Origin: Haliotis rubra
Lineage: Eukaryota
Assembly (NCBI RefSeq): GCF_003918875.1
Contig: NW_025767705.1
Location: 186,001 to 250,000, forward strand
Direction of reading: 5' to 3'
Length of the DNA stretch: 64,000 nt
The notes beneath the pieces are model-generated. The model was given only the letters and a program-made list of their open reading frames with translations, did not search any database and had not been told where the DNA came from. This document shows positions 1-64,000 of this stretch, one piece after another. Made by a program: the position numbers and the translations under genes. Position 1 is the stretch's first letter; every line of letters begins with the position of its first letter.

Positions 1-310
1 TACATTAAATTGTTGCCATTCGATAAATAAGCAACGGAAAATTAAACAGAAATTATGTGATTGTAGGTAAGAGGATTCCTCACAAATGTGCAAAATTTGA
101 CTTGGATCTTACGAAAATTACATTCATGAAATTATTTATGCTACACTAAATTAACATGTAAGTCTATGGAAATTACGTCAAGTGTCCGAATACTTTTTTG
201 CACGACTCTGTAGATGCATAAGTGTGCACGCGCGCGTTGATTAATGTTCCAGCCACATGACGACGGTCTGTAAGTAATCGGACCAGATGAGTCAGTAACT
301 GACATTATGA

Positions 311-465
311 GTGAGTGAGTATGTTTACGCCGCTGTTAGCAATATTCCAGCAATATCACGCCGGGGGACACCAGAAATGGGCTTCACATATTATACCCAT
401 GTGGGGAATCGAACCCGTGTGATTTGGCTTGACAACGCTTTAACCACAAGGCTACCCCACCGCCC
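311..465 (-). mobile_element. SINE family A (tRNA-Asp-like head, ~160 bp, (ACTC)n tail)
   Basis: A/B boxes; TSD ACTGACATTATGA. Further copies at ~915-1055, 3698-3850, 6238-6393, 10070-10231, 24645-24795, 27612-27767, 30717-30883, 41033-41182, 42200-42350, 44340-44487, 52626-52745, 62501-62640. Confidence 0.85.
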
Positions 466-515
466 ACTGACATTATGATCAAAGACCTGTGCAGTTGGGA
501 TATGATGACATGCAT

Positions 516-786
516 GAGTGAGTGAGTGAGTTTAGTTTTACGCCGCACTCAGCAATATTCCAGCTATATGGCGGCGGTCTGTAAATAATCGAGTCTGGAC
601 CAGACAATCCAGTGATCAACAGCATGAGCATCGATCTGCGCAATTGGGAACCGATGACATGTGTCAACCAAGTCAGCGAAACTGACCACCCGATCCCGTT
701 AGTCGCCTCTTACGACAAGATAGTCGCCTTTTTATGGCAAGCACATGGGTTGCTGAAGACCTATTCTACCCCGGATCTTCACGGGT
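516..786 (-). mobile_element. SINE family B (no tRNA head, ~240-270 bp, shares 3' tail with family A)
   Basis: TSD TGACATGCATGA. Other copies ~1080-1310(-), 25286-25510(-), 27246-27485(+), 28230-28436(-), 30988-31213(+), 33574-33803(+), 47436-48015(+), 51795-52010(+), 52065-52254(-), 53348-54160(+). Confidence 0.85.
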
Positions 787-1358
787 CTGACATGCATGAA
801 CCATGTCAGCAGGCCGAGCCACCAGTCAGTCATCACCAACGACAAATATGGGTTGCTGAAGACCAATTCTAATCCCCATCTTCGCGGGCTTCTGTGTTTG
901 TGCAAGTGGATGTTTAGTTTACGCCGCTGCTAGTATTATTTCAAATTCGCGGTGGACACCAGAATTGGGTTTCACACTTCGTACCCATGTGGGGATTCGG
1001 ACCCTGGTCTTCGGTGTGACGAGCGAACGCTTTCACCACTAGACTGCCCGACTGTCCAGCAACCAAAAAAAAAAAGTTTATTTGTTGTTTAACGCTGCAC
1101 TCAGCAATATTCCATCTGTGTGGCTGCGGTCTGTAAATATTCGAGTCTGGACCAGACAATCCCGTGATTAATAATATGAGCATCGATCTACGCAAATGGG
1201 ATACGATGACGTGTGAACAAAGTCAACGAGCTGACCACCCGATCCCGTTAGTCGCCTCTTACGACAAGCATGGGTTGCTGAAGACCAATTCTAACCTGGA
1301 TATACACGGGTACCAAAGGAAGGATCATGCAGTCCATTATGAAGCTTTAAAGGCAAGA

Positions 1359-1597
1359 CCCGTGAAGGTCCGGGTTAGAATGAACCTTCAGTAAACCATG
1401 CTTGTCGTAAGAGGTGACGATCGGGTGGTCAGGCTCACTGACTTGGTTGACACGTGTCATCGGTTCCCAATTGCGCAGATCGATGCTCATGCTGTTGATC
1501 ACTGGATTGTCTGGTCGAGACTCCATTATTTACAAACCGCCGCCATATAGCTGGAATATTGCTGAGTGCGGCGTAAAACTAAACTCACTGACTCACA
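1359..1597 (+). mobile_element. SINE family B copy
   Basis: cccgtgaaggtccggg...gtcgtaagaggtgac...gctggaatattgctgagtgcggcgtaaaactaaactcac. Confidence 0.85.
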
Positions 1598-1805
1598 ATC
1601 CATTCTAAACTCTGTCAACCATATAGCTGGAATATTGCTTAGCGCTTCGTAAAACTAAACTCACTCACTCAAGTCAACACTGATCTTGCCACCGTTGTCA
1701 TCTGTTTAAAGTTCAACTTGACACTAAATTCCTGATATAATAACCAGCATGTAGAAAATATCCAACTCCAGTCCATAATACCAAAGCAACAGATTTTGTT
1801 GATTT

Positions 1806-1811
1806 TTTATT
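1806..1811 (-). terminator. Putative polyadenylation signal AATAAA of the homeobox gene
   Basis: tttatt on + strand ~410 nt past the stop codon, after an AT-rich 3' UTR. Confidence 0.4.
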
Positions 1812-2216
1812 ACTTAAATATACATACTGATCGAACTGTATGAATAAAAATCCGTAGCAAAAATAAATATGTTGAATAAATTAAAACACATGTACAAATA
1901 CGCATGCACATGTTATATGGGGATTGCAATTTGGTTGCTAATAAATACTACAATAATAGGAACTTAATACGACAGTTGTACAAATTAGCTAAGAGATAAA
2001 CTAAAGTAAATGTTAGTCACATAGCAGATAGTTGCTCTAAAACTACAAACACGTTAGCACAAGAATGTACACATTGTTGACAAGGATGATTTTTCTGCCC
2101 CAAATATACTTCAATGTCTATTAGTCACTATAACGATGTTTAGCACTTGTGGGTTTTCAATTAGTGGTAAGTACGTCACACGCGTCGTAGACGATGTTGC
2201 AATGACGTCGCTTGAG

Positions 2217-2573
2217 TTACTGCTGCTTGTGGGCTATGAATGAATACAGCCTCTGGACCTGACTCTGTTGGGGGGTTAGTTGTTGGTGGGGGAAGGTCGG
2301 ATGCTGGTTTGGGGCACCGGGTAGAGACCCCCCTGGGTGCATCATAGAGCCAGGGGCACCTTGGGGGTAAGGGAAGATTGGGCGTGGCATCATCTGGGTT
2401 GCCTGTCCGGGGGCCATCATGGCGTTCGGTGGGAGGAAGGAGTACGGGGATGCGGCCGACATGAGAGCTGACATAGGCTGGGCGCTGTACGGATTCACTT
2501 GCGGTAATGGGGTTGACTGCTTGTTCTGTTTAGCTTGGCGTCTCATCCGGGCACGTTTGTTCTGGAACCACAC
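2217..2573 (-). CDS. Homeobox gene terminal exon: helix 3 VWFQNKRARMRR plus P/Q/M-rich tail
   Basis: Acceptor ctccag|GTG; WFQN.R motif; ends in TAA. Confidence 0.9.
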   Translation of the reverse strand: MWFQNKRARMRRQAKQNKQSTPLPQVNPYSAQPMSALMSAASPYSFLPPNAMMAPGQATQMMPRPIFPYPQGAPGSMMHPGGSLPGAPNQHPTFPHQQLTPQQSQVQRLYSFIAHKQQ

Positions 2574-5500
2574 CTGGAGCAGGACCGAAATGTTTCATGA
2601 AGAGGATATAATAAGCAGGAAACGGGATACATCAAGAACTTGTTATTGTAATAATGATATTTTATGTTACAAACGAGTGGGTGAGTACTGCTTTACACCG
2701 CTTTTAGCAATATTCCAGCAATATCATGGCGGGGGACACCAGACACCGGCTTCACACAGTGTACCCATATAGGGATCGAACCCGGGTCTTCAGCATGGCG
2801 AGAGGACGCTTTAACCATTAAGCTACCCCTCGGCCCCTGTTACAAACGAGCGAGTGAGTTCAGTTTTACGCAGCTTTTAGCAATACTCCAACAATATCAC
2901 CGCTGGGGATACCAGAAATGGGCATCACACATTGTACCCATGTGGGGAATCGAACCCAGGTCATCGGCGTGACGAGAGAACGCTTTAACCCCTAGGCTAT
3001 CCCACAGCTCCTATACAAACGAAAGACACTAAGGAAACTAAGAAGTTGCTTAGCAACGTAAAGAAAATATCAGATGCTAACCTTTCATATGAACTAAAGC
3101 TTAGTCGACTGCGTTCGTCACCCATACAGATTCACTTACAAATACATGTCTCAGGTAGTTTCAGTGACATAACTTACCCTCAGCCGCTGGTCAGGGATGT
3201 CCAGTTCTCTGGCCAGTCTGTCTATGGTGTCACACTCAGGGTAGGGGTTCTCCATGTAGACCCTCTCCAGCGCCCGAAGCTGACCAGGGTGTAGCTGGTG
3301 CGAGACTTCTTCTTGTAGGACCCCATGTCAGGGTCGGGGTTGGGCCTCTTGCTCCTGGGGGGCGCCAGTAGACGACGAGGATGATGCCGTGGAGGAGATG
3401 GAGGTGTCGCAGATGGAGCTGGTAGATGAACACCTGGATCTCATCAAGGAGGTGTCACTCAGACTGGAGTTAGAGTCCTCCATACAGGGTAGCTGTGATG
3501 TGGTGAGCTCGGGACTACTTCTGGATTCAATGGATGAGGATGGAGAGTCAGTACTGGAGTTGACGTCGATAGCAGAGTCATCTGAAAGGACGATGAAAAA
3601 TAGAATCGTTATATTATTCTTGAGTTCTTAGTACGAGATTTGACTCTACTCTCTTGTGTGATGGTCTACCTGTATGTCGTTAACACTTCAAGTACGGTGA
3701 GTGAGTTTAGTTTTACGCAATATTTCAGCAATATCACGGCGGGGGACACCAGAAATGGGCTTCACGCATTCTATCCGTTTGGGGAATCGAACACGGGTCT
3801 TCGGCGTGACGAGCGAACACTTTAACCACTAGGCTACCCCACCGTCCCCATTTCAAGTACAAATACGATTAAATACTTGGGGTGGAAAGGGTGCCCAGCG
3901 ACCCCTGGCGGTCTTTATAACTGAAATGCTAGTCGTTATGTTACAATAGGTGACTAGACACATATGACTTCGTACCAATAGAGCGTTTGTCGTTACTTGT
4001 TTGACATGCCCAGTTTCAATTATTTGTAGGTCTCTGTGATATATGTCATACTTTGTTGACGATCACATGAAACATCTGTACACCCTCTACCGTTATTGCT
4101 TTCTTTAAAAGAGAATCCATTGAACATACCCTTCCCAGTACATGTTGGACTCGGGTTTGAATCTGGGGATGATGAGAAGGGAGGTAACTGCGTGTTGCCT
4201 ACTGGTATCTGCTGGGTGAAGAAACTGGGCGACATGAAGATGTTGTTGGAGAAGATGGATGGGTTGACGGGATCCCGCTTCTCTGGTGTTGGTTGAGCTG
4301 GAACGTTGGACGGTAGACTCGCAGTGAAGGCATCTGGTGGTTTTGATTGGTCGTGGAGCCTGGAAACCATGTGCTGGTGCTGGAGGTTCGGTTGACTGTC
4401 CATGGACTTCGGGAACTCACTCAGAAAGTAACTCAAAGCATCAGCCTGGCTTTGGAGATGTGGTTCTGCTTTTACTGTCGGGACGGGTGACTCCTCTTGT
4501 GGGGGCTGCTTATCGTTGGATTCAGACGGGACCTTTTCTTCTGTAGAGACTTGTGGCATTTGTGGTTTGGGATCTGATGCAAATCCTGAGATAAGGCTTG
4601 AGTTAAATGGGTGCTGGAAGGGCTGGCTGTAGGGTGTACTGTTGACCCAGGGTAGGGAACCGGGTGGAAACATTGGCGGGTATCCGTTGGTGAGTCGCAC
4701 TGGCTTGGGGTGAGCCAAACCACTTGAGGCGATCTTGGCAGATGAGACATGCTGTTCCCAGAAGTTTACTGGATTTGTAGGGGGGTCTTGGTTGGGTAGG
4801 GAGCTGTAGGGATGATGTCCCGAACTGGAATCAGATGGAATATTATCGGAAACAGATTGTCGGTCGTCATCGCTGGTGTCGGACTCAGATGACTGGCTGC
4901 TGGGTGGTTGAGGGGTGTTGGGCTCGGAGTGCGAGTCCGTGGACTCTCCCTCGTGCAGCAGGAGACGTGTGGAGTGAGTCTGTTGAACTGTTTGGTGAAT
5001 CGGAGGCTGTGGGACTGCTTGGCCGTAGGCGATGGTTGAGCTGTGGTCAGCTGAGGCCAAGTCGGGCACCTGTCCGTCGTGTTCTGTCTTATGTGGCATC
5101 CCAGATAGAGTACTATTGATCAGATTGTTCAGCTGCATCTGGAGGTTGGTTTGGCTGACATTGTCCTCGCCGGCCGGAGACGGCTTGACTCGGAGACCTT
5201 GTCTTGGAAGTGTTGGGTCTCTCTGTTGTCTTCGGTTCTGCCACACGCTGTGTTGACGGTCGGGCTATGATTGGTTGTACCAGATAGTTGAGTTACGGAA
5301 TTCGCTGGCAGCTGGGGTGGTGTTGAGCCAGAAGGGACTGATGAGGTGACTGGGCTGAGGAACTCGAGTGGGCTGTGGTGCCTTGTGCTGTGACAATGAA
5401 CTTTGGACTTGGGATAACTGAACAGACTGGGTCTGAGACTGGTGCGCAGACTGGACTTGGGACTCGGGTTCGGACTTGACTTGGCTCTGGATATCAGACT

Positions 5501-7664
5501 TGGGTTGATCGTGTATGACGGACTGAGATGTAAGCTGGAACTTATTCCAGGGCTGGATGGAATGGTGAATCTGTGTCTGACTGGGAAACGGTCTTATTTG
5601 TGGCTGGTTGTTTGATTGTAGGGGAGGACTTGGCTGCGATTGGGCCTCGGGGGTCTGGGGCTGTTGCTCTGGTTCTATCACTTCTTGATCCCGGGGATGT
5701 TCGGACGACTGGGGTTGGTGAGTCACAACTTGTCCGCTTGACTGAAAGTGAGGTAAATGATGCCTGAAGTTGGCGTAATCTGCAGCACAGAACGTGAAGG
5801 ACTGTCCGGGGTTGCCAAACAACGTATTCTGCACACTCCTTTGAATATCCGTGTGAGAGGGCACCGTCACAGGCGTGTATGTCATGCTGGTGGGAGGAGC
5901 GTAAGTCGTGCCAGACGTCGCAGACAGATAATCGCTGTAGAAGGTTGCGGGGGCGACGTCTTTAACAATGTCAGACATCGTGGTGATGTCGTCTATGGTC
6001 TTCGCGTCCAGAGTTAGGTGGTCGGTGTTCTGGGTCCAAATCGTCTGCTCGGTTTCCTGGACACGAGGAATGCCCTGTTCAGTGTCGTCTGCTTTGTCGC
6101 CCAGAATTGCAAGCCATGGCAGGAGGTCGGAGCTGTTGGTGTAGCTGAAGTGAGGAGCTAGTGACGCTGCAGCGATGGACGGAGGCTGAAACATTAGAGT
6201 TCAAGATTTAGATAAATCGGCCGAATATTCGCTTAATGGCGAGTGAGTGTAATTTTACACTGCTTTCGGCAATATTCAAGTAATATCACGGCAGGGACAC
6301 CTGGGCTCTATTACAGTGTAGCCATGTGGGAAATCGAACCCGGGCCTTAGGCATACGAGCGAATGGTTTAACCACTATGCCATCCCACCGCCCTATTCGT
6401 TTAATAGTACATCGTAATGTCAAAGGTCTTGTATATTGGAAAGTATGTAATGTAGAGCACGATTATGTGCATGCTGCGTTGTGTGATCATGTAAAGTGCA
6501 AAATACGTAATGAATCTCAAGTGGTGAAGCGTCATTAAATTAGCCATGCACATTTTCAGATATTTGAACGATCAGTTTTACCTCGCAATGTAAAATCCAG
6601 GAAACGAGATATTGAGCAGCAATTACAGATTGGTATGATACTATTTCGTATTTTACACAAGTAGCTAACAAAAACATTAATTCTTGGACAAAGTGGAAAT
6701 ATTTTGTATTTCTTTGGTAAGAACGTTTTAATGCAAAATTACGATTGATCTCATTATGAAATTTCTGTACGTGTTATCTTATCATGAAATTCATGATCGG
6801 TCCTCTAAAATATTATGTGTGCTGGTCATTTTGAGTTGATCTTGGACAAAAGCTCTGAAGTTGGCGATTCAGTTTTCGTGCTGCATGTCCACGAGCGCAT
6901 GGAGACAGCATGCATCTCGGGTGTAGGGGTGGTGTCAAAAGCAGAAAGTGATAATTATGACTCGTTTGATATCGCTGACAATGCTTTGATTTGATTTGAG
7001 TTCAAACTCTCCCCGGACAAGTTCAGCTATTATGATCATTCAATAATTACACCACTAGAAAATGCTGAACGTGGAAGTGACTCAACTGATGAACTCATTT
7101 CGAACGCCACCATTACTGAATCCGACTTACCTGGCAGATGTTGACACCCGCACCTTCGTGATGAGATTGAAACTATAGTCTTTATCTGATAACAATTACC
7201 ATTGGCCCAAACCAGTGGTTAGTCATATCTTTACTACAAAATTAACCGAATTTATGTTGAAATAGTTTTTGCACTGTTCATGCACACATTACAGAAACAG
7301 TCAACGAAAAATATTTTCGGGCAATTTCTGACACAAATTATTGACATCCATTTTTAACCTTGAAGGGAGATAACTCTGGTAAATTCAGTTGCTGTTATGA
7401 ACAGATACCAAAGATATTTTATCATATTAACAATAAAGGATGTTTATTGGCTTACCTTGTGAAATTGACGATAAAAGTAAACATATTATGTATATGACCA
7501 AAATATCCAGCAAACGTATGATGTAATAATCCAGACGTCAGCCTGATGTAAATCCAAGTCAATCCCCAGGAAAGGTCAATACTATTTACATCATGCGCTG
7601 TCACCCACATTTTTATTAGCCAATGAAAACCGAAGAGACAACTTACCTCGCAGTGCTCTTCCAT
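2217..7664 (-). CDS. Divergent PRD-class-like (Q50) homeobox transcription factor gene; exons 7664-7647, 6185-4130, 3581-3178, 2573-2217; ~944 codons; frame disrupted (pseudogene or assembly indels)
   Basis: Reconstructed homeodomain KKKSRTSYT(P)GQLRALERVYMENPYPECDTIDRLARELDIPDQRLR|VWFQNKRARMRRQA has R5, L16, P26, W48, F49, Q50, N51, R53. A phase-0 intron lies between codons 46/47, typical of PRD class. All introns are GT..AG with matching phases (0,1,0) and the exon sum of 2835 nt is divisible by 3. In-frame stops at 5265-5267 and 3328-3330. Confidence 0.8.
2678..3005 (-). mobile_element. Two tandem SINE family A copies in the homeobox intron
   Basis: Separated and flanked by repeated TACAAACGA target sequence. 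Confidence 0.85.
3178..3581 (-). CDS. Homeobox gene exon: Ser-rich tract plus homeodomain residues 1-46
   Basis: Acceptor ctttcag|AT, donor AGG|gtaagt; encodes DDSAIDVNSSTDSPSSS... and helices 1-2; indels at 3357-3362 and 3287-3289. Confidence 0.8.
4130..6185 (-). CDS. Homeobox gene large 2056-nt exon, Q/P/S/T-rich low-complexity region
   Basis: ORFs 5265-6194 and 4020-5246 are in the same frame, separated by one TAG; acceptor tttcag|CCT, donor AAG G|gtatgt. Confidence 0.75.
7647..7664 (-). CDS. Homeobox gene putative first coding exon (MEEHCE)
   Basis: ATG ~70 nt downstream of TATA/Inr, strong donor GAG|GTAAGT, phase 0 matches acceptor at 6185. Confidence 0.55.
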
Positions 7665-7729
7665 TTGGTTGGTCAGAATATTTCAGCTTGAGCAAGTGAG
7701 TTGTTTTCGAAGTGTAAGAAATCACAAGT

Positions 7730-7765
7730 TGAATGCTTGTTGTGAACTCATCTCAAATATTTATA
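7730..7765 (-). promoter_or_regulatory. TATA box (TATAAATA, 7765-7758) and Inr-like GCATTC (~7734) of the homeobox gene
   Basis: About 31 nt TATA-to-Inr spacing, just upstream of the ATG at 7664. Confidence 0.55.
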
Positions 7766-10700
7766 CCCAGGAGGACTGTGTTGACATTTTCTCAAACATG
7801 TCACTTGGCAGATGAGTAAAATACCTAATGGAGATGATTAGAGTCGTGTTGTAATTGATTGGCGTTTCGCGAATTGCATGAAGTGTGTTGTTATAACGGC
7901 CATGTCAGTGATTAGTGTATTGTTTACCATCATCTCAATAACACTGTTACCGCCATTGTGAGTTAATCTTGTCAGCCGAGATGTTTTTGTATGAGTAACT
8001 GGATGATTGATAGAATTAACAGAAACTTAGCATTGTCGGTACAGGCCATTTTTAAACAAGGTGGCAGGCTAACGTAAAATATATCTTGACATTTTCGCAA
8101 ATATTTCGTATGATTTTATTCATGGAATTTGACATATTTCATCATGAAAGGAAAAATGTTATTGTATTTTTCTTTAGATTATTTACTAGCGCTTGTTAAA
8201 AGGTTTTTAATCAACATATGGAGAATGAATTTTAATCGTTATCGTCAGGAATGGTCGGGTTTTGTGGGCGATGACTTTCACTATATTCCCGTGAAATGAA
8301 CACGATACCCCCGAGTGACTCTGCACGTGCAGCATGACTTAATCGGTCTGATTGTGGGGTCGTGAGGGAAGATTTCTACAACCGGACTGAATCGGTGCAG
8401 AGATGTATCAACCCCATGAACGGTTACACTGTCACACTGTGACGATAGGTTTACTATATTTCTTTGTTTTAAACTTTTATTTATTCACGAGAGTTAATTA
8501 GGATTGGTGAACAAGCTTTACAGCTTATGTTTACACCGCTCCCATGCAACATATATAATACAAAGTAAACTGAAGAATGTGACGTCATCGATACTGATTA
8601 TTATATAAATAATGTATATTTGTATTGCATCAAATACAAATACAACTATTCTCTAAGTAAACAGAAAGTTACGTTTTGTGTGTCTAACGAGCCATTTGTA
8701 AAAATGTAAATTAATCATGAGCTTTTTGTTCAGTTAATTTCATTATTTTTATTATAATATTATTATGAATAATACTAAATGTTATTTACTAGTATTATGC
8801 TTCTTTCGAAGAAGCAGGTAGCAAAGGTACTGTAAGTCCCCATGGTCCCTAATATGGTGATCTACCTTCAGTTGTTGGCGATCTATAGCCTATTTTGATA
8901 TTGTGCTGTCCCCTATAGTTGAAATGTTGTAGATTTAATTACTAGTTTTAATTTCAAATCTGTGATAATCTAGTTATTTTACTGTCCTTCGTTGACAGGT
9001 TTTTACAGTTTACCATTACTTACTATGTAGAAAATTAATTGTTCTCGTCACGATATGGCTGAAATATTGCCGATGTGACGTTAAATTTTAACTCAATCAC
9101 TCTTTCGAAGAAGGAATATCGTTTAGCGAATAGACACAACATAAATAGGTTGAGTATAATTGGATGCAAAGCCCTTCGCTGTAGTACACATACACTTTCT
9201 CGTTAGATATCATTCATTTCCAAAAATTGGTGTGGGTGGTGGATGGGGTGTAAACTAGGTCTTCAGCATGACGAACTGATGCTTCAACCAGTTACAAACT
9301 AAGGGAACAAAGGAGTATGTTATATTTGGGATCACACTTTCTTGGTAAAATACAGATTCTATTAGTACTTTAGTCCGCAGTCCAGACTACCAGTTGTCCG
9401 ACTTACATTTTTGCGGAAGGGGCGGTGGCTGAGCGGGTTAGGCATCATACTTTGAGTGCTGGCGATTAGGTGTGGGTTCGAATCCAGGATTGGACCCAAT
9501 CCAACAAAAGTACAAGAATCTGTACTTTACTAAGAAAGTGTGATCCCAAATGTAACATATACTACATTTGACCAGATGCTTGATTGGCATTTTAGAAGAT
9601 GATATTTGATGAACATAGAGATGTTTTCTGGGTTACATCTTCTTTTTATTCTCGAGTACAACGTTTCAGGGCTTGTTTTGGCCCCATCATCAGGTAAAAC
9701 TGAACAGTATCTGTTAACTCTGGCCGACGACGTGACGTCACAATGCTATGACGACGCAATACATGTGGTGGTCAATAGATACAGATGACATGGCTAATAG
9801 AATACATGTTATTATGAATATATAAGATGTCGTTTAATTACTGCAAAATTCAATGGCATTGTGTGATCATAAGATAACAAAGAATTTGCTTGGAAACGTA
9901 AAGAAAATATCAGATAGTTCTCCAACATGTTCCATTTGTATTATGACAAACAGCAACAACAACCAAACCCACAAGAGCAAGCCCCAAACAGTACGGCATC
10001 AGTGTATCTTCATGGGCACACTGAGATTGGGGGATTTTTGGGACGCTTCACATATTTTATGTTGTTTCAAGTGAGTGGGTTTGGTTTTACGCCGCTTTAG
10101 CAATATTCCAGCAATATCACGGCGGGGGACACCAGAAATGAGCCTCACACATTGTACCCATGTGGGGAATGGAACCCGGGTGGCCGGTGTGACGAGCGGA
10201 CGCTTTAACCACTAAGCTACCCCACCGCCCCATGTTGCTTCGAAGTCAACGGAAGCTGGTGTCTTTTTAAGATCTCATTGAACAATTCTTTTATCTTGGG
10301 AGCTTTTGAATTATTTCTCCGAGCAATACCATTATCTACGCCTCAGGTTACTGTGAAACACATAACACAATATTGAAGACTATAACTTTCTGTTTCAACT
10401 GGACTCGTTGGGATACCTGTTAGAAATTTGTCCCCCAACAACCCCAGCTTGTCTGAAAATGGGGGCGGTAGTGTTACCTAGTGATTACAACATTCGCTCG
10501 TCACACCGAATTCCTTGGTTTGGAATTTTTGGAATTCCTCACATGGGCACAATGTGTACAGCCAATCTCTACTGTCCCCCACCTTGTTATTACTGGAAAA
10601 TCGGCGTAAAACAACATTCACTCGCTTGTCGCTAAAAGTAGACTGAGCTGATCAGATGACTTCGTGGATTGCGTGTCACTGTAACCCGACGATGCGGACT

Positions 10701-10894
10701 GTTGGTTTGTGTGGCCCAGACTCGGATCATTTACTGACTGCTATCTTGAAGCTAGTCTGAATACTGGAATATTACTGCGAGTGGCCCTAAACATTAAACT
10801 CAGATGCTGTAGGTGTATAAGTATATGGTCATTCACTTACCGACATGTAACAGAAGGCAACTTACAAAGAAAACAAACAAAATCAGTAATTAAA

Positions 10895-11579
10895 AAAATT
10901 CTAAGGACAAAATATGTTCTAGGTAATGTAATAAACGCACACGCACACACACACACGATTATTTCGCCCGCAATTCATTTAAGAAATAACTTCAAACACA
11001 CATTAAGGGAATCTGTAGTTTCGTCAAAAGGAAATCAATGAAACAAACAGAAACAAATAATGATAGAAGTAATAATACTCCCACTTTAAATTACATCCTA
11101 TATATACACATGTGTGCAGTATGCAGTCAAAATGTTCACATAAATCTGTTTGTGAATTAGCTCCATGTGAAGCCACAAATCACGCTCGATATCAAGTGTA
11201 CAGGCGAGTACCAACATCGTTTGTTTTTAACTGTTTGCACACAATTTTAGTCATCTCGGAGAAGGTAAGTCCAGAGAGGTGCAAGACTTTGGTGTATAGC
11301 ACTTTGGTGAGACCCAGTAGTACAGGGAGACCCAGTAGTGCAGGGAGACCCACTAGTGCAGGGAGACCCAGTAGTGCAGGGAGACCCAGTAGTGCAGGGA
11401 GACCCAGTAGTGCAGGGAGACCCAGTAGTGCAGGGAGACCCGGTAGTACAGGGAGGCCCAGTAGTGCAGGGAGACCCGGTAGTACAGGGAGACCCCTCTA
11501 GTACAGGGAGACCCAGTAGTACAGGGTGACCCAGTAGTACAGGGATGGCGCCATCAAACCAAGGATCATAATCAAGACT
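10895..11579. repeat. Left arm of inverted duplication (right arm 13841-14324)
   Basis: Reverse-complement identity, visible as the twin ORFs [12 protein letters not shown] at 11112(+) and 14091(-). Confidence 0.9.
11309..11543. repeat. 18-bp minisatellite (GAGACCCAGTAGTGCAGG), ~13 copies
   Basis: Direct reading. Confidence 0.9.
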
Positions 11580-11582
11580 ACG

Positions 11583-12265
11583 AGATTCGAACCACTGGTC
11601 AAAGGATCCTACACACCTTGGTGAAACAAGTTTGATTTTCATGTTAATCTGGGATTCGAACCAATGATCAAAGGATCCTACACACCTTGGTGAAACAAGT
11701 TTGATTTTCTCGTTAATCTGGGATTCGAACCAATGATCAAAGGATCCTACACACCTTGGTGAAACAAGTTTGATTTTCATGTTAATCTGGGATTCGAACA
11801 AAGGATCAAAGGATCCTACACACCTTGGTGAAACAAGTTTGATTTTCATGTTAATCTGGGATTCGAACCAATGATCAAAGGATCCTACACACCTTGGTGA
11901 AACAAGTTTGATTTTCGCGTTAATCTGGGATTCGAACCAATGATCAAAGGATCCTTCACACCTTGGTGAAACTAGTTTGATTTTCGCGTTAATCTGGGAT
12001 TCGAACCAATGATCAAAGGATCCTTGCACACCTTGGTGAAACAAGTTTGATTTTCTCGTTTATCTGGGATTCGAACCAATGATCAAAGGATCCTTGCACA
12101 CCTTGGTGAAACAAGTTTGATTTTCTCGTTAATCTGGGATTCGAACCAATGATCAAAGGATCCTTGCACACCTTGGTGAAACAAGTTTGATTTTCGCGTT
12201 AATCTGGGATTCGAACCAATGATCAAAGGATCCTTGCACACCTTGGTGAAACAAGTTTGATTTTA
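11583..12265. repeat. 69-70-bp tandem repeat, ~10 copies
   Basis: gattcgaaccaatgatcaaaggatcct..caccttggtgaaacaagtttgattttc; 23-aa periodicity in a spurious ORF. Confidence 0.92.
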
Positions 12266-13650
12266 GTAGTTCTATACTGACAACGTACGTGTAGCGACAG
12301 TCGATATCACGATAAACCTGTAAACACAAGATGCCTCGTATTCGAGAACGTAGGACACTCAAATTCATATAAACTGAGCATGATCAACCCTGTCAGGTAA
12401 AAACCGTACTTCCTCTAATACAGGTGTTATCAAAACCACGAACAGCGGCCGAGGCTCTCCTGTATGGATATACCATGTTAGTGGCTGTATCATGTACTTA
12501 TTTTTGCATATTTAATGCATTTATGGCGTTTATGTATGCAGTTATGTGTACAGATTGCAAGGACGCACGCGTGTCTGTGTAAGGTAGGCCTCCTATTTTT
12601 GACGCAACGCAAATGAACTCGCATGAGGAATTCCCCTAATGACGTCATTCCTATAAGGTATTTCCCCAACACGTTGACAATCAGGTAAGGTTATTTTCTC
12701 ATCTTTCGATAAAAATATGCGATTCCAATTGCAGACAGGCTGAGATATTATTTTAATGTGTTTCTGCGCCTGTCTGTGCATAACATATACAATAATATGA
12801 CAAACCTTTGATAAATTTCATTCCCAGAACAAGCTACTTCAAGATGCTTCTAAAAGTCTCATGAAAAATAAAATTGCCCCAGATATTTCATGAGGCTCAA
12901 TTTGGTTCACGTCAACAGAACCCTCAGAACTATGTTCCCCAGGGGAGTTAGCACTGCTCCAATTCTATATATGTGGAATTAGTAATGCCTGAGTGTATGA
13001 GAGAACAATGTTGGTATGAAAGTAAATATTTTCTACATACCTTTAGTTCAATATTTCGAAAACACATAACAGATTGATGTTATTTAATTCCCTAATAATT
13101 CCCTTATAAGACGATTATAGGCTCTTTCAAGTAATCTTTGTTGGTTTAAGGGATGTACCCACCATCTCCGTGTTCTGTTCTCCTCCTCATGCACAGAAAC
13201 TGCCAGAGAAGCTCGGATTTTTCCTCCATCTTATATTCATCCGTCTTATATCGCAGATGACCGCACCTAGTGTATTGGAAAAAACGCACTCGGTAACGCA
13301 TGCGTGAAAAAATGCGGACGTAGTGTAAATCCAGCCTAAGAGTAATTTGACCATGTTAACATTATGTTGTATTTTTACAGTGTAATGGTGTCTCGTTGAG
13401 GTCATTGAAGCATTAGAAGTTTGGGTCAAGTAATACAATATCTGCACAAATGCCTGCTCATAAATTTATGTCCAAGCAAAGTACACACATGGTAGCATCT
13501 ATAGGGTAAATCCGGTAAAAAACGTAGGCATTTCTTCACCCATAAAGACGAAGTTAAAGTGGGGAGTTATTTACCCGCCTGGCTCATAGATCTGTAATGG
13601 TAGATAAAAGCAATGACTCAAATACTATCTGTGCGATTTACTGAGCCCGT

Positions 13651-13660
13651 ACCCGGAAGT
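13651..13660 (+). promoter_or_regulatory. ETS/GABP-type motif ACCCGGAAGT upstream of NEK copy 1 (identical motif at 28763-28772 for copy 2)
   Basis: Identical 10-mer 80 and 87 nt upstream of the two ATGs in otherwise unalignable promoters. Confidence 0.5.
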
Positions 13661-13730
13661 ACCGTAAAACATAGCTCCGTGCGTGCAGTTCGTCGGATTA
13701 GGGTAGAATAGTCTCAGTACCCTCGATACC

Positions 13731-13820
13731 ATGGAGTCGGACTACAAGATCGTCAGGGAGCTGGGGACGGGGGCGTTTGGAACAGTGTACCTCATCAAAC
13801 ACAAGACAGAACCGGAATGG
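13731..13820 (+). CDS. NEK4-like copy 1 exon 1 (Gly-rich loop)
   Basis: [30 protein letters not shown]|gtatgt. Confidence 0.9.
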
Positions 13821-16800
13821 GTATGTACTACTGTTACCAAAGTCTTGATTCTGATCCTTGGTTTGATGGCGCCATACCTGTACTACTGGGTCTCACCAAA
13901 GTGGTATACAGCAAAGTCTTGTACCTCTCTGGACTTGCCTTCTCCGAGATGACTAAAATTGTGTGCAAACAGTTAAAACCAAACGATGTTGGTACTCGCC
14001 TGTACACTTGATATTGAGCGTGATTTGTGGCTTCACATGGAGGTAAATCACCATCAGATTTATGTGAACATTTTGATTGCATACTGCACACATGTGTATA
14101 TATAGGATGTAATTTAAAGAGGGAATATTATTACAACTATCATTATTTGTTTGTTTGTTTCATGGACTTCCTTTTGACGAAACTACAGGTTCTCTTAATG
14201 TGTTTGAAGTTATTTCTTAAATGAATTGCGGGCGAAATAATCGTGTGTGTGTGTGTGTGTGTGCGTGTGCGTGTGCGTGTGCGTTTATTACATTACCTAG
14301 AACATATTTTGTCCTTAGAATTTTGTATTTATGGTGCTTAATCGGGTGTCATTCGATAACTAATCAACGGATAGATGAAAGAAAATTATGTACACGTAGC
14401 TGAAGATGATTTCCAAGATGTGTGCAAAATATCAAAATAAAATGACTTCTACTCAATTTATGAAAATTATTCTTGCAACAGTTAATTAACATGTAAGTCT
14501 ATCGAGATATCACTAATGATGACTCACTTATGGCCAACTACTGTATGAAGTGAACGTCGATACAAGCCACAGGCAGGTGTCAGACCCTCCATTACTCAAG
14601 TATATATCACAATACGTTGTTGAAGATCGGCATTGCGCCAACAAACTTGATAACGGAACATTGGGTAAGATACCCAGTCCGCTTGTCTGCCATTAGTTAA
14701 GTATAATTCACAAGGCGTTGTGTTGAAGATCGACACCGCGTCAACAAACTTGATCAGGAAACTTTGGTAACAGTAGTACATACCGTTGATTAGTTATCGA
14801 ATGACACCCGATTAAGCACCATAAGTACAACTTAATTTTAATCTATCCCATAGACAGCCACGTCAAACCTGATTGGTATGTCTAATATTTGTTGTTTTAA
14901 TAGTTGCAGTTTTCTTATAACCATAGGAAAATTGAATGGGAATTATGTGTATTTGCAGCTGGTAGATAAGTATTGAAAGTAATTCGACCCAAACTAAATT
15001 TATGAAAATTATTCTTGCAAGAGTTAATTAACATGCAGGTCAGTGGGAATTTCACAAATGATGACTCACTTATGGCCATATTCTGTACACTAACTGTGCA
15101 TGTGTTTATTTTGCCATTGGAATAGAAAACCCTGTTTCTCATAAAATCTATAACTCCCATATGTTATATCCCGATTTGTATCTTTTGTGTAGTAAAGTGT
15201 TAAAATAGCTCGATTTCTTTGGCATGTCAAAAACGATTGAGAAATGCAGCGTCTGTTTTAAATTCGTTTTCCCTCAGAACGGATAATTGAAAAGAAATGC
15301 ATTGTATTACCAATTATTTCTCATACGGACAATAACTATCTGACAGAAAGTATGACGTAAATGCTGGCAATGCTTTAAAATCCTGATTGGTTATACCTGT
15401 TGTCACGTGCCTTCGGAGCCCTGAAGAACTGACCTGGAACTGGGTGCCGTTGTACAGAGCGATCTTGGCGCTAAGGTGACTGTAACTCCCATACCTTAAC
15501 ACAGAATTAAGGTAACCTTAGCGCTAAGGTTGTTTTGTACAACGGCTCCCAGGTCTTTAGCAACCCATGCATGTCGTGATGATCCTGATGTCAGTCACTG
15601 GATTGTCTGGTTCAGACTCGATTAATTTCATATAATTGTTTGACGTTTTACGCGTTCTATAACTGTAATATTACTGAGTTCGGCGTTAATCAACAGACGA
15701 ACACATTTGCCTTGATATTTGTGTGAGCACAACGTGTAATGGACATGTCCGCCCCTCTCGTCGTGACAGACAGTTCGATCATGCAGGTGCGGATATGAAG
15801 TTTCCATGACTTCGAGGCGAGGTGAGGTGAAATTGGGTTTTACGTCGTGCTTGAGAATATTTCGCTAATATGACGACGTGCATGCGTGTGTATGTGTATG
15901 TGGGGCTGCTTGTACTAGCCCAGACTTGCTGGTTTTATAGTGCTAGCCCACTGAGATACCATGCCGCAGTGAAGCATGAATACCCCATTCAGACACATTA
16001 TACTGACTCCGAGCCGACCAGTCCTTGTTGTACCCATTAGTGCCGAGCGCCAGGCAGGGACCAACAAGTACCATATTTTAACGTCTTTTGGTATGATGCG
16101 GTCGGGGATCGAACCCGCGACCTTCCGCTCTCCGGGCGGACGCTCTAACCACTACACCACGGAGGCGGTCCCCATGACTTCGAGTCGAAGTAACAACATC
16201 CTAGATCTGTGTCCATGGTGATAGCGTCTGCTCTCTTGTTATGCAAAGAATATATGCCCTTGACTGATTGAACGGATTGAATTTGAATACCTGGCTTCGA
16301 TCCCCCTTCCCATTTCTGCTGTCTCCTGCCGTTATATTGCTGGATTGGTGCATACAACGGCATAAAACAACATTGACTCACTGTTTGGGGTGTTGTGGTC
16401 GGCCACACATGCACCAGTGCCAAGAGAGAACCTACAAATGAAAATCAATGCTGTGGAATGTGTACACGCTTGAAATAGAAATAGCAACATACATTCCAAA
16501 CAGGACACAATTCCCATGAAGTGATCGTCGAATGCCTGCTGTACGGTGATCTGCTACTGGCCTCTTTGTCATGGTTGACTGGACGCGTGAAAGTGGGAAC
16601 ACACACACACACACACACACACACCCCCTTCGGTTGACATATCAGTGTATCTCCCGGCAGTGCTGTAGCGATGCATCGAACTATCGATAGATTGCAATTG
16701 TTGCGGCTCCGAAAGCAATTAATCGATGGTAGAAACGAAAAACTATCGATGCATTGATAGTTTCTGTGACTATCGATACCTTAGTAATTGACTTCCGTTG

Positions 16801-17242
16801 ATAAATGCGCAGCGCCAAATACAGGAAATTCACTTTGATTTGGAGTGATCTGCCCCTGTTACCTCTTAAACAAACATGGCGGCAAACACGGCATGTGACT
16901 AGGAGTTCGAAATTGTGAATAACAATAAGTTTATGTTTTAAGTGTTAACTTGATCTGTGCTTCAAGTTTCTTGTCAGTTATTAAAAGAGACCGAAATTAC
17001 TTCAACTTGTTTTAATTTCATATAAACTATACATTCATTTGAGAAATGACTCCAAGTGAGACAATTCAAGGAGAAAATAGTTGGTCGCAATAGTATAAGA
17101 TAAGATAAGATAAGATAAGATAAAATAATACTTTATTACCCAAGGAGGGAATTTTGTGTACAGCAGAGGTATATGACATGTTAAAACAGAGAGTACAATA
17201 CAAACAGACATACAAACCATGGGCGGATCCAGGAATTGTGAA

Positions 17243-17326
<84 letters not shown>

Positions 17327-20300
17327 GGGTTAAAACCCCTGAACCCCATTGGCTCCGTCAACGCAAAAAAATCTTCAATGTGGTCTTAAGTCATTTTCAA
17401 AAAAGAGGGGTGGTGGTTCGGACCCCTTCTGGATCCACCAATGCAAACATAAGCAATAATTAAACACATGCTATGTTATGTTTCAACAGACTATCGCTAT
17501 CACAATAGTTGTTTCCCTTCAGTACTCATGATCACCCCTATCTCCCGGTGTTCGTGTTTCATGCTGGTGCAGTGTGTGTGTCAACACAACAGGTACATAG
17601 TAGTTATTCTCAGTTATGTGGACATGTTGTCCAGACACAAGTGAATGTTTATCCCTACAATCTCTACTTACGTTCGATTCCAAAGCCCCGGACGACCCTG
17701 CATGGTGAACCGCCGCACTAGATATCAACCAAAATAAGGTCATCTTTTGTGTGTTTTTTTATCTTCAATCTCGAGAGCTGGCTGGCGAAAAATATAATTC
17801 GAACATATTCTAAAAAATGTCACTAACTGTGCAACTTATTTTTTGAAATTAAGAAATTTTAGATCACTTGGTAATAACCATTAAATTAATTTATGATGTA
17901 ATTCAATTGCATTGGTTGGGAATAAAAAATGGTTAACAGTAGTAAACACGTATAAATATATGTATACCTAAATGGGTGATGGTAGTATAAATGCGTACAC
18001 ATTCTGATTCTCGTCTGAGAAATTGAACATCCGATTGTTGACATAAATATTATAAATTTAGCATCAATAAACCATATCATACATCAAACTTTTATGATTT
18101 CGCAACTCTGTGTGACGTTGAATTCACATGTATTTAAAAAAAAGATACGACAGCTTCACTCAGTTGTGTGTTACAACCATACACTGTTGTACTCCTCCTT
18201 CAACAAGCAGTCGTGTTGGATTTCACTATCGGGCAAAAGTATACACCCGATTTGGAGTTAATGCTGAAACGCACGTAGCTATGCTTTATCTATGCCACGA
18301 GTGTCTTAAACAATCCTGTTTGGGTAAACACGATCCTGACTGTGTGGCACACTCTGCAATATACTGGTATACGAGGCCATGACACAATAAAATCATGGCG
18401 AATGTGGGATTCGAACCCAGAATCAAAGGTTTCGGACACGCCCAAGGGACGCAGACTATGTTGGCTGTCCAGACAAACTGAGACGAAAGGGCCGCCTTTG
18501 TCCCAAGTGCGGATGTGAAGAAGCCATGTAAGAAGTGAAGCAATCCCCAAGTGCAGGAAAACATGACTTTAATCACGATCTAATGGCCACTTTGTGAACA
18601 TATCACCAGTGATATAACGACCAGGTATGACTCATGTACGTAAGAAAACAACACCCTCCCCTAACCAATAGAAATAAAACACACAAACCCCTGCATGCGC
18701 CCCCGGAAACAGCACGTCGATGTAAGTTGCTGAAAAAGCAGCCTTTGCAATTGTCACTCAATAGCTACCTTTAGCCCCAAAGTATTGTAATTGTCACATT
18801 GTTAACCAGTGCCTCATGATCAGTCGCTCATAAAGACATTATTTTCCCTATCGTCAGTTCGCCCTGAAAACTGTGGATTTGTCAAGAGCAGACTCAAAAG
18901 AGAGGGCCAGTGCCGAGAGGGAGGCCAATCTGATGCGAGAGCTGGACCATGATCACGTGGTGCGGTACGTGGCGTCCACCTTTAACGGGTCCACCCTATT
19001 CATCTTCACGGAGTACTGCGAGGGCGGGGATCTGTCACACTTCCTGGAAGACTCCAATGGGAAACTGCCTGAAGACTTGATCGTGTGTTGGGTGTATCAG
19101 ACGGCTTCAGCATTAGCGGTGAGTGGACGAGTGTGCTTTTTAGCTACTGTATATCTCTGCGAAATACTCATGTAGGTAATCGAACCAGGGCCTTCGGCAT
19201 GATCAACAGACGCTGAAATCCACCCCCACCTTCCTGGCATAATGCATCTGGAGTGATGTGGATATTTATATGATTATTAACTGAGTTCAGAGGAGAGGAC
19301 TGAGTTAGGTTTTGTGAAAACTTACAACCACTTCTCTGCCACTGATACTTTTTATTCATGGGTTATAGAACTCCCAGAATTTACAATTACTTATCGTGTG
19401 CCGGGAAACTATGTTGCAGTACTTGCATCAGATGAAGATCCTACACAGAGATCTGAAACCCCAAAACATCTACCTCACTGCTGAGGGGGACATCAAACTG
19501 GGGGACCTCGGTATTGCAAGGTATGAATACAATGTACTTCGAACACTCTTGATGTCTGGAAACAATACATTTAGGATTGCATGGCACACCTATGATACAG
19601 TATACGCGGGGCTGGTGTTGGAAGTCGATTCAGCACAAGAACGTTGACAAAACAGTGAACATTCTCATTGTAGGGTCCTCGATAAAGGAATGGGCATGGC
19701 GTTAACAATGGCAGGAACCCCGTTCTACATGAGTCCCGAGATATTCCAGATGAAAGGATACGACCACAAGGTAGCTCTCTTCCTTAACTTTATATACAAC
19801 TTGTGACGTCAAACTATTGTTTTGTAGGGCCCTGGTTTCGCGGGATAGCTTTTCAGCAGGCACTTTCAACTGAATGTACCTCTGTCCCTGGGTTTTTCAG
19901 CAGAATATACCTCTGTATAGGGTCTTTCAGCAGAATATACCTCTGTCCAGGGTCTTTCAGCAGGATATACCTCTGTCCCAGGGTCTTTCAGCAGAATATA
20001 CCTCTGTCCCAGGGTCTTTCAGCAGAACATACCTCTGTCCCTGGGGTCTTTCAGCAGAATATACCTCTGTCCTTGGGGTCTTTCTGCAAAATATACCTCT
20101 GTCCCAGGGTCCTGGGATCAGTTTGTTCCCGGGACTTTTAACAGAATATTATGTTTCTCTGTCACTGAAAACAATATTTATTTGGTCGTAGGTTACAACT
20201 CCGAAAAAACACATGTAAAACAAATTAACAAAAGCAACAGTAAAAATGAAAGGTGAAAATCTAACAAAGAAATATGCATATTTGAAGATATGCTGTAGGT

Positions 20301-23300
20301 CCTGCTAAAAATGTTCGGCTCTTCCAAACCATTTGGCAAGTCCCTTATCTTCACACTTTTATTTCAGACCGACATCTGGAGTTTCGGGTGTGTGGTGTAC
20401 GAGATCGCGGCAGGAGAACATGCTTTCAGCGCCCCAGATATGTCATGCCTCGTTTTTGCAATCGTCTCTGGCAAAGTAGGTAAACTGTATTAACAGTAAA
20501 CCAAAATGATAAACATTTTAAACCGTTTCCAGAACACCAGGAAGAATAAATGTCATCGTTCCTCTGTCATAGGTTCCTTTGATACATACATCTTACAGTG
20601 ATGGGCTGCGTCAACTGGTGAAGTCGATGATGGACAAGGACCCGGATGAACGACCAAGTGCTGAACAGCTGCTAGACCGTAGACCAGTCAAGGAATTCGG
20701 AAACAACACTCAAAGTGTATGTACACATACGATTGTCTGCAAACTGGGCAGATACAAAAGTGCCAAGTTTACGCTGGCGACCGAAGTGTCTCTAGGAGCG
20801 CCACTTACCATGGCTGTGCAGTGTTGCAAGAAGTCTATGATCAAGGATTCGAAACCCTGAAAATTCTTCTTGCTTTGTCAGCATCATATTGCCAATTTGG
20901 AAAGCATATAAGACCTTGACAAGCGAACGCTTTAACCTCTATGCTACCCTACTGCTCACTCTCCTATTTTCAGCCCATGATAATTATGAAGAAATTCAAG
21001 TTCAGGACCAAGTGGGGAACACATGACTCAAGTGTAGACGTTTCCAAGATGTTCACGACGGCAGAGCTGAACCCTCCTCCATGCTTCGGAGAACATGATA
21101 TTCGCATTCTAAAGACTCTACTGCTGCACAGGAAGAGGTTGGGCCGACCTTCGCCCTCGGATATCAGCGAAACTGTCAAAGCGAACAAATACCTTCCTGC
21201 GATGAGGGTTAAGGAGGAGGCGATTGAGCTGAACCTGAAGGAGGACCCAAGCCATGCAGCCGTCATGGAGTCAGTGATGCGGGGATTGATGGGTGTGATG
21301 GTTGATTCTCAGGATGTGAGTGTTCATACTATGTAGAGACAATAATAATGTAGAGCGGTCTAATCAAAACTAGTGGTCAGGGTCCCCATCCACAAGGCGT
21401 TCGTAACGTTCGAATGGCCTAGTTTGTACGTGTACTTCTTCAGTATCACGTTCAACAAACGAGCGTAGCGCTGTCAGTGTTAAAGTATGATAGTTACGAT
21501 CACCTTAGCGATACGATCGCTTTATGGAACGGGCACCTGCTCTCCATTGGTTGTCTATGTTAAGGTCGCATGCAGATTCCGATACCTTTCGGTATGGACT
21601 TACCGAAACAAATCGTCAAAAATGCAAATTCAACTTATAAAGTTGAAAAATAACGCGATGAAAAAAACCGCGCGAAATCGGAGTTCAAACGTTTCACTAA
21701 TTTTCCCCCGACTTTTCTGGGGAAAACTGGTTTCAACAGCTGGGCTGCGCTCATAGCACGTGCGCAGTGAAATAGGTTCGCGCAACTTGGAAGCGGGCTG
21801 TCCGGTGAATACTCGGCGAAGGCTTTGGTGTGAGCTATTTTTCTAATGTTTTGTTGATATCTCACAGGCGCGAGCTTTTTATATGTTATGACAGTAAATT
21901 AACTGTTTATATAATTTCATTTGTCTGTTTCACCACACGTTCTTCTTACCGAGTCACTTTCTCAGTTCGATACTTAAAAGCAATGTCATTATTTAGCGTT
22001 GACAGAATTTCTAACTGTGATATAGATATGTCGTTGTCACAGACAAAACTCAATGTCTTGTTTTATTGACACCTGTGTGTCTGCCTGCCTGCCTGTCTGC
22101 TAATGACAATATTCAATACACAGCTGCTATCACTGACCACATGCAATTTGAACTTAACACCAATCAGGCTATACACCATAAACAAAATGCATTGATTTAT
22201 GGCCCGAGTTCGGTCTCTGTCACATTATGTAATTACACAGACAGACAGGTGTGATACTTGAACACATGACATGTTATGATGTCTGTTGATTGTAAAATGT
22301 TATACACAAACAATGAGCATGTATTTACAAAACCCAACATCTCTATATGTACACACACAATGAGCCGTCAGGGCATCTGCAGTAAATGAACCAGCCGTTA
22401 CACTTGAGTGCACCCTCACCCGCTCTGACTGGGTTCGGTATCCCGGCTGCTTCGTTTCTTGGGAAGTAAAACCCAAGTACACAATTTTGCAATTTTGATT
22501 TGCGATTGTACGGTTATAATTTTGTTTATATGTTTTTTCATAACCAGCAATGTATATTATATGTCATGAATAAGTGATAATTGTGTTTCAATTATGTTTG
22601 ATTTTTTGGTTGCATGTGACCTTTAAAGTATGGTAGTTACGACCACCTTAGCGATACGATCGCTTTATGGAATAGACACCTGCTCTCCATTGCTTGTCTA
22701 TGTTAAAGTATGGCAGTTACGACCACGTTAGCGATACGATCGCTTTATGGAACGGGCACCTGCTCTCCATTGCTTGTCTATGTTAAGGTATGGCAGTTAC
22801 GACCACGTTAGCGATACGATCGCTTTATGGAATGGACACCTGCTCTCCATTTCTTGTCTATGTTAAAGTATGGCAGTTACGACCACGTTAGCGATACGAT
22901 CGCTTTATGGAATAGACACCTGCTCTCCATTTCTTGTCTATGTTAAAGTATGGCAGTTACAACCACCTTAGCGATACGATCGCTTTATGGAATGGCCTCC
23001 TGCACTCCATTGCTGATCGTAAGAGAGACCTGCTGATTGATGCAATACCGCGGATTGCTGTTCAAGGTTTGCTTGATACGATTAAGTAGCTCATTCATTT
23101 ATTCATTCATTATCAGAAGCTAGTGAGTGTCATGTAGGTGATTATCCCTAATATAGTTGGTGTATATTTCAGCGCACCCTCAAAGCTTCAGCCATCTTGC
23201 CGGCTTTGGACATTGATCGTACAGGAGGCCAGGGGTCATCTACTGAGAAAGGTCTGCAGCATAGCATATTTACAGCTCTACGAAATATACGTAGTAAGAC

Positions 23301-25907
23301 GAGGCCGATGGAAAATCCCACCTACGTGCCTTTCGAGAGTAAATACACTGATAAACGTTCTGTCGTCTGGATTTTTGAAAAATACAAAATAATACTTTTG
23401 GAAAAATTGACCCATATTTACAGAAATTAGAGTTCATTGGACATGGATGGCCTAAACATATTTTGGTTCCTAGTTTAAGGAACAAAAATGTATATTTCAA
23501 AGCTGAGATTGAAGAGAAATACACCGAGGAAACAAATAAGGGAACACCACTTCATGGCATCTTTTTGATGCTCGGATTTTCTCCCACAGCGCTATTCAAA
23601 AGCTGGTGATGAAAACTGGACAATATTTAAGACACGCCTGAAGTTTCCTGTGTTCCTTTGCTTGTTTCTCTCAGCATATTTGTCCTTCACAAATAGTAGA
23701 GCCTGTGGAACCATCGATACCTTATGTTGTTAGTTCATATTATTCATATCTTGAACGTACGCTGTCCCAGCAAGGGCTAGAACATGGGCTCCTGCTGTCT
23801 GTCATTCATTTGTCAAGGGTTTCTTCGTCATGTCACCGAAAATCTTACTCTAATATGGATTATACTTTACTTAATAATTCATCAATTCAATACCGATGAA
23901 AATGATATTTTCATTTTTATAACATAAAAGAGATACAGAACTATATGTATATATGTGTTATACAATAAATATGAAGTTGCCATCTATATACTTGTCTTAT
24001 ATATTCTCCATCTTCTAAATGCCTCTCAAGAATCTAATATAGAACTATCATTCAAATTACTCTAAAAGGAAGAAGTCATATGTGATGGAGAATTCATCTT
24101 TTTTATTTACAATTTCAGCAATAGATGCCGAATTTATCTTGAACCAGATACAGGTTTTACAGACGTGAGTCTTACCACTGTAGTTCTTTATCCAAATATG
24201 TGACTATTAGGAACCCATTTCATTTGGGATTCTAGAGAAGAAGATCCATCGTTCATGAAATTACACATGCCACGTAACATCATTTGAACAATAGATGCAT
24301 GTACGTGCTGTATCACATAGCAGTGGACGGAATGAAAGTAATACTTCCTGGCACCCAGCCACTCGTAATATCTTATTTCCTATTCAAGAACATTCTCGTT
24401 AATTGAAATCGTTTTGTAGATTAATTGGAAATAAGATACGATGTAATCGTGACCAGGGCTGTAGTTATGTTTTGTAGTGCGTGCGTGCGTGTGTGCGTGC
24501 GTGCGTGCGTGCATGTTAGTGTTGGTGGGTCGGGGTCTGGGTAGGCAAAGTTGTAAGAGTAGCTGGGTTGACACTAGGCTGACCCTATTGAGACAGCCTC
24601 CTTTAGCAACACCATTCATTATAGACTGCTTAAACACTGAAAATCGGGGCTGTGTGGTAGCGTTCGCTCGTCACGCCGAAGGTAGGGGTGCGATTCCCTA
24701 TATGTGTAAAATCTGTGAAGGCCATTTGTGCTGTCCCTCGCCGTTATAATTGCTGGGATATTTCTAAAAGCGGCGCAAAACCATGCTCACTCACTGAAAA
24801 TCAGAGAAATGAAATGATCCATTGCTGATAGTGAATATGATCTCTAATGCTTTGTATTTGAACAGAGACTGTGCTAAGGGACTGGGAGAGGACAAATTCA
24901 GGCGGGCTTACTCCATCCTGGATTCCGTTCAAGATGCAGAGAAACTGAAGGTAGAGACAGAACAACGTAAACAGGGTACACTGTAGAATGTTTCGACGAA
25001 CTGGACACACAACGAATAATAATGTTATGCAATAGTTTCAATGTAATTCCTTTGTAAAACTGCTCAATATGTTATTGATTTGAATGCAAACGCAACAAAG
25101 AACTAAATAAAACTCAAGACTACACAAGTATGTTGAGAAATAGTATTTGCTTAGTCAGAGGTCAATACGGATCCATGTTATGAAGAAATAGTTTTCGCTC
25201 ACAAAACCCAATACGATCAAAACAACAAAATGTCAAAAAGGAATAGTGAGCCTCATAAGTATATATGTTTCGATATTAGAAGGTCGGTTGTCGTTTAACG
25301 CCACACTTAGCAATATTCCAGCTATATGGCGGCGATCTGAAAATAATGGAGTCTGGACCAGACAATCCAGTGATCAACAGCATAACCTACACAAGCTTGG
25401 ATACGATGACATGTGTCAACCAAATCAGCGCGCCTGACCAGCCGATCCCGTTAGTGACCTCTTACGACAAGCATGGGTTGTTGAAGACCAATTCTTACCC
25501 GGATCTTTGGGGTTTTCGAATTTCGAATTTCGAGTAAGAATATGATAATGAGTATTGATATATGCACCATAGTATGTCGTGTTCATCCTGTAAAATATAT
25601 ATTCCCGGTCGAATATAACAGGCCGAAATATGAAATGATTCAGATTAGAACAGATGGCTGCAATGTGGACAGATTTAGCCTCTTGATTTAAGTGTAAGTA
25701 CAATCTTTAAACATGATGTGTAGGTATACTCTCCGTGACATAGTACAACTACGTAAGGTTTGTTTCACATCATTGATACTTTCTCTCTTGCAGGGACGTC
25801 TCGTTGGCCTGATCGGAGAGGACATGTTCCGGGAATACAGCGAGAAGATAATGTGCTTGCGTATGTTTGAAAACGGATTACAAAACGTGGGATCTCAGAA
25901 ACGATAA
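13731..25907 (+). CDS. NIMA-related Ser/Thr kinase, NEK4-like, copy 1 (488 aa); exons 13731-13820, 18858-19118, 19420-19520, 19674-19770, 20368-20475, 20573-20716, 20974-21315, 23173-23251, 24119-24164, 24866-24950, 25794-25907
   Basis: Motifs [38 protein letters not shown] (DLG as in NEK4), [21 protein letters not shown]-terminal [37 protein letters not shown] resembles the NEK4 tail. All introns GT-AG; 1467 nt open frame. Confidence 0.9.
14400..14545. mobile_element. Tc1-like terminal fragment (similar fragments at ~70-212 and ~14990-15087)
   Basis: Shared aattaacatgtaagtcta core, ending ..cacttatggcca..ctgTA (CAG.. terminus plus TA). Confidence 0.45.
15817..16171 (-). mobile_element. Full-length tRNA-headed V-domain-like SINE with 13-bp TSD
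   Basis: A/B boxes (gtggtgtagtgg, ggttcgatccc), V-like CATACCAAAAGAC..AAAATATGGTAC..CCCTGCCTGGCGCTCGGCA, (CACCT)n tail, TSD CCATGACTTCGAG. Confidence 0.8.
17245..17322. repeat. (GT)n microsatellite
   Basis: Direct reading. Confidence 0.95.
18858..19118 (+). CDS. NEK4-like copy 1 exon 2
   Basis: cag|FALKTVD...QTASALA|gtgagt. Confidence 0.92.
19420..19520 (+). CDS. NEK4-like copy 1 exon 3 (HRD, DLG)
   Basis: [34 protein letters not shown]. Confidence 0.92.
19674..19770 (+). CDS. NEK4-like copy 1 exon 4 (activation loop)
   Basis: [32 protein letters not shown]. Confidence 0.92.
19875..20110. repeat. ~30-bp minisatellite in NEK copy 1 intron 4
   Basis: atacctctgtcccagggtctttcagcagaat, ~8 copies. 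Confidence 0.9.
20368..20475 (+). CDS. NEK4-like copy 1 exon 5
   Basis: [13 protein letters not shown]...IVSGK. Confidence 0.9.
20573..20716 (+). CDS. NEK4-like copy 1 exon 6
   Basis: [34 protein letters not shown]. Confidence 0.9.
20974..21315 (+). CDS. NEK4-like copy 1 exon 7
   Basis: Homologous to copy 2 exon 7 (FRTKWGT, VMRGLMG). Confidence 0.85.
21564..22622. mobile_element. Non-autonomous TIR element with TTAA target site (Kolobok-like MITE)
   Basis: ttaa|ggtcgcatgca ... tgcatgtgacct|ttaa, inserted into an 80-bp repeat unit. Confidence 0.65.
22623..23013. repeat. 80-bp tandem repeat, ~5 copies (plus one at 21480-21563)
   Basis: aaagtatggcagttacgaccac.ttagcgatacgatcgctttatggaa at an 80-nt period. 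Confidence 0.92.
23173..23251 (+). CDS. NEK4-like copy 1 exon 8
   Basis: RTLK...TEK, phase 0/1, mirrors copy 2 exon 8. Confidence 0.7.
24119..24164 (+). CDS. NEK4-like copy 1 exon 9
   Basis: 46 nt, [15 protein letters not shown], same size as copy 2. Confidence 0.8.
24866..24950 (+). CDS. NEK4-like copy 1 exon 10
   Basis: [28 protein letters not shown]. Confidence 0.85.
25794..25907 (+). CDS. NEK4-like copy 1 exon 11 (stop)
   Basis: [37 protein letters not shown]. Confidence 0.85.
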   Translation, partial: GRLVGLIGEDMFREYSEKIMCLRMFENGLQNVGSQKR

Positions 25908-28849
25908 TAACTCCACATAGAAGTAACTCAGAACTTGATGCAACAGAGATCCGGGGAATAACGTTATTAACATAGCAAAGTAACGCGGATCCCGGGCAGT
26001 ACACTGTGGTAGATCCTTCGCGTACGGGTTTGCTGCTGATCGAGGGTGATAATCTGGGCAAATTTCATATCACGCTACCCGTTATTAACCTACGCACTAT
26101 TTGTTGACATGTAAACTGAGGTTTTGAAGCAATATAATGCTACGAACAGTAACTCATAGATTCATCTTATCTAAGATTCATTCAAGTGCGTGGCATATTC
26201 ACACACATAACTGCGTCTTGATCATTTGTGACATGTCCCCCTCTTTGACGGCCCCAAAAGCGTGAAAAGATGGAATTTGTTGTTACCGCGCCTGACAATC
26301 AGCATCACGCAGCTTTTCTGAGACCATCTTTGATATCTCTTTAATAAGTGGTGTCCGAAAATCGAGATATGTAAAACCAAAATTTTGAAAGATCGAAGCT
26401 TAAAATATGGATGCACTGATCTCTGTGTATCTGTAGCGAAACTAAGATGCATTTTAATGAGAATAGACAAGCCTAAATTTCATCAACAAACGACTCAAAT
26501 GCGATGCTAAACAATTTACGACAAAGAAACTACAACATGATAACTGATACCCTGAATCCAACCCCGAGCACGTCTGTGGGAGAGCGCAGTGTTGGGGAAG
26601 ATAGAGATATCAGGCCGCGTAATTCATAAAGACGTGAAAGATGATATTTGTTATCAGGCACAAAGTCGGCTCGGAGTCAGCACAATGTGTCTGAGTGTGA
26701 GCGTTGAGATGCGGCATGGTATGTCCTGGGCCGATCACTTTGCAGCACAGCCGAGCCCAGCACGCACGCATACGTTTATACGGCCCTTTTTACCTGAATG
26801 GGTTTAAGTATATTGAAATTCATTCGTCTGAGCGGCATGTCACCACGTGACGCCTGTATCGTACACACTGCTTCTCACCTGAATAGGGAAGCGCATCATA
26901 TTACCACTGAGTGTTGACTAGAGTTGTCACTGCATTGTTTGAGGAACGATATAACCTTAGGAACGTTTAAATACCTTTATCAATGAGCAAACGACCATAT
27001 CGATGAATTGTTATGATATGAATTGAGCGAAATATACACAGTAAAGTGTTGTTGGATCGTTGGCAAAACTGTTATAGTAGGATAGTGTAATGTCCTTTAT
27101 GTCACACCTTTCTTTTTGTTATTCCGTCCCAGTGAGTACATACTGTAAATGATATTAAGTATATCAAAATAAAATATAATAATAAAGTATATCAAAGTAA
27201 TTTTTCCTTTCTGTTTTTTTTTTGTCAGTAGGTCATGACAATAAACCCGCTAATATCCAGGTTAGAAATTATCTTCAGTAACCCATGGTTCTCGTATAAG
27301 GCGACAAACTGGATCGGGTAGGTCTGGCTCGCTGACTTGGTTGACACATGTCATCGTATCTCAGATCGTAGATCGATGCTCATATTGTTGATCACTGGAT
27401 TGTCTGGCCCAGACTCGATTATTTACTGACCGCCGTCGTATAAGTGGAATATTACTGCAGAGTGCGGCGTAAGGCAACAAACAAAAAATCCGGCATCCCC
27501 ACAGCGCTGTATGTTGCACAAACGAGCATAAAATCTGAAAAACTAACGCAGACATATGGTTACAGACATTAGATTTTGTGTAATCTTTATATGCTCAACA
27601 GCAAACATGACTAAGTGAGTTTGGTTTTACGCTGCTTTAAGCAATATTCCAGCAATATCACGGCGGGGGACACCAGAAATGGGCTTCACACATTGTACCC
27701 ATGTGGGACCCGGGTCTTCGGCGTGACGAGCGAACGCTTTAACCACTAGGCTACCCCACCGCCCCCCAACGTGACTGAATACGCACACGTCGTTACATAG
27801 CTACAACAATATCGAACTGGAATTTAAACTCCATAGTCTGACCTATGATATCGAACGGGGGAGCTGTTTGTAGCGCAACCTTTGATACAAATAGCAGTTC
27901 AGGCATGCCTGGGGTGTCAGGTAACACGAGAAGAGAGTCCGATCTGTGACGAATCTCTGACATATTTCTGGAAACCAACGAGCAAGAATATGGAAGATGA
28001 TACTATATGCGAAAACTGTGATTCGAGCTCATGTTCATTAGACCTTGACACGCTTTATAGGAGCGCAACTAGGCACAACGATCTACAGCGTCTTAGGGTT
28101 AGCTCCCGGTCTTGATAGTAATTGATATGAATGAGGCCTTGTGAATTATGAAGTAGCTTGAAAAGTCACCTAAAGCCTCATAATCATATTTATTTCTATA
28201 ATCTGTCCAACATCCGTGTAGGTATATGCTTTGTTGTTTAATGCAACATGCCAGCTACATCGCGTCGATCTGTAAATAATTGAGTCTGGACCAGACAATC
28301 CAGTGATCAACAGAATGAATTTTTCTACGCAGTTGGGATACTATGCCGTGTCAATTAGGTCAGCCACCCTGACCACCCGATCCCGTTAGTCGCCTCTTAC
28401 AACAAACCAGACCAATTCTAACCCGTATCTTCACAGGCATGTGCCCGAACCAAGATAGTACAGAAGGGTTACTCATCGTGTCACAACGTGCAAGTCAGAA
28501 CTTGGATACACAGCATTTACCTCAAATGGCATGTGAATTCAGTATTCAGCTGTGACTGTGAGTGTCACAATGTGCAAAAAATTGACTAGTTATACGACAC
28601 CTCAGCTAAACATCATGCCAATTCAATATTCAGCTATAAGTGTGTCATAATGTGCAAAAAACAAAATTTGATTTTTACAATCCAACAGATAAGTCAATTC
28701 CACTCTCACTTAAAAAGTGTGTCACCATGTGACATCAATGTCAGGTCAATAATTCAACTCCAACCCGGAAGTCACAAAGCGAAAGTAGCGACAACTGAGA
28801 GGAGCTTGGGGTTTTCCGTACAGTAATATCACTGCGACGCAAAACTGTC

Positions 28850-28939
28850 ATGGAGTCCGATTACAAGATCGTCAGGGAGCTGGGAAAGGGAGCGTTTGGG
28901 ACAGTTTACCTCATCAAACACAAGAGAGAAGCGGAATGG
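28850..28939 (+). CDS. NEK4-like copy 2 exon 1
   Basis: [30 protein letters not shown]|gtaatg. Confidence 0.9.
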
Positions 28940-31900
28940 GTAATGCATAGTTGTAGCTCACTGTCCCACGTTCACCTTTGTGATTCACGAAGCCTACTGT
29001 AGACAGGGTGTAAATACTCGTACTGGATAGGAGGTTATCTATCGTTATAAGCATTCATTCTGTTCACTGTATATGTCATATTAAGTTAGTTGCCTGTTGC
29101 CTCCTTGAAGACACTGACATCATTACAAACGGTTTTTGTGCATGTTGGAGAGCTGTACGATAGTGTATCTGTTGTAGTTAACTGAGGCATGGAAACCAGA
29201 GTGTTTGTTGTGTAGCACTGAAATCGAGACCCTCTAAAAGTGTTAGGTCAGCCCACCAGATTCAGTAAACATTGACGTGCTACCGTCTTGCTGTACGACT
29301 CCACGTTCCCAAAGTATCGAACCGGACACGACTCGGTTACTTCCCCAACAAACAGTAGTAAACAAGAGGCATATAGCTGGAATATTGTTCCTGCTGTTAC
29401 TACTACTACTACTACTACCGCTGCTGCTGCTGCTGCTACTACTACTACTGCTGTTACTACTACTACTGCTGCTACTACAACTCACTTACTCATTAACTTT
29501 TGCACAAATGCTTGTCGAGTTAAGATTTGGAATATGTTTTTATGTGAACTGTGTATATTGATCAGTTTTTAATATTTTAAAGATATTATTACAATATATA
29601 CCGCCCAGGAAGCTGAGAATGAAGATCGAGTGCACACCCACCTGCTGACCGGGCGTCTATTGTGAGCTCTTTGAGCACGCATCTTGTGTATGGAGTCAAA
29701 GTATACACATTATTATGTTACAGACGAAAATGTGTGAATGTAGCAAAGAATGTGAACCTTGCAGTCAGGCAGGTTAACTTCATCATCAGTTCATGGCCCT
29801 TGTCGCTTCCACGCATTATCCAGACAGCCAATGGGACCTCACCCATGAAGCTGCTGCCTCTTCGAATCCACCATAAACGTTCCAGCAAATATGCAGTCTC
29901 CCCAACACTGCAGCCTTCTACATTAATCAGAGTTGTAAAAAATTGTCATTTTCCACCACGCCCTCTGCATATTCTGGATAGATCTAGAAGTCAAAGCCAA
30001 ACACGATGTTGAATGAAGGGATGAAGTCACTCATGATACTGCGTTTGAGCCAATTCTGGACACCCACATACAATGTGGAACAGTCTCGTTATATTCATTG
30101 CATAGTCTGTATTTCCTATTTCGAAATACATTTGACGTATGGTGACTACCCAACACTGCAGCCTTCTGCATTACCCAGTGCTGTGCTCCCGGCGGAGAAC
30201 CCAACGTTCTCCTCATCTGCACAAAGAGATCGTGAGGTGCCAAACCAAGGGCATGTGCTAAAGCACATCATTACTGCTATCATTATTATTTCTATTCGTT
30301 TTGAATGGTGTCTGGGCCGGGCAATCCAGTGGTTGACACCATAAGTATCGATGAAGGCAATTGGTTACTGTGACAGGCCTCAATCAAGTCACCGAGCCTG
30401 ACCACCAGACAAGGGCAGGTTGCTGAAGATCAATTCTAACCCGGGTCTTCATACATATGTTCTGCCTTGGTGAATGTACGCCTCATCAATATTTCGCAAC
30501 CTTGCTTATCAATTTCTTAAAAACGAAACTTTCATATGTATGATAGCCATTTGAGAAATAGATTGTTACAAGCTTCCTTGTCATCTGTGTTATCACACAC
30601 AGCTTAATGAGTATTCTTTTATTTGAGGCTGGAGTCGTCTGTACTTATATATAGCGCGAAACGACCGGGGTGGTGACATTGCAAAATCAACCAGTTTGTC
30701 AGTGTTTGTGTAGTATGGGGGGCGATGGGGGTAGCATAGTGGTTAAAACGTTTGCTCGTTACGCTAAAGACCCGGGTTCGATTCCCCACATCGGTACAAT
30801 GTGTGGAGCCCATTTCTGGAGTCTCTCGCCGTTAAATTGCTGGAATATTGCTAAAAGCGGCGTAAAACTAAACTCGCTCGCTCGTGTATTATCGTATTTC
30901 GTTGATGTCCGTGGATCACTTGTTACCATGCTATCCACATCGCCTTACCTGCCAAGGGCAAGGTTTACAGGTATACCAAATTTATTGGCCGATCCGGGTT
31001 AGAATTGATCTTCAGTAGCCCATTCTTGTCGTACGAGGCGACAAATGGGATCGGGTGGTCAGGTTCGCCGACATGGTTGACACATGTCATTGTATCTCAG
31101 TTCCGTAGATCGATGCTCATGCTGTTGATAACTGGATTGTCTGGTCTAGACTTGATTATTTACAGATCTGTAAATCTGTAATATTGCTTATTGCTGGAAT
31201 ATTAACTCACTCACCAATTAATTGTTGATTTTATTGCTTTTCATACACCAGTTCGCCTTGAAAACTGTGGATTTGTCAAGAGCCGACGCCAAAGAGAGGG
31301 CCAGTGCCGAGAAAGAGGCCAATCTGATGCGAGAGCTGGACCATGATCACGTGGTGCGGTACGTGGCTTCCACCTTTAACGGGTCCACCCTGTTCATCTT
31401 CACGGAGTACTGCGAGGGCGGGGATCTGTCACACTTCCTGGAAGACACCAGTGGGAAACTGCCTGAAGACTTGATTGTGTGTTGGGTGTATCAAACCGCG
31501 GAGGCTTTGAAGGTGAAATAAACTTTAAACAACGAAGTTTAGTAACTCATTTGAACCAGTTTACAGAAACTTCTAGACAATATTCCACTTATACTGTTTC
31601 TGGAAGGTTATTACACAAACACACATATATCTTACGATGCACATTCTGAAAACCCTTTAATATCGGATTTAGGTACATCTGTGCATATCGAGGCAGACCA
31701 TGAGGATCTTAGTTAGTAAAAGCACATTGCCAAAAACAGTATTTACGGTTTTAGTGCAATCAGGGGATTGCATGTGTACGGGACCCACTGTCTCTCATAA
31801 ACGTCTTAAATGCTGAGGACACACATCAAGCTGAAAAATATTGTAATTGGTCATATTCCGTGAGAGAAGAGTAAACTTAGGGTCATTAAACTTTTCGTGT

Positions 31901-34900
31901 GCACCCCCCTCATATGAACAATACAATTCTCGACTCTAAATCCCTGGACTGAATTATGTTTTTTATAATTTTATTACCAATGATTTTTTTCCATTATTGG
32001 GGTATTACAGTAAGAGTGATATATGTGTCTATGTTGCAGTACCTCCACCACAGGAAGATCCTGCACAGAGACCTAAAACCCCAGAACATCTACCTGAGTG
32101 GGGAGGGGGACATCAAACTGGGGGACCTGGGTATTGCAAGGTGAATATAAACTAGTTATTGAGACAAGGTCTACTCTTCTAGGAAATCCACACTATCACA
32201 CCGTTTCATGACTTGCTGTTATATAAATTCCAAAATAGGAATCAGTAGAGCTGACTGTTCTCTTGCAGGATTCTGGACAAAGGCGCTGACATGGCGTCTA
32301 CAATGGCCGGAACTCCCTGCTACATGAGTCCTGAGATATTCCAGATGAAGGGCTACAATCACAAGGTATAGTCACTGCCATAACTTTCCCATCATAGTAA
32401 ACAAAATAACCTCACGGACAGGGAATGCTTGTCAAGGATATCTGATTCTAAACCACCTGTCTTTCTTAAGAGGTTAAAGAGTTCTGACGTTGTCTTCGGT
32501 CTTTCCGTACATTGTATGAACATTTTTCATAAAGAACTCCAAAACTAGGAATCGGAAATGAAAGATTGATCATGGATCGAAGTAAAATGGAAACAAAGGT
32601 GCCCGGCCACTGCCACTTCAGAACAAATACAGATAGATATCACGATATCAAATAGATTGTGACAGTGTAAAATATTCCGGACTTCTGTGTACCCGGTACC
32701 CGGTACATTCAACCATGTAATGCTAAATCTAGCACGGAATGTAATGTAATGTTAGGTAATGTACGTGTTTTGAGCTGTTCAAGCTTTGTATGCTACCAAT
32801 AAATGAATTCAGTGAAAGTAAGTCGCCGTGCTGTCCATGTTTATTCCGTTGAATATATGATAGCTTAGGTTAATACCTTAGGTTAATGCCCAATATTATT
32901 TACCTCAATAACTTAGTATACCCAGCATTTATACCTTGATTACATAGGTTGATACCAACCACTATGTACCTTAAAGGGGAACTGTACACGAATAAATCAC
33001 ATTTATTCTTCTGTGAATCAAAGTGAACTGTTTTAATTAGTTAATACCAATGTTTGAAAATATACACTCATTTTTCTTTCAATGTAAGTATAACCCTCAA
33101 AATAAGTGCTGAAATGTTATGCCAATATGAAGCCTTTGTTTGCCGAGCTAAACAGGCCAGAGTTACCGCCCTTTGATTATGACGTAATTGGTGCCACTTG
33201 ATTTTATACTGGTCTACTGTCTAGTCCCAAATCAAAAGATAATAATACTGATTTTAATCAAGTGAAAAAAGTTTGATACAAACCACTATGTACCTTAATA
33301 GCTTAGAATTAGGTTAATAACAAGTATCTTGATAGCTTAGATTGTAAACATGGTTTACCTTGATAGCTCAGGTCAATAACCACCATGATAGCTTAGGTAA
33401 AAAGTAAACATTGGTAGCTTGGGTTAATACTAAATATGGTTTACCTTGATAGCTCAGGTCAATAACCACCATGGTGTACCTTGATAGCTTGGGTTAATAC
33501 CCATAATTATGTATCATAATACCTTAGGTTAATACCCAACATGATGTACCTTGATAGCTTGTGTTAATACCCACCCGTGAAGATACGGGTTAGAATTGCT
33601 TTTCAGTAACCCATAAGAGGCGACTAACGGGATCGGGTGGTCAGGCTCGCTAAGTGGGTTCACACATTTCATTGTATGCCAGTTGTATAGATCGAAGCTC
33701 ATTTTTGTTGATCACTGGATTGTGTGGTCAAGACTCGATTATTTACAGTCCGCCGCCACATAGCTGAAATATTGCTCAGTGCGGCGTACAATTAAACTCA
33801 CTAACTTGGTTAATACCCATGGTGATAGCTTAGGTTAAAAGTAAACATGGTGTACCTCGATAACTTATGTTAATACCCACCATACTCACTCGATGTTCAG
33901 GGTGTTGATCACTCGATTGTCTGTCGATTATATATTTACAGACATCAGTCATATAGCTGGAATATTGCTGATTGCGACCTTAAACAACCAATAAACCAAC
34001 ATACAATACACTTATGTTAATACCCACCATTGTGTTCCACCGCGCTTGTTTCAGACTGACATTTGGAGTTTCGGCTGTGTGGTGTACGAGATGGCGGCCG
34101 GAGAGCGAGCGTTCGACGCCCCCGTCGTACAATTCCTCATCTTCAAGGTGGTTGCTGGGGTGGTAAGCTCAAACTGCCTGGTAGTAAAAGTCAACAACCC
34201 AAGATCGAAAAAGTATAACAATTTGTTCTCATGATTTAATAACACTTTGCTCTAAACATGCCTGATGTAGTGATGTCTTGAAGAAATGGTGTTGTGAGAT
34301 TCTCAATTTGTCACCATGCCGACTCTTCCTGTCGTAGGTCCCTCCAATCCACAGCGACTACAGTGACGCTTTGCGCCGGTTAGTAAAGTCGATGATGGCC
34401 AAAGACCCAGATCACCGCCCCAGTGCTGCTGATCTGCTAGAACGTAGCCCTGTCAAAGAATTCAGACAAAGTCCCCAAAGGGTATGATATATATCCTGCA
34501 TCATAGGATTTATTATATACCCATGTAAACTTAGGACAGTAATACAGGGGTCCAATGCGGATGATGTGGTCAATAGAGGATACTTAACTCGTTTCCGTGT
34601 AATACCAATTTATTAAACGAGTTAATGACTTGGTATCAAACGAGCGAAAACGAGTTTAATAAAAATGGTATTTCACGGAAGCGAGTTCAGTATTCTGTTT
34701 CGCTCGTTTGATACTAAATCTTTCACGAGTTAATAAAGATGGTATTTCACGAAGCGAGGTTAGTATTCTGTTTATTACTCTCCAACATAAATTGATAAAA
34801 ACTGCCTACAGTGTGATGACTCTCTCATCAATTTTCCGCGAATCAAGCAAGGTCTAATACCATTGCCATTCGTCACCACTCGCCCCTTTCCGTAACCTCC

Positions 34901-37900
34901 AAGAAGACGCTATTCGGCTTGTCCCAGAATAACACGAGTTGGTCACAAATGATACCATTGCGACAGATGTATTAGCATTGTGACGTCATAACTGTAACCA
35001 TTATGACGTAAAAAATCTAGCAGTATTACACTAGTGTAATATTGCCGTAAAAATATTACACTGCATTATCTTCCACAGACGAGTAATAATTCTGTTTATT
35101 ACCTTCAACATACATTGATAGAAACTGCGGCTCTCAGCTGTCAGTGTGATGACTCTCAGCCTTCCGCGAGTCAAACAAGGTCTAATACCATTGCGACAGC
35201 GGCATTAACATTGTGACGTCATAACTGTGAACGCTTATGGCGTCATACGTCTAGCAGTATTACACTAGTGTAATATTGCCGTAAAAATCTTCCACGTGCG
35301 AGTAATAAATAGAGAATACTAAACGATGTCCCGTGTACTATATTTATGAAACGAGTGAATGGTTTGGTATCTAACGAGCGAAAGCGAGTTAGATACCAAT
35401 ACCATTCACGAGTTTCATAAATATGGTATTATACGGGACATAGATTAGTATTTTATTTATTACTCACCCAACATTGGCAAAATAATATCGAGCAAAGTAC
35501 TTCTTTCCTAAGAATTCAACGAGTGTGATGACTCTCAGCTTTCCGCGAGTCAAGCAAGGTCTAATACTATTGTGACAGAGGTATTAGCATTGTGACATCA
35601 TAACTGTGAACAAGTTTTACGTCATACGTACGGCACCACGCGATGTTATTACACAATGTGTAATAACATTGTAAAATTATTAAACAGTGATATCTTCAAC
35701 GGGTGAGTAATAAAATTCCGTATAGCACCCCAGTTTCCGTATTGAACCCCTGCCGGTTATACTGATTTGTTTGTTTAAGTAACAGGCTAATGCAAGATAA
35801 GAGGGTATATAATAAATATAGAACGTCATACTAGTGCATTTGGATGATTTGTATTGAATTCGAAGATGTCATGGGAGTAGAGAAACAACTCGTTCTTCGA
35901 ACTCATTGAACTCGAAGATGTCATGTGAGAAGAGAAACAACATCTTCTTGTTCAATACAAAACATCCAAATGCACTAGTATGACGTTCTATATATGTATA
36001 GCCATCAATATACTGATACACAATCCGCAGTATCCTTACATTGTTTAAACCGTGTGGATCTAGGAACATGGATTTAGAATCAGTAGGAAATGGGTAATTT
36101 GTCCCCTAATCAAACCAATCATAATCTTTTCAGCCCAAGAAAATTATGGAAACCAGAGGATTTCGGACGAAGTGGGGTACATCCGAGTCAACAGTGGACA
36201 TTGGGAAGATGTTCAAAGAGATGGTGTTGAACCCAGCCCCACCTTTCAAAGATGGCGATATTCGTATTCCCGTAGATTCTCTCCAAGTGCACAGAGAACG
36301 ACTGGGTCTCAAGGGGGCTGCCTCGGCAGCATCGGCCAGCGGAAGCGGAGGAGCTGGTATATATGTGTCAATTATGACTCCGAAACAGAAGGGCAAGCAG
36401 AAAGTTGCCGATAAGAAAATAGAGGTGACCCTGAAACCCGAAAGGTCGAGGACCGAGATGTCGGAAGGAAGAGCCGCCATCATGGGGGCAGTGATGCGAG
36501 GCTTGATGGGAAAGATGGTGGAGACCCAGGACGTGAGTATCAACACAAGCACCTGTCGATGTAGCTGGACAATTACCACCATGGTCAACATATCATATAT
36601 AATATATTCACTAAATTTCGTAAAACGATGTTATGAGTAAAGAAATGAGGGTGAGCGGGATGGGTGTTTTATGTATAGGACAATTCTAATCCATTTTGTA
36701 TCACTAGAAAGTGAAATATAACATCTTATTACTCGCCCGTGGAAGATACTGCAGTGTAATATTTTTACGGCAATATTACACTAGTGTAATACCGCTAGAC
36801 ATATGACGTCATAATGGTTACAGTTTTGACGTCACAATGCAAATGCCTCTGTCGCAATGGTATTAGACCTTGCTTGACTCGTGGAAAATTGACATGAAAC
36901 TCATCACCATGTAGGCAGTTTCTATCAATTTATGTTGGAGAGGAATATACAGAATACTAAACTCGCTTCCGTGAAATACCATTTATTAAACTCGTGAAAC
37001 ATTTAGCATCAAACTCGCTCTCGCTCGTTTGATACCAAATCATTAACTCGTTTAATAAAAATGGTATTACACTGAATGTCGTTTAGTATCCTCTATTTAT
37101 CGAGATAGTACCGTGTGATTTGAGCCGCTCCCTGGTTTGTGGAGAGCCTTGATAAAGCAAATTCTTGTTACAGAGAACACTTCGAGAATCTTACTCGAGC
37201 ACTTCTTCCTCTTCCGACTCAGATTTCGACTCTACACTAGGAGCAAGTCACGGAACAACCACCAAGAAAGGTCTTACTTTATATGAAACTATAACATGAG
37301 ATCTAGCTGTATTTGCGAAATATGACAGGTGTTATGTGGCAACGATCTTGTTTAGGTTTTAGTTTCAAATTCTTTCGTTTTACACAAGGTTATACTTTTT
37401 CTAAATTCCGTTTTGAAAATGTTTTTGTGAACTTTCCATCTCAACGGGCTTGAATGTTTTACGTTACCACGTGTAACTTCTACATTTGAATGCATGTTGC
37501 ATCAACCACAGTTTGGGTGTTCCGTAATTACCTGATCCAAGTGAATCAGCAGTTATTAGAGCGAGTCATGACCAGGACGGTGTCCTCCCATTTGCGAGAC
37601 ACATTAATTAATGGTTCAGTGCACACAGGTGGTGCTTCCCAATCCCTACGATGAAAGGGAACAGCCCTGTTGCTGAAGAGTACCCGCAGGATGCATAGTT
37701 CATTAATGAGACACAAAAGACATTGTTCATTGAAGAGCATTTATTGATTTCAATAAAGAACAAGTTAAATACTGAAAAAGATTATCGTTATATTTACACA
37801 GAAGGAATAGTTCATTAAATACTTCATTATCATTTTTTATTCACACATTTTGATGATTTGAGTTATTATGATGTTTGTGTGTCATTATAAATAACTTTTT

Positions 37901-40900
37901 TTACATGGGTCCATATTTGGAAATTTTGACACTTTTCATATTTTCAGCAGTTTGCCGACTGCATCAAGATACTGCATGTGATTTTTCGTTCCATCTGCAA
38001 GTTGATCTTTGAGTCTATGTAGTCGATTGTCTATTTCCCTGTACACGCGTTTCCTCGATCGAGGGGCGCCTCCCAGGTCGAGTTGGCACAGCTTGGCCTT
38101 CTCTGCCTCTCTCTATTTTCCTGATGATTTCCATAAACCTGAAGATGTTTGGATGGCGATGACTGAGTGTAGCATTCAATCTACTGTGAAACCCTCAATG
38201 TTGTTGTTAGTCCTGGGGCCGAATGTGTCATGATGGTTCCATATGGGCAAGGAAAGCGAGCGTCGTCGTCCACCCAGGTTGTAGTGATGTAGTCGTTGAA
38301 TGTCTGTGTAGGTACAAGTCTGCCGCTGCTTGTTCTTGTAATACAGGTGATCGGAAAGAGCAGTCACAGGTTAATAAATACATTTGGATTAATTATAGTT
38401 ACAACAGTTATTGCTAGATTTTTCAAGCACGTAAATCTGAGTAGGTCAATTAATTTCTCTTTCAAATGATCACGAAGTTACCTACACAAAGTGTTTATTT
38501 TTTAAAGCCATTTACCTGAGTAGGTTAATTACTTTTTCTTTTAAGCTACCTCCACAAGATTCAGTTAAATAGCTAATCCCTAATTAGCTGGGGTTAATCC
38601 ATTCTATCAGATAGGGGAGTAAGGTGTGTTTTCTTTGCTCCTTACCTTCTCCACTGTCTCACAACTGGGAGTCTCGCAACTGGGAGTTCTCGCAAATGGG
38701 AGTAGACCGACCAGGACACACCCATCCGTCCCGCCACGTCACGTGACCGGGATAATTATATATCGAAACAATGTAATCTTGAGGGGATTCTTTTTCTGTC
38801 ACGATTCTCAACAGGGATTGAACTTAAAATATTTGGTAAAACTTTGTCATTTATTGCCTGTTTATTAAAGGTATTTAATATAATTCCCCCTGCTTCCATT
38901 CACGCTTTCAGCGATAGAGGCTCAATTCCTCATGAGACAGATCCAGGTGTTGCAGAAGTGAGTATTATTACCCAGTAAATGTAATACGTGGTTACGTTCT
39001 AAGCATGTAAGTTGCTATTTGAGTACAGGGCCTGGATGCACGAGTCTTTGTTAAAGGTCACATAAACCCTAGGGGGTAAAAATACATAAATCACTAACTG
39101 GCATCGTTATAAATGAAACCCCGTCATTAAAACTACTCATTTCGACCTTTAATTGACTTAAATCGACCTTTTTGACAACAGTGCACAATTCTCACCCGCG
39201 AACGAAATTTCAACCAATCAGAGCGGCGCGACTCTGTGACGTCATATGAGGAATAGCTTTGAGGGCCGATGCAGAATTCATCTACATTTTAGGGGGGTAA
39301 ATTATCTTGTTTACAGGCTTGTATAAACCTGAAATCGTGACAATTGTTGTGGAAAATGAAAGCTATATGTTCTCACAATCTACTGGCATTTAATTTTGTC
39401 TCCTGCTTTGCCTAGTTTCCGAGTTACAACTTGTTTTCATAGATGCTTCTGTCACAATTGATTGGTGTCGTTAGGCCCTATTTGTATAATGACTGTTCCA
39501 AATTGATCCCATTTCTGTGTTTTTACCTCGATATTTAATCATGTCATGTAAAAATCTGTTTGTATTCTCAAAACAGTGTCGGCCCATAAGTTTTCACATG
39601 CAATACAGCAATTAATACTCCCTTGTTGTAACCCGTGTTAGGTGGTATAAACCTACACATGTTATTTGTCATCATTCACTTGATGGTCAGTTAATGAATT
39701 TATAACAGGTATAATTAGTGGTAACACACTTAGATTACCCGAAAAAGGTTCCCATTTGGCATTTCTTGTGTCTGGAGTAAATATTCAACATTATAAACAT
39801 CGATCAAAGGATTAACCGATAACACGCTGATTGATTAATTACTTTTATCTTACACAGCGGAATTGTCAAAAGGTAGTGTTTATGTATGTAGATTTACTAA
39901 TCTATACTGAATACACTTTGCCGTGTCGGTGTCTGCGTAAAAACAACGTCCTTATTTCAAAGGATTAACCGGCAATACATTGATTGATTGCCCATTATTG
40001 GCTAACTAAATTAGTGTTTTTAATGAAAGGCGGACATTATGCAATTAGTTGCCAGGTGTGCTATCTTGGGTGACCAATGAGACTAAACACCAATACCTGA
40101 AAAGATTTATCACTTTTTCGTATATTAAACTGTTAAAAGACACATCATTTGGAACAGTAATTTAATGTTTGGATACGTTCCTCAAACAAGGTAATGGCCT
40201 GATATTGTTCCTATAACTTTAATCTGTTTTAATTTTAATATTTGCATTTTGTTTTTTATTCATTTGTCGTAGCATTCAACAGAATCATTGTTTTCGCCGT
40301 GAAGTGTAATGAGACAGAAAACATACACTAGGGTGTGTGTGCGAATTATTATTCACATTGGCAAACTATAAAATGTCTAGATATTACAGTTCTGTTATAA
40401 ATTCACTATAAGTATCGGCAGATCGTCAGCTTTTTATTTAGTTTCAAAATGCATAAAAGTATGATAATAAACTAATTAGGATTATAAGACCAAATATAAA
40501 GACGCACATTTACTAGTATCTACATACTGGTGAGTGGACATTAACCATGTGAATGTAGCAAGAAATTTATCGCGCAGTATTGTGACTTCGACATCCACCT
40601 CGCTTCCGTGGAAGAAATCGTTATGTTAGAAAGTTGTGTCATGCAAAATCCTTTTGGTTATGATTCCAATACATATTTAACTACGAGTAGAAAGTAGTTT
40701 TGATTTTCTAACTTGATGATAACAAACTATAATCTCATTAATTCTAACAGACTTTACGATTTTCAAAAATGGCGGCGCCCTGTCGGGAACATCCGCCAGT
40801 CTGTGGATAAATGCTATTTAGGTTTGTTTTCACCGAGTTACAAAATCAAAACTACTTTCTACTGGTAGTAAAATATGTATTTTATTGATGGCCAATAGGA

Positions 40901-42591
40901 TTTTGCATGACATAGCGTATAACATAACAATTTCTCTCCTGGCAGCGAGGTGGGTGTCAATATAATACTACTTACAATATTATTGTTACTTCGACCACAA
41001 CCTCACTTCCGAGGAAGAAATCGTTATGTTACAGTGGATAGCCTAGTGGTTAAAGCGTTCGCTCGTCACGCCGAAGATCCGGGTTCGATTTCCCTATATG
41101 GGTTCAGTGTGCGAAGCCAATTTCTGGTGTCGTGATACTGCGGCAATATTGCTACAAGCGCGAAAGCTAAACTCACCCACTCCTTAAACAATGTCATCTG
41201 CGACATACGTTTGTTAGCTGATAGAGCTTAGCCGCTGATAGTGTTTCTGTGACTGTTGTTTCCAGGTGATACTTTGTTCATTATAACTTGTGACTAGGTA
41301 AGACAAGCGCACCTGTTCCAAATAATATTTACAGAAAAACATAGAGAAGGTTCAAATCGAAATTTTGTAAACGGTCCACTTCATCCAGTTGTGAGTTGGT
41401 CGTTATACAGGGGCGTAGGAACAAGGGGGGGGGGGGGCTTTAGCCTCCCCCACTTTTTCCAAGACGAAACCATATCTACCTTACCAAAAGTACAATTTCA
41501 TTTTGATTTTCAATACTTTTCATAAAATTAGCCTCTGAAAACCGTACCCAGGCCCCTGTTATATCAGAAAATAACTACATCCCGTACTTATTGTAGTAAA
41601 CGACTATAGAAATGGGATTACAAATTGCTTTCAGAGTTGGCTCTTTATTGGATCTTTATATATAGTGATAAGACCCCTTCAGTGACTTTGTATAAAGTGC
41701 CTAGACCTCTTCAGTGACAGTATATACCGACTGTTTTGTCGGCTGTGATAGCTACATGTGAAACACATGTGATTCATGTGGTCTCACCCTAGGCAAGTGA
41801 GTTTGTTCAAACATGCTTCTGTTCGCCCAGCAGAAAATGGTAACCCGGTGGTATAAGTCATATGACTATAACCTTCTAGCGCCTCACAGGCAGCTTGGGT
41901 TATCCGGGGTAATAATGTGCTGTGCAAGCGCTTGGAGCATACACTTAGTGCCTCCATGGAGTATTTAGCGCTATAAAAATACACTCATTATTATTATTTT
42001 GCAGGCATGTGTTCGTGTTTTTGATGATTCGTTTTGTTGTTCAGACACTGTGCCGAAGGACTGGGGACAGATACCTTACAGGACGCTTACTCAATCCTGG
42101 AGTCGGTGACGGACGCCGGCCAGCTAAAGGTCAGAGTACTTATGGTACTTTGTGCTGCCATGTAGACTTTGCGTTAAACGTTTTCAATATACTCCATATA
42201 CTGAATTTGGTTTTACGCCGCTCATAGCAATATTTGAGCAATATCACGGCGGGGACACCAGGAATGGGCATAACAAATTGTATCCAAGTTGGGAATCGAA
42301 AGCGGGTCTTCGGCGTGACGAGCAAACGCTTTACCGCCAGGCTACCCCAACGCTCTGATTAGTCTTGAAGGTTACGTATTAATCTGACATAACATTTCCT
42401 TCCGCCCAAAGGCTACGTAAACGCATGAGCCTCTTTTAAATATTGTGGGAGAAAATAAGTCTTCTTTGTGCTTGCAGGCCCGCCTCGTGACGCTGATAGG
42501 GGAGGATATGTTCCGACAATACGGCGAGAAGATTATGTACTTGCGTCTTTTCCAAGTCGGTTTAGACAAAGTCCGGTCTCAGATGGAATAG
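28850..42591 (+). CDS. NIMA-related Ser/Thr kinase, NEK4-like, copy 2 (513 aa); exons 28850-28939, 31252-31512, 32040-32140, 32269-32365, 34055-34162, 34338-34481, 36134-36532, 37174-37270, 38912-38957, 42045-42129, 42478-42591
   Basis: Same motifs and exon phases as copy 1 ([43 protein letters not shown]); 1542 nt open frame. Confidence 0.9.
29390..29480. repeat. (TAC)n/(CTG)n compound microsatellite
   Basis: Direct reading. Confidence 0.9.
31252..31512 (+). CDS. NEK4-like copy 2 exon 2
   Basis: FALK...AEALK|gtgaaa. Confidence 0.92.
32040..32140 (+). CDS. NEK4-like copy 2 exon 3
   Basis: [15 protein letters not shown]. Confidence 0.92.
32269..32365 (+). CDS. NEK4-like copy 2 exon 4
   Basis: GTPCYMSPE. 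Confidence 0.92.
32855..34030. repeat. Degenerate ~30-bp tandem repeat region interrupted by a TE fragment and SINEs
   Basis: Recurrent taccttgatagcttgggttaataccc. Confidence 0.7.
34055..34162 (+). CDS. NEK4-like copy 2 exon 5
   Basis: [13 protein letters not shown]. Confidence 0.9.
34338..34481 (+). CDS. NEK4-like copy 2 exon 6
   Basis: [30 protein letters not shown]. Confidence 0.9.
34571..35712 (+). repeat. Three adjacent copies or partial copies of a ~400-bp interspersed repeat (AATAGAGGATAC...CGAGTAATAA)
   Basis: Recurring blocks caaggtctaataccattg, attgtgacgtcataactgt, attacactagtgtaatattgccgtaaaaat. Confidence 0.7.
36134..36532 (+). CDS. NEK4-like copy 2 exon 7
   Basis: cag|[16 protein letters not shown]...ETQD|gtgagt. 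Confidence 0.85.
36726..37098 (-). repeat. Inverted copy of the same ~400-bp repeat
   Basis: Reverse complement of 34571-35090 blocks. Confidence 0.75.
37174..37270 (+). CDS. NEK4-like copy 2 exon 8
   Basis: [20 protein letters not shown]...TTKK, phase 0/1. Confidence 0.7.
37579..38708 (-). mobile_element. Internally deleted MULE (Mutator-like) DNA transposon in NEK copy 2 intron 8
   Basis: TIRs GGTGTCCTCCCATTTGCGAGA / reverse complement GGTCTACTCCCATTTGCGAGA; 9-bp TSD GACCAGGAC (37570-37578, 38709-38717); transposase C-terminal remnant [22 protein letters not shown]. Confidence 0.8.
38912..38957 (+). CDS. NEK4-like copy 2 exon 9
   Basis: [15 protein letters not shown]. Confidence 0.8.
40577..40968. 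mobile_element. ~390-bp imperfect palindromic (foldback) element
   Basis: Arms include gtagaaagtagttttgattt / aaatcaaaactactttctac and tgtcatgcaaaatcc / ggattttgcatgaca. Confidence 0.7.
42045..42129 (+). CDS. NEK4-like copy 2 exon 10
   Basis: [28 protein letters not shown]. Confidence 0.85.
42478..42591 (+). CDS. NEK4-like copy 2 exon 11 (stop)
   Basis: [37 protein letters not shown]. Confidence 0.85.
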   Translation, partial: ARLVTLIGEDMFRQYGEKIMYLRLFQVGLDKVRSQME

Positions 42592-44657
42592 TAGCTCAAC
42601 ACTAAATTATACACTTTCAAGCTGGCGACAGCTGAAATTGAAATATGAGGAACGTAAAAACTCATCCAACAGACCATCTGTATAAGTGATCACTCGTGAC
42701 GGAAAGCTGCGAGCGTGTCCGTGACCACTCGGGATTTGTGGCGCTGACAAGGGCGACTGGAACATTTGGAATACTCTTGTTATTTCGGTTGTCAGAATTC
42801 ACGATACAAACAGGATTCGTCCTTAACTATTGTATAAATATTAACATTTTATGCCAGTATTAATATGTCGAAGCACAGTCAATTGTTGACGCATTCCATA
42901 TTAAGTTCAGCTTTGGGGGTTAATTGGGGTCAAACGTCGCTTTCAAGACTGTTGCATCGTGTGTCTGGATGCTTGTACCAGTGGGAATGTCGGTTTATTG
43001 TGTCAGCCCCGGAGAGACAACATAGCGTAGTTTGACAAAGATAGCATACCATTATTCTGAGATGTCTTTGTTTTAACCATTTAATACCGGCGCAAGTACT
43101 GGCAACAAGAAGTACCATATTTTCATGTATTTTAGAGATGTATTCTGTAGAGATATAATAAGGTAATATGTCCAATGAAAAAGATCGACGTAACTTAAAC
43201 CCACGCTCCACGTTCTGGTAGATACTAATCAATTTTGTTATTTAAGGTAATCGATATAGCTAAATACTGCTTTGATGCTCGTACATGTTCGCTGTCATAA
43301 TCTTTAATACAGCTAAAAAATTGAAAAATGTAAGTTTTTCATCAAAGTTTAATAAAAATATAAATGCTGAAAACTGGAAAAATGCTTGTAAACAATGAAG
43401 CGATCTCCAGAACATAAGGTTTTTGTTATCAAATTTATCAGTTTTAGTTGACCAGTGTTGTCGCACATATAATGAATTACCCTTAGGTACGTGAAGCATG
43501 ATTGTTATTTTGCATTATAATCACCCCGGGTCCCGATCCACAAAGCATTCGTAACGTTACGACCTGTCGTAACTCGACAGTTTACCATAAACTTACGATT
43601 GTCGTAGCGCTACGAAAGCTCTGTGGATCCGGACCCTGGACATGAGTGTATGTCGAATTTAGTTGTTCCTATTGTACATCATTAATTACCTCATTTGATC
43701 TTTGTTTGTATTGAAGTTTTTGGAGTCAATACTCTGGTACAAGTAACCGTAAGACTTCCAATAAAGTCCTTGAATTTAATTCGCTTCCGCGCAGCAGCAC
43801 CCCAATTGATAAATGGGACTTTCAGACATTGTTCATGTGTTATATATACGTAAAGACACTGTAGTTAACCATGTCGAAAGGTCCGACGTATAGAACACGT
43901 AAATAATTTGAAAAGGTTTGCATTACATGTGAAAAGTTGTTTCCGAAAAATGGAATAAGGAACAGCCCTATATATTATTATATTATTGTTGGTCACATGT
44001 ATATATTGAATGCGTGTTCTGGTGATATCTGGAGCTCAGTTGTTCAGATGCCTGTTATTCTCTGTCGATGTGGTAAAAGGCTGTCTGTATAATAAGTATT
44101 ATACAATACTATTACCATTATATCATTGGTTTCCAGTATATATTGAATGCGTGTTCCTGTCATATCTTATGATGCTCTCTTTTGATGTGATAAAATAATT
44201 TCTGTATAAGTATTGTATAATTTGTTCCAGTTTAATTTATAGTAGACTGTAAAATCAAAATTTGTTTCTCATGAAACACAATTCCTGGATTGTAGAGAGA
44301 GTGAACTGGGTTCAACGTCGCTCTGAACAAAGTTAGGTGTGAGTGAGTGAGTATGATTTTACGCCTCTTTTAGAAATATTCCAGCAATATAATGGCGGGG
44401 GAAACCTGGAATGGGCTTCACACATTGTACCCATGGGGGACTCGAACCCGGGTCTTTGCGTGACGAGTGAATGTTAACCCACCGCCCAACCAAATTAAGT
44501 AATTTTAAAGACCACATGCATATATGGCGGCTTTTCAGCCTGATGTTGGACAAATATCCGAAGTAAAGCAGTTCATAGGTTTCTTCAGGTTCTTCAGATA
44601 CCTTGGATACTGCTGAGTGGTGCGTTAAGACAAGTAACCTACAACAAAACTGCCGTG

Positions 44658-44697
<40 letters not shown>

Positions 44698-44783
44698 TAA
44701 TAATAATGGAAATTTATATAGCGCTAAATCCAACCACTAGGTGGGTGCTCAAAGCGCTACAAAATAATAATAATAATAATAAT
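44658..44783. repeat. (AAT)n tracts around an L2/SINE-tail-like remnant
   Basis: Two AAT runs flanking aatttatatagcgc..gctcaaagcgct. Confidence 0.7.
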
Positions 44784-45281
44784 GGAGTTAATGCAGTGAA
44801 AAGAGATGCGTTTTAAGATGTGATTTGAACGCAGCAAAAGATTGCTGGAATATTGCTAAAAGCGGCGTAAAACCATACTCACTCACTCACTACCACCAAA
44901 CACCCATTCCTGATCTTTCATGGCATTGTCGCGATATGCGTTTAGTTTTAAACTCATTCTGAACTATATATAATGACAGTGTCCACTAGCCTTGGTGTAC
45001 TTGCCGGATATCACATCTTCGGTTGAACACGAGTTTTATACACTACAGTAGTATTAACGATAAATTGCGGGTATAATTAAATATCAAGTAGGGAATCGAA
45101 CTCGGGTCTTCTGCGTGACGAGCGAGCGCTGACACGACTAAGCTACCACACCGCCCCAAATGGATAAAGATGTTTTCACTAGGACAATAATGTTATTTTG
45201 GCCTTAAAACGATATCAGGCTGACGAGTTCGCATTAACGGTGTTTCTTTGTCCCTGTCCGGACTACTATTGAGTTTTGACA

Positions 45282-45474
45282 GGTAAATCGCGCTGGACTA
45301 CACCTTATGCAAAGAGCGATTCGGTATATCTTCAACTGTTTGATATCTGGCTTCCGCACAACCTCAGCGGACACTACGGTAATCGCGCTGGACTACACCT
45401 TATGCAAAGAGCAATTCGGTATATCTTCAACTGTTTGATATCTGGCTTCCGCACAACCTGCAGCTGACACTACG
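45282..45474. repeat. ~96-bp direct duplication
   Basis: aatcgcgctggactacaccttatgcaaagagc..cttccgcacaacct present twice. Confidence 0.85.
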
Positions 45475-45814
45475 GTGACACTGTTCTACGGTAACTGGGG
45501 TATCATTGGGTGTGGACAGCACCCACAACTCATTCTTAAGTTACACTTCACCATGAATGCGGAAGGTTATACTTTCCCCGCTACTTGGAACATTCTGACC
45601 AGCAAAATACACCCCCTATATCTACTGACCACATTCTTCACAGGGAAAGTCCAGCATGACATGGCTTTCTCAGAATTGACCTCACGTAACCACGGACATT
45701 TGTAGAGTGTAACCCATGTCCAGGCACCTTGGTCGTCTAAGTATAATATGTCTATATTAAATCGAAGTGAATATCGAATATACATTACGTTAAGATGGTC
45801 CCGATTGTAGACCA

Positions 45815-46700
45815 CAGTGCCGAAAATGAACTAGTTTCATTTATAACAATAATCGCAATACAGAACCAACTCTCTGTATAAACTAAATTTCAATAGACTG
45901 AGTTCAAATACACGTGTCACATTCACAATCCCAGTATAAACCATATATGCAGTACAACCAGTAATTATTGAGAATTTAAAGATTGTAAATTTTATATTTT
46001 TATCACTCATTACTCACGTATTAAATGTGAATATTAGCAGAACATAACTCCAGATTCAAAGACATATCTCCAGATTCAGGTGAACAGTTAGTATTTTGTC
46101 AAGTCACCATTGGCAGCAACGCAGGCTTCAATGCGGCGGGGCATACTACTGATCAAAGAACGTAGAAAGTCGTGACCCATGCTGTTCCAATATCGGACCA
46201 CCTCTTCTTTCATTTCAACAATATTTGTCAGATTTTTCTTATTGACACTTTCCTTCATAAGTCCCCAAACATTTTCTATTGGATTTAGGTCAGGGCTATA
46301 GCTAGGCCAATCTAATAATGTCATATTTTGGGTCCGAAACCAGCCTCTGAATGCATTGAACGATGTTTTGGGTCGTTGTCCTGCTGGAAAATCCAAACAT
46401 TCCCATAGAACACGTGAGCAGATGGAAGTAAATGTCCCTCGAGAATACCGCTCACTGTTCATATTCCCTTCAAATACACAGAGGGGCGTTGCCCCCAACA
46501 CAGATATGCCACCCCACACGTTTAATTTCGGACTGTACTTAGGGCGCTGATACAAAGGTTTTTAAGTTTGCTTGGTCCAGAATGTCAGTGTTTTAGGAAA
46601 CAGCCACAGACAACTTTCATCTGAGAAAATCACATTGTCCCAGTTAAAATTTCTATGCTGAAAGCACCAGTTCAACCTTCTCTCCGTTTATTCAGGTTTC
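45815..46700 (-). mobile_element. Decayed Tc1/mariner (DD34E-type) transposon fragment
   Basis: WDNVIFSDES, VWGGIS, FQQDNDPK (frameshifted), WPSYSPDLNPIENVW, SMPRRIEAC..NG..TKY*; candidate CAGTG terminus at 45815; stops and frameshifts present. Confidence 0.85.
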
Positions 46701-47454
46701 ATGATCGGTGATCACTTACCGGTTATTCAGAAGAATTTGACACAATCTGGTTCAATTGTTGAACAAACGCCCTTCTTCTTCCATACATGTCGTCTGGAAC
46801 TAACGCGCATTAAAAACTCGTGCAGCGGAAGTGAGCCTCGATTGGTCGAATTTGTAACCATGACAACGCGCGGCAAGGCCGCAAACACCGGGGTGAAATC
46901 TGCAACTTTTAGGACCAGATTTGACATCTGTTAAGGATAAAATGGAAAGCGACTGTAACGATATGTGGCTTAGTGGCTGAGGCGCCCGACTCGCCAATTA
47001 GAAGACTTTTCCACCTCAGTACAAAATAAATCCAGATGTTTTATGATGATAAGTTTATGATATTTAAACCAATTTTAAATAGGTTTTAGTGCATGAAATT
47101 TTCGGGTTCATGTAATGAACAGCATAGGCTACAGTTGTCGGCCAGTGTTACGTCAGTGCATAATCAGCACTTATATTTCAGCTACTTCTCTTGACCGCCT
47201 TAAACTACGAGTCTGAACCAGACAAAACAGTGGTTGATATAATGAAAAGGCTCCTCGTCGGGATAAGATGACATGCTTTTTCAAACTTACAGAAAATGAC
47301 CATCCGATCTGTAAATCACCTGTGTAGACAGGAAATTCAGGGTTTGGCGAAACACGAGTCTGAAGTGATTAAGAACCCGAGCGAAAACTTCTCAAGATGA
47401 CGAACACATCCTTGAAGATTTACAAATAATAATAACCCGTGAAGATCCGGGTTT

Positions 47455-47782
47455 GGCCACACTTTTTTATTACTTGGTTTACGGATTTTTTACAGAAGTA
47501 TTCCGGTCGGTAGGTGGTAAAAAAAGAAAGAAGAATGCTATTCCAGATTTTTTTCCCCGTAAGGGGCTTTCACCACAAGTATGCTGCTTCAAAAATAGAA
47601 TATGCCATCAGCCATTCAGATGTTTTCATTTCCTACCATAGTAGGATTTTAAAAAAACAACAACAGCATTTTCACTCGATAACGTTAATTCGGCGATTTT
47701 ATTTGTTGCAACATTTAAAATTTTGTTTTGCTAAAATTACGGTCGGCGGATCCCTAAACCAAGTAATAAAAAACGTGTGGCC
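47455..47782. mobile_element. MITE (GGCCACAC TIRs, probable TTA target, PIF/Harbinger-like) nested in a SINE B
   Basis: ggccacac...gtgtggcc splits the SINE sequence gggtt|tagaat. Confidence 0.6.
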
Positions 47783-48803
47783 TTAGAATGGGGTAAGATC
47801 CGGGTTACCCATGTTTGTCGTAAAATGCGACTAACGGGATCGGATGGTCCGGTTCACTGCCTTGGTTGACACAAGGCATCATACCCAAATAGCGTAGATC
47901 GATGCTTGTGATGTTGATCACTGGTTCGTCTGTTCTAGACGCGATTAGGACCAGACAGCGTCATACAGGTGGAATATACTGCTGAGCGCGGCGTTAAACA
48001 AAAAACAAACAAACAAATGGTAGCAACAGCAGAACGATAACCGGATGTCCAAACTGGAAATAGAACGCTGAGATCAAGCTCGCTGCGGAAATACACAGTT
48101 TGAACATCCGTTTAGTAAAATCGGTGACCGTAATGCTGCTAAAACTCGATCACTCCTATATAAATAACAATCCTCCATGCATTCTTACTCATTTTCACCC
48201 TTTTTATCTCATCAAGTGCATAAACGTAAGTCACGGTAACATCATTTTGTGATCGATTTCCCTATGCTGCTAAAATATATTTAAAATATTTATTTCATCT
48301 TCTTGTGTTGAACCCGTGTTGTGCGATGTATCAGGCTCAGATAAGCCTTATTCTTCTCGAATGTATTAATCAAACCCTTTTATAGTTTTCGGATTGGTTC
48401 CCGATCTCAGGAAATGCCTCGCAGTTCATTATTGAAATACGGATTGAACCTGACCTCAGGGAATACCTCGGGATTCATTATTGCAATACGGAACAAATGT
48501 TGCTGATATTTTCAGTCAACATTTCTCAGTCGCGAAGGTTTAGATCAGTTAAAATCTTTTTAAGCGAAGATGGAAGATTCGAAAGTAATCTGTAATATGT
48601 TTGTTCACTGACCAGATCCAGGACCGGATACACCAAACGCTCCTAATGAAGTTCTTAGCAATTCTTCTCAGCTTCAAAATTACTATTTTACATTACCAAC
48701 AGACCGGCCGCCATAATCATTTACCGTTATTTCAATTCTACCCATGTATCAAATCTAATTAAATTAGATCTTTTAACCCGATATAATACCTTCCTTCATA
48801 CAG

Positions 48804-48962
48804 GTAGCCTAGTGGTTAAGCGTTGGCTCGTCACGCCGAAGACCCGGGTTCGAATCCCTACATGGGTACAATGTTTGAAGCCCATTTTTGGTGTCCCCCG
48901 CCGTGATGTTGCTGGAATATTGCTAAAAGCGGCGTAAAACCAAACTCAGTCAGTCAGTCAGT
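48804..48962 (+). mobile_element. SINE family A copy
   Basis: gtagcctagtggtt..gtcacgccgaagacccgggttcgaatccc..gcggcgtaaaaccaaactc. Confidence 0.85.
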
Positions 48963-48975
48963 CCTTCATACAGAA

Positions 48976-49321
48976 CCCTCGAAGATCCGGGTGAGAATTG
49001 GTCGTCAGCTACCCATGTTTGTCGTAAGAGGCGATTAACGGGATCGGGTGGTCAGGCTCGCAGACACAATCATGTCATCGCATCCCACCTGCGTAGATCG
49101 ATGATCATGCTATTGATCACTGGATTGTCTGATCCAGATTCGATTATTTACAGACCGCCGCCAAAAAGGTGGGCCTAGATTTTCGAAGTTCTCTTAGCGC
49201 TAAGATAGTCGTAAGTGCCATACATTAACATTAACTTACGACTATCTTAGCGCTAAGAGAGCTTCGAAAATCTAGGCCCTGGAATATTGCTGAGTGCGGC
49301 GTTAAACAACAAACCAACAAA
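48976..49321 (+). mobile_element. SINE family B copy interrupted by a palindromic MITE
   Basis: Consensus match resumes after the 49171-49279 insertion. Confidence 0.85.
49171..49279. mobile_element. 109-bp near-perfect palindromic MITE
   Basis: 46-bp arms gggcctagattttcgaag...cttcgaaaatctaggccc with one mismatch; related hairpins at 15440-15552, 21378-21539, 43526-43639. Confidence 0.8.
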
Positions 49322-50161
49322 CCTTCATACAGATCTGATAAAGCCTCTTTGAAGTGTGCAATTTCGTTTTCAACGAAAAGAAAACCAACGAAGATAGCAG
49401 ATTTTCCTTCGACAGTATACCCCTTTGGTTGTAGGCACCATGGCGCTCAGAAACGACAGGGCGTATCAAATATCAACAAACATATGCATTATTTCCATTT
49501 GATATCATTTGTTTCAGTTCGAGTTCAAAATACAAAAATCAGATATGATCCTTAAATGTTCCACGCCTCGACGTTGACTGACCTTTATTGACAGTTCGTC
49601 TTTAGATGCCCCCTCAGATCTCCACCAAGCGAAATATTATATCCTAAGTTATTCACGACAGCAATGATTCATTTCATGACGCCCATTTACAGAATGATCC
49701 CCGCATACTTTATCTAGATACTTGAATTATACTTGTCCACTGTCCTCGGAATGTTAAGACCTAGCTTGGGTATTTCGAAAATTGATCCTGAGGGAAAGCA
49801 TCAAACAATATTTTGGTCGGTGATTAGATAATCGATTGGCTATATTATTTATCAACTATATTATTTATCATACAATTTAATGGTTGATGTGCTGGATAAC
49901 CGAGGATGTAATTACAAATCCAGAAGCAAAATGTGGAATGGGCGGACATCTCTTGGAGTTCTATTGTCGCCGTATTGTTTTAATATTCATAGTGCGGAAA
50001 ACGTAGAATAAACCTTCACTATTTCAAGCATGTTACAGTATTAGAGGATACAATGTGTGAAGCCTATTTCTGGTGTCCCCCGTCGTGATATTGCTGCGAT
50101 ATTGCTAAACGAAATGTAAAACCATACTCATTTACGTACTCATTCATTCTCTTACGATTAA

Positions 50162-50321
50162 GGGGCGATGGGGTAGCCTAGTGGTTAAAGCGTTCGCTCG
50201 TCACGCCGAAGACCCGGATTCGATTCCCCACATGGGTACAATGTGTGAATCCTGATGTCCCCCGCCGTGATAATGCTGGAATATTGCTAACAGCGGCGTA
50301 AGACCATACTCACTCACTCAC
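50162..50321 (+). mobile_element. SINE family A copy just upstream of NEK copy 3 promoter
   Basis: Full length, TSD CTCTTACGAT. Confidence 0.85.
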
Positions 50322-50782
50322 TCTTACGATAAAAGCTTGATTACTAACCTATAGAACCGTACGTAAAATCATCAGCAGGTGCCCCGATCACCTGGCAACC
50401 AGGACGCGGAAGTTGAGATGGGAAGTAACTCTTGTACTACATCCGGAATACTAACATTCCTCTATTTTCATAACATGGGGAATTTCGTTGGATGTTTTTT
50501 TGCGTCTTAAAGTTCTGTTGGGAAAACACGTTCGATCACGTCGATTATGGACCCCTCAACGAACATTATTAGGAGCAACTTCCAGCTGACATGATGCGAG
50601 TGCATCTATATTAACACTGCATCTGCAAGAACCATACTCATCGTATGCATTAGAACCAAAATCAACTCTTTTAATGAACGCCGTTCGGATGTGTTTTTTA
50701 AACAAAACTATCAGCTGATGTAGTTTAAAAGGAAATCTTCAGAGTTTTCTGTGGCCAATGAGTAACAGGCCTTTCCGTAGTG

Positions 50783-50875
50783 ATGACTTCGTACAGTGTC
50801 ACTTGCAAACTCGGAGAGGGGAGTTTTGCTAAAGTGTTTCAGCTGAGTTCACTGGACCGAGATGAGGGCCAAGAT
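50783..50875 (+). CDS. NEK-like copy 3 first coding exon
   Basis: [31 protein letters not shown]|gtaagt. Confidence 0.8.
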
Positions 50876-53800
50876 GTAAGTAAACATTTGGAGCCACTAT
50901 ATGTTTGTCAGTATATTATTTTGGAGGATCCATAAGCAAAGGATTAGGGATAACCTGCCCAAAACACAGGGTTTAACGCTAAAACTGCCATCAAGGTATA
51001 TACTGTCACTGAGGGGTCTTAGTAATAAAAAGGATTCATTGACTGTATATTCCTTTGATGGCAGTTTTAACTTTTTAGCACTACAAGTCCTGTGCCCCAA
51101 AACAACTAACCCTATTATCGAGTGAATTGTTACTAATTATTTTTTTCTTGATACGTCTATGTCGTAAATACTACTATCAACTGGGTGGCAAGTGGATTCT
51201 ATTATTGCACCAAAAATTTAATTGCAGTTGGCTCTTAACACATATACTAGGCCCATGGAGATTATGGGTAAGAGATATTGTTCGGAACAACCTGTTCTTG
51301 TCATGATGAATTGGTTGGTTAGGCTTGGTTGATGCACCTCAGTATCTCCCTTGATGCATTGATTGATGCTGGTGATGTTAATCATTGGATTGTCTGGTCC
51401 AGATTTACATATTTTTACAGATATAGCTGGAATATTTTCTGCGAGTGGCATAACAAAAGAAATGAAAAAACTATATGTATGTTAATTTTCTTATTTTCCA
51501 CATTTAATTTGTGGGGCCTTGAAGCACTACCTATTTCAAATTTAAGCCAAGACAATAATAAAAGATTCCCTTGGGAAGTTTTTATCCACTTCCTTCTAAC
51601 CAAATTTGCTTTGGATCTTCATCAGATTTGTGATTTCCATGCTGGAATATTGCTGAGTGAGGCATAAAACTAAATTCGCTCATCAGATTTGTTTTTTTTG
51701 TTGTTTAACATTGCATTCAGCAATATTCGAGTAAAATGATGGTGGTCTGTAAATAACTGAGTCTTGAACTTACCTATGTGAACAACCCATGGTTAGAGTA
51801 AGGTTAGAATTGGTCTTCACCAACCCATGCTTGTTGTAAGAGGTGACTAATGGGATCGGGTGCTAAGTCTCCGGACTTAGTACATGCATGTCATCGCATC
51901 CTAATTCTGTAGATTAATGTTTATGATGCCAATCACTGGATTGTCTGGTTTAGACTTGATCATGTATAGATCACGGTCTGACATCTGTTACATTGGTGAG
52001 TATGACATTCAACAAAGAGAAAGACTTCTCTGTGCAATTACTTATGATTGATGATTGATTATGTATTAACGCTACACTCAGCAATATTCCAGCTATATGG
52101 CGGCTGTCTGTAAATAATCAAGTCTGGACCATATAATCCATGCTATTGGGATACGATGACATGTGTCAACCAATTCAGCGAGCCTGACCACCCAATCCCC
52201 TCTTTCAGCAAGCATGGGTTACTGGAGACCAATTATAATCCGGATCTTCACAGGTCCACTGATTATTTCCGATGATTGATAGTGAAATCCAAACTGACTC
52301 GTAAAGCTAGTCTGTACCATCCATGGTTTTACAGTATGCCCTGAAAGTGATCGACAAAGATCGCTTCTCCAATGATGAACGAGACAAGTGTATGCAGGAA
52401 GCCAAGCTGATGAGGAAGCTGAGACACGAGAATGTCGTCGCCTGTTTTGATGCCTTTGAGTACGAGAACCACTTGATCCTGGTCACAGAGTACTGCCCTC
52501 GGGGCGACATGTACTGTTACCTTGGTGACTGCAGGGATGCCAAACCTCAACAACCAGTGTCAGAGAACAGGATTTCTATGTGGGTGTTGCAGATTGCCAA
52601 GGCTTTACAGGTGAGTTATCGTATGTGAGTGAGTGAGTTTAGTTTAGCATTGCTTTTAGCAATATTCCACCAGTATCACGGTGGAGGACACAGAAATGGA
52701 CTTCACACCTTTTAACCCCTGTGGGGAATCGAACCTGGATCTTCGATGCGAATTGAATTCTGAAATGTGATCAATATCACAAGGGACTTAAGCACCTGAC
52801 AAGAATATCAATTGCTAATAATATCAAAACCAATTGTATTAAAACAATCAGATATTACGGTGCCCTTTTTGTTTTGAGATGTATTATTGTTGCTAATGAT
52901 TGTTTACTTATCTCTATATAGTAGAGGACATGCATGGTTCTTGGTGGGAATTGGCAATATAAATCTATCCAAAGGCTCCTCCAAATAATGATGTTAAAAT
53001 GTTAAACATACTAGTGCTGTTGGTAATGAATAGCTGCACATTCCTATATATAAGGCATTAGTGTATGATTCTTAGTAAGAAGTGACAACAGGCACGTTGA
53101 TACTTTGTGGTATGCACAGGTTTTCACTGTATGCAGGTAGAGATTTTTAAGAAGCACAATGATGTTGGTCAGCACATAGTGGTAGTGGTTATTGCTGGTG
53201 CCTTGGAGCACCTTGACTAACCCTAGCTGGGCTAAAGGTGAGACTTTCTCTCACAACAAGATAACAGTTTTTTAAATTTCCATTTGGAACTGCCTGTTTA
53301 TGTTCTGTTTCAAGATATACAGCTCTGAGTGCTGTTTTCTCATGCAGACCACCATGAAGATCTGGGGTTAGAATTGGTTCTCATCAGCCCATGCTACACT
53401 CTTGTGTAGTGGTCACAAGATTTCTGAGTATCGCGCTGGGATTCGAACCACAGACTTTCTGATCTCAAGTCAGAGGCCTTGTCCACATGACCAAAGAGGA
53501 AGCATTGTGATGTGGTAAGGATGTCATCTATGGGATGACTCCATGCCCTGCTACATACTCCCCCCGTCAACAGAAGGCACGTCCAGGGCCGCATAGTACT
53601 CAAGTACTTATTGAGTAATTATTTTGTTGACAGGGTAAGCATGTCACCGGTGGGATGACTCCATGCCCTGCTACATACTCCCCCCGTCAACAGAAGGCAC
53701 GTCCAGGGCCGCATAATACTCAAGTACTTATTGAGTAATTATTTTGTTGACAGGGTAAGCATGTCACCGGTGGGATGACTCCATGCCCTGCTACATACTC

Positions 53801-56800
53801 CCCCCGTCAACAGAAGGCACGTCCAGGGCTGCATAATACTCAAGTACTTATTGAGTAATTATTTTGTTGACAGGGTAAGCATGTCACCGGTGGGATGGCT
53901 CCATGCCCTGCTACATACTCCCCCCGTCAACGATGGCACGTCCAGGGCTGCATAATACTCAAGTACTTATTGAGTAATTATTTTGTTGACAGGGTAAGCA
54001 TGTCACCGGTGGGATGACTCCATTGCCCTGCTTCTTTCACTGCTTTGCTTGATGCAAGTCACTATATCCGAGTGTCCGTCACTAAATTATCTGGTCCACA
54101 CCTGATGATTTACAGAACACCTCAGTAGAGCTGGAATACTGGAATGGGGCATTAAACAAACAAAAACACTAAAATTCCGTCATCTTATGAAGAATGTTTT
54201 TTGTTTTAGTATCTGCATGAGAGGAAGATTCTTCACCGAGACCTGAAGACAAAGAACATCTTTCTGATGGAAGATTTGACTGTGAAAATAGGAGACCTTG
54301 GAATAGCAAAGTGAGGAAGTAAAATGGACACAAATTTACAAAAATGAGATTAAAACATATGAGAGGGATTCCAATAACTTGAACAACGACAGGTTCCTAA
54401 GTCACCAAAAGATTTGTTCTGTTTACATGATTGTGTAACAAATATCTTTTTGATATGTTTTTTTTTGATGAACAAGTGGATTGATTGAACAAGAAGTCAA
54501 AGGACGGTTTCTTCTGTTCATCTATGCACTATTTTAGCCAATGTCCCATATCCTTTTAGAAGTTGGTAGAGTATTTTGTTTTATCTGAGGGCCGTATCCT
54601 TTTTGAAGTTGGCAGGGTAGTTTATTTCATCAGGGGTCGTTGTGGTGTAGCTTAAATTTTCTTCTTAATATAGATGGTTAATCCTGAAAATTAGAGTTTG
54701 ATGTTTTCTAAAGTGAGGATCAGATAGACACACTGTTCCAGCATTCATGCTATTGATCACTGGTTTGACTGACCCAGATGTCATTATAATTAAAGTGTTT
54801 TTGACTCAAAATATATCAGAAAACAACATTCATTCATTTGTTGTTACTTATACACAAATAAATAATTGGAATATTCTTGAAAAATTGGTAAATCCTTAGA
54901 TCCATATACCCACTTATTGTTTAAAGTAATATACGTTAAAACTGATAAAGAAGTGTATTAAAAGTAATGTAACCTAGTTGATCTATCTGCAGGATTTCTG
55001 CAGGTTTCTATTGATACAGTGGTATTTGTGCTTGAAAAGTCCACTGAGTCAAGTCCTTGGTATCAAGAAGACACAGTATTGAACAAATGTTGTGTATTTT
55101 TGGTGAAATCGTTAGAATTCCTCAACTGTCCATGCTGTTTTTGATTTTTGAATCAGGATTAACAAGTGCCATTGTACTTAGTCCGCGTTGATGTCACATG
55201 TTTGCTCTTCAACAGTTTTGATAATCAAACAGGACATAAATTTTTGTCGTTTTTAGCTTCATTTGAATTGAATCTTGAAATGTGACTGGAGACTTCAGCA
55301 CCTGACTTATCAACTGTGTTTAAACAATCAGATATTCTTTCAAGCTTATATACTTGCAGCATGTGGTGCCCTTTTCATTTGAAGAAGGGGGTGGTGAGGT
55401 AACCTAGTGGTTAAAGCGTTGGCTCGTTACGCTGAAGACCCGGGTTCGATTCCCCACATGGGTACAGTGTGTGAAGCCCATTTCTGGTGTCCCCCGCCGT
55501 GATGTTGCTGGAATATTGCTAAAAGCGGCATAAAGCCATACTCACTCATTCACTCATTTGACGAAGCATGCTATGTTGATAATGATTGTTTGCGTAACCC
55601 TATATGTAAGGACCATCTGTCTTGGTAGGACATACCCTTGAAGATCCGTGTTAGAAGACACAATATTGAACGACAGTCTAAGTGAACTTAGGCTCAGTAT
55701 GATTCATTACACTACTATACTGAGTCTAACAAACCCTAGTAGAAGGTCGCGTCAGCTAACCTTTTGAATTAACCAATCAGAACACAGCTTTCCAAATCAC
55801 GAAAGTTAACATTGGCACTTACCGTTTGAACTTTTACCACAAAAACGTTCGAACTTGAACAATTCCGAATGTTATTTTCCGCACGATTGCTTCTGAGTGA
55901 TACACATGGAGGACGCCATTATTCACAACTGTGAGTAAACAGTCGCTGAAAATATTTCGGTCAATATTCCAGGAAGTCATCTTGCTGAAATATAAGTTAA
56001 TAGTAACCATGTCATCAGAAACCCCTAAGCATATATACTTCAGGTCAAAGGTCTGTATATTTTGTTTCAACTATTTTTATTCAGTTCAGGAGTATAATGT
56101 CAGATATCTAAATGTCAAATACATTTTCACGTGTTATACCAAAAGATATATTGAGACTGGAACTATTGAAGCATACCCACCAGTGGTCTCCATTTTTGCT
56201 CAAATTGTTTTCTTCATTGTTTTTTTGCAGTATATCTTTCTGTTTTCATTATCTCTTTGAGAGATTTCTTGAATTTCCAAAATACAGGAATGTTATTTTC
56301 ATGCTCATATTACATATGTATTTCTTGGCTAGGAAAATGATATGAATTATAAGATAATCTGAGTATTAGGAACTAAAAACGATTGTGGTGTTAGTTAGGA
56401 CAAAGCTTGGTATTTCGTCTTTCCAAAAAGCTTCAAAGTGAGACCAGATTTTTTTTGTATGCTGACAGCAATAATACACGCTTTATATTTTTCTTTCTTC
56501 TGTATATAACAAACAAACCATCATCATCAACAATTTTCATATATAGCAACTTATGTTTGGTGTAAATTTTCTTGTGAATAAATTTGTATTGAAATTGATC
56601 AGTTTAACATCATTAGTACATTTTCTAAATTTAGTGAATGTAGATTTCCAGTTCATATCTTCTGGAAATTGGGTTTTCCGTTTTGTACAGACGAGAGGTA
56701 GATTGTCTTTCTTTATCAAAGTATCGTAAAAGTACCTACAAGACTTAATCTACCTACAACCTTTAGAATATTTTAACATATTTCTTTAGGGTTCTGGAAT

Positions 56801-59800
56801 ATTGATATTTTCTTCAATGAAATCTCCATTTGATATAAATTTTCTCCATAGGAGAGGAATATTTAATAACATTTTGTTGTAGTGTAGTACTGTGCCATTC
56901 TAGTCATATTTGTGTTTTAATTGCACGAAAGACATTATACCTTTGGAATCACTTACATATGTAATGGTACAAAGTCCTTTTGAAAACCATGACTTAATAA
57001 TGAAATTTGGATGAGTAAATTGGTGGTTAAGCCATATTGGTTCCGCTAAAATATCATCTACCTTGTTTCCCCTCACATTTATACAATCTATAACAAATAT
57101 CTGCACTTTATGCAGATTTTGTTTGTTGAGAAATCAGTGTCAGCGACCAGGAAAGAGAATATCCATTTTGTAAGTCCTGTTAACCCTAAATAGTACTGTA
57201 GCTGTTGTCTGATTGGTTAAATCTGTTCGTCTGTCTAGTGATATATTGACGGTCATAGGTCGCTCAAAGGTTAGCTGACGTGACCTTCTACTAGGGTTTG
57301 TTAGACTCAGTATAGCAACGTAGCAAATAATACAGAGCCTAACTTTACTTAGACCGTATTGAACGAATGTTTATTTGCAGACAGCTGGACTTTACACTGG
57401 CCCAGGCTGATACCTTCCTGGGAACACCTCTATACATGAGTCCCGAGATATTCCAGTTCCAGCCCTACAGTTATAAGGTGAGGTCTGTCCAGGTCTGATG
57501 CGGTAGTAGAAGACAATGTCTGATCCATGAGGTATCTCAGAGCTGCGACTTGTAATCAATCAGTTGTAATCATAAACCTCTCCACAAAACTCATGTGGGC
57601 AATCACTGGAGTAGGCTCAAGAAAGGATTTGAGATGAGTTCTAGTCATCTGCGGGAAGCTTGAGCACTATGTTGTGTCATTTAAAGGCACTATATCACAC
57701 CACATTTCTCTAAAAATAAATAATGCATTTCTCTCAATAATACTATCAGCCCTCAGGGAGGCTACCATATAATTTATTACAAAAATATTTTGATACAATA
57801 TTAAATTAAAAAGTGGGAATAAATTAATGCAGTATTGCATTAATTGACTACCGCCCAACATTATTTCAAGAGATCCCCATAGAGTTATTTCCTTGGAGTG
57901 CTCTTTACTAATATCCTACACACAATTTGTGATTGAAACCAGTTCGCAAACATTGACAACACCGCAGCGCTTACAGTTTTCAATGTTTACATTCCATATA
58001 TGGCAAGTGTTCTCTGTTTGGAAGCCGTTCATCTCAAGTTTCAATTATCGATTTCAGGCAAGTTGTATGATAATAAGTCTAAATTGAGTGCATATGCCCC
58101 AATATATATAATATAGGTCAAAATATTGTCAAAACTATGTGACATTGTGCCTTTCATGTATCACAGTGAGTTGCATAGAATCATCACACGCGATACCCCC
58201 TGCATCATGAGTTGAATCCTGTATTCTGTAACAGAAGGCTAAACAAAAGAAACACATCCTTCTTTCAAATGTTGTCTTGCATGTGTGTTTTATCTCTGTG
58301 GCCAACACTGATATGAAAACAAAGGCAGAAATATTCATAATTTATGGCTAGTGGGGTGATGATTTTAATGGGTGTGTGTGTATCACTAATTTTGTACACA
58401 TGCACTAGGGAGGTTGTCATTGATTTTGTACATGACATTGGGGATGGGGTGGGGTGTCACATAAAGTTTGGGGGCTCATACATATTGAACATGCTTCCAT
58501 AAAAAGCATCATCACCCCTAGCCATAAATATGAATGGTCCCTTTAGCTTCTCAGAACCGAACAAGTGCTTGTTAGTTTTATGAAAGTGGTATGAGTCAAC
58601 CTTGTCACTTCAGGTTTCCCCAAAATACATGGAGATACTTGGATGTAAGCAATGATAGAAAGTAAGGTTATATTGAAACCACCATAAATCCCTTTATTTA
58701 AAACAGATATTAAAGTACAACACTGATGAATAAACAAAATCAAGATTCTGTGCAAGAAGTGCAAGAAAGTTGTTGTGTTTGTAGGCTGACATCTGGAGCA
58801 TGGGCTGCTGCGTGTACGAGATGATGACGTTACGCTTCGCCTTCGAGTCACCATCACAGCAGAAGATGGTGCAGAGGATCATCAAGGGCAAGGTCAGATA
58901 TCTCGTGTATTTCTGCCATCTTCCATCCAATGGTCTGTTTTCCATTTCCTGTTTCCAATGAAACAAAATCATTTCTATTGGTGAGCTTTGCAATTGGCAT
59001 AAATGATGATTTATTGTTTATTATTATTATATTATATGCCACATTTCTATAGGACCCTATTGAACTACTTCAAGATCACTCTCAGGTGCTTCAAAAGTTG
59101 TTTTTCCCTCGATCAATAGATGTCAATCCCAAACGGCATATTGTATTATCAATCTAAACTCCCTGGGGATCATACAACTCTTGCAGCCACTAGCTAGGTG
59201 CACCGAGTTGATGTGGATTTCCCATCCTTACGAGGTACTCGTTCACAGCTTGGTGGACTGGGACACAAAGTCACAGTACTTTGTCCACATTACTGCACGT
59301 TGCTGTACCCACAACTACGTGTTTGCACCTATTCATGTGGCCACCATATGGTCATCTACCAACGGATTCGTGGGTTCTTTTAAGTGCACAGGGTTGTGTA
59401 CTGTACACTAGGGGTTGTGACAACACTGAAAGGATCTGCGCACAAAGTTGAATCCAAGGTTTTTACACCTGGTCACAGGTGGGCTCGATCCCGACACCTC
59501 AAGCTCGCTGGATCACTTGTCTGGCATCTTAGACAGTTAGCCCACCACTCCTCATAATTTACCCATCATTTACTTTTTATATAACTTTTTTCATGATGAA
59601 ACAAAGCCTCCTTTATAAGCTACCTGTCCCATAGAAACAATACTTTTGTGTAATATAAACAGTGGATGCAGTGGCAAATAGAGACTTGAAAGGCTCTCGG
59701 AGAAAGACCATGCTTCATGTCAGTGTAGTTTTTACAATTAGTGGTGCTAGAATATATCTACAGAGGTTGGTAAATGTAACAATGGTTCTGGTGTATTGGG

Positions 59801-62800
59801 AGAGCGGAAGGTCGCGGGTTCGATCCCCACCACGCCATACCAAAAGACGCTAAAATATGGTACTTGTTGGTCCCCTGCCTGGGCCGGCATTAATGGGAAC
59901 AACAAGGACTGGTCGGCTCAGAGTCAGTATAATGTGTCTGAGTGGGGTATTCTTGCTTCACTGCGGCATGGTATCTCAGTGAGCTAGCACTATAAAACTA
60001 GCTTAAGTCTGGGCTAGTACAAGCAGCCGCGACATACACATACACACGCATGCACGCCATATGAGTGAAATATTCTCGGCACGACGTAAAACCCAATTTC
60101 ACCTCACCTCACCTCTGGTGTATTGGACACTTGTCATCCATCTTGCGCAGGCGCCGACTGTTCCAGCTATGTACAGCAAGAACCTAGGGAGGCTGGCTAA
60201 CGACATGTTGAACAAGGACCCACAGCTCAGGCCTCATGCTGTGGACATCGTCAAACAACTACAGGTGGGACTTAATACACTGCTTCCCGTAAGACTGCCA
60301 ATTTATTGTAAATTATGATAAATAAAACCATTTCTGATGTCTTTTCAGTTTTATAAAGCATCTAAATTTTGGAAATGTTTTCAAATAATTCCCTAAAGTT
60401 TTGATTATTGTGTCAAACACAACATGCTTTAATGTTTTTCCACATTTACTTTCAGAAATTATAGATAGAGAGAAAAAGAGAGAAATAATACATTGTTGCC
60501 ACACAGTTGATGAGACTGCACCATTTGCTATAGAGTTTAGGGTAGCTTACTCTGATGAAATCTTTTTCTATTTTGAAATCTTATTTTATGTAAGAATGTA
60601 ATCAATGATCTGTCTCCAGTCAAACCAAGAGAGACCCAGCTCAGGGGATATGAAGATCTCGCCACGGAGCAGACGCCGTCTGTCAACATCTCGAAGTGAC
60701 AGCCGAGTAGACATGCCCGATCTTACGCCATCACTACGCTCAGACCGACACGCCATTGTCGACTCCCTCATGACGTTCTTCAGGCAGAACACGGCAACAG
60801 GCTTAGGGAACGGATTTGAGATCGGCGTTCTGTCGTCCACAAAATCTGCACTGTCAAGGACTGTTAAAACAATATGGACGCGTAATCCTAGTCAGGAGGA
60901 GACAACTCAGTTTGTGAGAAAATTCGGGACAGGGTTGCAAAATGGGGATAATCCTCATAGTGATGATATGGTGGACAATATTGGATACGGAGAGACGTCT
61001 GGTGTTCATGACACTGTGAAGAAGAGCCCAAGAAAACGTGATAAGACGTCATCGCAGAGATCCATGCTCAGAGACTATTACCAAGCTGTTGAAATGTACG
61101 ATGATAATTATTATGACATCCAGCCTGACCCTGATGACGTCATTCAGTGGGCGAGACAGAATCTGGCATCTTGTAACGTATCAGCTGAACCTCCTTCCAA
61201 AGATTCCATTGATGAGGTATATAGCAGCACTCATTTTCTAGTACATAAAAACTTATGAATTATTAGGTCTGCCCCAAATGATCGATAATCAGAAATATTG
61301 TTGTCGAAAAGTTATTGGACTCTTCATAACGAGGGGGTGTGATGATGATTTTTAAGGAGAACCATGTACAATGTGAGTGACCCTCCTGCGTGTCATGTAC
61401 AAGATCAGTGACACTTCCCCCCCCTTCCTCCCTCCACCCCCGTATATGTAGCAAAAATTGATTAAAACACCCACATGTGTACAAAATTGATGTCCCCCAC
61501 TACCTCCCCAGAACAAAATGTGCCCACCCCTCCCCAAAAAAAAAAAAAAAAAATCATCACGCCTCTAGCTATAAATTATAAAAGGTCATTAAAAGGTGAT
61601 CGATATGAAAATTGTGTCATTGACAATATCCTATATAATGTATTGTGTTGAGAAAGAGCGTTATTTTATTCACACATTACACAGAATTAGGCCTTTATTC
61701 CTCGGCTGCTTGTGACTTATGTTCAGGATGTTGTTTTTGATAGTAATCCATGCATTAAAATGGCATCACCACTTATCAGTGATCTTAAATATGTTGATTT
61801 CTTTCAGACATTTTGGGCAGTTTTGCTCAAAGTTACTTTTCTGATAATAGTCAATCGATATATAGTTAATGATTATCTCTATGATCTATATGTGGGTATA
61901 CAACTTGCTACAGCAATGGTCAAGTGAGGAAACTATATGCTGCCATATTTTACTTGACATATTCTGCCTGTGGGGACTGAAACCTAGGTTAGTTTGTGTG
62001 GAGAGAGAACAATTTGTTTCCAGTGTGTTTTCGTTAACCCTGAAAAGCTGAAAGGACCCAGAACCATAACAAGTTGTGGGTCCGGATCAGAATGTGTAGG
62101 CCCTATATTTTAGCTACAATTTAATTCCCAGCAAAAAACCAAAAATGTGAGTTAAAAAAAGGCCCTATCTTAGTTATCTAAACTGCTTCCTCGAAAATGA
62201 TAGTCGTTTTACTAACAGACAAGATTTGCTGAATGAGATAAAATTTAGAAATTACTGAATGATATTTTCTGAAAAATAATACACTTAGTTATTGGGGATG
62301 AAAACGCTGTCGGCGATAAGGACCTGCAGAAAACAAAAGCTGTGGGTCCGAGTGGTTTTTAGTCAGCTTCGGGCCTAAGGACCAGCGTTAATTTTGAATG
62401 CTGTTTGTTTCACACATTGTGCCTATATTAGGAATAGAACTTGGATCTTCGAGTGTGGAAAGACAGCAGCTTGACTAATAGGTGAATAATCTGCTGCGTA
62501 GGGGCAGTGGGGTAGCCTAGTGGTTAAAGAGTTTGCTTGGCAAGATCTGGGTTTGATTCCCGATATGGTTACAAGTCGCAAGGCCCATTTCTGGTGTCTC
62601 CAACTGGGATATTGCTGGAATATTGTGGCCTAAATCTAACTGGCTTGGCTTCTGATATTCAATTATTCTTGACATGTAAATCCAATCGGAACGTTTGGAT
62701 CAACTTTCGCCACCTGAAAGCTTAACAGTCAGTGAGCACAGAGTGATTATATTTGTTCTGTGTGAGTTTCTTTTGTTAGGCCTGAAATTTTTTAAATAAC

Positions 62801-63110
62801 TTTCTGGAGAAACATAGCTAAACTGTTGAAGAAAAATCTGAAAATTTGCTTTTTGTTGTTAAAAAAAAATGATCAATTTATTTAAGATTATATTTATTCC
62901 CAGTTTATGAAAAGACCTAATCTCATCATATTCTGCAAACTAGTAGAAATTGATGTCAGGTTTGTAATACAGGAACTAAAGATCTTAGTAACATACTTGC
63001 AACATTCATATGAATATGGTATTCTGAATCTTGTTCTTTCATTTAGCCCAAGTCAAGACAACCACCAGATGCAAAACTAAAAACAAGGAAGAAGAAAAAT
63101 TTCTTGAAAG
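50783..63110 (+). CDS. NIMA-related kinase, NEK4-like, copy 3 (more divergent, 3' end outside window); exons 50783-50875, 52335-52610, 54210-54310, 57381-57477, 58785-58892, 60151-60264, 60620-61216, 63047-63110
   Basis: [61 protein letters not shown]; exons 3-5 have the same sizes (101, 97, 108 nt) as in copies 1 and 2. Confidence 0.88.
52335..52610 (+). CDS. NEK-like copy 3 exon 2
   Basis: YALKVID...IAKALQ|gtgagt. Confidence 0.9.
53531..54031. repeat. 120-bp tandem repeat, ~4.2 near-identical copies
   Basis: Units start at 53531, 53651, 53771, 53891, 54010. Confidence 0.92.
54210..54310 (+). CDS. NEK-like copy 3 exon 3
   Basis: [34 protein letters not shown]. Confidence 0.92.
55387..55556 (+). 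mobile_element. SINE family A copy
   Basis: Full-length match to consensus. Confidence 0.85.
55674..57356. mobile_element. Long-TIR element (>100 bp TIRs, 10-bp TSD TATTGAACGA) containing a LINE fragment
   Basis: TIR core actgagtctaacaaaccctagtagaaggtc.cgtcagctaacc inverted at both ends; TSD at 55664-55673 and 57357-57366. Confidence 0.75.
56150..57100 (-). mobile_element. Degenerate LINE (L1/Tx1-like) ORF2 3' fragment
   Basis: EPIWLN..F..KSWFSKG..TI, ..[11 protein letters not shown]...DVKL..F remnants typical of the post-RT region; many stops. Confidence 0.6.
57381..57477 (+). CDS. NEK-like copy 3 exon 4
   Basis: [32 protein letters not shown]. Confidence 0.92.
58785..58892 (+). CDS. NEK-like copy 3 exon 5
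   Basis: [36 protein letters not shown]. Confidence 0.9.
59010..59530 (-). mobile_element. Degenerate tRNA-headed SINE with Meta-like central domain
   Basis: On the minus strand: tRNA-like head, then ctttgtgcgcagatcctttcagtg..gtgcacttaaaagaaccc, then an (AAT)n tail; family assignment from memory. Confidence 0.45.
59790..60113 (+). mobile_element. 5'-truncated copy of the same V-like SINE
   Basis: Aligns to reverse complement of 15817-16140. Confidence 0.8.
60151..60264 (+). CDS. NEK-like copy 3 exon 6
   Basis: [38 protein letters not shown]. Confidence 0.88.
60620..61216 (+). CDS. NEK-like copy 3 exon 7
   Basis: 597-nt open exon, ctccag|TCA ... GAG|gtatat, phase 0/0. Confidence 0.8.
63047..63110 (+). 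CDS. NEK-like copy 3 exon 8 (basic, KTRKKK)
   Basis: tttag|CCC...AAA G|gtacgt, phase 0/1 as exon 8 of the paralogs. Confidence 0.7.
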
Positions 63111-63134
63111 GTACGTCTACTTCATTTACTGAAA

Positions 63135-64000
63135 GATGGCATGTGAGTTGTATGTTGGCATGTCAGTTGTATGTTGGCATGTCAGTTGTATGTTGGCATG
63201 TGAGTTGTATGTTACACTCATGTCAGTTGTATGTTGCCAAGAACTCAGTTGTATGTTGGCATGTCAGTTGTATGTTGGCATATCAGGTGATATTGGATGA
63301 GTTGTATGTTGGCATGTCAGTTGTATGTTGGCATGTCAGTTGTATGTTGTATTGGCATGTGAGTTGTATGTTGGTATGTCAGTTGTATGTTGGCATGTCA
63401 GTTGTATGTTGGCATGTCAGTTGTATGTTGGCATGTCAGTTGTATGTTGGCATGTCAGTTGTATGTTGGCATGTGTCAGTTGTATGTTCAGCTGTATGAT
63501 GGCATGTCAGTTGTATGTTGTCTGTGTCAGTTGTATGTTGGCATGTCAGTTGTATGTTGGCATGTGAGTTGTATGTTGGCATGTGAGTTGTATGTTGGCA
63601 TGTCAGTTGTATGTTGCTGTGTCAGTTGTATGTTGGCATGTCAGTTGTATGTTGGCATGTCAGTTGTATGTTGCTGTGTCAGTTGTATGTTGGCATGTCA
63701 GTTGTATGTTGGCATGTGAGTTGTATGTTGGCATGTCAGTTGTATGTTGGCATGTCAGTTGTATGTTGGCATGTGAGTTGTATGTTGGTATGTCAGTTGT
63801 ATGTTGGCATGTGAGTTGTATGTTGGCATGTGAGTTGTATGTTGGCATGTCAGTTGTATGTTGGCATGTCAGTTGTATGTTGGCATGTCAGTTGTATGTT
63901 GGCATGTGAGTTGTATGTTGGCATGTGAGTTGTATGTTGGCATGTGAGTTGTATGTTGGTATGTCAGTTGTATGTTGGCATGTCATATGTATGTTGGCAT
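63135..64000. repeat. 19-bp minisatellite (GTTGTATGTTGGCATGTCA)n running off the window
   Basis: Direct reading. Confidence 0.95.

Follow-up and report, generated by a model that had tools for sequence, protein, structure and literature searches.

A 64,000-nt stretch of Haliotis rubra DNA (the window) carries on its minus strand the exons of a homeobox gene for which, as assembled, there is no continuous open frame: there is an in-frame TAG, exon 2 lacks six bases, and the exon of the homeodomain has two frameshifts that offset each other. This raises the question of whether the locus is a working gene and, if so, to which branch of the PRD class it belongs, an earlier note having described it as an orphan-like PRD homeobox gene with a long disordered N-terminus. 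It is likely, on the evidence set out here, that the locus is an intact, expressed H. rubra gene encoding a PRD-class Q50 homeodomain factor of about 946 aa, a divergent paralogue within PRD Clade VI (PRD-VI).

Gene model and predicted protein

The gene has four exons (7664-7647, 6185-4130, 3581-3178 and 2573-2217; Table 1). The corrected CDS of 2841 nt encodes 946 aa with zero internal stops and places the homeodomain at residues 783-842 (local frame check). The window exons were searched one by one, with the natural H. asinina RefSeq protein P0001, which joins the same exons as the H. rubra model, standing in for the joined protein; the exons were joined only for the frame check, composition, dN/dS and trees. 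The TATA promoter reported earlier, which may serve tightly regulated, early-embryonic expression, was recovered, and the block from the TATA box to the exon 1 donor is near-identical in H. asinina, against about 76% identity across the flanking 2 kb. The ATG at 7664, with A at -3 and G at +4, is the probable start codon; exon 1 is kept in H. asinina with a single replacement (H to Y), and the exon 2 frame of that species is open up to the acceptor, 66 codons 5' of the RefSeq start. ATG 6194 was rejected as the start: it lies within the intron-1 acceptor ('atgtttcag'), the protein of another abalone species (P0002) has no such M, and phase 0 is satisfied by an ATG-bearing exon further upstream that is conserved. 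The PRD-type 46/47 intron of the earlier note was found as a phase-0 GT-AG intron at 3177-2574 (donor agg/gtaagt at 3178/3177, acceptor cag/gtg at 2574/2573), and the H. asinina orthologue has an intron at the same site. The tail encoded by exon 4 holds both family motifs, SPYSFL and QMMPRPIFPYP. SINE copies lie in intron 3 and, additionally, at ~3628-4009 (intron 2) and 6286-6423 (intron 1); these intronic copies have no part in the coding function of the gene.

Table 1. Positions of gene features, assembly errors and repeats in the window.
Feature	Position	Strand	Remarks
TATA box (TATAAATA)	7758..7765	-	~95 nt 5' of ATG at 7664; read from sequence
Exon 1, coding part (ATG + 5 codons, MEEHCE)	7647..7664	-	donor gag/gtaagt, phase 0
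Exon 2	4130..6185	-	2056 nt assembled, 2062 nt corrected; acceptor tttcag/CCT, donor aag g/gtatgt, phase 1
Exon 2 error cluster	5181..5333	-	single bases missing after 5181, 5230, 5289, 5303, 5313, 5333
Exon 3: serine-rich stretch, basic arm, homeodomain 1-46 (3314-3178)	3178..3581	-	acceptor tttcag/at, donor agg/gtaagt, phase 0
Two compensating 1-nt errors	3286..3362	-	run 3287-3289 one short; run 3357-3362 one too long
Exon 4: homeodomain 47-60 (VWFQNKRARMRRQA), P/M-rich tail, stop TAA 2219-2217	2217..2573	-	identical in contig C2133
SINE copies in intron 3	2673..3054	.	depth millions-fold in all four runs, thousands of repeat joints

The homeodomain is of the Q50 type with Y8, Y20, I31, L45 and K52 and, as previously proposed, lies near the C-terminus behind a 2.06-kb exon rich in S, P, Q and T. 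Against Pfam Homeodomain (PF00046; cut-off 22.9), the 41-aa exon piece of the window scored 32 bits (E 1.1e-7) and the full orthologue domain 69.9 bits (E 1.6e-19). AlphaFold predicted three homeodomain helices (pLDDT 78-92), and the usual DNA-contacting residues R5, V47, W48, F49, Q50, N51 and R53 are kept. The AlphaFold model of P0001 was ordered only at 711-772 and in a short C-terminal helix (single sequence, weak), and pLDDT was <50 throughout the S/P/Q/T-rich exon 2 region, a front part of about 780 aa being without predicted structure. Pfam found no N-terminal domain in the window exon 2 pieces or the orthologue, nor did AlphaFold find one ordered before P0001 residue 711. Homeodomain was the sole domain, with no paired domain detected by Pfam in the 869-aa orthologue or the exon 2 pieces and no OAR motif at E up to 1 in that orthologue, and a pattern search found no eh1/octapeptide in the H. 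asinina orthologue or other clade members. The sequence FSVNDLL is present in a canonical PRD-VI copy of the same genome, at C780:669 kb.

By analogy with other Q50 paired-like homeodomains, the protein would enter the nucleus and bind TAAT-type sites via helix 3, and the long S/P/Q/T-rich region may recruit co-factors, activating or repressing. The mode of action expected of the protein is that of a conventional transcription factor recognising specific sequences, and no new mechanism emerges.

Probable placement in PRD Clade VI

Nearly all top solved-structure matches of the homeodomain belong to the PRD class (DUX4, Pax6, Phox2B, Gsc, Crx, Prrx2, Prd, Hesx1, Otx2 and Alx4), the exception being one engrailed construct (57.8 bits). 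An intron at 46/47 is frequent in the PRD class, Nematostella hbn, otp and rx being instances (PMC2938728). With an 80-aa query, classical PRD solved structures (Pax6, Phox2B, Gsc, Crx, Prrx, Otx2, Alx4, Pitx2) scored 43-58 bits, and the Alx4 and Aristaless homeodomains 42-49 bits, whereas only seven single-homeodomain proteins among 1.84 billion representatives exceeded 78 bits with the same query. These seven, at 79-85 bits, are all of PRD-VI type, six of them belonging to identified molluscs and the seventh to a contig of unknown origin. The best single-domain matches reached 71-75 bits and share 31-35 of the 60 residues; they came from Solemya, unionids, Pinctada, Saccostrea, Lottia and one contig of unknown origin, relatives that match Cgi_PRD3 (Cg_PRD3) / Lg_PRD-VI in the published alignment. 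It is the bit scores that exclude the classical families, since the trees described below held no named classical PRD families.

PRD Clade VI was defined in Paps et al. 2015 (PMC5322547) and Barton-Owen et al. 2018 (PMC6118893), and its members include oyster Cgi_PRD3, a Lottia gigantea array including LOTGIDRAFT_154246-154249, Pinctada genes and one Capitella gene (PMC5322547, PMC6118893). Homeodomain positions 9-15 of the clade carry, according to the original paper, the semi-conserved motif SPQQVRS (Paps et al. 2015, PMC5322547). This site reads TPGQLRA in the window gene, with P, Q and R identical, T/S, L/V and A/S conservative, and G for Q; in the canonical C780 copy it reads TPMQVRQ. The rare residues Y8, P10, ENPYP and K52-A54-R55 are held in common with PRD-VI, Y8 and K52 being present in all aligned clade members and L45 in several. 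Outside the homeodomain, the serine-rich stretch that precedes it aligns across bivalves and gastropods, as do the two tail motifs, SPYSFL with SPYGF/APYGF and QMMPRPIFPYP with QVVPNPFFPYP; sharing outside the homeodomain is a criterion added here and is absent from the published clade definition. On these sequence comparisons, the gene probably falls in the mollusc/trochozoan PRD Clade VI and is not an orphan. That it belongs to a lineage-specific PRD clade of spiralians and to none of the classical families, as suggested earlier, was thus supported, whereas 'orphan-like' was an overstatement given the shared Y8, K52, L45 and tail motifs.

In another reading, the gene would represent a separate abalone-restricted PRD-like family, and its PRD-VI likeness would reflect deeper PRD ancestry or convergence. 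A maximum-likelihood tree of homeodomains joined the gene and 34 PRD-VI-like rows in one clade (95/56), in which the gene was sister to all 34 and the rest formed a clade without it (99/86). In a second homeodomain tree, a clade of PRD-VI plus the gene was unrecovered yet not rejected (p-AU 0.445), and across homeodomain-only trees the position inside or beside PRD-VI shifted with the outgroup set. Homeodomain identity to PRD-VI is only 52-60%, below that among the members themselves, orthologues were found in Haliotis only, and the original paper itself found no support for Clade VI as a monophyletic group (Paps et al. 2015, PMC5322547). The rare homeodomain residues, the two tail motifs (SPYG[FM]-like and QVVPxPFFPYP-like) and the serine-rich exon start are nevertheless shared with PRD-VI, the tree of homeodomain plus tail placed the gene among gastropod members, and nesting inside the gastropod PRD-VI rows was not rejected (p-AU 0.36). 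A separate family is therefore considered improbable, and membership of PRD-VI is preferred.

Within PRD-VI, the clade membership foreseen by the earlier note has to be amended: the genome also contains a more canonical PRD-VI gene, and this one is its paralogue. In the H. rubra genome, the Lottia PRD-VI protein P0093 matches the gene at C780:669 kb best (E 1.1e-14, 57%), with the window gene second (E 9e-11, 38%), so that the latter is a paralogue and not the direct orthologue of the Lottia or oyster PRD-VI genes. At least 20 PRD-VI-like loci were seen, several of them in tandem arrays on C1224, C2545, C780 and C268/C862/C886, and the 46/47 intron is present in all 19 such loci found elsewhere in the H. 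rubra genome. The gene probably arose by duplication of a PRD-VI gene, an event tentatively best placed in the gastropod lineage, after which the homeodomain would have diverged fast (Y20, C28, I31, M56) and been conserved since. The Lottia array adjoins a TMEM181/WLS-like gene, a family located in H. rubra on other contigs (C2304, C2252), and the Gigantopelta locus had no neighbour genes informative for synteny.

It is possible, if doubtful, that the gene emerged from an extensive abalone radiation of PRD-VI genes, most of it undescribed, as a long-form copy with a new role, for example at egg, cleavage or larval-shell stages. Such a role would come through the changed homeodomain (Y20, C28, I31, M56) together with the ~780-aa S/P/Q/T-rich front, and the radiation would parallel in Spiralia the DUX/ETCHbox radiation of mammals or that of the spiralian SPILE genes. 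A literature search found no paper on an abalone PRD expansion. H. rubra joins Lottia as a second gastropod whose PRD-VI set is greatly expanded. PRD Clade VI is a weakly defined spiralian-specific homeobox group, which the conserved motifs outside the homeodomain could make into a proper family.

Assembly errors, selection and transcription

The false in-frame TAG (5267-5265) is due to the error cluster in exon 2, which also contains three wrong letters at 5300-5302. In the homeodomain exon, one C is absent from the CCC run 3289-3287, which puts homeodomain residues 1-9 out of frame with 10-46, and the extra base in the run 3357-3362, about 70 nt upstream, puts a false TGA (3330-3328) in the serine-rich frame. 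The six exon 2 bases are inserted by short-read contigs of both X1 (same species) and X3 (sister species), the base after 3286 is inserted by contigs of X1, X3 and X16 alike, and the extra base is deleted at 3357 by X1 and X16 and at 3358 by X3; one of the eight gaps of the X1 contig is unlisted and therefore unplaced. Together, these corrections yield one continuous frame. A second H. rubra contig, C2133 (98.5% identical), carries the corrected form at all these sites and reads open there. This contig has a frameshift too, caused by a surplus C at C2133:38466. Each of the eight length errors in the exons is off by a single base, almost always in a run of G or C, and 12 of 12 one-base length differences between the window contig and C2133 over 6 kb lie beside an identical base. 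The H. rubra assembly is given as nanopore-based (PMC7566022, reference 28), and the locus looks broken only because homopolymer lengths were miscounted in it; the short-read contigs, C2133 and the H. asinina orthologue show that the eight exon length differences are all errors of the consensus. Since the lesions of the two contigs never overlap, an intact reading is available at every site. The RefSeq H. rubra model (P0003), a 420-aa 'serine-rich protein', lacks the homeodomain because the homopolymer errors cut the frame, and any search of this assembly for homeobox genes would overlook this gene and, probably, similar ones. The features listed in the earlier note all exist, but the broken frame of this mis-assembled copy, with its TAG and frameshifts, went unmentioned there.

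Purifying selection across abalone species was evident between H. rubra and H. asinina, with dN/dS of 0.14 overall, 0.19 in exon 2 and 0.05 in the C-terminal tail, and with 11 synonymous and 0 non-synonymous differences in the homeodomain. The gene is a case of a paralogue strongly diverged and then tightly conserved. Contig 12 of X16, a run from a related species, not H. rubra, and only guessed to be RNA, joins 4132/3583, which is the predicted 548-nt GT-AG intron 2 when a 4131 G-to-A allele is allowed for; intron 2 is thus spliced in the presumed RNA of a related species. Contig 9 of X16 spans 2157-2607, over exon 4, and RNA-type contigs of X16 and X21 show some depth in the 7639-7800 bin (exon 1). 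Two RNA contigs extend 34-41 nt into the 46/47 intron, and no RNA contig splices it.

It is very improbable that a recent pseudogene or a null allele is present in the window, with a stop and frameshifts that are real on this haplotype. The TAG and eight single-base exon length differences are indeed present as assembled, P0003 is truncated accordingly and C2133 too has a frameshift, yet the same-species X1 short-read contigs (~160x) show the corrected form at 8 of 8 exon sites, the form of the window occurs at those sites in no second short-read contig, and every length difference is a homopolymer miscount. With lesions that never coincide between the two contigs and zero homeodomain replacements against H. 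asinina, the pseudogene reading was ruled out by the short-read contigs, the second contig and dN/dS, in favour of an intact gene.

Comparison with known systems

It is very improbable that the gene belongs, as a rapidly evolving member, to a classical bilaterian PRD family such as Arx/Alx, Pax4/6-like, Prop or Isx, or that it is DUX-like, for although PRD-VI relatives are auto-named 'intestine-specific homeobox-like', 'prophet of Pit-1-like' or 'Hox-A3-like' and DUX4 is the top solved-structure match with NPYP in common, the 84 bits of DUX4 sum two domains of ~45 bits each (25 of 60 residues identical), the eight classical families stay well below the PRD-VI proteins with the same query, no other single-domain protein among the representatives reached 78 bits, and Pfam detected neither a paired domain nor an OAR motif. 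Likeness to DUX4/ETCHbox is one of evolutionary mode only: both are of the PRD class, have NPYP in helix 1-2, radiated within a restricted lineage and combine a diverged homeodomain with relatives that stayed conserved, whereas DUX4 has a double homeodomain against the single one of the window gene, at an identity of only ~42%.

The 761-aa 'mucin-5AC-like' protein of Gigantopelta aegis (P0164) shares a ~630-aa S/T/P-rich front, a near-C-terminal homeodomain and the tail motifs, and its homeodomain identity to the window gene (36/60) is the highest found. Its homeodomain is, however, canonical PRD-VI (F20, W56), the front parts are unalignable, and since P0164 is ~70% identical to the C780 gene (own count), it is more likely the orthologue of the latter. 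The C780:669 kb gene (L032) is the closest non-allelic homeodomain in the H. rubra genome and has the same serine-rich exon with homeodomain 1-46, phase-0 intron, and VWFQNKRAR plus P/M-rich tail exon, but differs in an extra upstream exon with PKRTSAIV and FSVNDLL, not found in the window gene.

With PRD-VI as a whole, the gene shares a Q50 paired-like homeodomain with Y8, P10, Q12, R14, ENPYP at 22-26, IP at 40-41 and WFQNKRAR (K52), the serine-rich stretch 5' of the homeodomain and two P/M/Y-rich motifs after it, the lack of a paired domain and OAR motif, and the 46/47 intron, which was examined in the H. rubra PRD-VI-like loci and not in oyster or Lottia. It differs in having Y20, C28, I31, R46 and M56, where PRD-VI has F20 and W56, in its length of 946 aa with a ~780-aa front, against 267-512 aa in most members, and in coexisting with a more canonical PRD-VI copy in the same genome.

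Gene structure and assembly errors

With its TATA box, the long-form gene spans 7765-2217 on the minus strand of the window and comprises four exons, as detailed in the table below. An ATG at 6194 was dismissed as a start, since it belongs to the exon-2 acceptor. SINE copies occupy parts of all three introns and, in every DNA and RNA run, reach a millions-fold summed depth with thousands of repeat joints that swamp the joint tables.

Coordinates of the long-form gene, neighbouring window features and PRD-VI-like loci elsewhere in the H. rubra genome
Feature	Position	Strand	Details
TATA box	7765-7758	-	TATAAATA; ~95 nt 5' of the ATG at 7664
Exon 1	7664 (start codon) to 7647	-	six codons; ATG in good context; donor gag/gtaagt
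Exon 2	6185-4130	-	acceptor tttcag; donor g/gtatgt at 4130, phase 1
Exon 3	3581-3178	-	phase matches exon 2; last codon is homeodomain codon 46; donor agg/gtaagt
Exon 4	2573-2217	-	first residue V47; encodes WFQNKRARMRRQA, P/M-rich tail and stop codon
Intron SINE copies	2673-3054, 3628-4009, 6286-6423
Tandem repeats	11112-12044	both readable	plus strand, GRPSSA-type units; minus strand, ~21-aa units (VSPRCVGSFDHWFESQINMKIKL)
Protein-kinase exons	18873-20860	+	consistent with the NEK-like neighbours of the earlier note
PRD-VI-like loci	C1224:2.73-2.87 Mb; C2545:2.660-2.663 Mb; C780:395-400 kb, 669 kb; C268, C862, C886		L003-L020, L032, L035

As assembled, the window copy carries an in-frame TAG in exon 2 (5267-5265) and, in exon 3, a false TGA upstream of homeodomain residues 1-9, which are out of frame with residues 10-46. 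These lesions are assembly errors. Public short-read contigs from a run labelled as the same species (X1, ~160x) and from a second species (X3) were aligned to window 2100-7800, and both show single-base insertions after 5181, 5230, 5289, 5303, 5313, 5333 and 3286, with one base deleted in the run at 3357/3358 (for the long X1 contig, eight gaps are reported and seven listed). The RNA-type run X16 concurs at both exon-3 sites. A collinear copy on another contig of the assembly (C2133, 33.6-95.9 kb; 98.5% identical) has an uninterrupted exon-3 frame and, in exon 2, six additional single bases, which eliminate the TAG; its own extra C, at C2133:38466, falls at window position 5625, where X3 is unchanged. 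Within this 6 kb, the two contigs differ in length by a single base at 12 sites, 12/12 of which adjoin an identical base, and the H. rubra assembly is described as nanopore-based (PMC7566022). With the supported base at each site, the corrected CDS measures 2841 nt (946 codons) with zero internal stops, and the homeodomain starts at residue 783 of the protein. The homeobox gene observed in the earlier note is thus real for the organism, but not for the letters of the window, where the TAG and frameshifts stand as assembled.

The C2133 copy (contig of 1.13 Mb) matches nearly the whole window, C2133:33656-95872 being collinear with 788-62153 at 97-99% identity. Retention of the second haplotype in the assembly is the likeliest explanation for this copy, with a segmental duplication of recent date the less likely one.

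In the public H. rubra annotation, P0003 (window 3331-5135, 420 aa) is named 'uncharacterized serine-rich protein C215.13-like'. This model begins at an internal Met past the false TAG and stops at the false TGA, and therefore lacks the homeodomain. Other gene models in this assembly are probably also truncated by homopolymer errors, which, together with P0003, constitute a practical warning for its users.

In X16, a run from a related species guessed to be RNA, contig 12 covers 4340-4132 and then 3583-3377, a junction that equals the predicted GT-AG excision of the 548-nt intron 2, given a G-to-A allele at 4131. Further X16 contigs match portions of exons 2, 3 and 4, leaving unique intron and intergenic sequence uncovered. 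No X16 contig shows the 46/47 intron spliced out, and contigs 9 and 11 extend 34-41 nt into it. Public records for H. rubra yielded no RNA run.

Conservation and predicted protein shape

The long-form gene is functional. The modelled joins of exons 2-4 recur exactly in its H. asinina RefSeq orthologue P0001 ('uncharacterized protein', 869 aa). Upstream of the P0001 start, the H. asinina frame is open for another 66 codons, until it meets the conserved acceptor. In a region that otherwise shows ~76% identity, H. asinina keeps the TATA box and exon 1 with its donor nearly unchanged. Between H. rubra and H. asinina, dS is 0.29 and dN/dS 0.14 for the gene, with dN/dS of 0 in the homeodomain (11 silent and 0 replacement changes), 0.05 in the C-terminal tail, 0.07 in the serine-rich part and 0.19 in exon 2 (minimum 0.07 at residues 407-506). 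In a third abalone species, the exon-2 frame is open across 738 aa (P0002, 79% identity). A Pkinase gene likewise flanks the orthologue in H. asinina.

The homeodomain was the sole domain found by Pfam search. An AlphaFold model of P0001 from the single sequence contains three helices at residues 711-772 (pLDDT 78-92) and a short, weaker one at the very end of the chain, with no ordered segment in the first 710 residues; S, P, Q and T make up 46% of the front 782 residues of the corrected H. rubra protein. The homeodomain retains R5, V47, W48, F49, Q50, N51 and R53, so that the usual TAAT-type DNA binding would be expected.

Placement in PRD Clade VI

Exon pieces were searched separately, and the natural orthologue (P0001:697-776) served as the whole-homeodomain query. 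Among solved structures, classical PRD domains (Pax6, Phox2B, Gsc, Crx, Prrx2, Prd, Hesx1, Otx2, Alx4, Pax3, Pitx2) scored 43-58 bits, the 84 bits of DUX4 being the sum of two domains. An exhaustive search of 1.84 billion representatives gave a match list crowded with multi-homeodomain proteins; the only single-domain proteins among the matches listed scored 79-85 bits (60-aa core 71-75 bits, 31-35/60 identical) and came from Solemya, Sinanodonta, Potamilus, Pinctada, Saccostrea, Lottia (tandem genes LOTGIDRAFT_154246-9) and one unnamed contig, to which further search added relatives from Mytilus and four scallops. These proteins share with the long-form gene the rare Y8, P10, ENPYP at 22-26, IP at 40-41 and WFQNKRAR (K52). 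Barton-Owen et al. 2018 (PMC6118893) label sequences of this type Cg_PRD3 and Lg_PRD-VI in their PRD alignment. The type corresponds to PRD Clade VI in Paps et al. 2015 (PMC5322547), a group with the semi-conserved motif SPQQVRS, comprising ~17 Lottia, three Pinctada and one Capitella members and Cgi_PRD3, whose monophyly was unsupported in that study.

In an alignment running from 150 residues before the homeodomain through the C-terminus, the homeodomain exon opens with a serine-rich stretch in bivalves, Lottia, Gigantopelta and both abalone genes (the long-form gene and one at C780:669 kb). Two tail motifs, likewise shared, read SPYSFL and QMMPRPIFPYP in the long-form gene, and SPYGF, APYGF or SAYGM and QVVPNPFFPYP or SAPGPFFPYP in the others. 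The membership of a spiralian-specific PRD clade suggested in the earlier note holds, and the clade can be given the name PRD Clade VI, in which the gene is a divergent paralogue. Of the five residues that had been called unusual, Y20 and I31 are indeed specific to the abalone gene relative to PRD-VI members, as are C28, R46 and M56, whereas Y8 and K52 occur in all aligned clade members and L45 in several.

In a first tree (60 columns, 80 rows), the gene was sister to the 34 PRD-VI-like rows, which it joined at 95/56, and neither nesting among gastropod members (p-AU 0.36) nor a position beside the C780 gene (0.29) was rejected. With Gigantopelta added and the longest outgroups dropped, it fell among gastropod members with weak support; a strict PRD-VI clade was absent from the best tree, yet unrejected (p-AU 0.445). 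In the best tree from homeodomain and tail together (154 columns, restricted to clade members), gastropods, the long-form gene included, split from bivalves (63/30), and the stem leading to the gene is long, at 1.0 changes per site. Duplication in the gastropod lineage is our best guess from these trees.

Paralogues in abalone and other molluscs

A search of the H. rubra genome with the Lottia protein returned the C780 gene as best match (57% identity) and the long-form gene second (38%). In exon plan the C780 gene matches the long-form gene, and its homeodomain is of the canonical PRD-VI kind. Its upstream exon (L032:524-955) encodes PKRTSAIVQPM, resembling PKKTSAIVTPM of unionid protein N-termini, and it carries an eh1-like FSVNDLL motif; the long-form gene showed neither type of motif.

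The genome contains at least 19 other PRD-VI-like loci. In every one of them codon 46 is followed by a phase-0 intron, and all encode Y8, QVR at 12-14, IP at 40-41 and WFQN(K/R)R(A/S)R. Tandem arrays (C1224, C2545, C780, C268/C862/C886) account for many of the loci, and several homeodomains are identical, some of these loci probably being haplotype duplicates. A literature search found no paper on a PRD-VI expansion in abalone; a comparable one is described in Lottia (Paps et al. 2015, PMC5322547). The long-form gene is a solid addition to this known, poorly characterised family. The Gigantopelta aegis PRD-VI protein (761 aa) also has a long, S/T/P-rich front, unalignable with that of the long-form gene, so such fronts are not unique to the abalone gene.
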